From NCBI GenBank assembly GCA_044222185.1, contig JBGANV010000002.1, positions 800,001-864,000 of the forward strand: a stretch of DNA of 64,000 nt. The letters run 5' to 3'. Below, piece after piece: positions 1 through 64,000 of this stretch (the first letter of the stretch is position 1; each line of letters opens with the position of its first letter). Source of the DNA: Planctomycetota bacterium. GTDB lineage: Bacteria; Planctomycetota; GCA-002687715; CAIWVZ01. The notes beneath the pieces were generated by a model. That model made no database searches. It was given only the letters and a program-made list of their open reading frames with translations, and was not told the origin of the DNA. The position numbers were made by a program, and so were the translations under genes.

Positions 1-3000
1 AGGACGAAGTTCTCGACGGGCGTCGGCCATTGCGCGATCGGCGTCGGGACGGCGAGATCGACCAGGAGACTGAGCGGCGCGCCGGGCAGGCCGCCGTCGA
101 CGATGGCGACATAGGCCTCACCGGGGAACGGGTCGAGCGGCCTGCGGATCACGGTTCCGACGTTCGCTCCGCCGATCCCCACGGGAATCGCCACGGTGTT
201 CGAGATGGCGAAGTGCCCATTCTCGACCGTGAGGGCGACGCCACCCGCGGCGTGGGTTTCGAGGACCTGGGGTCCGACGGAACACACGAGCTGCGTCGCG
301 CTGACGAACGTCGTCGGAAGGGTGGTCACGCCGGCGTGAACGACGGCGCCGGGAAGAAATCGCGCGCCCGTCAGCGTGACGTCGACCGATGGGGACGCCG
401 CCGTCATCAACGGCAGCGTGGCCGGCGACGTGGTCGTGATCGCCGGCGCTTCGACGAACAGAGGCAGCGACGCCGAGATCCCACCGCCAGGCGACGCCGC
501 GATGACGGTGACGGCCGCCGTCGTCGGCGACAGGATCAACAACGCGCCAACCTGCGCCGTGAGGGTGGTCGAGTCCACGAACGTGGTGGGAAGGAACGCC
601 GAGTTCAACCGGACCGCGCTGCCGGGAAACACGGGCGTGGCGGGCGACACGAGGACCGTCAGGGTGACGTTCGTGCTGCCGGCGATCACGTGATCGGGGG
701 TGACCTGCACGAGGATCGGCGTCGGCGCCAGCACCGTGAACGGAACCGTGGACGACGTTCCGCCGCCGGGCAGGGGATTGGTGACGCGGAGGGTGTGCGC
801 ACCCGGTGTTGCGATGAGCGCCGCCGGGATCGTCGCCACGATCGTCGTGGGCGAAAGGCTGGTGATCGCGAGCGCCGTGGCCCCGTCCCATCGAACCGAC
901 GTCAGCGCGTTGAAGCCCGTCCCGGTGAGCGTGACGCCCAAGTCCGCACTGCCGGCACCGGTCGAGTTGGGACTGACGGACGCCAGCGTGGGCGCGGGCT
1001 GCGACTGTGGAGTGACCGTCACCGAGGCCGTCGCGCCGGACACGGTGCCCGAGCCGCGACGCACGAGGACGGCGTGCCATCCCGGTTGCAGCAAGACACC
1101 TTGCTGCGTTCCAAACCCGGCCGAGAGATCAGCCGTCGTCCGGGACCGCCACTCCGACGACGTGCCCGGCTTGAACAGCGACCACGCATATCCCGTCGGA
1201 CCCGACACCGCGATGTCGAAGAGCCCCGGGAACGTGACCTCGAACTCGAAGACGTGAACGCGCGGGAACGTGGCGAATGCCGCCGTGCCGCCGAGCGAGC
1301 CGACGCTCAACGTCGTGATGCCCGACTCGAGCAGCGTCGCCGACGTGTGCGTCGCCGAGTTGTTGTAGACGATGCCCTCCGTGGACGAGATCGCCCCCAA
1401 GTGACCGTTGGCGAGCACCGCGGAAGTGTCCGTCGCGAACGACCCGCCGGTTCCGATCGCGAGGCCGAACCCTGAGTTGATCGCGAGCGTGGATCCCGTG
1501 ATGGCGAGTGCGTTCCACTTCCCAGCCACGGGCGCGCACGTGAAGGCATGGCTTGCGGGCGTGTTCGAGACCGTGGCCGTCGCTCCGGGTCCGCTCAAGG
1601 TCACGTGCGTCGACGAATCCGCGAGACGGATCGTGAGCGGGAGGTCGGACGTGGCCGGCGCCCCCTGCCGCACGATGGCGAGGCCCATCGTCCGCACGAC
1701 GCCTCCCGTCGTCACGAGCGTGACGTTGCCGCCGCCGTCACCGACGGTCCCGCTCTGCACGACTTGTGTCGCGCCTTCGAATCCCGATCCCAGACTCGCG
1801 AGCAGATACCACTTGAGCGACGGGTCACCGGCCGTCGTCAACTCGTAGCCGACGGTCACCGAAGTGGAGACTTCGAACACGCGAATCAGGTGACCGGCGG
1901 GCATGGACGTCAGGATGTACCCGCCGCTTCCGAGCGACGTCGCCGATGCGAGCTCGATCGTCGCCGGACCCGACCCCGACTGCCGCGTGATCAGGCCGGC
2001 CGTCGGCGTGGGAAATCCGTTGTGACCGTCGGCCGCGGCGAATTCCGTCGTGGGCGCCGGATTGGACCCGTCGGCGGCCCCCAGCGTCAGATCCCAATCA
2101 TCCGCCGATCCGACGGCGACGGCGTTCCAGACTCCGGCCGTCGGCGACAGCGTGAACGCCTCGCAGGCGCTCGTCGTGACTTGGGGGATGCCGGCGCTGA
2201 GTGCCAGCGGCGGGTGCGACTGGCACACGCTCAGTGCGACGGAATCCGCCGACAGGAACTGCGCCGGGCCGCCGTTGCGATAGATGACGACGCAATGGAA
2301 TCCCGGGTTGAGCGCGATCGTCGTCGGGGCTCCCATCGCCCGGTCGACGAGCACCTGCGTCGAGCGCGGCGCCCACGTGGAAACCACGGCGGGAGAGTAG
2401 AGCGCCCACCGCAGCGAGGGATCTCCGGCGACGTTCAGGTCGTAGCTTCCCGCCGTCGTCACCTCGAATTCGAACGCGGAGAGCACGGTGCTCGTGGTCC
2501 ACGGCCGCGCGCCCGTCTGGTTCATCGGGACGACCTGCGCGGCGGAGAATTGCGCCTGGCCGGGCGCCGACCCCCCGAATCGCGTGATCCTCCCGATCGT
2601 CGGCGGGATGGTGCCGTTGTGGCCGTTCGTCACGAGATAGTCGCAGACGTCGTTCGCGAACACGGACTGGACGTTCCCAAACGCGATGTCCCAATCACTC
2701 GGGGACGAGACGCCGACGACGTTCCAGCGGCCGGCGACCGGCGCGCAGCTGAAGACCGCGTCGGAGCACGACGTGGAGATGCTCCCCACGTTCGTGAGGT
2801 GGAAGCTGGCGCACCCGTTCACGGATGCGATGGCGAGCGAGAGCGGCGTGCTCGTCGCGCTCGTGCCGCGATTCGTTCCGCCGGATTGCGTGCAGCCGCC
2901 GCTCGTATGGATTCCGACTGCGGTGGTCCCGAAGATCGTCGAGACGAGGATCGGGGATCCGTCCGAGCCGGCTTCCGTGTCGACGTCGTGGTTGAGGATC

Positions 3001-3902
3001 GTGCCGCTGCCCGCGGACACGCTCCCCGTGGCCGTTTGCTGGACTTCATTTCGCGTCAGGTCCGGCGTCGAGTCCTGGCCGAATCCGGTCACCGAGCAGT
3101 TGAACGGCCCGGATCCGAGGCTCGCGAACGGATACGACCCGACCAGGCCGATCGGATCCCCGTTCACGTTCGGGAAGAAGCGGCCCACGGCCCAGTCGAG
3201 TCCGGGTCCCTGCGAGTTGAACTGGAACGACGAGTTCTGTGCGGGGAACTGATTGACGATCGCCGGATGGAGGATGATCCCGGACGAAGTCGAGAGCGGG
3301 ACGTTCCGCTCCGCGACGACCGACAGCCCCGTGAATCCCGCGAAGAAGTGTCCGGCGCTCAACACGGTCGTCGCACCGGAGATGACGAACCCGGTGCAGC
3401 GATTCGCACCCTGGTTCGTGTTGATGATCAGCCGCACGACGCGTTGGTCGATGCTCAGCGTGCGATCGTCCGTGAAGCAGACGGTCTCGGGGAGCAGCGG
3501 GGCCACTTGCACCATGGCGCCGCCGACCGAGACCCGTCCGGCCGACTGAGGGCCGAGCACCAAGGACACGTGCAGTGCGTTCCCGTTGAACCAGCCGGAG
3601 GTGCCTTCCCACTCCATCAGGCCGCGGCCATCGAGGCGGTGCACCTGGCCGTCGAGCGGATTCGTGACGACGATGGCATCCAGCGGACCCGCCAGCTGCG
3701 CCACGTCGAAGCGCAGGCGCATGGTCGCAGCCGCGGGGACGTGGACGGTCTCGCTCCACACCGATGCGATCGACCCCGTTGCATTCGTGAGGAGGCCGCT
3801 GTCCACGGACACGGGCACCGTCGCCGTATTGGGGATCGATTGGCCGCGAAGGGCGCAGGTGAGCACGGCGAAGCTGAGGGCGAAGTTGCGGGCGATCGAC
3901 AT
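1..3902 (-). CDS. Large secreted multidomain protein (>1300 aa, 3' end outside window): signal peptide, pro-domain, trypsin-like domain (probably inactive), three ~200-aa repeats, three IPT/TIG-like domains, start of shared C-terminal domain
   Basis: Absent from the ORF track because there is no stop in the window; translated by hand. ATG at 3902 with GGAG RBS; MSIARNFALSFAVLTCALRG|Q; motifs RCTGF, LSAGHF, DWAV, DTEAGSDGSP; TIG-like PTLASVSP...TLTGTGF...LRVTNP; frame open to base 1. Confidence 0.85.
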   Translation of the reverse strand, partial: MSIARNFALSFAVLTCALRGQSIPNTATVPVSVDSGLLTNATGSIASVWSETVHVPAAATMRLRFDVAQLAGPLDAIVVTNPLDGQVHRLDGRGLMEWEGTSGWFNGNALHVSLVLGPQSAGRVSVGGAMVQVAPLLPETVCFTDDRTLSIDQRVVRLIINTNQGANRCTGFVISGATTVLSAGHFFAGFTGLSVVAERNVPLSTSSGIILHPAIVNQFPAQNSSFQFNSQGPGLDWAVGRFFPNVNGDPIGLVGSYPFASLGSGPFNCSVTGFGQDSTPDLTRNEVQQTATGSVSAGSGTILNHDVDTEAGSDGSPILVSTIFGTTAVGIHTSGGCTQSGGTNRGTSATSTPLSLAIASVNGCASFHLTNVGSISTSCSDAVFSCAPVAGRWNVVGVSSPSDWDIAFGNVQSVFANDVCDYLVTNGHNGTIPPTIGRITRFGGSAPGQAQFSAAQVVPMNQTGARPWTTSTVLSAFEFEVTTAGSYDLNVAGDPSLRWALYSPAVVSTWAPRSTQVLVDRAMGAPTTIALNPGFHCVVIYRNGGPAQFLSADSVALSVCQSHPPLALSAGIPQVTTSACEAFTLSPTAGVWNAVAVGSADDWDLTLGAADGSNPAPTTEFAAADGHNGFPTPTAGLITRQSGSGPATIELASATSLGSGGYILTSMPAGHLIRVFEVSTSVTVGYELTTAGDPSLKWYLLASLGSGFEGATQVVQSGTVGDGGGNVTLVTTGGVVRTMGLAIVRQGAPATSDLPLTIRLADSSTHVTLSGPGATATVSNTPASHAFTCAPVAGKWNALAITGSTLAINSGFGLAIGTGGSFATDTSAVLANGHLGAISSTEGIVYNNSATHTSATLLESGITTLSVGSLGGTAAFATFPRVHVFEFEVTFPGLFDIAVSGPTGYAWSLFKPGTSSEWRSRTTADLSAGFGTQQGVLLQPGWHAVLVRRGSGTVSGATASVTVTPQSQPAPTLASVSPNSTGAGSADLGVTLTGTGFNALTSVRWDGATALAITSLSPTTIVATIPAALIATPGAHTLRVTNPLPGGGTSSTVPFTVLAPTPILVQVTPDHVIAGSTNVTLTVLVSPATPVFPGSAVRLNSAFLPTTFVDSTTLTAQVGALLILSPTTAAVTVIAASPGGGISASLPLFVEAPAITTTSPATLPLMTAASPSVDVTLTGARFLPGAVVHAGVTTLPTTFVSATQLVCSVGPQVLETHAAGGVALTVENGHFAISNTVAIPVGIGGANVGTVIRRPLDPFPGEAYVAIVDGGLPGAPLSLLVDLAVPTPIAQWPTPVENFV

Positions 3903-3989
3903 CCTGGTCTCCGATGCGGCCGGACCTCTGGCCGACGGAAGACGTCATGGGTCGATTGGTGAGAGTCTTACACGGGAAAAAACTTGGGC

Positions 3990-6467
3990 TCAGCGCTCGA
4001 GGCGCCGCGCCGGTCTGACGCCCGTCTCGGGGAGGCGCGCCGTCGGTGGCTCGATGCGCCGGCGGGCTGACCGGAGCTCGTTGGCTTCGTTCGGAAACCC
4101 GCCCCCGCGGCGGATCCTGTGTTCGGCCTCGTCCAGTCCGCCGCGCTCACCGGTGCCAGGCATCCGCGGGTCCTCGTACCGGGCGAAGACGTCCAGGCAC
4201 CACTCGGAGACGTTGCCGGCCACGTCGTGCAATCCGAAGGCGTTCGGGCGTCGTCCGCCCACGGGAGCGAGGGCCTGCACGGAGAAAACGGCCGCCCCGT
4301 CGAGCGTGGCTGCGGTGTCTCCGGTCCACCACGGTGACGTGGTGCCGCCCCGTGCCGCGTATTCCCACTGAGCCTCCGTGGGAAGATCGAGCCCGAGGCT
4401 CGCCATGGCGGCGCGGGCCTCGTTCCAGTCGACGTCGGTGACGGGAAGGACACCGTTCGATTCAACTTCGCCTCGCCCTGCCGGCAGTCCGGGAGTGGAT
4501 CCCGTCGCGCGCGCCCACTGGGAGCGAGTCATCTCGAACTTCGAGAGGAAGTACGCGTCGAGGGGAACGACGTCGAGCGGAGCCTCGTCCGGCGTCGCGC
4601 TCGGGTCGAGATTCGGGCCCGTCGGCGGATCATCCGGACCCGGACGCCGGGCGCCCATGCGCGCGGGCCCGCCGGGGACGAGAACGAGCACGATCCCGGT
4701 GGCCGAGGTGATCACGTACCGGCCGTCTTCATCCTGGGCCGGCGTGTCGCCGCTCAACACCACGAGGAACTCCCAGAGCCCGGACCGCGGATCACGTCGC
4801 AGCGGCGAAAGCCCCGTCTGGGGCCGGATCGCCATGCCGCCGTAGCGCGGACATTCCCTCGAATCCGCGATGGATCGACGGGCCACCTCCCAGGCATCCG
4901 CCGCCGACGCCGCCGACGTTTCGAGCCGCCGGATCTGATCCAACCGCCGCGTGGTCGCCGCGATCGAGCCGCGGAACGGGTCCGGATCCACGAGACGGTC
5001 GAGCCCCGCGACGATGGCGGAGAGCACTCCGTCCTCCCACGTGTCGTGAACGGAGTCGTAAGCGACCGGAGCGGCGACGGGAGGCATCGACGCCTCGATC
5101 CGCTCGATCAACCTACGCAGGTGAGTTTCGGCGGAGGCGGAGTCCGCGCTCGCTGCGGCGAGTTGCGCGAGGCGAACGCGCAGGCCGTGAACCTCACGAA
5201 TCCGCTGGGCCTGTTCCGCGTTCCTCGCCGCCGGGCGCGACTCGGGGCGCCCTCGGGATCGGAGTCGCTCGAGTTCGGCGCGATGGACCGCGAGGCGTCG
5301 AACGAGCGCGTCGGCATCGGCGAGCCACGCCCGCAGCTTCGGCTCGATCGCCGGGGACGGACCCTCCAGCCGTGCAGCGGACGTTTCGAGTTCCACCACG
5401 CGCTGCCGGTCGGCGAGACGCTCGGCACGTTCGACGTCGAGCCGCGCGGACAGGGCGGCGTCGGTCGCGCGCGTCGCCGCGATCGAAGCGCGGTGGACGT
5501 GGCCTCGGAACTCGCCATTCTTGACGGCGGCGACGATCGCCGAGACGGTGAGGAAGACGAGCAGGAAGGCGCCGAGAGCGGCCGACGCCCGATGCCGGGA
5601 CGCCCACCGTGCGGCGCGCGCGACGAGCCCGTAGCGGCGAGCCGTCACGCGTTCGGCTGCGCGCAGTCTCGCGAGGTCGTCGGCGAACGCGTCGACCGTG
5701 GGGTAGCGGCGCGCCGGATCCCGGTCCAACGCGCGGGCGAGCACGGCCTCGAGGTCCCGGGATGCGCCACGCATCACGCTGCGAAGGAGCGGCGCGTCCT
5801 CGCCCTGCAGTCGCGCGATCAGCGCGGCACGGGTCGGAGCTGCGAACGGCGCCTCGCCCGACACCAGTTCGAAGAGCACGGCCCCGAGGGAAAACACGTC
5901 GGAGCGGATGTCCGGGGGGCGGTCGAGACACTCGGGTGCGAGGTACGCCAGCGTGCCGCCCAGGCGCCCGCCCGGCCGATCGTGTCCCGGTTCGGCGAGG
6001 AAACGCGCGACGCCGAAGTCGAGGACGACGCAGCGGCCCTCCTCGGTCACGAGGAGATTGGCGGGCTTCAAATCACCATGCACCACGCCCGCGAGGTGAG
6101 CCGCAGCGACGGCGCGAGCGGCCTCCTCCACGAGGCGTGCGGCTTCTTGCGAGTGCAGCGCGCCGCTCGTCCCGAGCCTCCGCCCTTCGACGAACGACAT
6201 CACGATGTAGGCGCAGCCGTCCTGCACGCCAGCGTCGTGGATCGTGCAGATTCCGGGATGGCGGAGCTTCGAGAGTGCGTCGACTTCCCGGCGAAACCCC
6301 GGCGGGGGCTCCGTCGCGTCCTCGCCGATCGCAGGCGGGAAGATCTTGATCGCGACAGGCCGCGCGAGGGCCGGGTCGTCGGCGAGGTGGACCGTCGCTT
6401 CGCCTCCCCGCCCCAGTTCGCGGAGAAGGCGGTAGCGCCCGAAGGTCTTGGCGTCGGTTGCGCTCAC
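3990..6467 (-). CDS. Membrane Ser/Thr kinase (non-RD) with C-terminal FGE-sulfatase/C-type-lectin-fold domain
   Basis: GTG at 6467 overlaps the upstream stop (GTGA); GRGGEATV, AIK, HGDLKPAN, DFG, APE; TM ASAALGAFLLVFLTVSAIVAAV; FGE motifs LPTEAQWEYAARGG, PNAFGLHDVAGNVSEWC, RGG...GVRP. Confidence 0.88.
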   Translation of the reverse strand: MSATDAKTFGRYRLLRELGRGGEATVHLADDPALARPVAIKIFPPAIGEDATEPPPGFRREVDALSKLRHPGICTIHDAGVQDGCAYIVMSFVEGRRLGTSGALHSQEAARLVEEAARAVAAAHLAGVVHGDLKPANLLVTEEGRCVVLDFGVARFLAEPGHDRPGGRLGGTLAYLAPECLDRPPDIRSDVFSLGAVLFELVSGEAPFAAPTRAALIARLQGEDAPLLRSVMRGASRDLEAVLARALDRDPARRYPTVDAFADDLARLRAAERVTARRYGLVARAARWASRHRASAALGAFLLVFLTVSAIVAAVKNGEFRGHVHRASIAATRATDAALSARLDVERAERLADRQRVVELETSAARLEGPSPAIEPKLRAWLADADALVRRLAVHRAELERLRSRGRPESRPAARNAEQAQRIREVHGLRVRLAQLAAASADSASAETHLRRLIERIEASMPPVAAPVAYDSVHDTWEDGVLSAIVAGLDRLVDPDPFRGSIAATTRRLDQIRRLETSAASAADAWEVARRSIADSRECPRYGGMAIRPQTGLSPLRRDPRSGLWEFLVVLSGDTPAQDEDGRYVITSATGIVLVLVPGGPARMGARRPGPDDPPTGPNLDPSATPDEAPLDVVPLDAYFLSKFEMTRSQWARATGSTPGLPAGRGEVESNGVLPVTDVDWNEARAAMASLGLDLPTEAQWEYAARGGTTSPWWTGDTAATLDGAAVFSVQALAPVGGRRPNAFGLHDVAGNVSEWCLDVFARYEDPRMPGTGERGGLDEAEHRIRRGGGFPNEANELRSARRRIEPPTARLPETGVRPARRLER

Positions 6468-9262
6468 GGACCACCGATCCCCATCGCCGGCCGTACGCCG
6501 ATCCATCCGACCCGTGTTCGTTCGTTCATGCCGAACCGGGCCGAGGACCGACCGTTTCGCGCGACCATGTTGAACGCACCGCCGCGAACGGCGCGTGCGT
6601 CGACGATCCCGGCCGATCGCAGTCCGTCGCCAGGCAATACGGGGATCCTGTAGAACTCCATGCGGTCGCGGCACCACTCGGACACGTTCCCGATCACGTC
6701 GTGAAGTCCAAAAGGGTTGCCGCCGTAGCTGCCCACGGGCGCGGGCCCGCTCCATCCGTCGTCGCGCTCCATGTCGGCGGGGCCCGATGATCCCTCCACC
6801 ACGACCCATCGCGAGTCCGCCATGTTCTCCGTGGACGGCAGCGACGAGAGCGTTCGTCCGCACCACCACGGGGTCGTCGTTCCGCCGCGCGCCGCGGCCT
6901 CCCACTGCGCCTCCGTCGGCATGGAGAGGTCGAGCCGCCGAAGGACTTCTTCGCAGTCGAGGTAGGAGACCTGTTCGACCGGGTTGCGGAGAGTCGGCGC
7001 GTAGCCGTGGTCCCACGCACGATCCGGTCGCGCGTGGCTGGGATTCACGCCGGTCACGCGGAGCCACTGGCCCTGCGTGAGTTCATGCTTCGAGATGAAG
7101 AATGGATCGAGCCTCACCTCGTGGATCGGCGATTCCTTCGGTTGCGCCGCCGGATCGACGTGTCCTCCCGCAGGCTCGTCTTCGTCGGCAGGCGGACGAG
7201 CGCCCATGCGATAGGTGCCCCCTGGGATCAGGACGAGGACGACACCTGAGTCGTCACGAAGGGCGAGCGACCCCGTGGCCGTTCGCTCCGGCGGGTTCCC
7301 GCTGGCGAGGTGGGCGAACTCCCAGAGCCCGGACGTTCGATCGGCGCCGAGGGGAACGAGTCCGAGGATGGGTCGGATGCGCAGTCCTCCATACGCCGGA
7401 TGCAGGCGAACGTCTGCGATCGCCTCGACGGCGCGATTCCAGGGCTCGGCCCGATCCAAGAGGCTCTCGCGTTCCAGCGACCGGGCGAAGGCGAGCCTCT
7501 TCGCCACGGCGGCGCGGGTGCAACCCACACCGTCCGTCGCTCCGAGCGTCTCCAGCGCGGCGACGAGACGCGAGAGGTTGTCGTGAAGCCATCGATCCTC
7601 CACGTGATCGAAGTGCCACGCGGGCCGCAACGCATCGGTGGCGTCGCTCGACCGGATGGCGGCGTCGGCTTTCGCGATCACGTCCTTCAGGTTGGCTCGG
7701 CGTGACTCGGGCATCGCTTCCGCGGAGACCTCCGCCGCGGCCGCCGCGCGCACGCGGCGGATCCGGGCGATCCGGCCATCGGCGGGATCGGCGGCGGTGC
7801 CGTCGGCGGCGACCCGGCGACCGCGCGCGCGGAGCGCCTCCAGCGCGCGCTGATGGGCGGGCAGGCGGCTCATGAGTACGTCCGCATCCGCGAGCCACGC
7901 CTCGATGGCGGCGACGGTCTTGGGGTGGGCCGGCCACAGCTCGGGCTCGCGTTCGATCAAGGCGTCGACGCGCACGAGGTCGTCCAGCCGTTGGAACTGA
8001 TCGAAGCGGGCTTTCGCTTCGGTCGTGGAGGCATCGGCCAGTTCCTCCTGGTGACGGAGCTCGCGCGCGGCGACTTCGATCCTCGCGTTCGCGAACGCGA
8101 GGCCGACGAGGCTCGCGATGAGCACGAGCGGTGGAAGGACGACGAGCGCGGCGGCGGACGGGTTCCGGCGGCACCACGTGAGCGATTTCCGCAGGCGACC
8201 GGCCGGGCGGACCGAAACGGGCAGGCGTCGGCGGACGCGATGCAGGTCGTCGGCGAAGTCCTGCGCCGTCGCGTAGCGGCGATCCGGATCGGGTTCCGTG
8301 GCGACTTGGAGGACGGCGTCCAGATCGGGTGCCGCTCGCAGGTCCGGCCAGCCGGCGCTGCGGAGCAACGCACGCAGCGTCGATCCCAGTCCGAAAACGT
8401 CCGTTCGACGGTCGATCGCGCGTGGGTTGCCTGACGCCTGCTCGGGTGCCATGAACCCCGGGGTCCCGAGGATGTCGCCCGTCTCGGTCAGCCGGCATGG
8501 GTCCTCGTCGAGGAGGCGCGCGAGTCCGAAGTCGAGGATGACCGGGTCGCCGGATGGCGTGACCATGATGTTCCCCGGCTTCACGTCGCGATGGACGAGC
8601 CCCGCTTCGTGGGCCACGTGGAGCGTGCGCGCCGTCGCCTCGATCAGGCCGACGTAGCGATCGAGCGGACCTCGGTCGGATCCGGACGCCGGCGCCGCGC
8701 CATGCTTCGCCATCTCGGATGCCAGCGTGTGGCCCTCCACGTAGGTCATGACGAAGTAGGCGAGGCCGCAAACCTCGCCGGTGTCGTGCACGGAGGCCAG
8801 GCCCGGGTGATCCAGTCGCGCGAGAGCGCGGGCCTCCCGTTGGAAACGACTGGACAGAACGACCGAGCCCGTCCACGGCGCCTTCAGCACCTTCACCGCG
8901 ACGGGTCTCCCGACCTGCGGATCCGTGGCGAGATACACGGTGCCCTGCCCGCCCCGCCCGATCTCGTTCAGGATGCGATAACGGTCGACGTTGCGCAGCG
9001 CGTGCCCCGGCGCCGAGTCCCCGGCGAGCGTTTCGAGCGAGGGGTCGGTGCCACGTGCGCCATCCGTCGCGTCGGCGGACGTGGCGCCTTCGGCATAGAG
9101 AGCCTCGAGACGGCGCCATTCGTCCGAGACGGCGGCCTCCCGCCCCGGGAAGAGGCGGAGGTACTCGGCTTCGGTGCGGATCACACCCCGGTCGCGGTCG
9201 CCGAAGTAAAGTACGACGAACTCGTCACGGGCTTCGTTCGACTCGGCCTCACCGTCCGGCAT
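6464..9262 (-). CDS. Membrane Ser/Thr kinase (RD) with N-terminal helical extension and C-terminal FGE-sulfatase/C-type-lectin-fold domain
   Basis: GRGGQGTV, AVK, HRDVKPGN, DFG, GTPGFMAPE; TM; PTEAQWEAAARGG, NPFGLHDVIGNVSEWC; paralog of the downstream kinase. Confidence 0.9.
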   Translation of the reverse strand: MPDGEAESNEARDEFVVLYFGDRDRGVIRTEAEYLRLFPGREAAVSDEWRRLEALYAEGATSADATDGARGTDPSLETLAGDSAPGHALRNVDRYRILNEIGRGGQGTVYLATDPQVGRPVAVKVLKAPWTGSVVLSSRFQREARALARLDHPGLASVHDTGEVCGLAYFVMTYVEGHTLASEMAKHGAAPASGSDRGPLDRYVGLIEATARTLHVAHEAGLVHRDVKPGNIMVTPSGDPVILDFGLARLLDEDPCRLTETGDILGTPGFMAPEQASGNPRAIDRRTDVFGLGSTLRALLRSAGWPDLRAAPDLDAVLQVATEPDPDRRYATAQDFADDLHRVRRRLPVSVRPAGRLRKSLTWCRRNPSAAALVVLPPLVLIASLVGLAFANARIEVAARELRHQEELADASTTEAKARFDQFQRLDDLVRVDALIEREPELWPAHPKTVAAIEAWLADADVLMSRLPAHQRALEALRARGRRVAADGTAADPADGRIARIRRVRAAAAAEVSAEAMPESRRANLKDVIAKADAAIRSSDATDALRPAWHFDHVEDRWLHDNLSRLVAALETLGATDGVGCTRAAVAKRLAFARSLERESLLDRAEPWNRAVEAIADVRLHPAYGGLRIRPILGLVPLGADRTSGLWEFAHLASGNPPERTATGSLALRDDSGVVLVLIPGGTYRMGARPPADEDEPAGGHVDPAAQPKESPIHEVRLDPFFISKHELTQGQWLRVTGVNPSHARPDRAWDHGYAPTLRNPVEQVSYLDCEEVLRRLDLSMPTEAQWEAAARGGTTTPWWCGRTLSSLPSTENMADSRWVVVEGSSGPADMERDDGWSGPAPVGSYGGNPFGLHDVIGNVSEWCRDRMEFYRIPVLPGDGLRSAGIVDARAVRGGAFNMVARNGRSSARFGMNERTRVGWIGVRPAMGIGGP

Positions 9263-9270
9263 GCCTGCGG

Positions 9271-9276
9271 AGTATA
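9271..9276 (-). promoter_or_regulatory. Putative -10 element (TATACT) of a near-leaderless kinase transcript
   Basis: TATACT ends 8 nt before ATG 9262; no SD sequence. Confidence 0.4.
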
Positions 9277-9321
9277 GGTCCGCCGCCGATCGTCCGGTGA
9301 CATCCGAGAGTCAGCAACATC

Positions 9322-9954
9322 GTGGAACCGACACAGCCGCCAGTTTCCGGAGAGGGGCAGACCTCGCTCCACCTGCGCAATGCGGCGCGAAACGACCGCG
9401 CCAGCACGGCGTGGATCGTCTCGCGATTCACACCGCTCCTCTTGTGCCAGGCGAGTCAGCGAATTCCTGCCTCGCTGCGGCGGTTCTGCGACGCCGACGA
9501 TCTGGTCGCGGACGTCTGGGTCGCCGTCCTCCCGCGGTTGTCCACGCTCGCGCCGTCGGACGGATCGTACAGCCGCGGGCTCCTGCGGCTTGCGTCGACG
9601 GTGTTGATGCGTCGCCTGCGCGATCTCATCGAGAAACACGTCGTCGGAAAGAGACGCGTGGAGTCGAACGAGGCGGGCGATCCCGTGGCTTCGGCCGCGG
9701 ACGCGGACACGCGCGGCGTCGTCACGCACGTGGTCGCCGAGGAGTGCAAGAGTCGCGTCTGGTCGAGCCTCCTGGAACTCGCGCCGATGGATCGGGAGAT
9801 CCTGGTGCTTCGAGGAATCGAGGGGCACTCACACGACGAGATCGCGCTGCGCACGGGTCTTACGCCGACGAATTCCGCCGTGCGATATCACCGGGCGCTG
9901 AAGAGCCTTCGCGCGCTCATCCCGATGTCCGTGTTCGATGAGCTGGAGGAGTGA
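9322..9954 (+). CDS. ECF-type RNA polymerase sigma factor
   Basis: Region 2 DADDLVADVW; region 4 LAPMDREILVLRGIEGHSHDEIALRTG...VRYHRALKSLR; divergent from kinases. Confidence 0.88.
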   Translation: MEPTQPPVSGEGQTSLHLRNAARNDRASTAWIVSRFTPLLLCQASQRIPASLRRFCDADDLVADVWVAVLPRLSTLAPSDGSYSRGLLRLASTVLMRRLRDLIEKHVVGKRRVESNEAGDPVASAADADTRGVVTHVVAEECKSRVWSSLLELAPMDREILVLRGIEGHSHDEIALRTGLTPTNSAVRYHRALKSLRALIPMSVFDELEE

Positions 9955-10031
9955 GGGGCGGCGCATTCGTGCTGTGCGGGCGCGGCGTGCACTCGCTCGC
10001 GGTCGGCTCCGACCACCCCTGGATCGAGAGA

Positions 10032-12971
10032 TCACCCGCCGCCGGGTCGGCCTCCGCCGCCACCGCCGGGTCGGCCGCCTGGACGCCCACCCCCGGGCCG
10101 GCCGTTGGGCGGTTGCGGTGCGGTGCTCTGCGGCGCCGGCGCGGCCTGGAGTTCTCGTAGAGCCGTGACGACCTTCTCGTCGACCTTCACGTGAACCTGC
10201 AACTGGCTCGAGCCCGCGGGCACCGCCGTCGTCGACAGCGGGATGGATCCCATGGTCATCGTGAACATGGACGCGAAGTTGGTGTTGCCGGCTTCCGTCA
10301 CCGATTGGCGAACCGGCGATAGCGAGATGTCCCAGTTTCCGGCCGAGAGCCCCGTGAGGGTCGCGCTCGTCGCGCCGGGCGCGACGGTCGCCGTGCGCAT
10401 GCGTCCACGGGCCCCGCCGAATGCGGGGCCGTTGCCGCCACCGCCACCGCGTCGGCCCATGCGTGCGTTCTCCGCGGGCAGCGCCGCGGGCGCCTCCGTC
10501 TGGAGCGACGCGCGGACGGTGTAGTTCGAGATGCCGTCGAGGGCCGGCAGGCCGCCGGGGATGTCGAACAGGACGCTCAGTTCGCAACCCTTGTCGAGGG
10601 TCACCCGGATCGGGAACGGCGGCTTCTCGAAGCTCTGGTCGGTGTAGCCCGCGGCGCGGACGCGCACGGTGATCGCGGCCGGGGCCTCGATGAAGGTCAT
10701 GGACGCGAGGCCGTCCTTGTCCGTCGTCTTGCGATCGCGGCCGTTGCCTCGCCAGCCGCCGGGTCCGCCACCTCCGCCGTTGTCGCCCGTGTCGAACGAG
10801 ACGTCTGCACCCTGGAACGGCTTTCCGTCGGGGGTGATCACGAGCACGTTCGCGATTAGCGCATTCGCTCCGAGGATGACAGCGGCGAGGCGGGCGTCCT
10901 GCGAGGTCTCACCCGATCGCACCTCGACACCCTCGACGATCAGGGCTTCCTGCCCGTCGTAGGTGAACTGCACGTCGTAGCGACCGGCGGCGAGATCGCG
11001 GATCTCGAATGCGGGCTTCTCCGGCCGGACCTGCGTGCGGTTGCCCGGTCCTCCGCCGAAGCGTCCTCGACGGCCACGCCCGCTCTGGTCGTTGGCGCGA
11101 TCGGCGGTGAAGACCTCGACATCCACCCGCTTCTTGAGCTCGGCGGACGCGAGTTTCACCGAGCCCGCGATGCTGCCCGTGGGCTCGACGACGATCTCCA
11201 GGTCGGTCTCTCCCTGGGCGAAGTCCTTCGGCTGCGAGCGGGCGCCGCGCGTGCGGCCGACGAGGCGCGCGCCCGTGAGTGATCCCGTCAGGTTTCCGCG
11301 CACTTCGAACCTGCCCTTGTCGTTCGTGCGGGCCGGATCCCGCAGGAGCGCGAACAGTTCGGGGTTGAAGTCCTGGATCTGTGCCAGATCGAGCGTGACC
11401 CGGGCGCCTTCCACCGGCTTGCCTGCGGACGTCTTCACGACGCCAGCGACGATCACGGGCCGGCGCGGGATCACGAGATCCTTGATGGTGACGGTGCTGC
11501 CTGCGGGAACGGCGTCGAACGCGCGCTCGAGCGCGGCCTTCGTCGGGCGATCGCCGAAGAGGTCGGGGCTCTCGGTGTCGTAGACCTTCAACGATCCCGC
11601 GACGTCGGGGGCGACGGCGATCTTCACCATCCCCGACTCGTCGGGCTCGACGGTAGTCTGGCGGCCGCCGCGGTTGAACCCGGGGCCGTTCATGCCGCGG
11701 CCGCGCGTGCGCACCGACACCTCGGTGGCGGCGGGCTCGCCCGGATCCGGCGGCAGGGTCTGCGACACCTCGTAGGCGAATGCGCCGTCGGTGATCGGAT
11801 GCCCGGCGTCGTCGACCATTCGCGCCGTCAGGTACGGTTGCTTCTTGCCGAGCTGGATCTCGAACGTCACCGACTTGGCGTCCGTCGGGATCTTGAATGC
11901 GAGGTGGCTCGCGATGCGCTCATCCGACGTGAGCGTGAAACGGCCGGAGGAGCCCGGCGCGAACCCGCCGACGACGACCTTCGTGCCGGTGAACGTGCGC
12001 TGACCGAGTCCGCCGCCGAACATGGCGCCGAATGCGCGCGGACCCGAGAGGTCGCCCTCCTGCGGAACCACGTTCCACTGGAGCGTCATCTCCTTCGGCG
12101 CCGTTTCGGATTCGGGGACCTTCACGGTGACGCGGGCCAGCACGACCGTCGGGACGTGCACCGTGGCGCGAATCGTGCCTTCCTTCGGAGCGACCGGCTC
12201 GTTCACCGGCGGAAGGCCGGGGAGCGTGGCCTGGATCGCCAGTTCGGGAGCGTCGTAGAGACTGCCATCCAGCGACGTCAGCTCGACCATCGCACGGCCT
12301 TCGGGATCGGAGGTCCACGCGGCGTGACGCGCGGGCGGTCGCATCTCGTCCGGGATCGTGGCGCGCACGCGCACGCCGGGAACGGGGCTTCCGGATGCGT
12401 CGACGACCTCCACATCCACCGACTTGATCGGCTTCAGCACGAGGCGGAACTCGCCGTTTCCGTTCGCGGCGGCCGTAGAAAGCTCGCGCGGATCGAGTTC
12501 GAGCCCGCCCACACGGCGATCGGCACGGCCCACGAGTTCGAGTTGTCGCCGGGGCATGCGATCGAGCTCGACGACTCCGGACGCGTCCGACTTGAGCGTG
12601 CGGAGCGCGCGGCGCGAAACGTCGTCGCCGTTCAAGAAGTCGATTCCGCGGAAACCGTTCATGTCACCGCGGCTGCGGAGGACGTCCACGGTTGCGTTGG
12701 CGACCGGCCGATCCTCCTCGTCGACGACGAGGACGCGCGGCGGAGCGGCTTCGGCCGGGTCGGTCGACGAGTACCTCGCGATCTCGATCTTCCCGTCGCC
12801 CGACTGCCCACCGGACGAAGGCTTGGACGGCGTCGTGAATGGCGACGGCGGCGGGGCCTCCGTGGTCGAACCGCCGCCGTGCTCCTGGCCGGAGTCGAGG
12901 AGGAGCCAGAAGGCTCCGGCCAGAGCCACGAGGACCAGCACGGCGGCGGCGGACAGAACAGGTTTCGACAT
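10032..12971 (-). CDS. Membrane-anchored protein with repeated carboxypeptidase-regulatory-like beta-sandwich domains and Gly/Arg-rich loops
   Basis: N-terminal TM; repeats VVDEEDRPVANATV, VVDASGSPVPGVRV, VKTSAGKPVEGARV, TDKDGLA. Confidence 0.8.
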   Translation of the reverse strand: MSKPVLSAAAVLVLVALAGAFWLLLDSGQEHGGGSTTEAPPPSPFTTPSKPSSGGQSGDGKIEIARYSSTDPAEAAPPRVLVVDEEDRPVANATVDVLRSRGDMNGFRGIDFLNGDDVSRRALRTLKSDASGVVELDRMPRRQLELVGRADRRVGGLELDPRELSTAAANGNGEFRLVLKPIKSVDVEVVDASGSPVPGVRVRATIPDEMRPPARHAAWTSDPEGRAMVELTSLDGSLYDAPELAIQATLPGLPPVNEPVAPKEGTIRATVHVPTVVLARVTVKVPESETAPKEMTLQWNVVPQEGDLSGPRAFGAMFGGGLGQRTFTGTKVVVGGFAPGSSGRFTLTSDERIASHLAFKIPTDAKSVTFEIQLGKKQPYLTARMVDDAGHPITDGAFAYEVSQTLPPDPGEPAATEVSVRTRGRGMNGPGFNRGGRQTTVEPDESGMVKIAVAPDVAGSLKVYDTESPDLFGDRPTKAALERAFDAVPAGSTVTIKDLVIPRRPVIVAGVVKTSAGKPVEGARVTLDLAQIQDFNPELFALLRDPARTNDKGRFEVRGNLTGSLTGARLVGRTRGARSQPKDFAQGETDLEIVVEPTGSIAGSVKLASAELKKRVDVEVFTADRANDQSGRGRRGRFGGGPGNRTQVRPEKPAFEIRDLAAGRYDVQFTYDGQEALIVEGVEVRSGETSQDARLAAVILGANALIANVLVITPDGKPFQGADVSFDTGDNGGGGGPGGWRGNGRDRKTTDKDGLASMTFIEAPAAITVRVRAAGYTDQSFEKPPFPIRVTLDKGCELSVLFDIPGGLPALDGISNYTVRASLQTEAPAALPAENARMGRRGGGGGNGPAFGGARGRMRTATVAPGATSATLTGLSAGNWDISLSPVRQSVTEAGNTNFASMFTMTMGSIPLSTTAVPAGSSQLQVHVKVDEKVVTALRELQAAPAPQSTAPQPPNGRPGGGRPGGRPGGGGGGRPGGG

Positions 12972-13220
12972 GGCGTGACCTTACGCGGGGCTCAGGGCAA
13001 CTTCGAAATGGGGTCGAACCTCGTGGGCTCCTCGGGAACAGGACGTGGCAGGGAGCTGGCTCCTCAGGAAGTCAACGCACGGCCGGCCCGAGTTTTTCGC
13101 CGGTCTGGCTGCCGTCGGCGGGGGGCGCAGGACCGACGCCGTGCCTGTCCCGGGTATTCAGGCGATGCCTGCAAGTCGTTCATCGGCCGAGTGTTATGGG
13201 TCAGGCGCGCGTCGGATCCT

Positions 13221-14882
13221 TCAGCGGCTTTCCGCCCCGCCGCTCGTCGCCCCGGACGACGGTGGCGTGAGGCCCGCGAGCCGGGAGTCGGCGCAGGGTT
13301 TCCCGCCTTCGACGACGACGTTGCCAACCGGCGCCTCGGCACCCGACGCCAAGAGGACCACCCGCCACGTCCCCGGCGGAACGTGAGGGAAGGCGAACGT
13401 CCCGTCCGGCTGGACGCGCGTCGACGCGTAGCGGGGCCCTGCGGGGATCCGAAGTTCGACGTGAACGGGCTCGGCGGGCGGCCGGGCGAGGAACCCGTGC
13501 ACGGAACCCGCCTGGGCGACCTGCACTGTGACGGCGGCACCCCCTGGTCGGACCGGTTCGGGCGACCTCCAGGCCCCGTTCTCCGTGAGGGCGAACAGCT
13601 CGCACGCGCCCATGGACGCGGGGACGCGCAGTTCGAAGTGTCCCTGTGGGTCTGGCCTCACGCGACGCGCACCGGCGTTGGGGTCCAGGGGAATCGCGAG
13701 CACCGTCGCCGCGGAAGGGTCGCCCCCATCCGGAAGAGCCAGGGTGCCGGACACGAGCACGATCTCCCGCTCGAGCTTCAACGAACCGAGGTCCCAGGTC
13801 GCCCCCGCATCGAGCCGTCGGGACTCGAAGACGAACGGGGCCGCGTCTTCGCCAGACTGGGCGGCGGTCGCGCGGACTTCCATCAGGAGGTCGGCGCCCG
13901 ACTCCACGGTGAAGTCGAAGGAACCGTCGCGTGCCGTGCGCGTGCGGGAAGTTCCCGCGACCTTCGGGTCGTCGATGCGGCGGAACACCGAGAGCGTGAT
14001 CTCGCGGTCGCTCGCGGCGCTTCCATCGGTGAAGAGCAACCGACCGATGACGTGGGCGATGCCGGGAAGGACGGTCACCGGTGCCGTGCGCCGTGAGTCC
14101 GCCGTCCTTGGAACGTCGATCGTGGCAGTGCTCGGCGGGTGACCGCGAGGCTCGACGCGCAGCTCGAGCCTTCGGCCGGGCAGGAGACCGCCGACTGCGG
14201 CGAGCCCGTTCTTCGCCGTCGTCACGAGGAGCTCGGACCACGCGGGCCGCGACTCGCCGCTCCCGGACGCCGCGTCCCGCGCCTCGATGAGGACCTCGCC
14301 GTCGAAGGGTCGTCCGTCGGCGTCTCGAAGGTCGAGGTCCACGACCGGACGGGGTTCGGCGACGAGTGTCACACGTGTTTCATTTGCGCTCACCTGCGGC
14401 GCGGGCACCTTTGCTTCCGCGGGAATCGCCGCGTCCTCGTCGAGGAACGCCACGAGTCCACCCGACCGGAGGTCCGGTTCGAACGTCCGAGAGATGGCGA
14501 TCTGGGCCACGCCATCCGCGGCCGTTGCAGCGATCGCGAACGCGGCCGTGCGCTCGTCGCGCTCGCGACGCAGGCTCACGCGCCGATGGGGGAGCGCATC
14601 TCCCGACCGCGTCTGCACGCGAACGAGCACGAGCGCGCGGGCCTCGGGATCACGCAGGAAGCGCAGTCCTTTTCCGCCGAATCGCGCCGGCCGCGCCGAA
14701 CGATCGTCGATCGGCGCACCCTTCGCGGACGCGTCGCCCTCGCGCCCGGCGCCCGTGCCGGACCCCAGCCAGCCCCCGCCCCCGCCGATGTACTGACTCC
14801 ACGTCGCCCATGCAGCGGCCAGTGCCAGGAGCCACAGCGTGCTCCGTCCCAGGAGAGATCCCGGTTTCTTCTTCTCGGCCAT
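13221..14882 (-). CDS. Membrane-anchored carboxypeptidase-regulatory-like domain protein
   Basis: N-terminal TM; repeats LRDADGRPFDG, TARDGSFDF, PDGTFAFPHVPPGTWRV. Confidence 0.75.
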   Translation of the reverse strand: MAEKKKPGSLLGRSTLWLLALAAAWATWSQYIGGGGGWLGSGTGAGREGDASAKGAPIDDRSARPARFGGKGLRFLRDPEARALVLVRVQTRSGDALPHRRVSLRRERDERTAAFAIAATAADGVAQIAISRTFEPDLRSGGLVAFLDEDAAIPAEAKVPAPQVSANETRVTLVAEPRPVVDLDLRDADGRPFDGEVLIEARDAASGSGESRPAWSELLVTTAKNGLAAVGGLLPGRRLELRVEPRGHPPSTATIDVPRTADSRRTAPVTVLPGIAHVIGRLLFTDGSAASDREITLSVFRRIDDPKVAGTSRTRTARDGSFDFTVESGADLLMEVRATAAQSGEDAAPFVFESRRLDAGATWDLGSLKLEREIVLVSGTLALPDGGDPSAATVLAIPLDPNAGARRVRPDPQGHFELRVPASMGACELFALTENGAWRSPEPVRPGGAAVTVQVAQAGSVHGFLARPPAEPVHVELRIPAGPRYASTRVQPDGTFAFPHVPPGTWRVVLLASGAEAPVGNVVVEGGKPCADSRLAGLTPPSSGATSGGAESR

Positions 14883-15181
14883 CGTTCACGCTCCCCGATC
14901 GGATGTCGTCGCGTCGGTGGCGACCCGCATGCGCGAGTCGTCACGCTCGACGTCAACAAAAACCGCAATTGCCGGACACTGTAAGCCGGAACTCCCCGCG
15001 ATTTTGATTTGTCCACGGGAAAAACGCCCTTAGACTCCGCGCCGCGAGGAAACGTCCACGAGCGCCCCGGGGTCCATCCGGCGGTCGCATGATTCGGACA
15101 GGAGACCCTCGCGACCCTGTGCGGCGGACCGAGCGTTCCGACGCCCGAGAAACCACCGCCCACCCCCGTTCGGAGTCTTGC

Positions 15182-16444
15182 ATGAAGTTCGCGATCTCGC
15201 TGTTTGTCTGCACGTCCGTTCTCTTCGCCCAGGCACCCGTGAACGACGGGTGCGCCGCGGCGACACAGCTGACCCCCGGTGACTCATACGGCACCCTCGC
15301 GGGCGCCACTCCGAGCACGGGCATCCCGGCATGCGCCGGCTTCGACGGGACGCGCCCGGACGTCTGGTACGTCATCACCGTACCCACGTCCTGCCGCCTG
15401 ACCCTGCAGGTGTCCGCGACGGTCTTCGTCGGCCAGATCGCCGTCTACACCGGTGGGTGTGGCACGCTGTCGCCGGTCACGTGTGGCACGAACGTCACGC
15501 TCAATGCCGCGGCGAACACCAACTACCGGGTCCGCGTCACGAGCAACTCGGCCAGCGTGGGATTGTTCAAGCTGGCGTGCTTCTGCGAACTCCCCGTGAC
15601 GAACGACAACTGCTCGACCGCCATCCCGGTCGTCGACGGCACGAATCCGGTGGCGCCCTTCGGCCACTCGGGCAACCTGTTCAGCAACTTCGGTGCGACG
15701 AACTCCGCCGGCTACGCGGACACCTGCGCCGGAGCCGGGCACCCGGGCACGAACGACGTGTTTTTCACCTACGTCGCCAGCTGCTCGGCCGTCACCATCG
15801 ACACCTGCACGCCCGACGGGTTCCTGCCCGGAACGCTCGGGGACACGATCCTCTCGGTGTATCCGATCAACGCCTGCGGCGCGCCGCTGCCGCTCCCGGC
15901 ACCGATCGCGTGCAACGATGACGGCGCCTGCTCGCCGACGCTTTCGCGCGTCGCGTTCCAAACGACGCTCGGGGCCACGTACCTGATCCGCGTCTCGTCG
16001 TGGGTCGCGAACACGACGGGCGGTTTCTACCTCAACGTGCACGCCGCAGCCGCGTTCCCCACCGGCGTGGGTTGCAACGGCATCGCCGGGGCGAATCCGT
16101 CGCTGACCAGCACGGCTCCCGTCGTCAATCAGGAGATCACGATGAACATCTCGGGCGTGGCGCCGAATTCGCCCGCCGTGCTGTTCATCTCGTACTGTCG
16201 CGCCGGGTTGCCGATCCAGGTCGGCGGCTCGTGCCTTCTCTATCTCGAGGTGCAGACCCCGGTGTTCCAGGGGCTCACGCCGTTCTTCACGGACGCGACG
16301 GGGCACGCCACGCTGAGCGCGGTCATTCCCCCGATTCCGGAGTTCCAGTGCAAGGCCGGTTGCGCGCAGGTCGTCGTCGCGCCGTCGGGCGGTTCGCCGC
16401 TCTACCAGATGACGAATGCGGTGCAGCTGTTCCTCGGCGGTTGA
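15182..16444 (+). CDS. Secreted Cys-rich protein, paralog 1 (two NDxC/PPC-like beta domains plus shared C-terminal domain)
   Basis: MKFAISLFVCTSVLFA|QAPVNDGC; DVWY and DVFF motifs; CNDD; ends IPPIPEFQCK...QMTNAVQLFLGG. Confidence 0.85.
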   Translation: MKFAISLFVCTSVLFAQAPVNDGCAAATQLTPGDSYGTLAGATPSTGIPACAGFDGTRPDVWYVITVPTSCRLTLQVSATVFVGQIAVYTGGCGTLSPVTCGTNVTLNAAANTNYRVRVTSNSASVGLFKLACFCELPVTNDNCSTAIPVVDGTNPVAPFGHSGNLFSNFGATNSAGYADTCAGAGHPGTNDVFFTYVASCSAVTIDTCTPDGFLPGTLGDTILSVYPINACGAPLPLPAPIACNDDGACSPTLSRVAFQTTLGATYLIRVSSWVANTTGGFYLNVHAAAAFPTGVGCNGIAGANPSLTSTAPVVNQEITMNISGVAPNSPAVLFISYCRAGLPIQVGGSCLLYLEVQTPVFQGLTPFFTDATGHATLSAVIPPIPEFQCKAGCAQVVVAPSGGSPLYQMTNAVQLFLGG

Positions 16445-16520
16445 TCGGAATTCCAGACCATGTGTATCCAACCGCGGCGAGGCCACGGCCTCGCGGCGGG
16501 TTCGTGAAGGAGACGGAACG

Positions 16521-17774
16521 ATGAAGCGTGCGGTTTTCTGCCTGTGTGTCCTCACCATCGGAGTGCTTGCCCAGGCTCCGATCAACGATGGCTGCGCCAG
16601 CCCGGCCGGCCTGACTCCCGGTGATCTCTTCGGAACTCTCGTCGGCGCCACGACGGACGCTGGCAACTTCGGTTGCGCGACGGTCGGCGTGAAGCCGGAC
16701 GTCTGGTACGTGTTCAATCGCCCGACGAGCGTCCGCTTGACGGTCGTGGCCGATTCCAGCGTGTTTCAGCCGATCGTGGCGATCTACACGGGAACGTGCG
16801 GAGCGCTGACTGCCGTCGCGTGCGGCGGCGCCTCGGTGACGCTCGTCACGACCCCGAACGTCAACTACCTCGTGCGCGTGACCAGTGCGACGTCGAGCCT
16901 GGGCGTCTTCAAGCTCAGCACGTTCGCGGAGGTCCTCGCGACGAACGACGACTGCTCGGGCGCGCTCCCCATCCACGACGGGCTGAACCCGGGCGTGGGG
17001 GAGAGCGGGTACCTGTTCTCGAACGTCGGCGCGACCAACTCGAGCGTCTTCGCGGACACCTGCGCCGGCGCGGGCCACCCGGGCGGGAGGGACGTGTTCT
17101 TCGTCTACACGGCCACCTGCGCCGCGGCGACGATCGACACCTGCACCCCGAACGGCTTCCTCCCGGGTTCCCTCGAGAACACCATCGTCTCGATCTATCC
17201 GATCACGGCATGCGTTCCGAGCGGACCGCCGCCGGCGGCACTCGCGTGCAACGACAACGGCGATTGCCAGCCGGGCAGCTCGCGCGTGTCGTTCCACACG
17301 ACACCCGGGACGCAGTATCTCGTCCGCGTTTCGTCCTTCGTGACGGCGTCGAGCGGGTCGTTCTACCTGACCGTGCACGGCGCCGCGACGTTCTCTGCGG
17401 GGCCTGGCTGTGGTCTTCCGGGCCTGGGCTCCCCGCAGCTCAGGTCGTCGACGCCCGTGACGGGTGAGTTCGCGACGATCCGCGTGAGCGGGTTCTCGCC
17501 GAACAGCCCGGGCGGACTCTTCATCGCGTACTGCCTCGGGACGCCCGTGTCCGTCAATGGCTGCCCGCTCTACCTCGACACGTCCGCGGTGAACTTCGAG
17601 CTCGTCGCACCGTTCGTGACGGACTCGCAGGGTGCGGCGGTGTTCTCGGGCCTCGTTCCCGCGATCCCCGAGTTCCAGTGCAAGTTCGTCTGCACGCAGG
17701 CGGCCGTGATCGCCAACTCGGTGTTCTCCTCCCTTCAGCTCTCGAACGGACTCGCCGTCTACTTCGGCGGATGA
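16521..17774 (+). CDS. Secreted Cys-rich protein, paralog 2
   Basis: AAGGAG RBS; MKRAVFCLCVLTIGVLA|QAPINDGC; colinear with paralog 1. Confidence 0.85.
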   Translation: MKRAVFCLCVLTIGVLAQAPINDGCASPAGLTPGDLFGTLVGATTDAGNFGCATVGVKPDVWYVFNRPTSVRLTVVADSSVFQPIVAIYTGTCGALTAVACGGASVTLVTTPNVNYLVRVTSATSSLGVFKLSTFAEVLATNDDCSGALPIHDGLNPGVGESGYLFSNVGATNSSVFADTCAGAGHPGGRDVFFVYTATCAAATIDTCTPNGFLPGSLENTIVSIYPITACVPSGPPPAALACNDNGDCQPGSSRVSFHTTPGTQYLVRVSSFVTASSGSFYLTVHGAATFSAGPGCGLPGLGSPQLRSSTPVTGEFATIRVSGFSPNSPGGLFIAYCLGTPVSVNGCPLYLDTSAVNFELVAPFVTDSQGAAVFSGLVPAIPEFQCKFVCTQAAVIANSVFSSLQLSNGLAVYFGG

Positions 17775-17880
17775 TCGATCGCTGTCCGGTGCGGCCGCGT
17801 TCGCAGTGTCGATGTTCGGCACGTTGACGCGGCCGAGTCGCCCGTTTCTTCGCATCCCATGACCCTCAAGGAGCCATTCG

Positions 17881-19158
17881 ATGTTGCGCATGCTTTCGTG
17901 CGTCGCCGTCCTCGCTGCCCTCGCGTTCTCGCAAGCGCCAGCGAACGACCTGTGTTCGAACGCATTCCCGCTGTTCGCGGGTGAGACCTACGGTGATCTG
18001 CGCAACGCCACGCCGACGGCGGCCGGCGGCATGGGATGCTCGACGGGGTTCGGATCCACGCGCCCGGACGTCTGGTATGTCTTCAACTCGCCGACGGCGT
18101 GTCAGTTGAGCGTCACGGGCTTCGGCGGCGGATTCACCACTCGGCTCGCCATCTACACCGGAACGTGCGGAACGATGACGTCGGTTTCGTGCGGCACGTC
18201 GGGCGGGACCGTGTCGACGTTCGCGTCGGCGAACACGAATTACTTCGTGCGCGTCGTCAGCACCAACAGTTCGCTCGGCAACTTCAAGCTCGACACGTAC
18301 TGCACGCTCCCCGTCGGCAACGACGATTGCTCGACGGCGACTCCGGTGTTCGACGGGACGAATCCCGGCGCGCCGCACGGCACGAGCGGCTACGTCTACA
18401 CGAACTCCGGCGCGACGAGCTCCGCCACCTTCGCCGACACGTGCGGCGGTTCGGGGCACCCGGGATCGTTCGACGTGTTCTTCGTCTACGTGGCGACCTG
18501 CAACGCCGTGACCGTCGAAACCTGCGTTCCGAAGGGGTTCCTGTCCGGAACGCTCGGCGACACGATGCTGTCGATCTACGACATCTCGACCTGTGCGACG
18601 GCATCGCACACGGCGCTCGACTGCAATGACGACGACAATCTGGACTGCACGCCGAAGGCTTCGCGTGTGTCGATCCACACCATCGTCGGACACGCCTATC
18701 TGATTCGCGTTTCGTCCTACGCCACGAATCAGACGGGCAGCTTCTACCTCACCGTGCACGCCGCGGGCACGTTCCCGACCGGCCCGGGCTGCCACGGCAT
18801 CTCGGGCGCGACCCCGACGCTCGCGGGCACGACGCCGATCATGGGGCAGGACGCCACGGTTCTCATTTCCGGGTTTGCGCCGAACGCGCCTGGCGTGCTG
18901 TTCGTCTCGAACTGCGCTGGCACACCCATCGACATCGGGAGCGGCTGCTCGCTCTACCTCGATCCGAATTCACCGGTCTTCCAGGCCCTCGTTCCGTTCG
19001 TGACGAACGGGAACGGTGAGGCCACCTTCTCCGGGACCGTTCCGCAGATCCCGGAATTCCAATGCAAGAACGTCTGCGCGCAGGCGGTCGTCGTGCCGGC
19101 TGGCGGGAATCCCGCCTACCAGCTCTCGAACGGCCTCGCGCTGTTCTTCGGACCGTGA
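17881..19158 (+). CDS. Secreted Cys-rich protein, paralog 3
   Basis: AAGGAG RBS; ...ALAFS|QAPANDLC; colinear with paralogs 1 and 2. Confidence 0.85.
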   Translation: MLRMLSCVAVLAALAFSQAPANDLCSNAFPLFAGETYGDLRNATPTAAGGMGCSTGFGSTRPDVWYVFNSPTACQLSVTGFGGGFTTRLAIYTGTCGTMTSVSCGTSGGTVSTFASANTNYFVRVVSTNSSLGNFKLDTYCTLPVGNDDCSTATPVFDGTNPGAPHGTSGYVYTNSGATSSATFADTCGGSGHPGSFDVFFVYVATCNAVTVETCVPKGFLSGTLGDTMLSIYDISTCATASHTALDCNDDDNLDCTPKASRVSIHTIVGHAYLIRVSSYATNQTGSFYLTVHAAGTFPTGPGCHGISGATPTLAGTTPIMGQDATVLISGFAPNAPGVLFVSNCAGTPIDIGSGCSLYLDPNSPVFQALVPFVTNGNGEATFSGTVPQIPEFQCKNVCAQAVVVPAGGNPAYQLSNGLALFFGP

Positions 19159-19174
19159 CCGGCGCGCGCCCGAC

Positions 19175-19200
19175 GGACGGACGCTCCCGCGCGTCCGTCC
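19175..19200 (+). terminator. GC-rich hairpin after paralog 3 (possible terminator or stabiliser; no U tract)
   Basis: GGACGGACGC-tcccgc-GCGTCCGTCC perfect 10-bp stem. Confidence 0.35.
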
Positions 19201-19257
19201 TCGGGGGTTGCGCGAGAGCCCTCGCGTCGAGCGGTCCGTGTGCCTCTGCGGTCTTCG

Positions 19258-20063
19258 ATGCGCGCGAGTGTGATTGCGGCGCTGCCGTGGGTGGGCGCGA
19301 TCCGGGGCCAGGTGCTCGGCAATGACCAGTGTTCGAGTGCGGTTCCGCGTCTCCCTGGAACGACGGTCGGCCGACTGACGAGCGCCACGCCGACGGCGCA
19401 GGGCGGACTCGCGCGCGTTCGCGGTCTCGATTCGACGCGACCGCACGTGTGGTACGTCGTGACGCCCGTCATCGCGTGCGCGGTATCGACCTCAGGTGAA
19501 CGGGGGCGCACTCCCAGCCCCGTATCGCGATCGACTCGGGTACTTTCGGGCCCTCGACACCGGCTGCACGCGGCGGCGCGGTCGTCTCGACGCGCATGAT
19601 CGCGAACACGACCGCCGGCGCCCGCGTCGTTCCGTCGCGGGCCGCGCTCCGGGGGATCTCAGCTCGACGTCGATTGCATGCCCCCGCATCCAACGCGTCG
19701 TGTGCGACGCCGATCACCGTCGTGAACGGGATGAGTGCCGCAGCAGGCGATCGCGTGCGCGCGGTGGTATCCACGAGCGTCGGCGCGAGCGAGTCACCCG
19801 GCTTCGCGAATCCGTGTCGTGCGGGAGGATGCCCTGGGCACCACGACGCCCCCTGTCACGCACCTCGACCGGTTCGCGGTGAATCTGCAGGTCGGCGGAA
19901 CATTGGTGACGGGTGCGGGAGGCACGCCATTCTTGCGCTCTTCGTTCCGCTCCTCGCCGAACCGTTCAGCATGACCGACTGCATGCAGGCCGTCATCCTT
20001 CCGCTGAGTGAGGTTCCACTGGTGCAGATCGTGCGCGTCGTGCGACTCTTCTTCGTCCTGTGA
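19258..20063 (+). pseudogene. Decayed fourth paralog of the Cys-rich secreted family
   Basis: Homologous fragments in different frames: QVLGNDQCSSA...ATPTAQGG...STRPHVWYV; NASCATPITVVNG...GFANPCRAGGCPGHHD; CMQAVILP...VRLFF; frameshifts and a large deletion. Confidence 0.75.
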
Positions 20064-20139
20064 AGGATCCGCTTCACGGGGGTTGCCAAGCGAGGGGCCA
20101 TGTCAGGTAAGCTGGCGCCTCATCTTGGAGACCCCACTC

Positions 20140-21138
20140 ATGAAACGAGGCTTGCAGTCCTGGCGGCTCGCCGCCCTTCTCGTCGTCGCACTCACGACGT
20201 CCACGGTTCACGCGCAGACGTTCGCGTATTACCCGGATGACAACGTCGCACCGAACTACTCGGCGCCGGCTGGGTGGTATCCGATGTTCACGAACACGAC
20301 CGGATGTCGGATCCAGGTGCTGATCCCGGCGTCGGCGTTCACGGGGGTCACGTCGCTGGCGTCGATCGGCTTCTTCGTCGGCAACACGACGCCGGCGGCG
20401 ACCAACGTCACGTACTCGAACTTCCAGGTCCGCATCGGACCCGCTGGATCACCGTCACTGACGGCGACGTTCGCCACCAATCTCGTTCCGGGAACCGAGA
20501 CACTGGTCGTGAGCGCTGCGGGGAACACCTACACGCCCATGCCTGCCGGCGCGTGGCTCGATTTCCCGTTCCTGAACCCGATTCCGGCTCCGACCACCGC
20601 GATCATCGTCGACATGCAGTCGCAGATCCCGACCGGCGGCGCATATTTCGCTTCGTCCGTGAGCTCGACGTTCCCGCGCTGCGTGGCGGCGACCTACACG
20701 GGGCAGGCGACGGGGACTCTTGGCACATCGAGCGGCCCCAAGGTCCGTTTCGGCACGAATCCCGAGAACATCTTCGTGGCGCAGACGACGGGTGGCGGCG
20801 CCGGCGATCTCGCGCTCTCGCTGACGGCGATCAACCCGAATGCGGCGAGCGGGTACCTCCTCCTCTCCGCAGACACGACGCATCCCGTGGGTTCCGGTCC
20901 GGCCGTCGGCATCTATCCGGACGGGCTCACGTTCAGCTCGCTGCAATCGCCACTTCTTCCAGGCAACCCACTCCACTTCGTCGTGGGGATCCCGGGAGTC
21001 TTCCCTGACGCGTCCTTCTTCGTGCCGCCTGGCACCCTGAGCTTCCTCGCCGGGCAGACCTGGGACTCGGTCATCGTCCTCGTCGACGTGGGTTCGACCT
21101 ATGTCGGGCGTTCCGGAGTCCAACGGCTCGCCTGGTGA
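20140..21138 (+). CDS. Secreted hypothetical protein with variant shared C-terminal domain
   Basis: GGAG RBS; MKRGLQ...TVHA|Q; Thr/Ser/Pro-rich beta domain; ends VPPGTLSFLAGQTWDSVIV...RSGVQRLAW. Confidence 0.8.
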   Translation: MKRGLQSWRLAALLVVALTTSTVHAQTFAYYPDDNVAPNYSAPAGWYPMFTNTTGCRIQVLIPASAFTGVTSLASIGFFVGNTTPAATNVTYSNFQVRIGPAGSPSLTATFATNLVPGTETLVVSAAGNTYTPMPAGAWLDFPFLNPIPAPTTAIIVDMQSQIPTGGAYFASSVSSTFPRCVAATYTGQATGTLGTSSGPKVRFGTNPENIFVAQTTGGGAGDLALSLTAINPNAASGYLLLSADTTHPVGSGPAVGIYPDGLTFSSLQSPLLPGNPLHFVVGIPGVFPDASFFVPPGTLSFLAGQTWDSVIVLVDVGSTYVGRSGVQRLAW

Positions 21139-21234
21139 CGTGACGTTCGGGACGGGACGTCCAGTTTTCCCCGGCGTCGAGCAAACCCCGGTGCTTCCGG
21201 CCATACTGGCGCTTCCACTGAGGAGGACTCTCGG

Positions 21235-22707
21235 ATGACTCGGACTTCCCGCCCGGCCTTGTTGATCGTCCTTCTATCTTGGATTCCGTCGGCCGTGAGC
21301 TTGGCTCAACAGGTGACCGAGAACTGCGCCGTCGCGGTTCTGACGCCGGGAGCCAGCGCCACTTTGTGCCCGGCGAACACGCATCCGGACGACACGCACG
21401 TCCTCGATCTTTCGGGGTCGACGACGGCCGCCAGCACCGCTTCGACGTATCGCTCACTCTGTGGCGGGGATCGCGTCGAATTCACGCTTGGCGTCGCCGT
21501 CGTCGATGGACCTGGCCCCGATCTCCAGATCGAGGAGATCAACCCCAACACGGCCGAGCCCTATCGCATCGAGGTGTCGCCCGACGGAGTGACGTGGTAT
21601 CCGGCGCCGGGTCCCTACACCGGAGGGACGCACGCCGGTGACAGCGTCGTCGATCTCGCCGGCATCCTGACCGCGCCCGTGCAGTTCGTCGCGATCATCG
21701 ACGCGTCGCTCACGACGGCGGGCACGACGCCGGGACCCGACTTCGATGCGATCATCGCGATCAACTATCAGGCGCCCCTCTTCGGCGGATCGGTGCACGC
21801 ATACGCGGACACCGTCATCGCGCATGTCCCGGGCGCGTCGACCACGAACCTGTTCGTCGACCCGACGCGCGCCCTCGGCATGCCCGACGCGTACAGAGTC
21901 GAGACGTTCGTCGGCCCGGGGACGACGACCTTCGCCGGCAGCTTCTTCAATTTCGTGAGCCTACCCGCGGGCGCGAACCTCACGGTCCTCTTCAGTCGAA
22001 GCTGGATCGTCGATGGGCCCGGCGCGGATGTCGTCATTCACGAGTACTACGGCGCCGAGCCTCAGTACACGGTCGAGGCCAGCGACGACGGCACCTCCTT
22101 CGTGCCGCTGGCATTCGTCGGCGACGTGGCACCGGCGCACAGCCCGAGTCACGTGGCGTCCGCGAACGTGCGCGCCTTCGACCTTGCGGGGTCCGGGCTG
22201 GCGCGGGCCGATTACATCCGCATCACTTCCACTTCGACGGCCACGACGTCTGGGTCGCCAGGCCCTGACATCGACGCCGTCGAGGCGCTCCACGCCACCG
22301 CGAAGGATCTGTGGTTCGCCCCGCTCGCGCCGCTGAGCCAGGGCGGGACCGGCTCGGTGATCATGACGTCGCCCGCGCACGGCGGCGAACCCTACATCAC
22401 CGTCGCCGGCCTCAATCCACCCGTCCCCGCAGGCAGCGGGCTCCCGCTGCCAGGCGGTGGGGAAGTGCGAGTGGACGTGTTCGGGGATCCCTTGATCCAG
22501 TTCGAGCTGACCGACCCTGCGGCGGCGCTCTTCTTCGGCGGTCTGAGCGGGACGCTGCCGTTCGCCACGGCGACGGCCGTCACGACGATGACGTTGCCTC
22601 CGGCGCCACCGTCGCTCTCCGGGATCGTGCTCACCTGGCAGTCCGTCGTCCTTTCCCCATCGGGCGCGATCGTGCCGTCGGGGTTGTTGTGGACGCGCAT
22701 TCCGTGA
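21235..22707 (+). CDS. Secreted protein with two tandem jelly-roll-like domains plus shared C-terminal domain
   Basis: GAGGAG RBS; ...VSLA|Q; duplicated motif VDGPGxD...E...VxxSxDG...DLAG...GPDxDA. Confidence 0.8.
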   Translation: MTRTSRPALLIVLLSWIPSAVSLAQQVTENCAVAVLTPGASATLCPANTHPDDTHVLDLSGSTTAASTASTYRSLCGGDRVEFTLGVAVVDGPGPDLQIEEINPNTAEPYRIEVSPDGVTWYPAPGPYTGGTHAGDSVVDLAGILTAPVQFVAIIDASLTTAGTTPGPDFDAIIAINYQAPLFGGSVHAYADTVIAHVPGASTTNLFVDPTRALGMPDAYRVETFVGPGTTTFAGSFFNFVSLPAGANLTVLFSRSWIVDGPGADVVIHEYYGAEPQYTVEASDDGTSFVPLAFVGDVAPAHSPSHVASANVRAFDLAGSGLARADYIRITSTSTATTSGSPGPDIDAVEALHATAKDLWFAPLAPLSQGGTGSVIMTSPAHGGEPYITVAGLNPPVPAGSGLPLPGGGEVRVDVFGDPLIQFELTDPAAALFFGGLSGTLPFATATAVTTMTLPPAPPSLSGIVLTWQSVVLSPSGAIVPSGLLWTRIP

Positions 22708-22736
22708 CGTGAAGACGACGGTCCACGACCAGACCG

Positions 22737-24344
22737 TCACGGCGCTTCGTAGATCTCGATTGCGCGCAGGTCGGCGCGGAAGACGGTTCGCTTCGAGAGT
22801 CGCGACTTCAGAGGTTCGAGGGCTGGATCCTTCCACTCGGTGGCGCCGCCAGGGATCTCCTTCTCGCCGACGAGCACGAGGCACTCGATGGCACCGAGGT
22901 CGAGCGGCGGCTCGATCTCGGGCGGCGCGAGGCGGGCGCGGATCTCCTCCTTCCAGTCGTCCGCGACTGGGCGTGAGGTCGCCGCCTGCGGGCGTGTCCG
23001 GCGCTCGAAGGACTTCAGCGAGTCGCAGACGTTCGAGTGGCCGAACGCGCGGTGAAGGACCGGACGGAGTGTCTCGGCGCCCTCGTGGCAGACGAGAACG
23101 CGATGCTCGCCCGCGCGCGTCGCCGTCACGAGGAATGCGCAGAGATCGGACGCGTGGCGGCGGAACGTCTCGGACTCGGCGACCGCGGGGAGGGTGAGGA
23201 AGCAGGTGCCGGTGAGAGCGAGCGCGGCCACCAGTTGGAGGGGTCTGGGCCAGCGCACCGACAGCACGAGCGAAGCCGCGATCAGGCAGAGGATCATGGG
23301 TCCCACGAAGGGCGAAGCGATCCTGGGGGGAAAGCTCATGAAAGCCGTCACGCCGCAGACGATCAGCATCGTCAGTGCCCCAAGCGTGACGAACGATCGC
23401 GTGACGATCGAGCGGAAGCGGATGAGAAGCGCCGCGCCGACCAATCCGCCGACGACCCCGAAGAACACCGGATCCGGCGCCCCGACCGGTCCGAGCTGCT
23501 GGACGAGGAGGCGCGCCTGATCGGCGATGGAGCTCATGCGGTCCTGGATTTCGTAAGCCGGGACGCCGCGCAGTCGTTTCGACCCGAGGATCACGCTCGC
23601 GAGCAGAGGCGTCCAGAGCACGGCGGCGATGACGCCGCTCCGAAGCGCGAGGCGCGTGACTTCCACGCAAACCGATCGCCATGGCGCTCGGGGCGTCGCA
23701 TCTGCGCCGCGCAGCAGCATGGCGGTGGTGATCCACAGCGGAACCAGCAGTGCGAGGTTCGACGGGAGCGTGTAGAGCAGGAGGGCCGAGATGCCGGCGA
23801 AGGCCCAACGCGTTCTGCCGGTCATCTGTGGGGCGAGGCCCACGTCGTTCATCGCACGTGCGACGAGGTCACCCCGCGCGACGAGCAGGAGTCCGTACCC
23901 GAGCTGGAGTGTGATCGAGAGGAAGTAGCCACGCAGCGCCATCGCCTGCTCGTGCACGGCGCGCGCAAGAGACGGAGCGAGCATGGCGACTGTCGCTGCG
24001 AAGATCGCGCCGCGGGCCATCAGCGCCCGTCGCCAGCCGCGAAGGATGAGGAGGAACGTCAGCAGAACGACGAATCCAGCGAGGCGCACGTAGACCGGCG
24101 AGTCGAGGCCGAGAGTGTCGACGAGCACGCTCTTCAGCAGACTTTCGAGCGGATGGTTGTTCGGTTCGCGATAGAGCGCGGCGGCACTGAGTGGTGAGCG
24201 AGCGTAAGTCCGCAGATTGTAGGCCTCGTCCCACGTGAGGTCGTTTCCCGCTCGCGCGAGCCACGTGTAGGCCATGAACAGGACGATCGCTGCCGTCGCT
24301 GCCGCAAGTAGCCGCTCGAGCCATCCATTTGCATCCGTCTTCAT
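22737..24344 (-). CDS. Polytopic membrane protein, GT-C-fold glycosyltransferase-like (ArnT/PMT type)
   Basis: TM1 followed by LTWDEAYN and NNHPL, ALRGY, many TM segments, soluble C-terminal tail. Confidence 0.65.
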   Translation of the reverse strand: MKTDANGWLERLLAAATAAIVLFMAYTWLARAGNDLTWDEAYNLRTYARSPLSAAALYREPNNHPLESLLKSVLVDTLGLDSPVYVRLAGFVVLLTFLLILRGWRRALMARGAIFAATVAMLAPSLARAVHEQAMALRGYFLSITLQLGYGLLLVARGDLVARAMNDVGLAPQMTGRTRWAFAGISALLLYTLPSNLALLVPLWITTAMLLRGADATPRAPWRSVCVEVTRLALRSGVIAAVLWTPLLASVILGSKRLRGVPAYEIQDRMSSIADQARLLVQQLGPVGAPDPVFFGVVGGLVGAALLIRFRSIVTRSFVTLGALTMLIVCGVTAFMSFPPRIASPFVGPMILCLIAASLVLSVRWPRPLQLVAALALTGTCFLTLPAVAESETFRRHASDLCAFLVTATRAGEHRVLVCHEGAETLRPVLHRAFGHSNVCDSLKSFERRTRPQAATSRPVADDWKEEIRARLAPPEIEPPLDLGAIECLVLVGEKEIPGGATEWKDPALEPLKSRLSKRTVFRADLRAIEIYEAP

Positions 24345-24385
24345 CCGTTGCCGGTTCTTATCACGGAACGCTCCTCTTCCATCCT

Positions 24386-24538
24386 GGAGCGCCAGGTTTC
24401 ACCTGGCCGGACCGTCAGGGCTCCAGCCCTGACGAGGGCGTGGCGGGGCGTTCCTCACCGACGGAGCGCGAACGGAGGGGGGTGGCGAGCAGGCAGGGCT
24501 GGAGCCCTGCCAACCGGCCAGGCAGAGCCTGGCGCTCC
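24386..24538. repeat. Palindromic REPIN/MITE-like element, copy 1 (153 bp)
   Basis: Ends GGAGCGCCAGGTTTCACCTGGCCGG ... CCGGCCAGGCAGAGCCTGGCGCTCC; inner hairpins CGTCAGGGCTCCAGCCCTGACG and GCAGGGCTGGAGCCCTGC. Confidence 0.8.
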
Positions 24539-24542
24539 TGCG

Positions 24543-24615
24543 CGACCGCCGAACGACCGCCGAACGACCGCCGAACGACCGCCGAACGAACGACGAAGGG
24601 CGAACGAAGGGCGAA
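24543..24615. repeat. 11-bp tandem repeat (CGACCGCCGAA x4, then CGAAGGGCGAA x2)
   Basis: Read directly between element copies 1 and 2. Confidence 0.85.
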
Positions 24616-24619
24616 TCGT

Positions 24620-24772
24620 GGAGCGCCAGGTTCCACCTGGCCGGACCGTCAGGGCTCCAGCCCTGACGCGCGCGTTACAGAGCGTTCCTCACCGACCGAG
24701 CCCGAACGAAGGAGCGTGACGCGCAGGCATGCCTGGCCCCCCGTCAACCCGCCAGGCAGAGCCTGGCGCCTC
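24620..24772. repeat. Palindromic REPIN/MITE-like element, copy 2 (153 bp, right arm degenerate)
   Basis: Direct repeat of copy 1: GGAGCGCCAGGTTCCACCTGGCCGGACCGTCAGGGCTCCAGCCCTGACG...CGTTCCTCACCGAC...GCCAGGCAGAGCCTGGCGC. Confidence 0.8.
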
Positions 24773-24843
24773 TGCGCGGAGCAAGCCGGTGAGCAAGAAA
24801 CCGGCTCGGTCGCGAATGGCCGCGGTAGGCTTGCGGTCGACTC

Positions 24844-25602
24844 GTGAAGTTCCCCGTCCAATTCAGCATCGGGCCGTTCACGTTCCAGGCGCACCTCGTC
24901 CTCGAATTGCTGGCGTGGTTCGTCGGGTCACAGGTCTACTGGTTCCTGCGGCGCCGATGGGCGGATCCGCTCGACCTCCGCATGCGGCTCGTGGTGATTG
25001 CCGGCGCTGCCGCGGGAGCGTTGATCGGGTCGAAAGTCGTCGCCGTCGCCGAGCGGACGCCCGAGATCCCCGCGCTCTGGAACGACATCACCTTCTGGAT
25101 GGGCGGGAAGTCCATCGTCGGCGGGCTCCTCGGGGGGCTCGTCGGCGTCGAGTGGATCAAGCGCACCTTGGAGGAGACGCGGTCGACGGGCGACCTCTTC
25201 GTGCTGCCGCTTTGCGCCGCGATCGCTGTGGGACGGGTCGGGTGCTTTCTGTCGGGCTTGGATGACCACACCTACGGCACGGCGACGTCGCTGCCCTGGG
25301 GCATCGATTTCGGCGATGGCATCCCGCGCCATCCGACACAGCTCTACGAGATCGTCGCCCTCGGTGCGATCGCCCTGTGGGCCGTGCGGAATCGCCAGCG
25401 CATGACGCGCTCTGGCGACCTCTTTCGCGGCTTCATGATCCTGTATCTCGTCTGGCGGTCGTTCATCGACTGCTGGAAGCCTGACGCGCGCCTCGTGCTC
25501 GGCCTGACGGGCATCCAGTTGGCGTGCGTCTGCGGGCTCGCGTATTACGCCCGCGACTTCACGCGCGTTTTCCTCGCTCGGAGGTTCGCATCCCATGGCT
25601 GA
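24844..25602 (+). CDS. Prolipoprotein diacylglyceryl transferase (Lgt) family protein, divergent paralog
   Basis: GGKSIVGGLLGG, GRVGCFLSG, LPWGIDFGDG, RHPTQLYE, YxxxRxxxD; about 7 TM. Confidence 0.85.
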   Translation: MKFPVQFSIGPFTFQAHLVLELLAWFVGSQVYWFLRRRWADPLDLRMRLVVIAGAAAGALIGSKVVAVAERTPEIPALWNDITFWMGGKSIVGGLLGGLVGVEWIKRTLEETRSTGDLFVLPLCAAIAVGRVGCFLSGLDDHTYGTATSLPWGIDFGDGIPRHPTQLYEIVALGAIALWAVRNRQRMTRSGDLFRGFMILYLVWRSFIDCWKPDARLVLGLTGIQLACVCGLAYYARDFTRVFLARRFASHG

Positions 25603-27061
25603 TCGTGTCCGGCCGTACCTCTTCTACGACGTGGCGATCTCGATCTGCTCCACGTGCTTCAGGAAGGTCGAGGCCAAGATCGTCTTCCAGGACGGCAAGG
25701 TCTACATGCTGAAGCGCTGCCCCGAGCACGGCGGGGAACGCGTGCTGGTCGCCGACGACGTGGACTACTACCGGCGCTCGCGCGAGGTGTTCATCAAGCC
25801 TCCCGAGCAACCCAATCGGTTCAACACGGAGACGCGGTGGGGATGCCCCTACGACTGCGGACTCTGCCCGGACCACGAGCAGCACTCGTGCCTTTCACTC
25901 GTAGAGGTGACGGATCAATGCAACCTGCGTTGCCCCGTCTGCTACGCGAGCAGCGGGCCGGAGCGCCAGGGATTCCGGTCGCTCGAAGAGATCGAGTTCC
26001 TGATGGACGTGATCGTCAAGAACGAGCGTGAGCCGGACGTCGTTCAGATCTCGGGCGGCGAACCGACGCTCCACCCCGACTTCTTCGCGATCCTGGATGC
26101 AGCCAAGTCGCGCCCGATCCGCCACCTCATGGTGAACACCAACGGCGTGCGGATCGCCGACGATCCCGCGTTCGTGGATCGGCTCGCCACCTACATGCCG
26201 GGTTTCGAGATCTACCTCCAGTTCGATTCCTTCGAGCGCGAGGCCCTTCTCGCGCTGCGGGGCGTCGACCTCCGCGATTCGCGCCGCCGTGCCATCGAGA
26301 ATCTCAACGCGGCCGGCATTTCCACGACGCTCGTGGTGACGCTGAAGAAGGGCCTGAACGATCACGAGGTCGGAGACATCATCCGCTTCGGTCTCGCGCA
26401 GCCATGCGTGCGAGGTGTGACGTTCCAACCGGTGCAGGATGCGGGACGCACCGGGGGATTCGATCCAGCGAAGCACCGCCTCACGCTCACGGAGGTCCGC
26501 CGGATGATCCTCGATCAGTCGGGCGTGTTTCGCCCCGAGGACGTCATTCCGGTGCCGTGTCACCCCGACAGTCTCGCGATGGCGTACGCGCTGAAGGTGG
26601 ACGGCAACGTGATCCCCCTCACCGGAATGATCGACCCGAAGGTCCTGATCGACGGCGCGCGCAACACGATCGTGTACGAGGAGGACCGGGGACTGCGGAA
26701 CGCGATCTTCAAGCTGTTCGCCACGAACCACTCTCCGGAATCGGGGGCGAGATCGCTTCGCGACCTGCTCTGTTGCCTGCCGCGCATCGCCGCCGGCCCG
26801 GGTCTCAGCTACGAGAACGTCTTTCGCGTCCTCATCATGCAGTTCATCGACGCTCACGCATTCGACGTGCGCTCGGTGAAGAAGACGTGCGTGCACATCG
26901 CGCACAAGGACGGCCGGTTGATTCCCTTCGACACCTACAACCTCTTCTATCGTGACGATCTGGAAACACGGCGCCTCGCACCGCTACGGGAGGCTGTGAG
27001 CGCGAGCGACGCGCATCACGGCGTCGCCTCGGGATGCGAGTCGGAAGGATGTGGATCGTGA
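25595..27061 (+). CDS. Radical SAM protein of the tetraether-synthase (Tes/GDGT-MAS, MJ0619) family
   Basis: CSTC...KRCPEHG, GCPYDCGLCPDH, CNLRCPVCYA, QISGGEPT, NTNG, YLQFD, GVTFQPV, PVPCHP, KTCVH...LIPFDTYN. Confidence 0.85.
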   Translation: MADRVRPYLFYDVAISICSTCFRKVEAKIVFQDGKVYMLKRCPEHGGERVLVADDVDYYRRSREVFIKPPEQPNRFNTETRWGCPYDCGLCPDHEQHSCLSLVEVTDQCNLRCPVCYASSGPERQGFRSLEEIEFLMDVIVKNEREPDVVQISGGEPTLHPDFFAILDAAKSRPIRHLMVNTNGVRIADDPAFVDRLATYMPGFEIYLQFDSFEREALLALRGVDLRDSRRRAIENLNAAGISTTLVVTLKKGLNDHEVGDIIRFGLAQPCVRGVTFQPVQDAGRTGGFDPAKHRLTLTEVRRMILDQSGVFRPEDVIPVPCHPDSLAMAYALKVDGNVIPLTGMIDPKVLIDGARNTIVYEEDRGLRNAIFKLFATNHSPESGARSLRDLLCCLPRIAAGPGLSYENVFRVLIMQFIDAHAFDVRSVKKTCVHIAHKDGRLIPFDTYNLFYRDDLETRRLAPLREAVSASDAHHGVASGCESEGCGS

Positions 27062-27423
27062 GCACCCCCTCACCGTCAGAGTGGCCGCCGCAGCCGCCAC
27101 ATCCGCCGCAGCCGCCGCCGGTTCCGCCTCCGCCTCCCGCAGCATTTCAATTCGGTTGCGGACAAGTGTTCGTCGCGGGGCTGATCGCCGTCGGCATCCT
27201 CGTCTCCAGCACGATCCTGCTGGTCGCGATCGACAACTCCAACTTCAAGACCATGCGCCGGAACTGCGCCATCCTCGCCGCAGTCGACCTGGTGATCGTG
27301 GTCGGCGCGATGTTCCTCCTGCGGCCGGCGATTCGTTCGGGACGCCTCACCGTCTGGGTCGGCGGCGTCGTCGGTTTCGCGTTGTCGGCGTTGCTCAACA
27401 CCTTCTGCGCGCAGGTGCTTTAA
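27058..27423 (+). CDS. Small 3-TM membrane protein with Pro-rich N-terminus and C-terminal Cys
   Basis: GTG overlaps the rSAM stop (GTGA); GGAAGG RBS; ends RSGRLTVWVGGVVGFALSALLNTFCAQVL. Confidence 0.75.
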   Translation: MSTPSPSEWPPQPPHPPQPPPVPPPPPAAFQFGCGQVFVAGLIAVGILVSSTILLVAIDNSNFKTMRRNCAILAAVDLVIVVGAMFLLRPAIRSGRLTVWVGGVVGFALSALLNTFCAQVL

Positions 27424-28022
27424 GGCCGAGGCGCGCGTGGCTTCCGAGCGCGCGCCGTTCCGCGCCGCACGATCGGCCGCGTCGGCGAGCGCCGTGCGAC
27501 TTCGACGAAACCGCATTTCTCGAACGCAGAGACCAGCCCCGTCCAGGCGAACACGGGAGGAACCTCGCCTGACTTGGGCTCGATCGGGTAGGCCTCCACC
27601 AACTCGGCACCGTTCGACTTGGCCCATTTCACGGCGGCCTCGATGAGCTCACGCGAGACGCCCCGACCTCGCCAGTCCTTTCGAACGAAGAAGCAGGTGA
27701 TCGACCACACGGGCGCGGCGTCGACGGGCTTCAGGACGCGTGACGTCGCCAGTCGCGGAAACCTGGAGCGAGGCTCCACGGAGATCCACCCGATCGGCTC
27801 ATCCCTGAAAAACGCGACCAGACCGGGCGGCGGACCCGCTTCGACGCGACGCTTCATCAAGCGGCGGTTCCCGTCACCCTGGTTCGCGTCGTACTGGGCC
27901 CGAGTGAGTCGAGGCGTCATGCACCAGCATCCGCCGCAGGCACCTCGTGCGCCGAACAGCGTCTCGAACGCGCCCCAGATCTGCGACGTCAACGGGCGGA
28001 TGGTGAACGTGCGGCGCGGCAT
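27420..28022 (-). CDS. GNAT family N-acetyltransferase
   Basis: GACGGCWCM, WSITCFFVRKDWRGRGVS, VEAYP; GAGGAG RBS before ATG 28022. Confidence 0.88.
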   Translation of the reverse strand: MPRRTFTIRPLTSQIWGAFETLFGARGACGGCWCMTPRLTRAQYDANQGDGNRRLMKRRVEAGPPPGLVAFFRDEPIGWISVEPRSRFPRLATSRVLKPVDAAPVWSITCFFVRKDWRGRGVSRELIEAAVKWAKSNGAELVEAYPIEPKSGEVPPVFAWTGLVSAFEKCGFVEVARRSPTRPIVRRGTARARKPRAPRP

Positions 28023-28060
28023 CTGGGGCTCCTCTTTCTCTGGCTGAGCGCGTCGGATGA

Positions 28061-28088
28061 TTGACAGGCCGCGCGGCAAGACTACTGT
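28061..28088 (+). promoter_or_regulatory. Putative sigma70 promoter
   Basis: TTGACA-N16-TACTGT upstream of the 28175 gene. Confidence 0.5.
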
Positions 28089-28174
28089 GGCCGGTCCTGC
28101 CGATCATCGCGGGCGCCAGCATGGTGGCGCCTCATTGGGAACTGCCTGACCTTACAGACAACGAGGAGAGTCGC

Positions 28175-29644
28175 ATGAAATTGATCCATCGCCGGATCAT
28201 CGCCGTGTCGATCCTGTCAGCGTTCGTATGCGGTGCGCAGCAACCTACCAATCACATCTGGGCGACGAACTTCAGCGGATCCACGAAATCGGTCACTCGT
28301 CTGAACCTCGTCGGTTCTCAGGACAACACGTTCACGTTTGCGGGCACGTTCACCCCGTTTGGCCTCGCGGTCGACCCCACGGGCAACCTGTGGGTCGGGA
28401 GCAACGGGAACTCCGTGTCGAAGGTCGACACCTCCGGCGTCACCGTCGGGACGTTCGTCGTGGGATCGTTCCCGCAGAGCGTCGCCACCGACTCTCAAGG
28501 CAACGTGTTCGTGGCCAACCGCAGCAGCAACTCGGTGACGAAGCTGAACAACTCGGGTGTGGTCCAGGGGACGACGCCACTCGGCGCCGGCGTATCGCCG
28601 ATCGGCATCATCGTCGACCAGTTGGACACGGCGTGGGTGAGCGGCTTCCACGCCAGCACGTCGACGGTTCACCAGCTCTTCCACCTCGACAACGCGGGCG
28701 TCGTCACGAACACGTTCTCGTACACGTCGACCGCGGCAGGGTTCGGATTCTCGTTCCCCACGGTCGACGCGAACGGTGACGTCTGGGTCGCCAACCAGGC
28801 GCGCCTGTCAGTCATGCAGATCGACTCGGCCGGGACCGTCCTGAGCGAGACGCCGCTTTCGCCGGGGCTTCCCCGTGGCTGTGAAGTCGACGGTCTGGGC
28901 TTCTGCTGGGTCGCATCGCAGGGGACGGGCGGCCGGTGTTTCAAGGTCGATCAGTCGGGCGTCGTCGTCGCGACGTACACGGCCCCTTCCGGCACGTCCT
29001 TCACGACCGTGTCGATCGACGCCAACGGCGACCCGTGGGTCTTCGGCTTCAGCTCCGGCTCGGCGACCAAGCTCTGGCAGGTCGACGCGACCGTGCTCGC
29101 AACGACCGCGCTTCCCACGGGCGGCTCGGCCTGGGGCGGTGACTCGGGCAGCTACCACCTCTGCAGGGATCTGTCGCCTTCGGGGGACTTCGACGGCGAC
29201 AGCTTCGCGAACGGCGACGAGGTGGCGAACGGAACCAACCCGCTCGACGCGCGCTCCACGCCGGTGGCGCCGACTCCGATCCAGTCCGGCGTCGCGCATC
29301 CGGGCTCGACGGTGAACATCACGATGCGCCTGCGGCCGGACGCCAATCTCCCGTACATCATGGCGGCATCCGGCGGAGATTCTCCCGGCATCCCGCTCGG
29401 CGACAGCCGCATCGTCCCGTTGAACTTCGACGCGCTGTTCCTGATCTCGTTGCAGCCGAACCCGTTCTTCTCGGGCTTCGTCGGTGCGCTCGATGCCAAC
29501 GGGGACGCGAAGGCGCAGGCGTTCATCCCGGCCGACCCGGGCCTCGTCGGACTCTCGTTCGCCGTCGCGTTCGTCACGCTGAATCCGAGCGCCTCGCTCG
29601 GAATCCAGACGGTGAGCAACTCGACGATCATCAACATCCTATGA
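28175..29644 (+). CDS. Secreted NHL/Vgb-like beta-propeller protein with Ca-binding motif and shared C-terminal domain
   Basis: GAGGAG RBS; ...FVCGA|Q; repeats PFGLAVDPTGNLWV, PQSVATDSQGNVFVAN; DFDGDSFANGDEVANGTNP; ends IPADPGLVGLSF...SNSTIINIL. Confidence 0.85.
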   Translation: MKLIHRRIIAVSILSAFVCGAQQPTNHIWATNFSGSTKSVTRLNLVGSQDNTFTFAGTFTPFGLAVDPTGNLWVGSNGNSVSKVDTSGVTVGTFVVGSFPQSVATDSQGNVFVANRSSNSVTKLNNSGVVQGTTPLGAGVSPIGIIVDQLDTAWVSGFHASTSTVHQLFHLDNAGVVTNTFSYTSTAAGFGFSFPTVDANGDVWVANQARLSVMQIDSAGTVLSETPLSPGLPRGCEVDGLGFCWVASQGTGGRCFKVDQSGVVVATYTAPSGTSFTTVSIDANGDPWVFGFSSGSATKLWQVDATVLATTALPTGGSAWGGDSGSYHLCRDLSPSGDFDGDSFANGDEVANGTNPLDARSTPVAPTPIQSGVAHPGSTVNITMRLRPDANLPYIMAASGGDSPGIPLGDSRIVPLNFDALFLISLQPNPFFSGFVGALDANGDAKAQAFIPADPGLVGLSFAVAFVTLNPSASLGIQTVSNSTIINIL

Positions 29645-30645
29645 GCGAATCGGGATGCCGCCGCATCGCGGCGATCCTCCTCGCGGCCGTCACTCTGGGC
29701 GGCTGCGGCGATGACGCCGCCTCCCGGGCCCGGATCCTCGATCTGGAAGCCCGACTCGCGAAAGCCGAGGGCGAACTGGCGGAGCGGCGGCGTTTCGACG
29801 ATTGGCTCGACCAGTCGTTGAAGCAGCGAGGTATCGACGTGCCGCGAACCGCGGCGCCGCCGGCGCCTACCGGCGCCGATACCGTGGATGTGGATCTCGC
29901 TGCGCTCACCGCCGCGCACCTCGCCGTGCTCACGGCCACGGAAGCGAGGAACGAGGCCGACTACAACCGGGCGCGATCCGAGGAGACCGCTCGGATCGCG
30001 GCGCTGCGACGGCAGGCACCACGCGCGGTCCCTGCGATCCTCCGCGCACTCGCGCTGAACGAGAAGCAGGGGAGCGTGAACGAGGCGGCGTACTACTTGA
30101 GCGTCGCCGTCGCCGTCGATGCGAAGGCGATGAACGCGCAACTCGAGGGTATTCTCGTCGATCCGGCACGACCTTCCGGCCTGCGTGCGGAGGCGGGGCG
30201 AGCACTCATCGAGCACGACCGTCCGCGCGCGATCACTCTCGTCTCCAAACTCCTGGGTCCAGGGGGCGGCGCGTTTCCCGAGCTGTTCATCGTCGTGCAC
30301 GAACTGGGACAGACGCGCGACCCGGCGACTCTGCCCGTGCTCGTTCAGGCGCTGCGAGAGAGCGCGGACCGCTCGACGCGTTGTCATGCGGCGACGGCAC
30401 TCGGGCTCCAGCCCGGCGATGCGAGCTTCCGCGCGCTGACGCAGGCGGCCCGCTCCGACGAGTACCCCGCGGTGCGAATCAACGCCTTGAGGGCGCTCAC
30501 TCACGCCGCGTCGGATGCGGCGGCCGTGCGCGCCGTGGCCCAGGAGATCCTCGCCTCCGACGCATCGAAAGAGGTCAAGGCCGTCGCCCAAGAGGTCGCA
30601 AACCAGCCGGGTGGACCACAGCGACCGGCCGAATCACGCCGGTGA
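29641..30645 (+). CDS. HEAT-repeat lipoprotein
   Basis: Lipobox LGGC; coiled coil; HEAT motifs TRCHAATALG, AVRINALRAL; ATGA overlap. Confidence 0.78.
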   Translation: MSESGCRRIAAILLAAVTLGGCGDDAASRARILDLEARLAKAEGELAERRRFDDWLDQSLKQRGIDVPRTAAPPAPTGADTVDVDLAALTAAHLAVLTATEARNEADYNRARSEETARIAALRRQAPRAVPAILRALALNEKQGSVNEAAYYLSVAVAVDAKAMNAQLEGILVDPARPSGLRAEAGRALIEHDRPRAITLVSKLLGPGGGAFPELFIVVHELGQTRDPATLPVLVQALRESADRSTRCHAATALGLQPGDASFRALTQAARSDEYPAVRINALRALTHAASDAAAVRAVAQEILASDASKEVKAVAQEVANQPGGPQRPAESRR

Positions 30646-30661
30646 TCGGCACCACGCGCGC

Positions 30662-32755
30662 ATGAAATCGGGCGAATCTTCGTGGCAGACGTGGCGCCTC
30701 GTCGGGGCGCTCGCACTTCTCGTCGCCGCGGTCATCGCCCAAGGGGAGTCGGGCCTCGCCTCGTTTCGAGTGGTGGACGAGGCCGGCAAGCCCGTCGCCG
30801 GCGTGCGCGTTCGGGCCCGACTGCCGCTCGAGGTCGCGTACTCGGACCTCGACCGCAAGAGTTTCGACGGGAAGAGCGACGCCAACGGCGAGGTGGTCAT
30901 CGAAGGGCTCCCGGTGGGTCGCCCAGTCATCGCCGAGATCAACGCCCCCAAGATGATCGGTGCTCAAAGTGTCGTCACGATCGCGCGACGCAAGGCCGGC
31001 GTCGATGCGACCTCACCCGAGCCGGTCATCATGCTCACGCCGGGTCGGTCGGTGCGCGTTCGCGTGACGGCGGTCGATGGTCGGCCGATCGGCGGCGCCG
31101 AGATCCGACTGCTCCCGCTCCTCGAGAGTCGGCTCGATCCCCGCGGACACGTGGACCGCGACGCGACGTCCGGCTCGACGCGAGTCGTCCTCGCGGACAC
31201 ATCCGGCGTGGCGGTGATCGACAAGCTCCCGGCCGGGCCCATCACGTGCGAAGTTCGCGCCGAGGGCTTCGACTCGCAACTGGACGTGATCGAGCCGCAG
31301 GCATCACCCGCAACCGTCGACTTCCGCCTCGCGCGCGATCCGTCACCACCGCCCGCGACGATGCCGTGGCTCGGCTCCATCGGGACGGCGCTCGAGACGG
31401 CGAAGAAGGGAACGCTCCCGGTCCTCGTCGCCATGACGATGGATGGCGAACGTGCCAACGACTCGCTGCCGGTCTTCCACTACCGCGACCGCGAGGTGAC
31501 GCGGGTGGCTCGCAGATTCCCGATGCTCTTGTCGTCCGCGTTCGGCAACGGGGGAGTGCATGCCCCGGGTGTGGACCACGCCCAGCAGAACGGCCTCTGC
31601 GCGCGCTACGGCTCCGTCGATTGCCACGCGCATCAGGCGATCGAGCGGTGGGCACGCGCCCGGTTCATCGACCCGAATGAACCGTTCGAGGTGCCGCGCC
31701 ACATCATCCTCGGGCCCGAGGGCGAGGTCCTGATTCATCGGGTGTACTACCTGGCGGAGCGCGATCTCCTGCGTCTGCTCGTGCGCGGCCTCCGGCTCGT
31801 CAATCCGAGGATCGCTGCCGACCTGGCGCGGGCGCGGCTCGCGCCCATCGTGACGGATCTCCAGGCCGCCGATGGGACGTGTCGTGCCCGGGGAATGGAT
31901 GCTCTCGCCCTCCTCGTGAACTCGGGCGACGAGCATGCGGTCGCGCTGCTCGCGGACCTCGTTCCGGCCAAGGTTCCCGCGCCCGACAGATTGATGATCG
32001 TCAATCGGATCTTCGTCGATGCGATCGAGTTCACCACGAGTGCCATCTCCGGGTTGCTGCAGGACCCCGACGCGTCCGTTCGGCGGCGACTCCTTCAACG
32101 GATCGCCGCGTCCTCCAAGGCGTCGGAATTGCTCGAGCCGGCGCTCTCGGCCTTGCGCGACGGCGACGCTGGTGTGCGTGCCGCGGCGCTGGAGGCTCTC
32201 GGCGTCGAGGCGCGTGACGGACTCCTCGTCGTCGGCGCCGCGGATGCGGGACGGCGCTGGCGCATCTTCGAGGAACTCCTGCGAGCGGAGGCGGCCGACC
32301 ACCTGTCCGGGCTGACGGAGGCGCTTCGTTCCGGTGACGACGAGGGCCGCAACCGTCTCTTGCGTGCGATCGCCGCCAAGGTCGCCACGGATGGCGGCGC
32401 CGCGCGCGTCCTGCTGACTCGGGCCGGGGACGCGGATCCGGGCGCCGTGTATGCGCTGCGCCTCGCCTCCCGATCCTCGCTGCCCGCGACGGCCGTACGT
32501 GACGTCGTCCTGCGACAAGCGGGTTCTCCGTGCGAACTCGTCGCGCAAGAAGCCATGCGAATCCTCGGGGCGCGGGAGAGCGGAGTGGACGCGGAAGTGC
32601 TGGAGCGCGGCCTTCGGCATCCCTCCAAGGCCGTGAACGTCGAGGCAGCATTGGGACTTGCGAGGCGCGGACGCAGCGACGTGAGATCCCTGCTGCAACG
32701 CGAGGCGCGGGACCCTGAGTTCGCCGAAGCGATCCGCGCGGTCCTCGGGAACTGA
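30662..32755 (+). CDS. Exported protein: carboxypeptidase-regulatory-like, thioredoxin-like and HEAT-repeat domains
   Basis: ...AAVIA|Q; VVDEAGKPVAGVRV; PWLGSIGTALETAKKGTLPVLVAM...VPRHIILGPEG; DPDASVRR, DGDAGVRAAALEAL. Confidence 0.75.
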   Translation: MKSGESSWQTWRLVGALALLVAAVIAQGESGLASFRVVDEAGKPVAGVRVRARLPLEVAYSDLDRKSFDGKSDANGEVVIEGLPVGRPVIAEINAPKMIGAQSVVTIARRKAGVDATSPEPVIMLTPGRSVRVRVTAVDGRPIGGAEIRLLPLLESRLDPRGHVDRDATSGSTRVVLADTSGVAVIDKLPAGPITCEVRAEGFDSQLDVIEPQASPATVDFRLARDPSPPPATMPWLGSIGTALETAKKGTLPVLVAMTMDGERANDSLPVFHYRDREVTRVARRFPMLLSSAFGNGGVHAPGVDHAQQNGLCARYGSVDCHAHQAIERWARARFIDPNEPFEVPRHIILGPEGEVLIHRVYYLAERDLLRLLVRGLRLVNPRIAADLARARLAPIVTDLQAADGTCRARGMDALALLVNSGDEHAVALLADLVPAKVPAPDRLMIVNRIFVDAIEFTTSAISGLLQDPDASVRRRLLQRIAASSKASELLEPALSALRDGDAGVRAAALEALGVEARDGLLVVGAADAGRRWRIFEELLRAEAADHLSGLTEALRSGDDEGRNRLLRAIAAKVATDGGAARVLLTRAGDADPGAVYALRLASRSSLPATAVRDVVLRQAGSPCELVAQEAMRILGARESGVDAEVLERGLRHPSKAVNVEAALGLARRGRSDVRSLLQREARDPEFAEAIRAVLGN

Positions 32756-32888
32756 ACGCGACTGCATCGCACCGCTACGTACGGTGCGGGATCTCCGCCA
32801 GTGTGCGTAGGGCCGCCCGGGAATGCCGAACCTATCTTGGCGACACCGTTCGCCGGCTCGCCGTCGAACGCGCGCAAAGGAGCAAGTC

Positions 32889-33497
32889 ATGGGTCCGACC
32901 GACGTCCTTTCCGGCGAACATCGCGTGATCGAACAGGTCCTGGGCTGTCTGCAGACGATGATCGACCGGGCGTGCAGCGGTCAGAAGCTCGACGTGGCAT
33001 CTGCGCGCGACGCCATCGCCTTCTTCCGCACGTTCGCGGACGCCTGTCACCACGCGAAGGAAGAGAATCAGCTCTTCAAAGCGCTCGAAAAGCGAGGCTT
33101 CAGCCCCCATTTCGGGCCCGTCGCGGTGATGCTCCAAGAACACGACCAGGGGCGCGCGGCGATCAAGGACATGGTCGATGCTCTCGATCGGCTGGATGCC
33201 GGCCAGCCCGGTGCCGCCGACATCTTCGTCCTCGCTGCGCGCGAGTACATCGAGCTCCTGACTCAGCACATCAGCAAGGAGGACCAGATCCTCTTCCCCA
33301 TGGCGGCCGGCGTGCTGAGCGCCGCCGAGCAGTCGGAAGTCCTCGCGGCTTTCGAGCGCGCGGAACACGACGAGCTCGGTCCCGGCACTCACGAGAAGTT
33401 CCTCGCCATCGCCGACGCCCTCGGAGCCAAGTACGACGTGAGGCGCAAGGAGAGCTGCAACCCCAAGCAGTCGGGGTGCTGCGCGCATCATCACTGA
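32889..33497 (+). CDS. Hemerythrin (HHE) domain protein
   Basis: EHRVIE, HHAKEE, EHDQGR, HISKEDQILFP; AAGGAG RBS. Confidence 0.88.
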   Translation: MGPTDVLSGEHRVIEQVLGCLQTMIDRACSGQKLDVASARDAIAFFRTFADACHHAKEENQLFKALEKRGFSPHFGPVAVMLQEHDQGRAAIKDMVDALDRLDAGQPGAADIFVLAAREYIELLTQHISKEDQILFPMAAGVLSAAEQSEVLAAFERAEHDELGPGTHEKFLAIADALGAKYDVRRKESCNPKQSGCCAHHH

Positions 33498-33632
33498 GGT
33501 CGTCGGGTCGTGGGCGTCACGCGGTCGTCCGTGGTGCCGGAATGCCGCACCGCTTCGTGCCTCGAGCTCGAGTTCGATCGCGGTGCTGGCGCATGTCGCG
33601 AGCGCGCCGGACTCTCCGATCGTCCGGTCACA

Positions 33633-35129
33633 TCACTTCGGCCGTGACTCCGCTTCGCGCAACAGCTCTTGGGCGAAGCGGATCGGGACGCCGAAGTTGG
33701 ATCCTCCGAAGTCTCGCAGGATGGCGAAGTTCACGCCGACGACCGTTCCATCGGTGCCGAAGACCGGTCCGCCCGAGCCTCCCGACGTCGTGCCGGCGTC
33801 GTAGACGAGCTGTTTCTCCAACACCGCGTTCAAGGCGCCCTGGGTCGCGACGGGGGTGATGGCGTTCCTCCGCGCGAGATCGTGAATCATGGAGGTGAGG
33901 TCCTTCGCCGCCGCCATGACCTCCTTGGTGACCGTGGGGTCGGTCTTGGCCAGGAGGGCCGTGACGCCCGTGGGGTAGCCAAGGAGGATCACGCGCTGCC
34001 CGCGCAAGCCGCGCGGGTCCGCATCCGAGAGCGGGAGGACTGGCACGTCCTTGACGTCCGAGCGGATCACGGCGACGTCGATTTCGTCCTGGCGAAGGTG
34101 GATCGTCTTCGGATCGATCTCCGCGGGCGCCTTGCCGGGAAAGCAGATCTCGAGGCGAAGGAACACAGGCTCGAAGCCGACGCGTCGCGCGAGTTCGGCG
34201 TTGGAGTTCTCCCACCACGGTTGCACGACGTGGCGGTTCGTGACGACCCATCCCGAGTCCGAAACGAGGAACGCGCTTCCGACGTACTCGATCTCCACGC
34301 GTTCGCCGGCAGCGTCCTTGAAGAACTCTCCGCCCTTCTCCGCGGGCTGCTGGAAGGAGAACACGCCGTGAACGAACCCCACGCCGTTGGAGTATTCATC
34401 GAGGACGCGGGTCAGCGCCTGGTGACTCGCAACCAGCGAGTCGACGACCAGCGCACGGCGCGCGAACTCCGCGCGTAGCTTCTCGACGTCGGCGCGGGAT
34501 GAGGTCGTCAGCTGTGACTGCCGCCGCTCGTACTCAGCGAGTTGCTCGCGCAGCTTCAGAACCTCGGCCGCGTGCGTGACCTCCTGGTCGTGGAGGAGCT
34601 CCTCGAACTTCGAAAGCGGACGCCGGCCGCCGATCCGGCCGCCGGCGTACGCGATGGCGAATACGAGCAAGAGGACGAGGACGGGGACTCCCACCTTCAG
34701 TTGCCACGTGGCCCGCGTCAGCAAGTCGGCGATCAACCCGCGCGTCGCCGCGCGGATCCCGCTGTGACGGTGGACGAGTTGGGCGTCGTCGAGCATCTGG
34801 CGTACGGGTTTGCAGACGCTGCCGGGGCGTGAGTGAATGCGGAAGCGCGCCTGTGGCCCGTCCGTGCCGAGCTCGATGATGTCCTCCGGATTGAGGATGA
34901 CCTCTTCGATTTCCTTGCCGTTCACGAAGACGTCGCCCTCGAGGCGCCGCAGGTGGAATCGACACCCGTCTCGAAACACGCGCAGCTCGGCATGGCGTGC
35001 GGCGATCGGAGTCCCAACCGGGTAACGGACGTCGGCCGAGGCGTCGCTCCCCATGAGCAGGACGTCCCGATCATAGGTCACCGTGTCGCCGCGGAACGGA
35101 CCAGAAAGGTGAAGGAGCTGCGCTTTCAC
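33633..35129 (-). CDS. FHA-like domain, TM, coiled coil and trypsin-like serine protease
   Basis: ARHAEL...VFVNG...EDIIELG; TM; TNRHVV, DVAVI, GGSGGP intact triad. Confidence 0.85.
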   Translation of the reverse strand: MKAQLLHLSGPFRGDTVTYDRDVLLMGSDASADVRYPVGTPIAARHAELRVFRDGCRFHLRRLEGDVFVNGKEIEEVILNPEDIIELGTDGPQARFRIHSRPGSVCKPVRQMLDDAQLVHRHSGIRAATRGLIADLLTRATWQLKVGVPVLVLLLVFAIAYAGGRIGGRRPLSKFEELLHDQEVTHAAEVLKLREQLAEYERRQSQLTTSSRADVEKLRAEFARRALVVDSLVASHQALTRVLDEYSNGVGFVHGVFSFQQPAEKGGEFFKDAAGERVEIEYVGSAFLVSDSGWVVTNRHVVQPWWENSNAELARRVGFEPVFLRLEICFPGKAPAEIDPKTIHLRQDEIDVAVIRSDVKDVPVLPLSDADPRGLRGQRVILLGYPTGVTALLAKTDPTVTKEVMAAAKDLTSMIHDLARRNAITPVATQGALNAVLEKQLVYDAGTTSGGSGGPVFGTDGTVVGVNFAILRDFGGSNFGVPIRFAQELLREAESRPK

Positions 35130-35135
35130 GCGGGG

Positions 35136-35141
35136 ATCATA
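35136..35141 (-). promoter_or_regulatory. Putative -10 element (TATGAT) of a leaderless transcript
   Basis: TATGAT ends 6 nt before GTG 35129; no SD. Confidence 0.45.
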
Positions 35142-35165
35142 CTCGTCGCTGCGCGCTCGACCGCG

Positions 35166-38100
35166 TCAACCGTTCGATTCGGCGGCGTGAGCGGGCGCGC
35201 GGTCGCGGAAGCGCTTGGGCCGGAGGTCGTCGAAGAACGAGTAGGCGACCGGTGTGACGAGCAACGTGAGCAGGAGCGAGAACGTCTGCCCGCCGATGAC
35301 GACCACGGCGACGGCGCGCCGTTCCTCCGCCCCGGGCCCGGCGCCGAACGCCAACGGCAGCATGCCTGCGACGAGGGCGAAGGTCGTCATGAGGATGGGA
35401 CGCAGCCGATCCCGGTTGGCCTGGATGATGGCGTCGAAACGGCTCATGCCGCGGCTGCGGAGCGCGTTCATGTGATCGATCTGGAGGATGGCGTTCTTCT
35501 TCACGACGCCGAAGAGGACGAGGATCCCGAGCGCGGAGTAGAGGTTGAGCGTCCCGGAGACGAGGTGGAGCGAGAGCAGCGCGAACGGGATCGACAACGG
35601 CAGCGAGAGCAGGATCGTGAACGGATGGATGACGCTCTCGAACTGTGAGGCGAGGATCAGATACATGAAGACGACGGAGAGGATGAACGCCCAGATGAAC
35701 TCCTTCGAGGTGCGCTCGAGCTCGCGGCTGCGGCCCGAGACCGTCGTGGAATAGGCCGCCGGCAAGTTCATGTCGCGGACGATCCCGCGAAGGACGGCGA
35801 TCCGGTCGCCGAGCGCAAAGCCCTGCGCGACCCCTCCGCGGACGGACACCATTCGCTGTCGGTCCATGCGGTCGACTCGCGACGCGCTCTTGATCGGGGA
35901 GAGCCGCGCGATGTTGCCCACCTCGACGAGTGTTCCGCCCTTCCCCGGCAGATAGAGGTTTTCGACGATGTCCGGCCGATCGCGATCCTTGGAGAGGAGC
36001 CGCAGCTCGACGTCGTAGTCCTCGTTGGCCGCCGGGTCGCGGAAACGCGAAACCTCGTCGTCGCCGCCGACCATGATGCGCAACGCCGTTCCGATGTCGC
36101 GCGCATCGACTCCGAGGTCCGCAGCGCGCTCTCGGTCGATCTCCACCTTGACTTCGGGTTTGTTCACGCGCAGCGAGGTGTCGAGTCCGCGAAAGCCGCC
36201 GATCTCCAGCGCGCGCTTGCGGAGTTCCTCGCCGTAGGAGTTCAGCGCGCTCAGCTCGGGACCGCGCACGACGAAGTCGATGTCGAACGGGCCCCCGCCG
36301 AGGTTGATGGCCTGGAACGCGCGGATCTGGCAACGCAGGTCCTTCATCGTGCGGAGACGTCGGTCGAGCTCCGTCATGACGTCGGTTTGCGAATAGTTTC
36401 CCTCGAACGCCTTCGCGGGAGTGCCCTTGACGAGCTCCCGCCACATGCGATCGAGCGACAGGACGCGCTCCTCGTGGGGCGCGATGCGAACGTAGATCGT
36501 CCCCGTGTTGACGAGACCCAGGAACCCGCCGCCCGTCGTGCCCTGGACGAACTTCACGCCGCGCGTCTGGCGGATCATGGACTCGATGGACCGCATGGCG
36601 TCATCCATCGCGGGCAGGCTCGTCCCCTCGGGTCCGTTCACCTGGATCGTGAATTCGGCTTCGTCGACGTCTGACGGGACGAACTCCTGCTTCACCAGGT
36701 CGAACAGCGGGACCGAGCACGCGATCACCGCGATCGCGAACAGTCCAGTGAGCACGCGGAACCGGAGCGACACGCGGAGCATCCACTCGTAGGACTTGTC
36801 GATCCAGTGGTAGAAACCGCGCCGCGACGACGCCAACCCGCCCGGATGCATGGTGTCACCCGTCCTCAGGAGGCGCGCCGACATCATGGGCGTGAGCGTG
36901 AACGACACGAGAAGGCTGACGAGCACGGAGACGGCCGCCGTGATCCCGAACTGATAGAGGAATCGCCCCGAGACGCTCGACATGAACGACACGGGGACGA
37001 AGATCACGACGAGGCTCAACGTCGTCGCGAGGACGGCGAGGCCGATCTCCCGGGTCGCCTCCTTCGCCGCCTGCATGGGCGGCATGCGCTTCTCCTCGAT
37101 GAACCGGAAGATGTTCTCGAGGACGACGATGGCGTCGTCGATCACGACTCCCACCATGAGCACGAGTGCGAGCATGGTCACGCTGTTCAGCGTGAACTTG
37201 AGCGCCCACATCATCCCGAAGGTGGCGATGACGGACGTGGGAATCGCGATGGCGGCGATGAACGTCGCCCGCAGGTTGCGCATGAATGCCAGGACGACGA
37301 GGCTCGCGAGGATGCTGCCGAGCACGAGGTGCAGGCGGATCTCACCGAGCGCGTTGTAGATGTACTGGGACTGGTCCCGGATGATCTCGACGTGCACGTC
37401 GGAGGGAAGCTGGGCCTTCAGCGCTTCGAGCTTCGCCTTGCAGCCTTCGATCACCTCGACGGTGTTTGCGCCCGTCTGGCGTTGAATCTCGACGGTCACG
37501 GTCGGCACTCCGTCGAGCCGTGCGATCGAGCGCTGCTCCTTGGTGCCGTCCTCCACCGTGCCGATGTCGCGGATGCGGATCGGCACGCCGTCGATGGTCG
37601 AGATGACGACGTCTTCGAACTCTCTTGCCGACGTGAGCTTCCCCTGCGTGCGGAGGCTCTGCTCGCGGACCATTCCCGTCACGTTGCCGCCGGGAACCTC
37701 GGTGTTCTGGCGCTGGATCGCGTCGCGCACCGCCGTGATCGGCAGCTGGTACGCGACCAGCTTGTCGGAATCGACGCTGACCGTGATGGCGCGCTCGAGC
37801 CCGCCGCTGATGCGCACTTCGCCCACGCCGGTGGATCGCTCGAGTTGGATCTTGAGCACCTTGTCGGCGAGCTCGGTGAGCTCGCGGACGGATCGTGAGC
37901 CTGCGAGCGCGACGGTCAGCACGGGATCGCTGTCGTTGTTCACCTTGGCGATGACCGGCGGCCGCGCCTCCACGGGCAGGTCCCGAACGACGGTCGCCAC
38001 GCGATCGCGGACGTCCTGAGCGGCGACGTCGATGTTTCGCCCGAGGCCGAAGGTCACGAGGATGATCGAGCTGCCCGGCACGGAGATGGACCGCAACTGG

Positions 38101-38336
38101 TCGATGCCCTCGACCGTGTTGACGACCTCCTCCACGCGGTACGTGACTTCGGTCTCGACTTCCTCGGGCGCCGCGCCGGGGAGCGACGTCTGCACGCGGA
38201 CGGTCGGGAGGTCGACGGAGGGGACGCGATCGACGCCGAGGTTCACGTAGCCAGTCGTGCCGACGACGACCATCGCCAGGATGAGCATCGTCGCGAAGAC
38301 GGGGCGTTGAATGCAAAGCTCGGCGAGTTTCTGCAT
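35166..38336 (-). CDS. RND efflux permease (AcrB/MdtB family)
   Basis: RPVFATM, DDAIVVLENI, KKNAILQID, RLRPILMTT; 1056 aa. Confidence 0.95.
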   Translation of the reverse strand: MQKLAELCIQRPVFATMLILAMVVVGTTGYVNLGVDRVPSVDLPTVRVQTSLPGAAPEEVETEVTYRVEEVVNTVEGIDQLRSISVPGSSIILVTFGLGRNIDVAAQDVRDRVATVVRDLPVEARPPVIAKVNNDSDPVLTVALAGSRSVRELTELADKVLKIQLERSTGVGEVRISGGLERAITVSVDSDKLVAYQLPITAVRDAIQRQNTEVPGGNVTGMVREQSLRTQGKLTSAREFEDVVISTIDGVPIRIRDIGTVEDGTKEQRSIARLDGVPTVTVEIQRQTGANTVEVIEGCKAKLEALKAQLPSDVHVEIIRDQSQYIYNALGEIRLHLVLGSILASLVVLAFMRNLRATFIAAIAIPTSVIATFGMMWALKFTLNSVTMLALVLMVGVVIDDAIVVLENIFRFIEEKRMPPMQAAKEATREIGLAVLATTLSLVVIFVPVSFMSSVSGRFLYQFGITAAVSVLVSLLVSFTLTPMMSARLLRTGDTMHPGGLASSRRGFYHWIDKSYEWMLRVSLRFRVLTGLFAIAVIACSVPLFDLVKQEFVPSDVDEAEFTIQVNGPEGTSLPAMDDAMRSIESMIRQTRGVKFVQGTTGGGFLGLVNTGTIYVRIAPHEERVLSLDRMWRELVKGTPAKAFEGNYSQTDVMTELDRRLRTMKDLRCQIRAFQAINLGGGPFDIDFVVRGPELSALNSYGEELRKRALEIGGFRGLDTSLRVNKPEVKVEIDRERAADLGVDARDIGTALRIMVGGDDEVSRFRDPAANEDYDVELRLLSKDRDRPDIVENLYLPGKGGTLVEVGNIARLSPIKSASRVDRMDRQRMVSVRGGVAQGFALGDRIAVLRGIVRDMNLPAAYSTTVSGRSRELERTSKEFIWAFILSVVFMYLILASQFESVIHPFTILLSLPLSIPFALLSLHLVSGTLNLYSALGILVLFGVVKKNAILQIDHMNALRSRGMSRFDAIIQANRDRLRPILMTTFALVAGMLPLAFGAGPGAEERRAVAVVVIGGQTFSLLLTLLVTPVAYSFFDDLRPKRFRDRAPAHAAESNG

Positions 38337-38348
38337 GGTCGGTGCGCG

Positions 38349-39737
38349 CTATGGACGTGAGTCGGGGCGGGATTCGGTGTCGCCTCGAACGGCAAGCACG
38401 TCGGCGAGCATTCCCAGCGTGCGCAGGAGTTCCAATTCGAGGAGCCGCACGTCGTACGTCGTGCTCGAGATCTGGAGCTGCGCCGAAAGCAGCACGTCCT
38501 GCGCGACGAGCCGTTCGAGGTTCGTCGCGAGCCCGACTTTGTACGACTCGTCGGACTGTCGATAGGCGGTCTGTGCCGACGCGAGTTGAGTGTCGAGCTC
38601 GGCGAGACGGGTGCGGGCAGCCGCAAGGTCCTGCCAGACGACGTCGACCTCCAACTCGACACCGCGCCGAATGGCCGACAGAGTCTGCTCCGCCTGCCGC
38701 AACTCGGAGAGTGCCTGCCGGATGTCGTCTTCGATCAGGCCTGCAGAGAAGATGGGCGTCAGCAGCGAGACGAAGATCGACCAGTTCATGCCCGGCGGCG
38801 ACGCGTCGCGATCCACGGAGAAGGCGGCGCTGAGGTCGATCGTGGGGATGTAGCGGCCATAGGCGACGTCGACGGCGTGGCGCGCGGCACGCATGCGCGC
38901 GTCCGCGGCACGGACGTCCTGCCGCGTGGTCAGGGCGCAGAGCCGCGCCTCGTCGACCGTGTTCCATCGCGTGGCGAGGTCGACGTCTTCAGTCAACGCG
39001 AGCGAACGCACGGGCGAGGCCGTCAGGTTCTCGAGGAGGACGCGGCCGTTCGCGACGTCGTTGCGGGCGTCGATCAGCGAGACGCGCGTACGCGATGCCT
39101 GTGCGTCGTTCTGCGCGACGTCGAGCACGCGTGCCATGCCGACTTGCTGGCGCGCCTTGGCGTCACGGACACGCTCCTCCTGGAGCGAGAGCGAGTTCGT
39201 GAGCACGGTGACCAGGCGCTCCGAGCGCAGAATCCTGAAGTAGACGCGCGCCACGTCGATGAGCAGCGACTCCTGGAGGTCGAGGAGGCGGAAGCGTCCG
39301 GCCTTCACGAGATCCTCGCGGCGTTCGATCTCGGCCGTGGTGCGCGGCCCCCCGAACAGAAGTTGGTCGGCTCTGAACCCGATGTCGTGAGTTGCGTTGG
39401 CCCCGCCGGGGGCACCGGTCGGAGCCTCGGCCGCGCCGATCGACGCCCGTCCATCGATCGTGGGGAGGAACGCGGCGGCGGCGCGCTTGCGTGCGATCAG
39501 CGCTTGGACGTAGTTCTCGCCTTCGATGGCGAGGCGCTCGTTCTGGCGGTTTGCGAGGCGCAGCGCCACGAGGAGCGAGAGTGGCTGTCCCTCGGCCGGC
39601 AGGGCGACGGCGGGCGGGTCGTCGCCGTCCAGCACGCGGCGGTAGCTTGCGACGTCGGCCCCCTCGTCGATCGAGCACGCGCCGAGGGCCCAGACGGCGA
39701 CCGCCAGGGTGACGAGCGCGGACCCACGGCGGGTCAT
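38349..39737 (-). CDS. TolC-family outer membrane efflux lipoprotein
   Basis: ATG 39737 overlaps the MFP stop; lipobox LGAC; two OEP-like halves (FLPTID, YIPTID, YKVGLAT). Confidence 0.9.
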   Translation of the reverse strand: MTRRGSALVTLAVAVWALGACSIDEGADVASYRRVLDGDDPPAVALPAEGQPLSLLVALRLANRQNERLAIEGENYVQALIARKRAAAAFLPTIDGRASIGAAEAPTGAPGGANATHDIGFRADQLLFGGPRTTAEIERREDLVKAGRFRLLDLQESLLIDVARVYFRILRSERLVTVLTNSLSLQEERVRDAKARQQVGMARVLDVAQNDAQASRTRVSLIDARNDVANGRVLLENLTASPVRSLALTEDVDLATRWNTVDEARLCALTTRQDVRAADARMRAARHAVDVAYGRYIPTIDLSAAFSVDRDASPPGMNWSIFVSLLTPIFSAGLIEDDIRQALSELRQAEQTLSAIRRGVELEVDVVWQDLAAARTRLAELDTQLASAQTAYRQSDESYKVGLATNLERLVAQDVLLSAQLQISSTTYDVRLLELELLRTLGMLADVLAVRGDTESRPDSRP

Positions 39738-41089
39738 CGCGGCGGGTCTCCGGGACGACTGGCCGGAAGGGAAGCCGACCCGCGAACGCGAACGGGCGTC
39801 CCGTGCGCGAGCGACTGGGCTCCGTCGGTGACGACGACGTCCGTGGCGCCGACGCCGGATCGGGCCTCGACCCAATCCCCATCGCGTTCGCCGAGGACGA
39901 CGGGTTTCTCGACGGCCTTGCCGTCGACGACCGTGTACACCTTCTGGACTCCGGCGAACGACGCGATGCTCGACGCCGGGACGAAGATCACGTTCGCGCT
40001 GGATTCGGTTTCGATCGCGGCCTTGGCGAATGCGCCGACCTTCAGCCTGCGCTCGGAGTTCTGGATGGAGATCTCGACGGTGAAGCTGCGCGTGCGGACG
40101 TCCGTCTGCGGATTGATGCGCGTCACGACGCCGATGAACGGATCGCGCCACGCCTCGACTTCGACGCGCACGCGCTGACCGAGCTTGATGCGGGCGAGAT
40201 GGCGCTCGGGCACCGGCGTGCGCAGCTTGATCGGGTCCTCGTCAAGGAGCTTGAACATCGGCGAGCCTTCACGCACGTAGTCGCCCACGCTGACCATTCG
40301 CGCCGCGATGGCGTAGCTGCGGGTTCCGCCTTCGTCGCGCCCGTCGGCGGCCGGCATGTCGCGCGCGGGAACGTTCTCCGCCGGGACGGCGGCCGTGGTG
40401 TCCGCGAGCTGTTGCTGCGACGTGCGCAGGTCGGCCTGTTTCGAATACGCCTCCGCGATCAGGGCCTTCACGTTCAGCCGTTCGACGTCGAGCGTGCTCT
40501 TCGCCACGTCGACGGTCGTCTGCAGGTCGGCGTAGTCCTGGTCGGACATGAGCGGCGGGGTCTGCTCGTGAAGTTGCTTCCCGCGCTGGAAGCGGGCTTC
40601 GGCGTTCGCTGCCTGCATCTGCGCGCGACGGACGGATGGCAGGTCGTCGAGCGTCTTGTCCATGGACGGGATCTCGGCGACCCCGAGCTTCGCCAACGTC
40701 TCGCGGAGGGCGAGCGACTTGCGGCTGATCTGCAGCTCGTAGTCCGTCGGGTCGACGCGCGCGAGGATCTTTCCGGGCCCGACCACGTCGCCGACGTCGT
40801 GGAGGACCGCCATCACGCGGCCGGGCACCTTCGCAGAGAGAGTCATCTCCTCGTCGGCGAAGAGCGTTCCGGTGACGCGCACGGCGCGTTGAAGCGGACC
40901 CGTGCGCACGGGGCCCACGGCGACTTCCGTCGGCGCGGGCTGCGCGGGGGTGGTCGAGACCGTCGTCGGCGGCGAGCACGCGGACGTGAGGAGTCCCACG
41001 GTCGCGACCGCGAGCAGGAGGGAGCGCCCCAAGAGGCGCAGGCCCGAGTCGCGACGGGTCGTTGGGGCTGTGGGGGAATTCGGCGGCAC
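39734..41089 (-). CDS. RND periplasmic adaptor (membrane fusion protein)
   Basis: VTGTLFADEE, KVPGRV, VGDYVREG, INPQTDVRTRSF; exact start uncertain. Confidence 0.9.
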   Translation of the reverse strand: MPPNSPTAPTTRRDSGLRLLGRSLLLAVATVGLLTSACSPPTTVSTTPAQPAPTEVAVGPVRTGPLQRAVRVTGTLFADEEMTLSAKVPGRVMAVLHDVGDVVGPGKILARVDPTDYELQISRKSLALRETLAKLGVAEIPSMDKTLDDLPSVRRAQMQAANAEARFQRGKQLHEQTPPLMSDQDYADLQTTVDVAKSTLDVERLNVKALIAEAYSKQADLRTSQQQLADTTAAVPAENVPARDMPAADGRDEGGTRSYAIAARMVSVGDYVREGSPMFKLLDEDPIKLRTPVPERHLARIKLGQRVRVEVEAWRDPFIGVVTRINPQTDVRTRSFTVEISIQNSERRLKVGAFAKAAIETESSANVIFVPASSIASFAGVQKVYTVVDGKAVEKPVVLGERDGDWVEARSGVGATDVVVTDGAQSLAHGTPVRVRGSASLPASRPGDPPR

Positions 41090-41243
41090 GTTTCGTTGCG
41101 GGATCCGCGCGAGCGGGACGCGCGAGACTCACGGCCGTGGTTCTATCAGCCGCGCGTCCCATACACTCATGCAACGGTGCGGCGACGCGGGCTATTGCAT
41201 CGGATGGCCGCGCCGGCATGCGACGTCTCCTCGTGCGGTCGAT

Positions 41244-43497
41244 TCAGAAGTTCCCGATGGTGAATCCATCGGCGGAGCTGAGCCTGGGCCCGGATGGCAG
41301 CGTCAGCACGGCCTGGAAGTAGATGGTCGTGCCCACGGCACTGGGCGCCGACGGTGCGAGAGCCGAGATCGTCGTCAGAGCGCTCGCCGGAGATGTCCCG
41401 CTACCGACGACGAAGGCCGTCGCCGGATCGATCAGGACCGTTCCGAATGGCGCGAGCGCGACGGATCCGGGCGCGGCCGCCGCAACGAGCACCCACGGTG
41501 TCGTCGGCGCCGCACGAAGCTCCAGCGATGCGGGTCGCGAAAGTCGCGCGGGGAGGAGCGCGCCGAGCTGCGTCGTCGTGTTGGTGAGGATGCACGGGCC
41601 GACGCCGACGAGGTCTACGTCGCCGTCCCGGTCGAAGTCCGCGGCCGTGACGGGGATCGACAGTCGCATGGGCAGCAGCTCCCAACTGCCCCAGCCCCCG
41701 GGTTGGCGGCGGAGGAGGCGGCCGTCCGCCTGAACGAGATCGAGATCTCCGTCGCCGTCCACGTCGATCAGCGCATCCTTCGACGGCCAGACGACGGAGC
41801 CGAAGTAGGGCGGTGGGGTCGCTCCGCTCACCGCGAAGACGCCGGTTCCGGAGTTCAGGGAGATCGTCCAGTCCATGATGAGGTCGACGTCGCCGTCTTG
41901 ATCGATGTCGCCGACACAGACCGACTGCCGCTCGTTCGTCGGGAACGGTGCCGCGGTGAACGTGCCCGCTCCATCGTTCAGGAAGAGGGCGCTCGACTCC
42001 GTCCCGTTGAGATTGGAGTTGGCTTCGATCAGATCCAGGTCCCCGTCGCTGTCGACGTCGGCCAGTTCGACGTCGAACGTGGCGTGCGCCGGAAGGGCTA
42101 CGGGGGCTGCGAACGTCCCGTTGCCGAGGTTGCGGATGATCAGCGTCGATGCGAGGAACGAATTGGGAGTGAAGGGGTTGCCGTTGGCGCGCCGGGCGAC
42201 GACGAGGTCGGGGAGGCCGTCACCATTCAGGTCCCCGCTGCGCACCGCCGTGGTCCTGCGATCCCATCAACGTTCCCGGTGCGGGCACGAGGTGGCCCTG
42301 GGAATCGTTGAACAGGACGAGGTGGCCGCCGCCATATCGGGCGACGACGTCCTGATCGCCGTCCACGTCGACGTCGACGCGCAGGAGGCGCAGCTCGAGG
42401 AAGTCCTGCGTCGCCGGTTTCGGCGCGGCCACGAGCACGGTTTGGATCGCGGCGCCGACGACGCCCGACGTGGAGATCGGATGAACGGTGATCGCGAGAG
42501 CGGACCGCACGATCAACTCCGGGCGCCCGTCGCCGTCGACGTCGACGAGCGCTGGGACTCCCGGGCTCGGAATGGGGCCGACCACGGGCGCAGCGAACGT
42601 ACTTGCGCCCGCGTTCAAGAGGACGCTGACCTGGGCGAGGCCCTCTGGCACGTCGATCACGTCGGGGCGTCCGTCGCCGTCGACGTCGCCGATGGCGAGG
42701 TGCTGTCCGAGGCTGAAGCCGAGTCCGACCGTCGCGGCCAGCGTGAACCCGTTGACGCCATCGTTGCGGAGCAGGAAGCCGAGTGAGCCCGCCGCGTGAG
42801 CCGCGGCGAAGACGTCCAGGTCGCCGTCGCCGTCGACGTCGGCCAGCAGGATCTGGGACGCGAAGCACGCGGTGTTGGCGGGAAACAGCCCCGTGACGTC
42901 GGTGAAGCCGCCCGAACCGTCGTTGCGCCACAGCCGCGGCGTGCTCGGGCTGGGAGTTCCGTTCGAGAGAGAGAACGGGGGATTCTCGAAACCGAAGACG
43001 ATGTCCAGATCTCCGTCGCCATCGACGTCACCCGCGGCGATCGCGGTCACGATGCCCGGCGGGAACTGGGGAAGTCCCGTCGTGGCAGTCGTGAACGACC
43101 CGGCGAGGTTGTTGACGCGGAGTGTTGCGAGTGCGAGCGACGCGTAGCTCGTCTGGTTGATCGAGAGCACGTCGGGGAATCCATCGCCGTTCATGTCGCC
43201 GGCGACCGTCAACGGGTCGTCAGGCCGGATGAAGTAACCCGCGGTCGCCGCCGACAGTCCCAGCAGCGGCGCGGGTGTCACCTGCCGCGTGAAGCTCCCG
43301 TGGCCGTCGTTCACGAGAATCCCCGAGTTCTCCGTCAGCAGGTCCATGTCGCCGTCGGCGTCGAAGTCGATCGGCTGCGCCACGAGCGTCGTCGGCGACG
43401 GAATCAGTTCCTTCGCCAACAGGTACGGAGTCGTCTGGGCACGCGCCTGCGCAGCGACGAGGACGGCCGTGGAGAGGAGAGCCCGAAACGATGCCAT
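41244..43497 (-). pseudogene. FG-GAP/VCBS repeat secreted protein with shared C-terminal domain, split by one frameshift near 42255-42272 (pseudogene or sequence error)
   Basis: MASFRALL...ARA|Q; many D(V/F)DGDGDxD repeats run on across ORFs 42220-43497 and 41244-42245; second frame reads TTAVRSGDLNGDG; ends VGTTIYFQAV...LSSADGFTIGNF. Confidence 0.75.
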
Positions 43498-43648
43498 GTG
43501 ACCTCCGCGCCCTGAGCCATGCAAGCGGCGCTCCGAGGGGTGATCGCGCAATCCACCCCAGGAGTCCGGCGCGCGCGCGCCGCTCGGCGGCCCCCGGGAC
43601 GTTACCGGCGGGTAATCCCCCGACCGGATCGGACGCCGCTCCCGTGAC

Positions 43649-43657
43649 TGTTAGCCT
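43649..43657 (+). promoter_or_regulatory. Putative extended -10 (TGnTAGCCT), leaderless transcript
   Basis: Ends 7 nt before GTG 43665. Confidence 0.4.
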
Positions 43658-43664
43658 GCGCGCC

Positions 43665-44588
43665 GTGAGCAGCCGGACCCTTTCCCGCGTCGTCGTCATC
43701 GCGCTTTCGCTCGTCACTTTGATGATTGCGGGGTGCTCCGGAGTCGATCCGGAGGTTCTCGCCGTCGAGAGCCGTCCCGTGGTCGAATCGCGAGCGACGG
43801 CCGCCAGCGAACTGATGCGGGGCACGGACCTGCGCAGCCGCGTGCGCGAGGACACGGCGGGTCGCCTGCGTGAATCCCTCGGTGCCTTCGAGAACGCGCG
43901 TGCGCTCGGCAGTCCCGACGCGGCGGAGCGCAAGGAGATCCTGACGAAGGCCGCCGAGGTGTGCTTCGACCTCGCGACCGTCCTGTCGGACGCGGATCCC
44001 AAGGGCCCGGAGCTTCTGCCGCTCTTCGAGAAGAGCAAGAACTACGCGTTCGAATGCCTGCTCCTCGTCCCCGAGTTCAGGGCGCTCATGGAGACGACGA
44101 AGAACCGCGTCGACAAGGACGCCGTCGCACTCGTGCCCAAGCCCTACGCGAGCGTGTTGCTCCTCATGGCGTCGGCCTGGGGCCGGAGCGCGCAGTTGCG
44201 CGGCACCTTCGCCGAGATGGCCGATCATCCGAAACTCGTCGTGCTGGCGCGACGGGCGTTGGAACTCGACGAGACGGTTCAGTTCGCCGGACCGCATCGC
44301 TTCTTCGGCGCCTATTACGCGGCGCTGCCGGGGATCGCCGGCGGCGACATGAAGAAGAGCCGGACGCACTTCGATCGTGCGATCGAGCTCGCGCCGCAGT
44401 TCCTCGACAACCACGTCATGCTCGCGAGCGACTGGGCGTTGGAGGAAGGCGATCGCGACCTCGCCAGGCGCGAGATCGAGTTCGTCCTGAGTCAGACGAT
44501 CGCCGACTCGGATCCGCTCTGGCTCGATCAGACGCGCGCGCAGGCCGAGGCTCGCAAGCTCTTCTTGCGGCTCGACGCCGGCAAATGA
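43665..44588 (+). CDS. TatT-like (TRAP transporter T component) TPR lipoprotein
   Basis: Lipobox IAGC; RALELDE...GPHRFFGAYYAALPGIAGGDMKKSRTHFDRAIEL; start uncertain. Confidence 0.7.
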   Translation: MSSRTLSRVVVIALSLVTLMIAGCSGVDPEVLAVESRPVVESRATAASELMRGTDLRSRVREDTAGRLRESLGAFENARALGSPDAAERKEILTKAAEVCFDLATVLSDADPKGPELLPLFEKSKNYAFECLLLVPEFRALMETTKNRVDKDAVALVPKPYASVLLLMASAWGRSAQLRGTFAEMADHPKLVVLARRALELDETVQFAGPHRFFGAYYAALPGIAGGDMKKSRTHFDRAIELAPQFLDNHVMLASDWALEEGDRDLARREIEFVLSQTIADSDPLWLDQTRAQAEARKLFLRLDAGK

Positions 44589-44604
44589 CGGCGACGGGCC
44601 CGCG

Positions 44605-45345
44605 TCACGGGGAGTCGTCGACGTTGAGGCGATAACCGATGCCCACCTCCGTCTGGAGGATGCGGGCGCTCGCGTTCTTCTCGAGCTTGCGCCGCAAATG
44701 AGTCATGTAGACGCGCAGGTAGTGTGGCTGCGCGCCGCTGCGCGGTCCCCACACGCTCGCGAGGAGCTGGGCGTGCGTCACGAGCTTCCCTGCGTGGCGG
44801 ACGAGCGTCGCGAGGATGCGGAACTCGATTGGCGTCAGGTGAGTCTCGTCGCCGCCGATGAAGACCCGATGCGCGGCCAGGTCCACGCGAAGCGGCCCGA
44901 CGGTGAAGACGCTCCCGCCCTTGCCGTCCGCCGCGCCGGCGGGCGGACCGCGGCGCATGACGGCCCGCAGCCTCGCCATCAGCTCGGGTACGCCGAACGG
45001 TTTCGTCAGGTAGTCGTCCGCGCCGGCGTCGAGGGCGGCGACCTTGTCCGATTCGCGACCGCGCGCCGACACGACGACGATGGGAATCGTGGACCACTCG
45101 CGCAGGCGCTTCGTGACGTCGATGCCGTCCATGTCGGGGAGACCGAGGTCGAGGAGGATCGCGTCAGGCATGTGGTCGGCCGCGAACCGCAGGGCCTCCG
45201 CGCCGTTGCGGGCTTCGATGTATCGAAAACCGTGCGCCGACAGGCTCGCGCGGAGGAACTTGAGGATCGGGGCCTCGTCCTCGACGACGAGGATCGCAGG
45301 ACCCGGCGATCCGCCTTCGGGGCGTTGCGACTCGGACGGAGTCAC
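44605..45345 (-). CDS. kdpE: KdpE response regulator
   Basis: LVVEDE, LLDLGLPDMDG, GADDYLTKPF, HYLRVYM; GTGA overlap with kdpD. Confidence 0.93.
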   Translation of the reverse strand: MTPSESQRPEGGSPGPAILVVEDEAPILKFLRASLSAHGFRYIEARNGAEALRFAADHMPDAILLDLGLPDMDGIDVTKRLREWSTIPIVVVSARGRESDKVAALDAGADDYLTKPFGVPELMARLRAVMRRGPPAGAADGKGGSVFTVGPLRVDLAAHRVFIGGDETHLTPIEFRILATLVRHAGKLVTHAQLLASVWGPRSGAQPHYLRVYMTHLRRKLEKNASARILQTEVGIGYRLNVDDSP

Positions 45346-48029
45346 GGTGCCATTTCCCCCTCGTCGCCCTGTGGCGCCGGATCCTCGCAACCCTCGCCAT
45401 CGGGGATCGTCAGCGTGAACACGGCGCCGTTCGTCGGTCGATTCGATCCCGTGAGCGTGCCGCCGTGAATGGACGCGATCGCGCGTGACACCGTGAGTCC
45501 GAGACCGGCGCCGCGAGCCCGCTCTGCGCCGACGCCGCGATGGAACCGGTCGAAGATCCGCTCCTCGTCGCCGGGGGCGATTCCGGGGCCGTCGTCCGCA
45601 ACCGTGACGACGACGTCGCGCGCGTCGCGCACGCCGCGGATCACGACGTGCGCCTGCGGCGACGTGAACTTGGCGGCGTTCTCCAGCAGGTTGACGAGCA
45701 CCTGCTCGATGAGGGTCGGGTCCGCGTGGATCAGGAGCACGTCCGAGGGTACGTCGACGGCGACGTCTCGCCGACCCATGACGGAATCGACCCGGCGTCT
45801 GGCGCCGGCGATGATCTCCTCCAGCGGGCACCACTGACGGCGCACGGTCATGGCGCCCGACTGGATCCGGGTGAGCTCGAGCAGGTTGTGCACGAGCCGC
45901 TCGAGTCGCTCCGCCTGGTCGCGGATCGACTCGGCGAGATCGCGCCGGACCTCTGCCGACGCCGGCTCCGTCGCGTCCGCCAGCGTCGTCGCCGCACCCG
46001 TGATCGCCGCCAGTGGCGTCCGCAGATCGTGCGACACGGAGCTCAACAGGTCATTCCGCAGCCGTTCGGATTCGGCGGTGAGGCGCGCGGCGGCCGCCTC
46101 CTCGTCGAGCCGCGCGCGCTCGATGGCGAGGGCCGTCTGCCGCACGGCGTTGTCGAGGAGTTGCCGCTGGCTCGGCGTGAACCCCGTCGCGCGCGCGCCC
46201 AATGCGACCGCGACCACGCCGAGTGAGCGCGTCGCGCCCGCGAGGGGCAGGAAGAGGTCGGTGCCGCCCGGCAGCGTTTCCGTTCCCGCGCCGGCCGGTC
46301 GTCCATGCTCGAAGACCCAGCGCGCCACCGTCGCGTCCCGGGATCCGTCGGATTCGGAGTCGAGGTTCCCACGGGCGTCGGCGAGAGCCATCGTCACCGT
46401 CGTGTCGAACATCTCGCTCAAGTGCCGGGCCGCGGCGGCGGCGATCCCCGCGCAGTCGCGACTGGCGGCGAAGTCGCGGCTCATGGCGTAGAGCGCGGCC
46501 GTGCGGTGCTCGCGTTCGCGGGCGGTCTGGGCTTGTGCGCGGACGCGGGCCGTGAGCCCGCTGACCATCAGGCCCGTGAGCGTGAGCACGCCGAAGGTCA
46601 CGAGGTGGCGCAGATCCGCCACGTCGAACGTGAGGAACGGCTCCACGAAGAAGAAGTCGAACGCGGCGACGGAGGCGAGCGACGAGAGGAGCGATGGACC
46701 GCGCGACGTCCGACTCGAGACGAACAGGATGGCGAGCACGTAGATCATCGCGTGATCGGCGATGTTGAGGATCGGTCGGCCCAACAGGCCGATGCCGGTC
46801 GCCACGGCGACGGCACCGGCGGCGATCGCGTAGTCGGCGAAACGGAAGCCGCGCTCATGGGCGACCGGTGCGGCGGGAGGCTCGGACGCATCGTCCCCGG
46901 CGGTGACGAGGACGTCGATGGACCCCGAGCGCGCGATGAGGTCACGAACGAGCACGCCGGCGCCACGGCCGCGCACCGAGCCGGGCTTGCCGACGATGAT
47001 TCGCGTCACGTTGCGCGCGTTGGCGACCGCAAGGATCTCCGCGGCGGCGTCATCGCCCGTCACGGTGATGGTCTCGGCACCGAGGCGCTCGGCAAGATCG
47101 ATGTTGGACGCCAACCGGTCACGGTCCGCGTGGGAGAGGCGCTCGCTATCGGCTGTTTCGACGGAGAGCGCGAGCCACGGCGCGCGCAGGCCCGACGCCA
47201 TGCGATATGCGGCGCGCAAGAGGCTGGCCGAGTGCGGCGACGGGCTGATCGCCACGAGAAGACGCTCGCTCGTCGCCCACGGCTGCGCGATGCCCTGCTC
47301 GATCTTGTAGGTCGACGCCTGTTGGTCGACGCGCTCGGCGGCCCTCCGCATGGCGAGCTCGCGCAGAGCGATGAGGTTCCCCTTGCGGAAGAAGTTATCG
47401 ACGGCGCGTTCCGCCTGCTCGCCCCCGTAGATCTTGCCTTCGCGCAGGCGGCGGAGGAGGTCGTCCGGCGGGAGGTCGACGAGTTCGATTTCGTCCGCCC
47501 GGTCGAACGCCGTGTCGGGGATCGTCTCGCGGACGCGGATCCCCGTGATCTGCGCCACGACGTCGTTCAGGCTGAGGATGTGCTGGACGTTCAGCGTCGT
47601 CCACACGTCGATGCCAGCGTCGAGCAGGTCCTGGACGTCCTGCCAGCGGCGTGCGTGGCGGGTGCCGGGGACGTTCGCGTGGGCGTACTCGTCGATGAGC
47701 GCGAGCGCCGGACGGCGAGCGAGCATGGCCTCGCAGTCGAACTCGGCGAGGGTGCGTCCCTCGTACGGGAGGAGGCGCGGCGCGAGTCGTTCGAACCCAC
47801 GAGCCATGGCTTCCGTTTCGGGACGACCGTGCGTCTCGATCCAACCGATCACGACGTCGCGCCCGTCGGCGACCTGCGCGCGGGCCGCCTCGAGCATGGC
47901 GAACGTCTTGCCGACGCCGGGCGCGAATCCGATGAACACCTTCAGCCGACCCTGCTTGCGGGCTGCTTCCTCCGACCGCGCACGCTCGAGCATGGCATCG
48001 GGATCCGGTCGGCGTTCGGTGTTGGCCAT
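45342..48029 (-). CDS. kdpD: KdpD sensor histidine kinase
   Basis: GFAPGVGKT, RWQDV, TTLNVQH, 4 TM, SHDLRTPL, NLLENA, GAGLGL. Confidence 0.95.
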   Translation of the reverse strand: MANTERRPDPDAMLERARSEEAARKQGRLKVFIGFAPGVGKTFAMLEAARAQVADGRDVVIGWIETHGRPETEAMARGFERLAPRLLPYEGRTLAEFDCEAMLARRPALALIDEYAHANVPGTRHARRWQDVQDLLDAGIDVWTTLNVQHILSLNDVVAQITGIRVRETIPDTAFDRADEIELVDLPPDDLLRRLREGKIYGGEQAERAVDNFFRKGNLIALRELAMRRAAERVDQQASTYKIEQGIAQPWATSERLLVAISPSPHSASLLRAAYRMASGLRAPWLALSVETADSERLSHADRDRLASNIDLAERLGAETITVTGDDAAAEILAVANARNVTRIIVGKPGSVRGRGAGVLVRDLIARSGSIDVLVTAGDDASEPPAAPVAHERGFRFADYAIAAGAVAVATGIGLLGRPILNIADHAMIYVLAILFVSSRTSRGPSLLSSLASVAAFDFFFVEPFLTFDVADLRHLVTFGVLTLTGLMVSGLTARVRAQAQTAREREHRTAALYAMSRDFAASRDCAGIAAAAARHLSEMFDTTVTMALADARGNLDSESDGSRDATVARWVFEHGRPAGAGTETLPGGTDLFLPLAGATRSLGVVAVALGARATGFTPSQRQLLDNAVRQTALAIERARLDEEAAAARLTAESERLRNDLLSSVSHDLRTPLAAITGAATTLADATEPASAEVRRDLAESIRDQAERLERLVHNLLELTRIQSGAMTVRRQWCPLEEIIAGARRRVDSVMGRRDVAVDVPSDVLLIHADPTLIEQVLVNLLENAAKFTSPQAHVVIRGVRDARDVVVTVADDGPGIAPGDEERIFDRFHRGVGAERARGAGLGLTVSRAIASIHGGTLTGSNRPTNGAVFTLTIPDGEGCEDPAPQGDEGEMAP

Positions 48030-48034
48030 GGGCG

Positions 48035-48604
48035 TCAGCGCAGCCGGTCGAGCGCGAGATTCAGGAGAAGGACGTTCACTCGCGAGCACCCGAGCATGCC
48101 GAACGTCGGACCCTCGGTCAACTCGGCGACGAGCGCCCGCACCCGGGGCTCTTCCAACCCTCGCGCACGCGCCACGCGGGCGACCTGCCGGTAGGCGGCT
48201 TCCGGTGTCACGTGCGGGTCGAGCCCGCTGGCGGATGCGGTGACGAGGTCCACGGGCACGACATCGGCTCCGGCGGGGTCGAGAGCTCGAACCGCCGCGG
48301 CGCGGGCGGAGACCACCGCTGCCAGTGCGGGGTTGGTCGGACCGAGGTTCGAGCCCGCCGAGTTGGCCGCATCGTAGGGGAAGGCCGCCGTCGCCGACGG
48401 CCGACCGTGGAACCATCTCGGCCCTGTGAACGACTGCCCGACCAGCTCGGAGCCGACGACGACGCCGTCCTTCATGACGAAACTCCCCGAAGCGCGATGG
48501 GGGAAGAACACGCGGGCGATCCCGGTGACCGTCAGTGGATAGATGAACCCGAGCAGCAGCGTGAATGCAGCGAGCAGGATGGCTGCTGGGCGGAAGTGAG
48601 TCAT
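48035..48604 (-). CDS. kdpC: K+-transporting ATPase subunit C
   Basis: GSELVGQSF, FHGRPSA, GSNLGP, DLVTASASGLDPH, VNVLLLNLALD. Confidence 0.95.
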   Translation of the reverse strand: MTHFRPAAILLAAFTLLLGFIYPLTVTGIARVFFPHRASGSFVMKDGVVVGSELVGQSFTGPRWFHGRPSATAAFPYDAANSAGSNLGPTNPALAAVVSARAAAVRALDPAGADVVPVDLVTASASGLDPHVTPEAAYRQVARVARARGLEEPRVRALVAELTEGPTFGMLGCSRVNVLLLNLALDRLR

Positions 48605-48612
48605 GGCGATTC

Positions 48613-50712
48613 TCACGCGAGGTGGAGCGCGCTCAGGCACACGTCCACGAGCTTGATGCCGGCGAAGGGGACCAGGAGTCCGCCGACGCCGTAGATGAGT
48701 AGGTTGCGACGCAGGAGACTCTCGGCCGAGGCTGGCCGGAACCGGACACCGCGCAGCGCGAGCGGGATCAGCGCGACGATGATGAGCGCGTTGAAGATGA
48801 CTGCCGACAGGATCGCACTCTGGGGCGTCTTCAGCCCCATGACGTTCAGTGCTCCGAGAGCGGGATGCGTGGCTGCGAACGCGGCCGGGATGATCGCGAA
48901 GTACTTCGAGACGTCGTTGGCGAGACTGAACGTCGTCAGCGCGCCCCGCGTGATGAGCAGCTGCTTGCCGATCTCGACGATCTCGATGAGCTTCGTCGGA
49001 TTGGAGTCGAGGTCCACCATGTTGGCGGCTTCCTTCGCCGCCTGCGTGCCCGAGTTCATGGCGACGGCGACGTCGGCCTGGGCCAGGGCGGGCGCGTCGT
49101 TCGTGCCGTCGCCCGTCATGGCGACGAGGTGGCCGCGACTCTGATGCTCGCGGATCAGTGCGAGCTTGCGCTCCGGCGTCGCGAGCGCGAGGAAATCGTC
49201 CACGCCAGCTTCGGCGGCGATCGACGCCGCCGTCATGGGGTTGTCGCCGGTGATCATCACCGTGCGGATGCCCATTCGGCGCAACTCGCCGAAGCGCTCG
49301 CGGATGTCGCGCTTGAGCACGTCCTTCAGGTGGATCACGCCCAGGACCTGGGCTCCGTCGGAGACCACGAGCGGGGTGCCACCGCTCTTGGCGATCGCCA
49401 TGACTGCATCTCGCACGTCCTTCGGGATCACGCCGCCCTGCGGACGGATCCAGTCGGCCACCGCGTCTTCGGCGCCCTTGCGGAGGCGGCGACCGTCCGG
49501 CAGGTCGACACCGCTCATGCGCGTCTCCGCGGAGAACGGCACGAAGGTTCCGCACACGGCGCGGACGTCGCGGGGCGCGAGCCCGAAGCGCTCGCGCGCG
49601 AGCGCGACGATGCTGCGGCCCTCCGGCGTCTCGTCGGCGAGCGACGCGATCTGCGCCACGTCGGCCAGCCGTTCGCGCGTGATGCCGTTCGCGGGCGTGA
49701 ATTCGATCGCCTGGCGGTTGCCGAGCGTGATCGTCCCCGTCTTGTCGAGCAGCAGAACGCTGACGTCACCTGCGGCTTCGACGGCGCGACCTGACGTGGC
49801 GATGACGTTGTGTCGCACCATGCGGTCCATTCCGGCGATCCCGATGGCGGAAAGGAGCGCGCCGATCGTCGTGGGGATGAGGCACACGAGGAGCGCGATC
49901 AGGACCACGAGCGACAGCCCGCCGCTTGCGCCGCCGAACGCCGAGAACGGCCGCAGTGTGACCGTCACCACGAGGAAGACGATCGTCAGTCCGGCGAGCA
50001 GGATGTCGAGGGCGATCTCGTTCGGGGTCTTCTTCCGGCGTGCGCCTTCGACGAGCGCGATCATGCGGTCGAGGAAGGTGGAGCCAGCCTCGGTTGCGAC
50101 CTCGACGACGAGCCAGTCGGAAAGGACGCGCGTCCCGCCGGTGACGGCACTGCGGTCGCCGCCGGCCTCGCGAATCACTGGAGCGCTCTCGCCAGTGATG
50201 GCGCTCTCGTCGACGGACGCGATTCCTTCCTTCACGTCGCCGTCGCATGGGATGATCTCGCCGGCCTCGACGATCACCCAATCACCCTTGGACAGGCTCG
50301 ACGACGGCACCTTCTCGAAGAATGCCTCGCGCGAGTGCTCGAACAGGCGGCGGGCGATCACGTTCTCGCGCGTCTTCCGCAGTTCGTCCGCCTGCGCCTT
50401 GCCCCGTCCCTCGGCGACGGCCTCGGCGAAGTTCGCGAAGATCAGCGTGAACCACAGCCACGCGGAGATCGCGATCTCGAAGCCGACGTCGCCGCCGCCT
50501 CGGTGCAGCGTCCATGCGACGTTCACCGTGGTGAGGGCGGAACCCACCCAGACGACGAACATCACGGGGTTTCGGAGCTGGCGCTGCGGCGCGAGCCGGA
50601 CGATGGCGTCGCGGATCGCGCGACGGATCAACGGGCCTCGGAAGCCCGACCGCGAGACGCGAGCCTTCTGGTCCGGCTGGATACGGCTGACGGCATTCAT
50701 GGGATCGATCAC
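48613..50712 (-). CDS. kdpB: K+-transporting ATPase subunit B (start GTG 50712 or ATG 50700)
   Basis: [28 protein letters not shown]. Confidence 0.96.
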
Positions 50713-52418
50713 CGCCCTTTCATCATCAGGTGCTCGACGATCGGGCCGAGCGCGAGCGCCGGCACGAACGTGAGCGCAGCAACCAGGAGGACCGATCCGA
50801 GCAACAGCACGACGAAGAGGACGCCGTGGGTCGGTAGCGTCCCCGGGCCCGCAGGGATCGACTTCTTCGCGGCGAGCGAGCCGGCGATGGCGAGCACGGG
50901 AATCGCGAGGAAGTAGCGGCCGAGCACCATCGCCACGCCCAGAACCGTGTCGTAGAAAGGCGTGTTCGCGCCGAGTCCCGCGAACGCGCTCCCGTTGTTG
51001 TTCGCCGCCGACGAGAAGGCGTAGAGAATCTCCGAGAACCCGTGGGGTCCCGGGTTGGCGATCCCGGCGAGACCCGCCTCGCACGAGACCGCGAGCGCCG
51101 TGCCCATCAGGACGGTGAGCACGGGGATCAGGACGACGAGGGACGCCATCTTGATCTCGAAGGCTTCGATCTTCTTGCCCAGGTACTCGGGCGTGCGACC
51201 GACCATGAGCCCCGCGATGAACACGGCGATGATCGCGAAGACGAGCATGCCGTAAAGACCCGAGCCGACGCCGCCGAACACCACCTCGCCGAGCTGCATG
51301 AAGAGCATCTGGACGAGGCCGCCCATGGGAACGAACGAGTCGTGCATCGCGTTGACGGAGCCGTTCGACGCGGCCGTCGTCGCCGCGGACCACAGGGCCG
51401 ATTCGGCTGCGCCGAAACGGACCTCCTTGCCTTCGAGGTTCGGGACGCTGGCCCCCGAAGGCGCCCCGACGGCCGCCGACAGCGTCGGTGTTCCGTTCGT
51501 CTCGCCGGCGATCACGGAGGCCGCGAGCGGCACGAACAGGAGCATCATCGCGATGAAGATCACGCGCCCCTGGCGCCCGTCACCGACGAGCCGGCCGAAC
51601 GTGAAGCACAGCGCCGCGGGAAGGAGGAGGATCGAGAACAGTTCGAGGAACCCCGTCAGCGGCGTTGGGTTCTCGAACGGATGCGCGGAGTTCGCGTTGA
51701 AGAACCCGCCGCCGTTCGTGCCGAGTTGCTTGATGGCGACCTGCGAGGCCACGGGGCCGAGCGGGATCGTCTGCGTTGCGACCGTCGCTGAATCGAGTCC
51801 GCGCACGGACGTGCTCGGGGAGAGCGACTGCACGACGCCGAGGCCGCACAGCGTGATCGCGAGCACGAACGAGAGCGGGAGAAGGACGTAGACGACGCTG
51901 CGAACGAGGTCGGCCCAGAAGTTCCCGATTGTCGTGGATTCGCGTCGCGAAAAGCCCCGCACGAACGCGACGAGAACGGCGATTCCCGTTGCAGCCGACA
52001 CGAAGTTCTGCACTCCGAGTGCGGCCATCTGCGAGAGGTGGCTCATGGTCGATTCGCCGCCGTAGGACTGCCAGTTCGTGTTCGTGGCGAAGCTCAACGC
52101 GGTGTTCAGCGCGCAGTCTGGTGACACGGCGGGCAGGTGATCCGGGTTGAGCGGGAGGAGCGGCTGCAGGCGCAGGATGGCGTAGACGGCGCCGGCCCCG
52201 AGCGCGTTGAACACGAGCATGGCGACCGTGTAGGTCTTCCAGCTCATCTCCCGTGCCGGATCGACCTGCGCGACCGCATACAGCGTGCGTTCGATGGGGC
52301 CGAGGACACGCCCGAGTCCCGTGGGCTGACCCATGAACACGCGGGCGATCCAGCGGCCCACGGGAACCCCGAGCGCGCACAGGGCGGAGACTTGGAGGAC
52401 GAGAGGGATCCAGGTCAT
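50709..52418 (-). CDS. kdpA: K+-transporting ATPase subunit A
   Basis: [29 protein letters not shown]. Confidence 0.96.
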
Positions 52419-52422
52419 GACG

Positions 52423-52515
52423 TCACTCGATCGATTCGGGTCGCAGCAGCGCGACGAAGAGGTAGATCAAGAGCCCGACGGCGAGGACGCAGGCGATCGC
52501 GGTCATGGTCTCCAT
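52423..52515 (-). CDS. kdpF: KdpF micropeptide (30 aa)
   Basis: Translated by hand: METMTAIACVLAVGLLIYLFVALLRPESIE; YLxxALxxPE signature directly upstream of kdpA. Confidence 0.88.
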   Translation of the reverse strand: METMTAIACVLAVGLLIYLFVALLRPESIE

Positions 52516-52521
52516 GGACGC

Positions 52522-52605
52522 TCACTTCACGCGTTCGCAGAGACCCGCGAACGCGAACGCGGCGAGGAAGAGGACGGCGAGGACGGCGACGCAGATCAGG
52601 TCCAT
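52522..52605 (-). CDS. Second hydrophobic kdp-associated micropeptide (27 aa)
   Basis: Translated by hand: MDLICVAVLAVLFLAAFAFAGLCERVK; AAGGAG RBS; ends 6 nt before the kdpF start. Confidence 0.75.
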   Translation of the reverse strand: MDLICVAVLAVLFLAAFAFAGLCERVK

Positions 52606-52676
52606 CGGGGGCTCCTTCAGGGACACGTGGAGTTGTAGGAGCGGGCACGTGGACGTCGCGCAGAGTTGGGACCTTT

Positions 52677-52696
52677 CGGCGCTAGGGCGGCGCTAG
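52677..52696 (-). promoter_or_regulatory. Candidate KdpE binding site
   Basis: CTAGCGCCG direct repeat with 11-bp period upstream of the kdp operon. Confidence 0.35.
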
Positions 52697-52809
52697 CGAC
52701 GTCGCTTCCTCGTCATCCCGGGCGCGTGCGTTTCCCAGACGGTCGTTGCCAGAAAACGTGAAGGTGTGCCATCATGCCCGGCACCCGGCTTGACAGCCGG
52801 GAAAAGAGC

Positions 52810-54996
52810 ATGCCCAGCGAACTTTCGAGCGTCGTCCACGACAGTGAGCTCGTGAGACGCCGGGTCACCGAATGCCAGCGCAAGATGGTCGGTGATCGGC
52901 GGCGCGGTCGGCTGCTCCCATTCCGCGAGTACCAGGCCGAGTACGACGACGTCGCCGATCTGTGCGTCGAGTTCTTCGGCAAGCTCGCGGAGCTGGAGGG
53001 CGTGCCGCCGAGTTCGCTGGCCTCGGCCATGGCGAGCCCGTCCGTGGTCGTCGTCGAGCCCGCGAAGGCCCCGGCTCGTGCCGACGAGCGCAAGACGGGT
53101 CCCTACATCCTCGAGGGACGGCTCGGCCGCGGTTGGTCCGGCGAGGTGTTCCTCGCGCACAAGGCCGACCTCCCCGAGGTCAAGTACGCGATCAAGCACT
53201 TCGTGAGCGTGGGGCGCTCTGAGTACTTCGACATCCTGAAGCGGGAGGCTTCGGTGCTCGCGAAGCTGCGCGGCCTCGCCAGCATCTGCCAGTTCGTCGA
53301 ATTCGGCATCGATCGCGGGATCCCGTTCCTGGTGACGTCGTACGTGAAGGGACCGACGCTCGAGGACTGCCTTCGCCAGACCCCCGGGAACGTGAGCGAG
53401 TTTCCCGATCGCGAGCCGAGCTTCGTGTTCGATCCGGACGATCCGATCGCCGTGCTCCCCGGGCCGGCGAGTTCTCTGGCCGAGCCGGTGGCGGATCCGA
53501 ACGACATCTCCACGAGCGTCGTTACCGTACCCGATGCCGTCATCGCGTTGCCATCGGCGGTGCCCGGCGACCGTCCGCCACCGAGCGGGCTGCGGGGACG
53601 CCTGGCGCGGCTGCGCGCGCGCGTCACCGACGGGATCGATCGCCGGCGGGCGCAGCGCGCCGATTACCCGGCGACTGCCGAGCGCATCAAGGACTGGATC
53701 CGCTTCTTCGAGCTGGCGGCGCGGGCCCTCGGCGAGGCGCATCGACTCGGCATCGTCCATCGCGATCTCAAACCCGCGAACGTGATCATCAACGAACGCG
53801 GCGAGCCCGTGGTTCTCGACTTCGGTTTCGCGCTCGACAGCCGCGACAAGTTCGACTCGCTCGACAGCATGGGAATTCTCGTCGGCACCGTGTCGTGCAT
53901 GTCCCCGGAACAGTTGATGGAGAACTACCTCCCCGTCGATGCGCGCACGGACGTGTGGTCGCTCGGCGTATGCATGTATCGCGTGTTCACGGGGCACCAC
54001 CCGTTTGCCCACGGCATCCTGACCAACAAGGCTCCGCTGCGGGCGGCGGACAAGGGGGTGCTCTTCGGCGAGATCATGGTCAAGGAGACGGATCCGCCGC
54101 ACCGCTTCAACCGCTCGATCCCGCGCATGCTCGAGCAGGTGATCATGACGTGCCTGCAGAAGGACCGCGATCGGCGCTATCGCGACGGCAACGAACTCGC
54201 CGAAGACCTGCGCCGCATCCGGCAGGGATATCCGATCCTGAAGGACCGCGTCCCGCTGGCGCGGCGCTACGTCCTGCAGTTTCGACGCAAGCCCGAGCGA
54301 ACGCTGCTCGTCACGCTCGCATGCTTGATCCTCGTGGGTAGTGCGTCCTGGGGGATCCTGCGCCGGTTCGACGCCGTCAACGCACTGAAGATCGCAGGGC
54401 CGAACCTCTCGCCCGCCGAAGTGACCCACAAGGCGGACTTCGTCATCGAGGCCACGGGGCATCTCGTCGAGGAAGTGAAGAACCTGCGGAAGAAAAAAGG
54501 CGATCCGACCTGGGACCGGGAGCTCGCCGTCAGCCTTTATCACAAGGGCCTCGCGCTCCTCGACGTGGAGTCGCCCTACAGCGCCAAGTTCGTCGAGCTG
54601 CGGGGCAGGTTCCTCCACCCGTACGAGAAGTGGGTCGAGGGGAATGCCGTCGTCGAGGAGCGATACCTGGACGCGCTGAAGGCTTGGAACCGCGTCTCGC
54701 CCCTGCCCGACAGCCGCCCCGCGAAGAACGAGCTGAAGGCCAAGGTCGACGACGCGAACCGGAACCGGGCCAGGGCGCGGCTCAACTACGAACTGCACCG
54801 CTCGGATCCGCCGACCTACGACGGGGACCACGAGTCCGAGCAGGCGGACTTCAAACTGCGCCAGCTCTTGCGCGACGTTCTGCCGGAGTTGCGGCGCGAG
54901 ACCGAGAGTCTGCACGCCGATCTGAACGATCTGGAGCTGGCGCGGCCCCAACCCGTCGTGGTCGACCCGGGACTGTTCCCGGGGCCACGGGAATGA
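52810..54996 (+). CDS. Membrane Ser/Thr protein kinase with internal insertion (start 52810 or 52774)
   Basis: GRGWSGEV, AIK, HRDLKPAN, DFG, SPEQ, DVWSLG; TM LLVTLACLILVGSASWGIL; helical C-terminus. Confidence 0.88.
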   Translation: MPSELSSVVHDSELVRRRVTECQRKMVGDRRRGRLLPFREYQAEYDDVADLCVEFFGKLAELEGVPPSSLASAMASPSVVVVEPAKAPARADERKTGPYILEGRLGRGWSGEVFLAHKADLPEVKYAIKHFVSVGRSEYFDILKREASVLAKLRGLASICQFVEFGIDRGIPFLVTSYVKGPTLEDCLRQTPGNVSEFPDREPSFVFDPDDPIAVLPGPASSLAEPVADPNDISTSVVTVPDAVIALPSAVPGDRPPPSGLRGRLARLRARVTDGIDRRRAQRADYPATAERIKDWIRFFELAARALGEAHRLGIVHRDLKPANVIINERGEPVVLDFGFALDSRDKFDSLDSMGILVGTVSCMSPEQLMENYLPVDARTDVWSLGVCMYRVFTGHHPFAHGILTNKAPLRAADKGVLFGEIMVKETDPPHRFNRSIPRMLEQVIMTCLQKDRDRRYRDGNELAEDLRRIRQGYPILKDRVPLARRYVLQFRRKPERTLLVTLACLILVGSASWGILRRFDAVNALKIAGPNLSPAEVTHKADFVIEATGHLVEEVKNLRKKKGDPTWDRELAVSLYHKGLALLDVESPYSAKFVELRGRFLHPYEKWVEGNAVVEERYLDALKAWNRVSPLPDSRPAKNELKAKVDDANRNRARARLNYELHRSDPPTYDGDHESEQADFKLRQLLRDVLPELRRETESLHADLNDLELARPQPVVVDPGLFPGPRE

Positions 54997-55066
54997 CCCA
55001 CCGCCGCGAACGTTGGCGGTCGCGCGACCCCCTGCCAGACTCGCCGCACGGAATCGGAGGACGCGG

Positions 55067-55723
55067 ATGAAGATCACCATCGCCTGCACGCTGATGCTTC
55101 TCGTGGCGGTCGCCTGTCAGACGTCCCCTGGAACTGCGAGCAATCAGACGGTGACGTTCGAAGCGCCGGTCGACGTGGTCGGAGCGGCGCCGACCGGCTG
55201 GACGACGGCGGAGATGGCCGGCACGGGTACTGCGGCCGAATGGCGTGTGATCGAGGATCAGAGTGCGCCCGTGAGCGCGAACGTCCTCAACGTCGCAACA
55301 CACAATGCCGAGGCGACCTTCAACATGTGCCTCTTCGACGGGTTGGTTGCGCGTGACGTGGAGGTGTCCGCAAACCTGAAGCCGCTCTCGGGGCAGACCG
55401 ATCAGGGCGGCGGGATCATGTGCCGCGTGCAGGACTCGCTGAACTACGACCTCACGCGCTGGAATCCGCTCGAGCGCAGCGTGCGTCTCTACACCGTTCG
55501 CGGCGGCAAGCGCACCACGCTGCAGAGCGTCGAGATCGACGTCACGCCCGGATGGCACAAGCTCACGCTGCGTTGTACGGGCCGCACGCTGGTCGTCTTC
55601 TTCGACGGGACGAAGGTGACGTCGGCGACCGTCGACGAAGACGAGCGGGCTGGCAAGATCGGCCTGTGGACGAAATCCGACGCGACGACGTCGTTCGACG
55701 ACGTGGACATCCGGCTGCTTTGA
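55067..55723 (+). CDS. Lipoprotein with ConA/LamG-like (DUF1080-like) domain
   Basis: GGAGG RBS; lipobox VAC; DQGGGI, WHKLTL, GKIGLWTKSDATTSFDD. Confidence 0.78.
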   Translation: MKITIACTLMLLVAVACQTSPGTASNQTVTFEAPVDVVGAAPTGWTTAEMAGTGTAAEWRVIEDQSAPVSANVLNVATHNAEATFNMCLFDGLVARDVEVSANLKPLSGQTDQGGGIMCRVQDSLNYDLTRWNPLERSVRLYTVRGGKRTTLQSVEIDVTPGWHKLTLRCTGRTLVVFFDGTKVTSATVDEDERAGKIGLWTKSDATTSFDDVDIRLL

Positions 55724-55945
55724 TCCGGTCGCCGCTCACGCACTGACCGCCGATGCCTGCCCGCGCACGCCGGTTTCCGGCGCCGATTCGCAGGCTTTCC
55801 CAGGGAATCCGGCTCAAGCCGTCGTTCGCGGTGGACGAGATATATCCCTGAAGCAAGACCTGTATCGCGCAGGTCAAAGATCTCAGCAGTGCACCGATCA
55901 GGCGCGTCGGCATGACTGGCGTCCCCGACGGGCAAGAGGACCACG

Positions 55946-56548
55946 ATGAAAGTTCAGAAAACCATGTTGGTTGCGGTGACGTTCGCCCTCACGGCGTTCG
56001 TTGCGTCCGCGCAGGTGTCGGGAACGTCAGGAACGCCGACGGGTAACGACCCGGGTGCAACCGGCGGCACGGCCGTGTCGTCGGACACGCCCGTCGTCGG
56101 CGACCCGTCGCTCGGCGGCAACCCCGGATCGTTCGTCAACGAGCCGACGGCGGTTCCGACGCTCAGTCTGACGGAGTCCCAGGCCTTCTACACTTTCCAG
56201 CTCACGGGCGGCGCCTCGAAGAAGTTCATGGTGCTGTTCTTCGGTGTCCGCGGTGGGACGACCTACCTGGACTACGGGGCCTACGGCGCGGTCAACCTGG
56301 ACATTCTGGCCCCCTCGTTCCCCCAGTTGATCGGCCCGTTCGACCAGAACGGAGCGACGATGTTCATGATCGATCGGCCGGCGACGCTCCCGCGCAATGC
56401 CATCGGGCTGAACCTCGCGCTTCAGGGCGTCTGCGTGGACTTCACCTCGTACTTGGACATGGACGGCATGCTCCAGTACTCGGTGAGCCTCACGCCGACC
56501 AACGTCATCTCGATCTACCTGCAGTCGCAGGCGACGTTCGGAAGTTGA
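55946..56548 (+). CDS. Small secreted protein: signal peptide, low-complexity linker and shared C-terminal domain
   Basis: GAGG RBS; ...FVASA|Q; GPFDQNGA...PATLPRNAIGLNLALQGV...TNVISIYL. Confidence 0.75.
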   Translation: MKVQKTMLVAVTFALTAFVASAQVSGTSGTPTGNDPGATGGTAVSSDTPVVGDPSLGGNPGSFVNEPTAVPTLSLTESQAFYTFQLTGGASKKFMVLFFGVRGGTTYLDYGAYGAVNLDILAPSFPQLIGPFDQNGATMFMIDRPATLPRNAIGLNLALQGVCVDFTSYLDMDGMLQYSVSLTPTNVISIYLQSQATFGS

Positions 56549-56632
56549 GCGGTCCGGTCCGCTGACTCCCATTCGTTCGACGCGGGCGCGGCTGTCTTCG
56601 GGCAGCGGCGCCCGCTTCATTTTCGGCTTCCC

Positions 56633-57934
56633 TCAGAGCAACGGTCGCCCCAGACGCAGCGCTCGTTGGAGCCACCATCCCGCGAAGAGCGACGTCACGA
56701 TCGCGACGAGGACCAGGACGACGTAGAGGCGGTCGTCGATGATCTGGGCGTCGAGCGCCATCGATGCGAGCACGATTCCGGGGCCGCCGCGGGCGTTCAT
56801 CACCATGGCCAGGTTCACGGATCCGTGCTGGGACTGGCCCGCGAGGCGCGCGCCGAAGAAGACACTCGTCGCTTTGATCAGGCACGCGATGGCGGTGAAC
56901 GCGAGGAAGAACGCCAACGGCAGGTGGTGGACCAGGTCCAGGCGAAGCCCGACCATGGCGAAGTAGACGGGAATGAAGAACGCGGACGAGAACTGCCGGA
57001 TCGCCGTGCGAGCCTCGTCGCGCTCGGTCGTCGCCGCGGCCGCGACCATGCCCGCGACGAACGCCCCGAACATGATGTTCACGCCGAGGTAGAGCGCGAG
57101 CAGGGTCAGGCCCATGAGGAACGTGAGGAGGTAGCCCACGGGGCTGCCCCGGTTCACGACGTTCCATTTGTTCAGCGCGAAGAAGCGGAAGGCGCGCCGT
57201 CCGAACCCGAGAGCGAGGCCGAAGAACACCAGGGTGACGATCACGTGGTAGCTCAAGGCCTTGGCGCTGCCCGGCTCGATGTGGAGCTGGCTTGCGAGGC
57301 CGAACTCCCGCGTGCCTGGGGCTCCCGCGACGAGGGAGAGCGCGATCGCGAGGATCACGTAGAGGATGATGTCCTCGATCACGGCCGCACTGAGGACGAT
57401 CCGCGCGAATGGCGTGTCGACGAGGTCCAGGTCCAGAAAGATCTTCGACACGACGGGGATGCTCGTGACGGCGATCGCGATGGCGATCACGAGGTTGAAC
57501 GCCAGGGGGAAGGTCTCGAGGCTGCGGGCGGCACCGTGGAACGACGAGAGGTCGACGAGGGGGCCCAGCGCCAGAGCTATTCCGAATGGGAGGACGGTAC
57601 CCGTGGCCGTGATCCAGGCGGCTGCGCGGCGCTCGGCGGCGGCGAACGACGAGCGAATCTCCATCCCCGAGCAGAACAGGAGGAGGATCAGCCCGAGCTT
57701 GTAGATCGCCGTCAGCATCACGTTGGCGTTCCAGTTGCTGCCGAAGACGGTCCGGTAGAAGTCGGGCAGGAGCTGGCCCGCGACCGTGGGGCCGAGGAGC
57801 AGGCCGCCCATGATCTCGCCGATGACCCGGGGGAGGCGGAGCTGCTGGAACAGGAATCCGACCCCGTGCGCACAGGTCAGAAGTGCGGCCAGCGCGAGCA
57901 GAACGTGGGCGTGGGCAAGGTCGAAATCACTCAT
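56633..57934 (-). CDS. Cation:proton antiporter (CPA2 family)
   Basis: PRVIGEIMGGLLLGPT, TSIPV, AAVIEDI, FGAFVAG, FFIPVYF, MNARG. Confidence 0.9.
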   Translation of the reverse strand: MSDFDLAHAHVLLALAALLTCAHGVGFLFQQLRLPRVIGEIMGGLLLGPTVAGQLLPDFYRTVFGSNWNANVMLTAIYKLGLILLLFCSGMEIRSSFAAAERRAAAWITATGTVLPFGIALALGPLVDLSSFHGAARSLETFPLAFNLVIAIAIAVTSIPVVSKIFLDLDLVDTPFARIVLSAAVIEDIILYVILAIALSLVAGAPGTREFGLASQLHIEPGSAKALSYHVIVTLVFFGLALGFGRRAFRFFALNKWNVVNRGSPVGYLLTFLMGLTLLALYLGVNIMFGAFVAGMVAAAATTERDEARTAIRQFSSAFFIPVYFAMVGLRLDLVHHLPLAFFLAFTAIACLIKATSVFFGARLAGQSQHGSVNLAMVMNARGGPGIVLASMALDAQIIDDRLYVVLVLVAIVTSLFAGWWLQRALRLGRPLL

Positions 57935-58186
57935 GGCGGGTGAACGGGCAGCGGATGATATCCCTCTCCAGATCAAAGAGATCGGTTCACGACGCATTCC
58001 CTTCATCGGCAGGGATCGGCCCGGGGTGGCGACCGGTCCGGCCGCTTTAAAGGGCGGGGGCCGTGTACTACCCTCTCCAGCCTTTCGCCGACCGGGCTGC
58101 TCGAAGTCGCCCCGGATCTCACGTGACGGGCCTGTGAACGCACCTATCACTGGATCGTAAACCCAATCGCATCGGCAAGTTGCGGC

Positions 58187-59326
58187 ATGACTACCGAATC
58201 GCAAGCGTCCCAGTTCACCAAAGGCCTCGACGGCGTCGTGGCCGCGCAGACGCGCCTGTCGAAAGTCGTCGGTGACGAGGGAAAGCTCTTCTACTGCGGC
58301 TACCCGATCCAGACGCTGGCAGACAACGCGACCTTCGAAGAGGTCTGCTTCCTGCTCTGGAACTTGCGCCTCCCGAACAAGACCGAGCTCACCGCCCTGA
58401 AGAAGGAGCTTGCGTCGTACCGCGAGGTGCCCAGTGCGGTGGTCGAGCTCATGCAGAAGGTGCCGCGCGACACGCACCCGATGGCGGTCCTGCGCACCGC
58501 AGTCTCGGCACTCGGTTCGTTCGACCCGGACACGGACGACATGTCGCCCGAGGCGAATCTGCGGAAGGCCAAGCGGCTGACTGCGCAGGTCGCGACGATC
58601 GTCGCGAGCTGGGATCGGATCCGGAACGGTCGCGACGTACTGAAGTCCGATCTCAAGCTGTCGCACGCTGCGAACTTCCTGTACCTGCTGTTCGGCAAGA
58701 AGCCGACGACCGACGTGGAGCACGCCCTCGACGTGGCGCTGGTCCTGCACGCGGACCACGACATGAATGCGTCGACGTTCGCGGCGCGAGTCACCTGCGC
58801 CACGCTCTCGGACATGCACTCCGCCGTCACGTCGGCGGTGGGCACGCTGAAGGGACCCCTTCACGGCGGCGCGAATCAGCAGGTGATGGAAACCCTGCTG
58901 AAGCTCGGTGACGTGAGCCAGGTCGAGCCCTACGTGAAGGCGCAGCTCGCCAAGAAGGAGAAGGTGTCCGGGTTCGGTCACCGGGTCTACAAGACCACCG
59001 ATCCCCGCGCGCCGATCCTGGCCGCGCTCTCCGAGAAGCTGTCGAAGAAGGCCGGCGAATCCCGCTGGTTCGAGATGTCGAAGAAACTCGAAGAGGTGAT
59101 GATCCGAGAGAAGCAGATCTACGCGAACGTGGATCTCTACTCGGCGTCGGCCTTCTACGCGATGAAGATCCCGGTGGACATCTTCAGCGCGCTCTTCGCC
59201 GTCTCGCGCGTCGCCGGCTGGACCGCCCACGTCCTCGAGCAACTCGGTGACAACCGCCTGATGCGCCCCCGCGCCGAGTACCTCGGCGAGCTGAACAAGG
59301 CCTGGGTCCCGATCGAGAAGCGCTGA
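58187..59326 (+). CDS. gltA: Citrate synthase (short, dimeric type)
   Basis: GLDGVVA, HADHDMNASTF, GPLHGGAN, GFGHRVYK, ANVDLYS. Confidence 0.93.
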   Translation: MTTESQASQFTKGLDGVVAAQTRLSKVVGDEGKLFYCGYPIQTLADNATFEEVCFLLWNLRLPNKTELTALKKELASYREVPSAVVELMQKVPRDTHPMAVLRTAVSALGSFDPDTDDMSPEANLRKAKRLTAQVATIVASWDRIRNGRDVLKSDLKLSHAANFLYLLFGKKPTTDVEHALDVALVLHADHDMNASTFAARVTCATLSDMHSAVTSAVGTLKGPLHGGANQQVMETLLKLGDVSQVEPYVKAQLAKKEKVSGFGHRVYKTTDPRAPILAALSEKLSKKAGESRWFEMSKKLEEVMIREKQIYANVDLYSASAFYAMKIPVDIFSALFAVSRVAGWTAHVLEQLGDNRLMRPRAEYLGELNKAWVPIEKR

Positions 59327-59336
59327 CCGCCGCCGA

Positions 59337-59529
59337 GGAGCGCCGCGCTCCAGTGCGGCCGGATCGACGGGGCACCAGCTTCGTCGTGAATGCGATCGAC
59401 GTCGGTTTCGCAGCGAGCCGTGGGGTGGCCGCGATGGGGCGTCGGGGCGGTCACACCAGGGTTCTCGCGACCGGGCAGGGCGACAGGGCAGAGCCCTGTC
59501 GATCCAGCCGCGCTGGAGCGCTGCGCTCC
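59337..59529. repeat. Palindromic REPIN/MITE-like element, copy 3 (193 bp), between convergent genes
   Basis: GGAGCGCCGCGCTCCAGTGCGGCCGGATCGAC ... CGACAGGGCAGAGCCCTGTCGATCCAGCCGCGCTGGAGCGCTGCGCTCC. Confidence 0.75.
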
Positions 59530-60560
59530 TATTTCGGAGTTCCCGCGGGGCTTGCTGGTGCGTGCGACCGAAGGCGGAAGTAGGCCGGCCGCAGATGTTG
59601 ATCGACGCGCCCCACCTCGATCTGCACGCGCAACAGAGACACGGCCGCGAACTGGACGTCGAGCACGAACTTCTCGATCAGGTCCCGGCGCGGGTCGATG
59701 GTGATCGTCGCCTCCGTCCAGGCCCAACGGGTCTCGCCATCCTTCGACGGCGATGGCGAGAGTCGGAACGTCCGTCGCCCGGCACGCGTGTCGCTCGGGC
59801 CCGTCACCTCGGTCATCGCGATCTCGGCCGCGTTCGTCTTCAGGTCGCGGACGAAATCCCACGACAGGAACCGGAACAAATCGGCGTCCGTACCGTCGGC
59901 GCCGTTCATGGTCACCTTGACCTTGATCGGCCCGGACGCGGCGGCGGTCGTCGTGCCCTCGCCCGGCCGGTACGTCCAGTGGTCCCTGCCGTCGAAGCCG
60001 CTGACCTCCTCCACCGCGCCGGCCTTCAGCTGGCGCATGACGTATTGGCCGGCCTTGTTGATCTCCAGCCGGAAGCTCCGAGCGCCCCCCTCAGCCTTCG
60101 AGTCGCCGAGTCTTTGCAGGAAGTCCAGGGCCGAGGACTGGAAATCGACGTACAGCTCGACGTCGTCGAACTCGGCGTAGCCGTCGGCGGCACGCTCGAG
60201 CAACGAGCGCGGCGTCGCCGGGGCGTCCCGCGTCCCCACCATCACGACCACGGCCATGACGAGGATCGTTGCAGCGATCGGGGCGGCGCGTGACAGGAAG
60301 CGGCGGCTCCAGCGTGGGCGCGGCATGGCCGGCGGGGACAGCGCGAGTTCGAGCGCCATCGGGAACGGTGGCGCCGACTCGCGGATCTCGTCGCACGCGG
60401 CGTGCGAGGCGGCACGTGCCCGCTCCAGCCCCACCAGTTCGGCGCGCAGACGTTCGTCGGTCGCCAATCGAGCCGCGAGGGCGCGCCGCTCGATCGGATC
60501 GAGTTCGTCGTCGATCCAGGCGCTCAAGCCAACACCCACGTCGTCGGGATCGGCGTTCAT
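59529..60560 (-). CDS. Putative anti-sigma factor (zinc-free anti-sigma domain, TM, LolA/RseB-like periplasmic domain)
   Basis: ATGA overlap with ECF; LSAWIDDELDPIERRAL; TM; GFDGRDHWTY, ITIDP. Confidence 0.75.
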   Translation of the reverse strand: MNADPDDVGVGLSAWIDDELDPIERRALAARLATDERLRAELVGLERARAASHAACDEIRESAPPFPMALELALSPPAMPRPRWSRRFLSRAAPIAATILVMAVVVMVGTRDAPATPRSLLERAADGYAEFDDVELYVDFQSSALDFLQRLGDSKAEGGARSFRLEINKAGQYVMRQLKAGAVEEVSGFDGRDHWTYRPGEGTTTAAASGPIKVKVTMNGADGTDADLFRFLSWDFVRDLKTNAAEIAMTEVTGPSDTRAGRRTFRLSPSPSKDGETRWAWTEATITIDPRRDLIEKFVLDVQFAAVSLLRVQIEVGRVDQHLRPAYFRLRSHAPASPAGTPK

Positions 60561-61093
60561 TCCGTGATCTCCTGGATGAGTCCGCCGAGCATGGCGCGGA
60601 GCCGAATGCGCGCGCGATGAAGCGTCACGCGCACGACGGCCTCGCTGGTTTCCATGACGGCGGCGGTTTCCTTGGTCGAGAGGCCCAGGCCGTCGCGCAG
60701 GTAGACGGCTTCTCTCCAGCTTGCGGGCAGCTCGCCCATCCGTTCGCGAACGACGGCGCACTCCTCCCGTCGAATGGCGACATCCGGCGGCGACGCCGTC
60801 CCGATCGACCGGGGCTCGTTCACCGCCTGCAACGCGAGCTCGAGCGACACCGGCTCCCGCCGGCGACCGGCGCTGATGCAGAGGTTTCGGACCACGTGCA
60901 GGATGAGCGGGCGGAGGGGCCGTGAGCGGTCCATGGGCCGTTCCTGTCGCCACAGGCGGAGGAATGCCTCCTGGCAGACGTCTTCCGCAAACGCTCGGTC
61001 GCCGCTCAGCGCGTAGGCCAGGCCGAAGGCATCTGGCCACGCGGCGCGCGCCTCCAGCAGGTCGATAGCCCGGTCGTCGGAAACGGATGGCAT
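60557..61093 (-). CDS. ECF-type RNA polymerase sigma factor
   Basis: AEDVCQEAFLRLW, VVRNLC, LPASWREAVYLR, VRVTLHRARIRLR. Confidence 0.88.
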   Translation of the reverse strand: MPSVSDDRAIDLLEARAAWPDAFGLAYALSGDRAFAEDVCQEAFLRLWRQERPMDRSRPLRPLILHVVRNLCISAGRRREPVSLELALQAVNEPRSIGTASPPDVAIRREECAVVRERMGELPASWREAVYLRDGLGLSTKETAAVMETSEAVVRVTLHRARIRLRAMLGGLIQEITE

Positions 61094-61150
61094 CGCGGAT
61101 GGGACCTCGCAGCACCACACGCACGGGATCGCGGCGACGTTAACTGCGAT

Positions 61151-61472
61151 TCAGGGATCCGATGCGGTGATCTCGAGCACGCGGTCCTTCTCCATGCACC
61201 GAAGCGCATCCGGCTCCAGCTCCGACATGCGGATGCCACGCGTTGGACGGAGTCCGATCGCCTCGGTTTCCAGGCGGCCGCGACAGGTGTGGACCAGGAG
61301 CCCGATGCGCGCCGCAGCTTCGGATGCGAGGACTCCGGTGATGGCCCCGATCCAGGCCCGGCGAGTTCGCGACCCGCGCGACCTCGAAGCCGAGGCCGGC
61401 GGCCTTGAAGGCCTTCTTGACCCGGTGCAGGTCGGCGGTCGACCGGACGATGATCGTGATGAACTCGCACAT
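61151..61472 (-). pseudogene. Frameshifted remnant of a hypothetical gene
   Basis: N-part MCEFITIIVRSTADLHRVKKAFKAAGL in one frame; protein-like C-part WIGAITGVL...IGLLVHT...MEKDRVLEITASDP* in another. Confidence 0.5.
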
Positions 61473-61580
61473 GCGTGCCCGAGCCTGCCCTCGAATTCGG
61501 CGAACGGGTCCTTCCAGGGCTGACGTTCCGGCGGCGAATGGCTGTCCCGTCACTTCGGACCCTCGTCGGATCGATCGGGC

Positions 61581-61766
61581 GGAGCGCCGCGCTCCGCGCG
61601 GCCGGATCGACAGGGCTCCAGCCCTGTCGTGAACGCGCCTGCCCTCCCGTTCGCCGCGTGCCGCGTCGTCGACGTAGGAGGGTGTCACGCGGATGAGAGC
61701 CGGCCCTCGACGTTCACGCGACGGTGCCGAGCCCCGTCAGTCCGGCCCCGCAACGCGCTGCGCTCC
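61581..61766. repeat. Palindromic REPIN/MITE-like element, copy 4 (186 bp)
   Basis: GGAGCGCCGCGCTCCGCGCGGCCGGATCGACAGGGCTCCAGCCCTGTCG ... CCGGCCCCGCAACGCGCTGCGCTCC. Confidence 0.7.
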
Positions 61767-61815
61767 TCCGCGTCGGGGCGCGCAACCTGCTGCGTTCGTC
61801 GCCAACGTCCGCGCC

Positions 61816-62298
61816 GTGCGTGTCGGCACACGCTGGATTCACGCGGCATCCGTGGCCGTCCTCGCTCTGACCTCGTGCACGACGTGCAACGGCGACGTCC
61901 GCAGCTACGTGCTCCGCCTGCGGCCGGGGGCCGAGGTGAGACGGGGACTCGTGGACTTCGCGCGGCGCGAGGGCATCCGAGCGGGCTGCGTCGTCAGCGC
62001 GGTTGGCAGCCTCACGCGCGTCGCATCGAGGTATGCGAATCGGCAGGAGACGACGGCGCTCGACGGGCACTTCGAGCTCGTCGCCCTGTCGGGCCACCTG
62101 TCGGCGGACACATTCCACCTGCACATGGCAGCCGGCGATGGCGACGGCCGGACCGTCGGCGGACACGTGATGGAGGGCAACGTCGTCTACACCACGCTCG
62201 TGATCGTCATCGAGGATCGCCTGCGCTGGAACTTCCGTCAGGAGGTGGATCCGACGCTCGGGTACGTGGAGCTCGCTCCGGAGTCCCGGACGCGGTGA
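61816..62298 (+). CDS. PPC/DUF296 domain protein (start uncertain)
   Basis: LRLRPG, SAVGSL, FELVALSG, HLHMA, GGHV, VYTT. Confidence 0.85.
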   Translation: MRVGTRWIHAASVAVLALTSCTTCNGDVRSYVLRLRPGAEVRRGLVDFARREGIRAGCVVSAVGSLTRVASRYANRQETTALDGHFELVALSGHLSADTFHLHMAAGDGDGRTVGGHVMEGNVVYTTLVIVIEDRLRWNFRQEVDPTLGYVELAPESRTR

Positions 62299-62458
62299 CC
62301 GGCGGTCGACGCACCCTCGCACTCAGCCGCCCGGCGTAGTTCGGATGGGCGGCTCGGCGTAGGCCGGCGCCTACGCACTCAGGCGGGCGCGCGCCACCTA
62401 CGCTCGTGAGCGGGAGGAGGCTTCCACGCTTGTCTCCTTTGGTACCCTGCGGCCAGCC

Positions 62459-63520
62459 ATGGAAACCGTCACAGAGCTCAAGTTGTCGCCGCGGGAGCGG
62501 TTCCTCCGGGCGGCTCGCCGACAACCCGTCGACCGGCTGCCGATCTGGTTCATGCGGCAAGCCGGGCGATACCTCCCCGAGTACCGAGCTCTGCGACAGG
62601 GTCGCACGTTCATGGACATGGTGCGATCGCCCGAGCTGGCGGCCGAGCTGACGTGCCAGCCGATCCGCCGGTTCGACTTCGACGCGGCCGTGATCTTCTC
62701 CGACATTCTCGTGCCCGTGGCGGCCATGGGACGCGGTGTCCGGTTCGAAGAGGGCGAGGGGCCCATCATCGAACCGGCCGTGCGCACGCGCGCCGACGTG
62801 GAGTCGCTGGAGCCGTTCGACCCGGATGTCGCCACGGGGTTCCTCGGTCAGTCGATCCGCCTCGTACGCCAGCAACTGGGTCCCGATCGCGCAATCATCG
62901 GCTTCTGCGGCGGGCCGTTCACCGTCGCGAGCTATCTCATCGAAGGCCGCTCCTCCCGAGACTTCGGGCGCACGAAGGCCCTGATGCATTCGGATCGGGC
63001 GACGTTCGCCGAGCTCCTCGCGCGCGTCGTCGACGCGTCGGTGCCGTACCTGGGCATGCAGGTGGCCGCGGGCGCCGACGTCCTCCAGATCTTCGACTCG
63101 TGGGGCGGCGCTCTCGACGCGGACACCTACCGCGAGGTCGTGCTCCCGCACCTCGAGCGCCTGGTCGTGTGCGCGAAGGCGCTGGGCGTCCCCGTCATCC
63201 TCTACTGCAACGGGGGGATGCACCTCGTGCAAGTGCTCTCCGAATCCGGCCCCGACGTCCTGAGCCTGGACTGGCGCGTCGACGTCCGTGCGGCGATCGC
63301 CTCCCACGGATCGCGCTTCGCGTTCCAGGGCAACCTCGATCCGGGCTGTCTGCTGGGGACTCCCGCGGGTGCGGCGGCGGAGGCGAAGCGCGTCCTCGAT
63401 CGTTTCGAGGGCGCGGCCGGCCACATCTTCAACCTCGGGAGCGGCATCACCCCCGAGGCGTCCATCGAGTGCGTGCAGGCGGTCATCGACGTCGTCCGCG
63501 CGAGAGGGAGGAAGCCGTGA
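62459..63520 (+). CDS. hemE: Uroporphyrinogen decarboxylase
   Basis: PIWFMRQAGRYLPEY, FSDIL, QIFDSW, QGNLDP, HIFNLG. Confidence 0.96.
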   Translation: METVTELKLSPRERFLRAARRQPVDRLPIWFMRQAGRYLPEYRALRQGRTFMDMVRSPELAAELTCQPIRRFDFDAAVIFSDILVPVAAMGRGVRFEEGEGPIIEPAVRTRADVESLEPFDPDVATGFLGQSIRLVRQQLGPDRAIIGFCGGPFTVASYLIEGRSSRDFGRTKALMHSDRATFAELLARVVDASVPYLGMQVAAGADVLQIFDSWGGALDADTYREVVLPHLERLVVCAKALGVPVILYCNGGMHLVQVLSESGPDVLSLDWRVDVRAAIASHGSRFAFQGNLDPGCLLGTPAGAAAEAKRVLDRFEGAAGHIFNLGSGITPEASIECVQAVIDVVRARGRKP

Positions 63521-64000
63521 ACCAACCCCTTCAGTTGAACGTGCCCGCTGACCTCCTTCAGCGGTACGGCACGGCCGCGCCCCGGTACACGTCCTACCCG
63601 ACGGCCGTCGACTGGAAGGACAACCTGAACGCTGCCGAGTATCCCGAGCGGCTTGCCCGCGTCGCGAAGAGCAACGACCCGCTCTCCGTCTACGTGCACA
63701 TCCCGTTCTGCGAGGCGCGCTGCTTCTTCTGCGGTTGCAACGTCGTCATCACGAAGAACCACCAGAAGTCGAACCCCTACATCGACTCCCTCGAGCGCGA
63801 GTTCGCCGCGGTGAAGTCCACGGGGATCGCCAACCGTCCGGTGCGCCAGTACCACTGGGGCGGCGGCACGCCGACGTTCCTGAGCGAAGACGAGATGCGC
63901 CGCCTGCACGACATCTTCCGCAACACGTTCCGGTTCGCCGAGGACTCGGAGGTCGCCATCGAAGTCGACCCGCGCCACACGACGCCCGGCCAGGTGAAAC
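63517..64000 (+). CDS. hemN: Oxygen-independent coproporphyrinogen III oxidase (partial, runs off window)
   Basis: GTGA overlap with hemE; translated by hand: PRYTSYPTA, YVHIPFCEARCFFCGCN, HWGGGTPT, IEVDPR. Confidence 0.93.
   Translation, partial: MNQPLQLNVPADLLQRYGTAAPRYTSYPTAVDWKDNLNAAEYPERLARVAKSNDPLSVYVHIPFCEARCFFCGCNVVITKNHQKSNPYIDSLEREFAAVKSTGIANRPVRQYHWGGGTPTFLSEDEMRRLHDIFRNTFRFAEDSEVAIEVDPRHTTPGQVK

Follow-up and report, generated by a model that had tools for sequence, protein, structure and literature searches.

Within the stretch of DNA analysed here (the window, 64,000 nucleotides), three genes on the plus strand form a compact cassette. The first (24844..25602) encodes a 252-residue paralog of the prolipoprotein diacylglyceryl transferase family (Lgt; PF01790 LGT), the second (25595..27061) a GDGT-MAS/Tes-like radical SAM enzyme of 488 residues with the domains PF04055 and PF23545 and no transmembrane stretch, and the third (27058..27423) a small three-helix membrane protein of 121 residues, counted from GTG 27058, which is a distant member of a group referred to here as family A. 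An earlier reading of this DNA from its letters (the sequence-only reading) had described three overlapping genes, the last one starting with GTG and coding for a membrane protein with a cysteine tail, and all of this was borne out. Both overlaps can be read directly: the start of the radical SAM gene and the stop of the Lgt paralog share eight nucleotides (ATGGCTGA, 25595..25602), and the start of the small-protein gene shares four with the stop of the radical SAM gene (GTGA, 27058..27061). A GGAGG motif lies 10 nt upstream of the radical SAM start ATG 25595. Among the three possible starts of the small protein, which include the in-frame ATG 27034 and ATG 27049, GTG 27058 is the best supported because GGAAGGA (27043-27049) is located 8 nt ahead of it. 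The small protein has three hydrophobic stretches. Helix 3 closes with Cys117 (27406..27408, + strand; motif ALLNTF-C-AQVL), which is five residues away from the C-terminus. The G+C content at third codon positions is 0.88 for the Lgt paralog, 0.85 for the radical SAM gene and 0.83 for the small-protein gene. No further co-oriented gene belongs to the cassette; a divergent gene and a repeat-filled spacer are found upstream and a convergent GNAT gene downstream.

The Lgt paralog reaches 96.1 bits with the Pfam LGT model (cut-off 24.9; 95.7 bits in the genome-wide search) and stays below every NCBIfam lgt equivalog cut-off, the best model being TIGR00544 with 46.5 versus 118.9 bits. As the same genome contains two other Lgt genes with 181.5 and 174.1 bits on Pfam LGT and encodes LspA and Lnt elsewhere, the Lgt of the window is an extra copy. 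Its AlphaFold model (pLDDT 93.5, pTM 0.90) was compared with the PDB using Foldseek and matched E. coli Lgt (5azb, E 1.8e-7, TM 0.63/0.57) as the sole entry at E<=0.001, with the next match at E 0.089, which confirmed the Lgt fold for the modelled structure. In a pairwise HMMER alignment to 5azb, Arg131 (25234..25236, +) and Arg205 (25456..25458, +) align with Arg143 and Arg239 of E. coli Lgt, and Tyr201 and Asp209, four residues before and after Arg205, correspond to Tyr235 and Glu243. We take R143, R239 and Y235 to be catalytically important residues of the E. coli enzyme. The equivalent of Arg131 is Arg in 58/58 paralogs and invariant in alignment A2 (n=49), R205 and Y201 are likewise kept in all 58, and at position 209 Asp occurs 48 times, Glu 8 times and Gly twice. 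At the positions of H103, N146 and Y26, which are presumably important in E. coli Lgt as well, the paralog has V92, C134 and H17. Since the two housekeeping Lgt of the genome also differ there, with Tyr instead of H103 and Cys instead of N146, these positions do not discriminate.

The radical SAM enzyme, the sole copy of its kind in the genome, matches Pfam Radical_SAM (PF04055) with 90 bits and the HMPTM/Tes zinc ribbon (PF23545) with 62.1 bits, and among solved structures it is closest to GDGT-MAS (7tol, E 4e-68; matched residues 14-323 and 400-466). It remains below the NCBIfam cut-offs for both TrsS (NF045646, 321.9 versus 490 bits) and Tes (NF045702, 273.2 versus 450 bits, with a good match at model positions 3-314 only); the M. 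jannaschii, S. acidocaldarius and M. acetivorans controls pass NF045702. A rubredoxin-type motif C18-x2-C21-x20-C42-x2-H45 (25646..25729, +) is kept in 77-78 of the 78 family members, and the N-terminal auxiliary cluster motif C84-x3-C88-x2-C91 with His94/His97 (25844..25885, +) and the radical SAM cluster motif C109-x3-C113-x2-C116 (25919..25942, +) occur in all 78. For GDGT-MAS, the part of the structural report available to us gives C9X2C12X20C33X2H36 as the rubredoxin motif and C73, C77, C80 plus a His for the N-terminal cluster, and states that Met439 and Tyr459 are fully conserved in 1000 archaeal homologues and that the enzyme binds lipid tails as well as E. coli phospholipids (Lloyd 2022, PMC9433317). 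In the clade of the window's enzyme the equivalent of Tyr459 is Ile in 77/78 members, that of Cys438 is Ile in 78/78, and that of Met439 is either Met (67 members) or Val (11 members). The C-terminal cluster region is altered and contains I414, I435 and invariant Cys at four positions (322, 393, 394 and 432). As the clade lacks residues conserved in the archaeal homologues, its chemistry may differ from tail-to-tail coupling. The window's gene contains no in-frame TGA, and no Lgt-radical SAM fusion was found among the longer proteins examined, the latter being a weak indication.

The small protein of the window matches no family in Pfam or NCBIfam. An HMM of family A built without it gave 22.4 bits, compared with 9.9 for the best of 200 shuffles and 6.0 for the reversed sequence. 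Cys117 and Leu112 are invariant in alignment A1 of family A (19/19), and in a wider alignment 22 of 24 sequences have Cys in the Cys117 column. A contig from an RNA library spans 27177-27381, within the gene. Positive charges are present in both loops, so that the orientation of this protein taken by itself is ambiguous. Complex prediction with the Lgt paralog yielded an ipSAE of 0.60 (runs 0.64, 0.58 and 0.60; best of three controls 0.00), with at least 85% of contacts shared by the three runs and a partner pLDDT of at least 70. The benchmark mark is reached by 58/80 solved complexes and 2/110 mismatched pairs, and at 0.60 or less by just 7/80 solved complexes together with both passing mismatches; furthermore, the controls were unrelated proteins whose membrane character is not established, and helix packing alone might give 0.60. 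The predicted complex thus lends weak support to an association of the two proteins.

A comparison of 80 related loci, in which the radical SAM enzyme is 62-77% identical, showed that in 73 a co-oriented Lgt-like gene precedes the radical SAM gene. Within the window's phylum the Lgt-like gene adjoins the orthologous radical SAM gene in 16 of the 18 genomes carrying it, and the pair is kept across several phyla with a G+C content of 35-72%. By tblastn the window's small protein was detected in 0/80 loci. Automatic criteria identified one to five small membrane ORFs with a cysteine at a helix end (helix-Cys ORFs), belonging to several unrelated families, in 73/80 loci, and three more loci were recognised by eye (L035, L036, L040; total 76/80); in the remaining L054, L061, L070 and L073 such an ORF is absent or a mere remnant. 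The sequence-only reading had made its proposal depend on a conserved trio and on a separate housekeeping lgt. The latter is present, in two copies and accompanied by LspA and Lnt; as to the trio, the Lgt-like/radical SAM pair and the helix-Cys type of the third protein recur, while the sequence of the third gene is not conserved. The helix-Cys ORFs are placed either inside the gap between the enzyme genes or right behind the radical SAM gene. Of the 25 loci in which the enzyme genes abut, 22 have a helix-Cys ORF behind the radical SAM gene and none has one between the two, and where the gap exceeds 100 nt (48 loci), helix-Cys ORFs are inside it in 39. Altogether 95 such ORFs in 137 kb of cassette zone (0.69/kb) compare with 64 in 836 kb outside (0.077/kb), a ninefold enrichment. 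We also inspected 18 more distant or variant loci. Among the ten with an adjacent Lgt-like gene, seven have helix-Cys ORFs beside the radical SAM gene and three (L090, L091, L103) have none; among the eight without such a neighbour there are two, both doubtful. Distant Lgt-linked relatives score 338.6 and 345.3 bits with the TrsS model (cut-off 490), and one such relative (L088) contains an in-frame TGA that could be selenocysteine.

The cysteine is invariant within families (A 19/19, B 21/21) and is embedded in the motif LL-x-[SGAT]-x-C-[AF]-[GA]. In the 95 ORFs, Leu is found at -5 in 63 and at -4 in 58, S/G/A/T at -2 in 83, Ala/Phe at +1 in 58 and Gly/Ala at +2 in 52. The canonical lipobox closes an N-terminal signal peptide and is given the pattern [LVI][ASTVI][GAS]C in the available part of the source (PMC12462473). 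Only 5/95 helix-Cys ORFs fit it and position -1 is G/A/S in 35/95 (the window's protein has NTF-C), so that cleavage by LspA is unlikely for most of them. The cysteine falls into the first third of 37 of these proteins, the middle third of 27 and the last third of 31. On average 2.36 K+R precede the helix and 0.75 follow the cysteine; the excess is in front in 75/95 ORFs, reversed in 7 and absent in 13. This charge distribution predicts an in-to-out helix with the cysteine at the outer side of the membrane. The invariant cysteine and its lipobox-like context are compatible with lipidation by the Lgt paralog.

The composition of the cassette suggests an undescribed kind of protein lipidation; we found no description of the cassette in the literature. 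In the reading that we favour, while giving it somewhat less than an even chance, the Lgt paralog lipidates the helix-end cysteines and the radical SAM enzyme couples lipid tails. The three genes would then constitute a dedicated membrane cassette, in which the paralog, with its phosphate-binding arginines and Lgt fold, would move diacylglyceryl from a phosphatidylglycerol-type donor to helix-end cysteines that the canonical Lgt/LspA pathway would mostly miss, and the cytoplasmic Tes-like enzyme would form a C-C bond between the ends of lipid tails. This would yield a membrane protein with a covalent bond to a lipid that is macrocyclic or spans the bilayer. It is difficult to see how the radical SAM enzyme could act directly on the anchored lipid, because the cysteine is predicted at the outer face and an Fe-S/SAM enzyme must be cytoplasmic. 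For this reason we propose that the enzyme may act first on the donor lipid of the inner leaflet and that the paralog may then transfer the modified lipid. A more far-reaching version, which we regard as rather doubtful, is a widespread and so far unrecognised post-translational modification in which dedicated integral membrane proteins, or very short peptides cut from their C-termini, are joined via a non-canonical lipobox cysteine to a glycerolipid whose tails were welded by the radical SAM enzyme, either as a macrocycle or as a bilayer-spanning tether.

It seems unlikely, but has several arguments on its side, that the cassette serves the synthesis of free lipids, with the radical SAM enzyme as a bacterial membrane-spanning-lipid synthase of the iso-diabolic acid or brGDGT type, the Lgt-like protein remodelling glycerolipid head groups or backbones, and the small proteins as accessories. 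This is in line with the homology to GDGT-MAS and with the geochemical literature, in which, as far as the accessible parts of two papers go, bacterial Tes homologues are proposed for brGDGT synthesis as candidates for the long-sought synthase (Zeng 2022, PMC8941075; Halamka 2022, PMC10087280). The closest relatives of the enzyme are mostly Acidobacteriota; some clade members are labelled 'tetraether lipid synthase' by JGI, and a distant relative (P0124) is fused to an AMP-binding (acyl-activating) domain. However, a free-lipid pathway leaves the invariant cysteine in several unrelated co-encoded protein families unexplained, and the clade is sparse, occurring in 18/201 genomes of the window's phylum and 13/201 sampled Acidobacteriota. 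The cassette enzyme is distinct from two commoner Tes-like clades of Acidobacteriota, one above the Tes cut-off in 32/201 genomes and another with about 300-352 bits over its full length in roughly 83 genomes (three of which, G240, G265 and G368, carry an unpublished flag). The latter clade and the cassette enzyme occur together in genomes such as G215, and the other copy is not located beside an Lgt-like gene. Moreover, the consulted portion of Sahonero-Canavesi 2022 reports Tes homologues in just 3/14 iso-diabolic-acid-producing acidobacteria.

The genomic evidence for our preferred reading would equally fit a scheme in which the small proteins, lipidated by the Lgt paralog, are anchors or adaptors that recruit the soluble radical SAM enzyme to bulk lipids rather than to protein-bound lipid. 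Such docking or activation avoids the inside/outside problem, and an enzyme without a membrane segment must, like GDGT-MAS, reach lipid tails from the cytoplasm. Still, small proteins of several families in one to five copies are very diverse, which suits substrates better than a conserved dock for an enzyme with 62-77% identity, and we consider this scheme quite improbable. Our confidence is slightly lower again that the radical SAM enzyme acts on the cysteine or peptide itself, for example by linking a lipid tail to the cysteine through carbon and sulfur or by another peptide modification, with the Lgt-like protein in a different transfer role. The chemistry of GDGT-MAS passes through a carbon-sulfur bond between substrate and cluster sulfide, according to the accessible text of Lloyd 2022 (PMC9433317), the C-terminal cluster region with its four invariant Cys is altered, and multiple, tandem and fast-evolving small ORFs look like precursor peptides. 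On the other hand, by the charge distribution (75/95) the membrane separates the cysteine from a cytoplasmic Fe-S enzyme, the motif looks like a lipobox, which is what the Lgt family is known to target, and membership in a lipid-binding superfamily argues for a lipid substrate. Adjacency without functional meaning, with the small ORF as a chance or unrelated membrane protein, was already disfavoured and is hardly credible: the third protein has no database family and escapes tblastn in the 80 loci, but the pair persists across phyla and G+C contents, and the position of helix-Cys ORFs is tightly patterned with ninefold enrichment.

At least 8000 clusters at 90% identity were scored at E<=1e-20. 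One large Tes-like clade emerges with a genomic partnership that is different and very specific, so that gene-based surveys should not lump it with other Tes-like clades. The rules of bacterial protein lipidation would become broader with an Lgt paralog that has non-canonical cysteine substrates encoded alongside it. If the more far-reaching version is true, the product would be the first protein anchor with glycerolipid tails welded by a radical SAM enzyme, and bacterial Tes homologues, which are used to look for brGDGT producers, would have a second role outside lipid synthesis. The cassette is small (three genes), is found in cultivable phyla and makes clear predictions, namely a mass shift on one cysteine and dependence on two arginines and three cluster cysteines, and therefore the question is directly testable.

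Compared with known systems, the paralog shares with E. coli Lgt (5azb) the Pfam domain, the fold of the model, invariant equivalents of R143, R239 and Y235, Asp/Glu at the E243 position (56/58) and a presumed target cysteine at an outer helix end with positive charges ahead. In contrast to that enzyme, the paralog is the third Lgt gene of its genome, divergent and under all equivalog cut-offs. It has 252 residues, its loop behind the GRxGC motif is shorter, it is linked to a radical SAM gene, and the helices that it presumably targets lie inside or at the C-terminus of polytopic proteins. The radical SAM enzyme resembles GDGT-MAS/Tes (MJ0619, 7tol/7tom) in the identical spacing of the rubredoxin, N-terminal cluster and SAM cluster motifs and in being soluble yet having to address lipid tails, whereas its stretch between residues 324 and 399 lacks about 35 residues relative to GDGT-MAS, and it has Ile at the Tyr459 and Cys438 equivalents, reaches 273 bits where the Tes model requires 450 and belongs to a bacterial host with ester lipids and an Lgt-like neighbour. 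Among NCBIfam models, TrsS, a radical SAM (seleno)protein, scores best, with residues 15-453 on model positions 4-434 of 441, and differs by its unreached cut-off and by the missing in-frame TGA in the window's gene. TrsS is reportedly the subject of a 2025 paper by Haft and Tolstoy. By description, Mss of Thermotoga is a further likeness, as a bacterial radical SAM enzyme coupling fatty-acyl tails; in the part of Sahonero-Canavesi 2022 available to us it is called just remotely related to Tes, and it is set apart from the cassette there in that neither an Lgt partner ('Lgt' 0 times) nor Cys proteins are mentioned.

An Lgt paralog, a Tes-like radical SAM (rSAM) enzyme and small membrane proteins in which a Cys ends a hydrophobic helix (helix-Cys proteins) form a conserved cassette. 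Its genes in the window lie on the plus strand and comprise an Lgt-family ORF (24844-25602, 252 aa), an rSAM ORF (25595-27061, 488 aa) and a small-protein ORF (27058-27423, 121 aa from a GTG start, with in-frame ATG codons at 27034 and 27049). The sequence-only reading had described three overlapping ORFs, and direct reading confirmed both overlaps, ATGGCTGA at 25595-25602 and GTGA at 27058-27061. Shine-Dalgarno-like sequences are located 10 nt ahead of the gene 2 start (GGAGG, 25580-25584) and 8 nt ahead of the gene 3 start (GGAAGGA, 27043-27049), and the third-position G+C content is 0.88, 0.85 and 0.83 for genes 1, 2 and 3. The cassette is bordered downstream by a convergent GNAT gene and upstream by a repeat-filled spacer and a divergent membrane-protein gene. 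The 535-aa polytopic membrane protein encoded divergently at 22737-24344 on the minus strand matched no Pfam or NCBIfam family at E≤0.01. Just 5' of the cassette (24381-24778), two palindrome-rich repeat copies of 164 nt, 85% identical, are located on either side of five 11-nt tandem units (CGACCGCCGAA, 24532-24608). With 145 matches genome-wide, this element is a dispersed REP-like repeat. Rfam revealed no RNA family between 22000 and 29000, and the promoter and terminator scan gave no promoter-like site; a single terminator-like site, on the opposite strand inside the rSAM gene, is fewer than the shuffle mean and was discounted.

At least part of the cassette DNA is present in 20 runs from 9 studies of activated-sludge and bioreactor metagenomes. 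Four of these runs contain at least half of its DNA words, and one is a possible source of the window DNA. In one study, RNA-library contigs span 26374-26658 and 27177-27381, while the uncovered stretches 24700-26373 and 26659-27176 are uninformative. This is only a hint that the cassette is transcribed, as such libraries can contain DNA.

The product of gene 1 matches Pfam LGT with 96.1 bits and falls short of all NCBIfam lgt equivalog cut-offs (best 46.5 vs 118.9). A separate housekeeping lgt, as implied by the earlier proposal of a dedicated paralog, was found in the form of two much stronger genes elsewhere in the genome (181.5 and 174.1 bits). LspA (110.9 bits) and Lnt (186.2 bits, above its cut-off) are encoded as well; gene 1 therefore represents an extra Lgt copy. 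Its structure, modelled from 49 relatives, is predicted with confidence (pLDDT 93.5, pTM 0.90), and E. coli Lgt (5azb) is the sole PDB match at E≤0.001 (1.8e-7, TM 0.63/0.57). The equivalents of E. coli R143, R239 and Y235 are kept in 58/58 paralogs and that of E243 is Asp or Glu in 56/58; these four residues are known for their catalytic importance in Lgt. At the positions of H103 and N146 the paralog departs from E. coli Lgt, but these are uninformative, since the housekeeping copies of the genome deviate there too. The Lgt fold and the phosphate-binding residues are retained in the gene 1 product.

Gene 2 encodes a soluble rSAM enzyme of the GDGT-MAS/Tes superfamily (match to GDGT-MAS, 7tol, at E 4e-68), which is single-copy in the window genome and scores below the NCBIfam cut-offs for both Tes (273.2 vs 450) and TrsS (321.9 vs 490). 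A rubredoxin motif (C18x2C21x20C42x2H45), an N-terminal cluster motif with His (C84x3C88x2C91) and the SAM-cluster motif (C109x3C113x2C116) have spacings identical to those of GDGT-MAS (Lloyd 2022). Each of these motifs recurs in 77-78 of 78 relatives, and of the four metal sites of GDGT-MAS three are retained. In contrast, the region of the C-terminal cluster deviates: invariant Cys residues are found at 322, 393, 394 and 432, and Ile replaces Cys438 of GDGT-MAS in 78/78 relatives and Tyr459 in 77/78, with the Met439 equivalent being Met in 67/78. A search for longer fused forms found no Lgt fusion, a blank that is weak evidence; the only matches were Tes-like proteins that carry inteins, and a single AMP-binding fusion. 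The latter, P0124 (893 aa), joins a Tes-like rSAM (31% identity over 95% of the query) to an AMP-binding domain (PF00501), a hint that a relative acts on acyl substrates.

To define the conservation of the cassette, species-representative genomes were scanned, yielding 536 rSAM relatives, of which the best 80 loci (62-77% rSAM identity) were kept. These are mostly from Acidobacteriota, with further records labelled Planctomycetota, Eisenbacteria, Elusimicrobia, Proteobacteria and others. An Lgt-like gene (35-58% identity) is located upstream on the same strand in 73/80 loci, at a distance of at most 100 nt in 25, of 100-1000 nt in 33 and of more than 1000 nt in 15; two of the seven loci without it (L018 and L072) have less than 1.1 kb of upstream sequence. 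Conservation of the trio, on which the sequence-only reading had made its proposal depend, holds for the gene pair and for the type of the third protein but not for the gene 3 sequence itself, as tblastn with the window small protein gave no match in the 80 loci. A Protein Atlas search with this protein returned nothing at ≥0.9; the best score, 0.89 to unnamed Actinomycetota clusters, is no more than a lead.

Taking the tblastn result as absence of the third component was overturned by profile and motif searches. Family A is a recurrent three-helix protein of about 100 aa encoded 3' of the rSAM gene, whose last helix ends G..[IV]G.....LL[NS]xxC; an alignment of 19 sequences revealed that, beyond the start, only Leu112 and Cys117 are invariant. 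The window small protein scores 22.4 bits against a family A profile built without it, whereas 200 shuffled versions reach at most 9.9. Family B, of about 280-320 aa, occupies the gap between the Lgt and rSAM genes in other loci in one to five tandem copies, begins M[ED]RxxxNTLRT and continues with one long helix and LLL[SAG][LMIF]-C, the Cys being present in 21/21 sequences. Further small families of 60-150 aa share this feature, for example MK-starting two-helix hairpins in which LSS[IL]-C-A ends helix one. Profile searches place A in 27 loci and B in 27, including 3 loci that have both; the remaining 29 have neither. A family-free criterion, Cys after 14 residues with a mean hydropathy of ≥1.7, finds a helix-Cys ORF in the cassette zone of 64/80 loci, which rises to 73/80 together with the profiles. 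By eye, such an ORF is visible in loci L035, L036 and L040, whereas L054 retains no more than a remnant and no such ORF is seen in L061, L070 or L073. The density of helix-Cys ORFs is 0.69 per kb within the cassette zone vs 0.077 per kb outside. Where the enzyme genes abut (25 loci), the ORF follows the rSAM gene in 22 and lies between the enzymes in none, and where a gap is present (48 loci) it lies within the gap in 39. Nine representative proteins matched no Pfam or NCBIfam family above threshold. A second family-A-like ORF of 116 aa, ending GLNTA-C-WRVYG, is found elsewhere in the window genome (C5:12869-13210; L107:2370-2720). It scores 26.7 bits on the family profile and adjoins neither an Lgt nor an rSAM gene, so that its product could serve the cassette as a substrate in trans.

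The lipobox-like Cys of the cassette small proteins is invariant, and its surroundings were compared over 95 helix-Cys ORFs. Leu is found at -5 in 63 and at -4 in 58, and 83 have S, G, A or T at -2. The counts at -1 are L 29, A 18, S 11, T 9, I 8, M 8 and G 6, with G, A or S in 35/95, and the Cys is followed by Ala (40) or Phe (18) at +1 and by Gly (36) or Ala (16) at +2. Only 5/95 fit the canonical lipobox, and the residues would mostly be unsuited to signal peptidase II. Counted over 12 residues on each side, Lys and Arg number 2.36 on average ahead of the uncharged stretch vs 0.75 following the Cys, with more before than after in 75 ORFs, the reverse in 7 and equal numbers in 13. Some helix-Cys proteins (L066, L088, L089) carry a zinc-ribbon-like N-terminal CxxC...CxxC segment, which agrees with a cytoplasmic N-terminus. 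These features therefore amount to the arrangement of a lipoprotein signal peptide with a predicted outer-face Cys. The orientation of the window small protein is taken from its family, because both of its loops are positively charged. Like a lipoprotein signal peptide, these proteins have a positive n-region, a hydrophobic h-region and small residues followed by Cys, but here the arrangement is embedded in polytopic proteins.

Complex prediction weakly supports a possible association between the Lgt paralog and the small protein, at an ipSAE of 0.60 (0.64, 0.58, 0.60; best control 0.00). The mark used is reached by 58/80 solved complexes and 2/110 mismatches, and at an ipSAE of 0.60 or below by only 7 of the 80 complexes and by both passing mismatches. 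The runs share at least 85% of contacts with a partner pLDDT of at least 70; no interface is given.

We assume that the Lgt paralog would S-diacylglycerylate the helix-end Cys and that the rSAM enzyme would join lipid tail ends by a C-C bond, both activities converging on one product. As the Cys is predicted on the outer face and the rSAM enzyme is cytoplasmic, it is arguable that the latter may act first, on an inner-leaflet lipid of the phosphatidylglycerol type, and that the paralog then draws on the modified lipid as its donor. One may speculate that in family A, where the -1 residue is small, cleavage could release a very short lipopeptide of the Cys plus 4 to about 15 residues.

Among 201 sampled genomes of the window's phylum, 18 contain rSAM orthologues (≥59% identity), with an adjoining Lgt-like gene in 16, a contig edge in one and none nearby in one. 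In four genomes (G213, G025, G204 and G210), more distant paralogs (37-42% identity) also have an adjoining Lgt-like gene, which here comes after the rSAM gene; distant copies in G142 (two copies), G074, G143 and G098 lack this neighbour. Helix-Cys ORFs occur in 7/10 extra loci with an Lgt-like neighbour and in 2/8 without, both doubtful; the extra locus L106 has no rSAM. L097 (G143:C299, 3136-6162, minus strand) contains a tandem pair of Tes-like rSAM genes, with neither an Lgt-like neighbour nor helix-Cys ORFs. The distant Lgt-linked paralog of L088 (G210:C73, 3107-4510, minus strand), which has a zinc-ribbon plus helix-Cys protein upstream and an Lgt-like gene downstream, contains an in-frame TGA after CCAPGES that could encode selenocysteine as in the TrsS family; an internal TGA in another genome, G033, was rejected as such and is a true stop codon. 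A 35% G+C genome of the phylum encodes an Lgt-like protein, two 93-aa three-helix proteins ending LLIGMGS-C and then the rSAM.

In Acidobacteriota, orthologues were found in 13 of 201 sampled genomes. Judged by NCBIfam bit scores, at least three Tes-like clades coexist there: one above the Tes cut-off (32/201 genomes), a full-length clade of about 300-352 bits with open frames of roughly 640-860 aa (roughly 83/201, three flagged unpublished) and the Lgt-linked clade (216-240 bits, model positions 2-315 only). Each of three Acidobacteriota genomes encodes exactly one Lgt of the paralog type, at about 360 bits on the paralog profile and with a split gene in one case, alongside a single housekeeping Lgt of 94-97 bits. 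In G214, the Bryobacteraceae record of locus L048, the paralog is interrupted, as its two pieces lie about 1.1 kb apart (C1:313579-315400); the rSAM gene beside it looks intact. In G215, the other Tes-like copy adjoins neither type of Lgt. Identity of the window rSAM reaches 77% with Acidobacteriota copies vs at most 73% within its own phylum, and the cassette occurs in genomes of 35% to 72% G+C, both of which suggest lateral transfer.

The published hypothesis for bacterial Tes homologues, that the enzyme serves the synthesis of free membrane-spanning lipids, seems unlikely for this cassette: it leaves the invariant Cys unexplained and fits poorly with a sparse Lgt-linked clade beside commoner Tes-like clades. 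The two non-Lgt-linked clades of Acidobacteriota are better candidates for such a pathway. That the lipidated small proteins have a docking role is, in our view, rather improbable, and direct action of the rSAM enzyme on the Cys or peptide has slimmer prospects still. Adjacency of the genes due to chance can practically be dismissed.

Lipidation of the helix-end Cys with coupling of the lipid tails thus remains our preferred reading. Bacterial Tes homologues have been noted without a function in earlier work (Lloyd 2022; Zeng 2022; 2026 review PMC13459092). Within the literature covered, to which the TrsS paper (Haft and Tolstoy 2025) does not belong, we found no mention of an Lgt partner or of cysteine-bearing neighbours, and the term "Lgt" is absent from PMC13159169, PMC13274423 and this review. 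It is doubtful, if conceivable, that the cassette performs a categorically new protein modification. Its novelty would rather be that lipoprotein lipidation and radical-SAM lipid coupling, both of known kinds, are united in one cassette.
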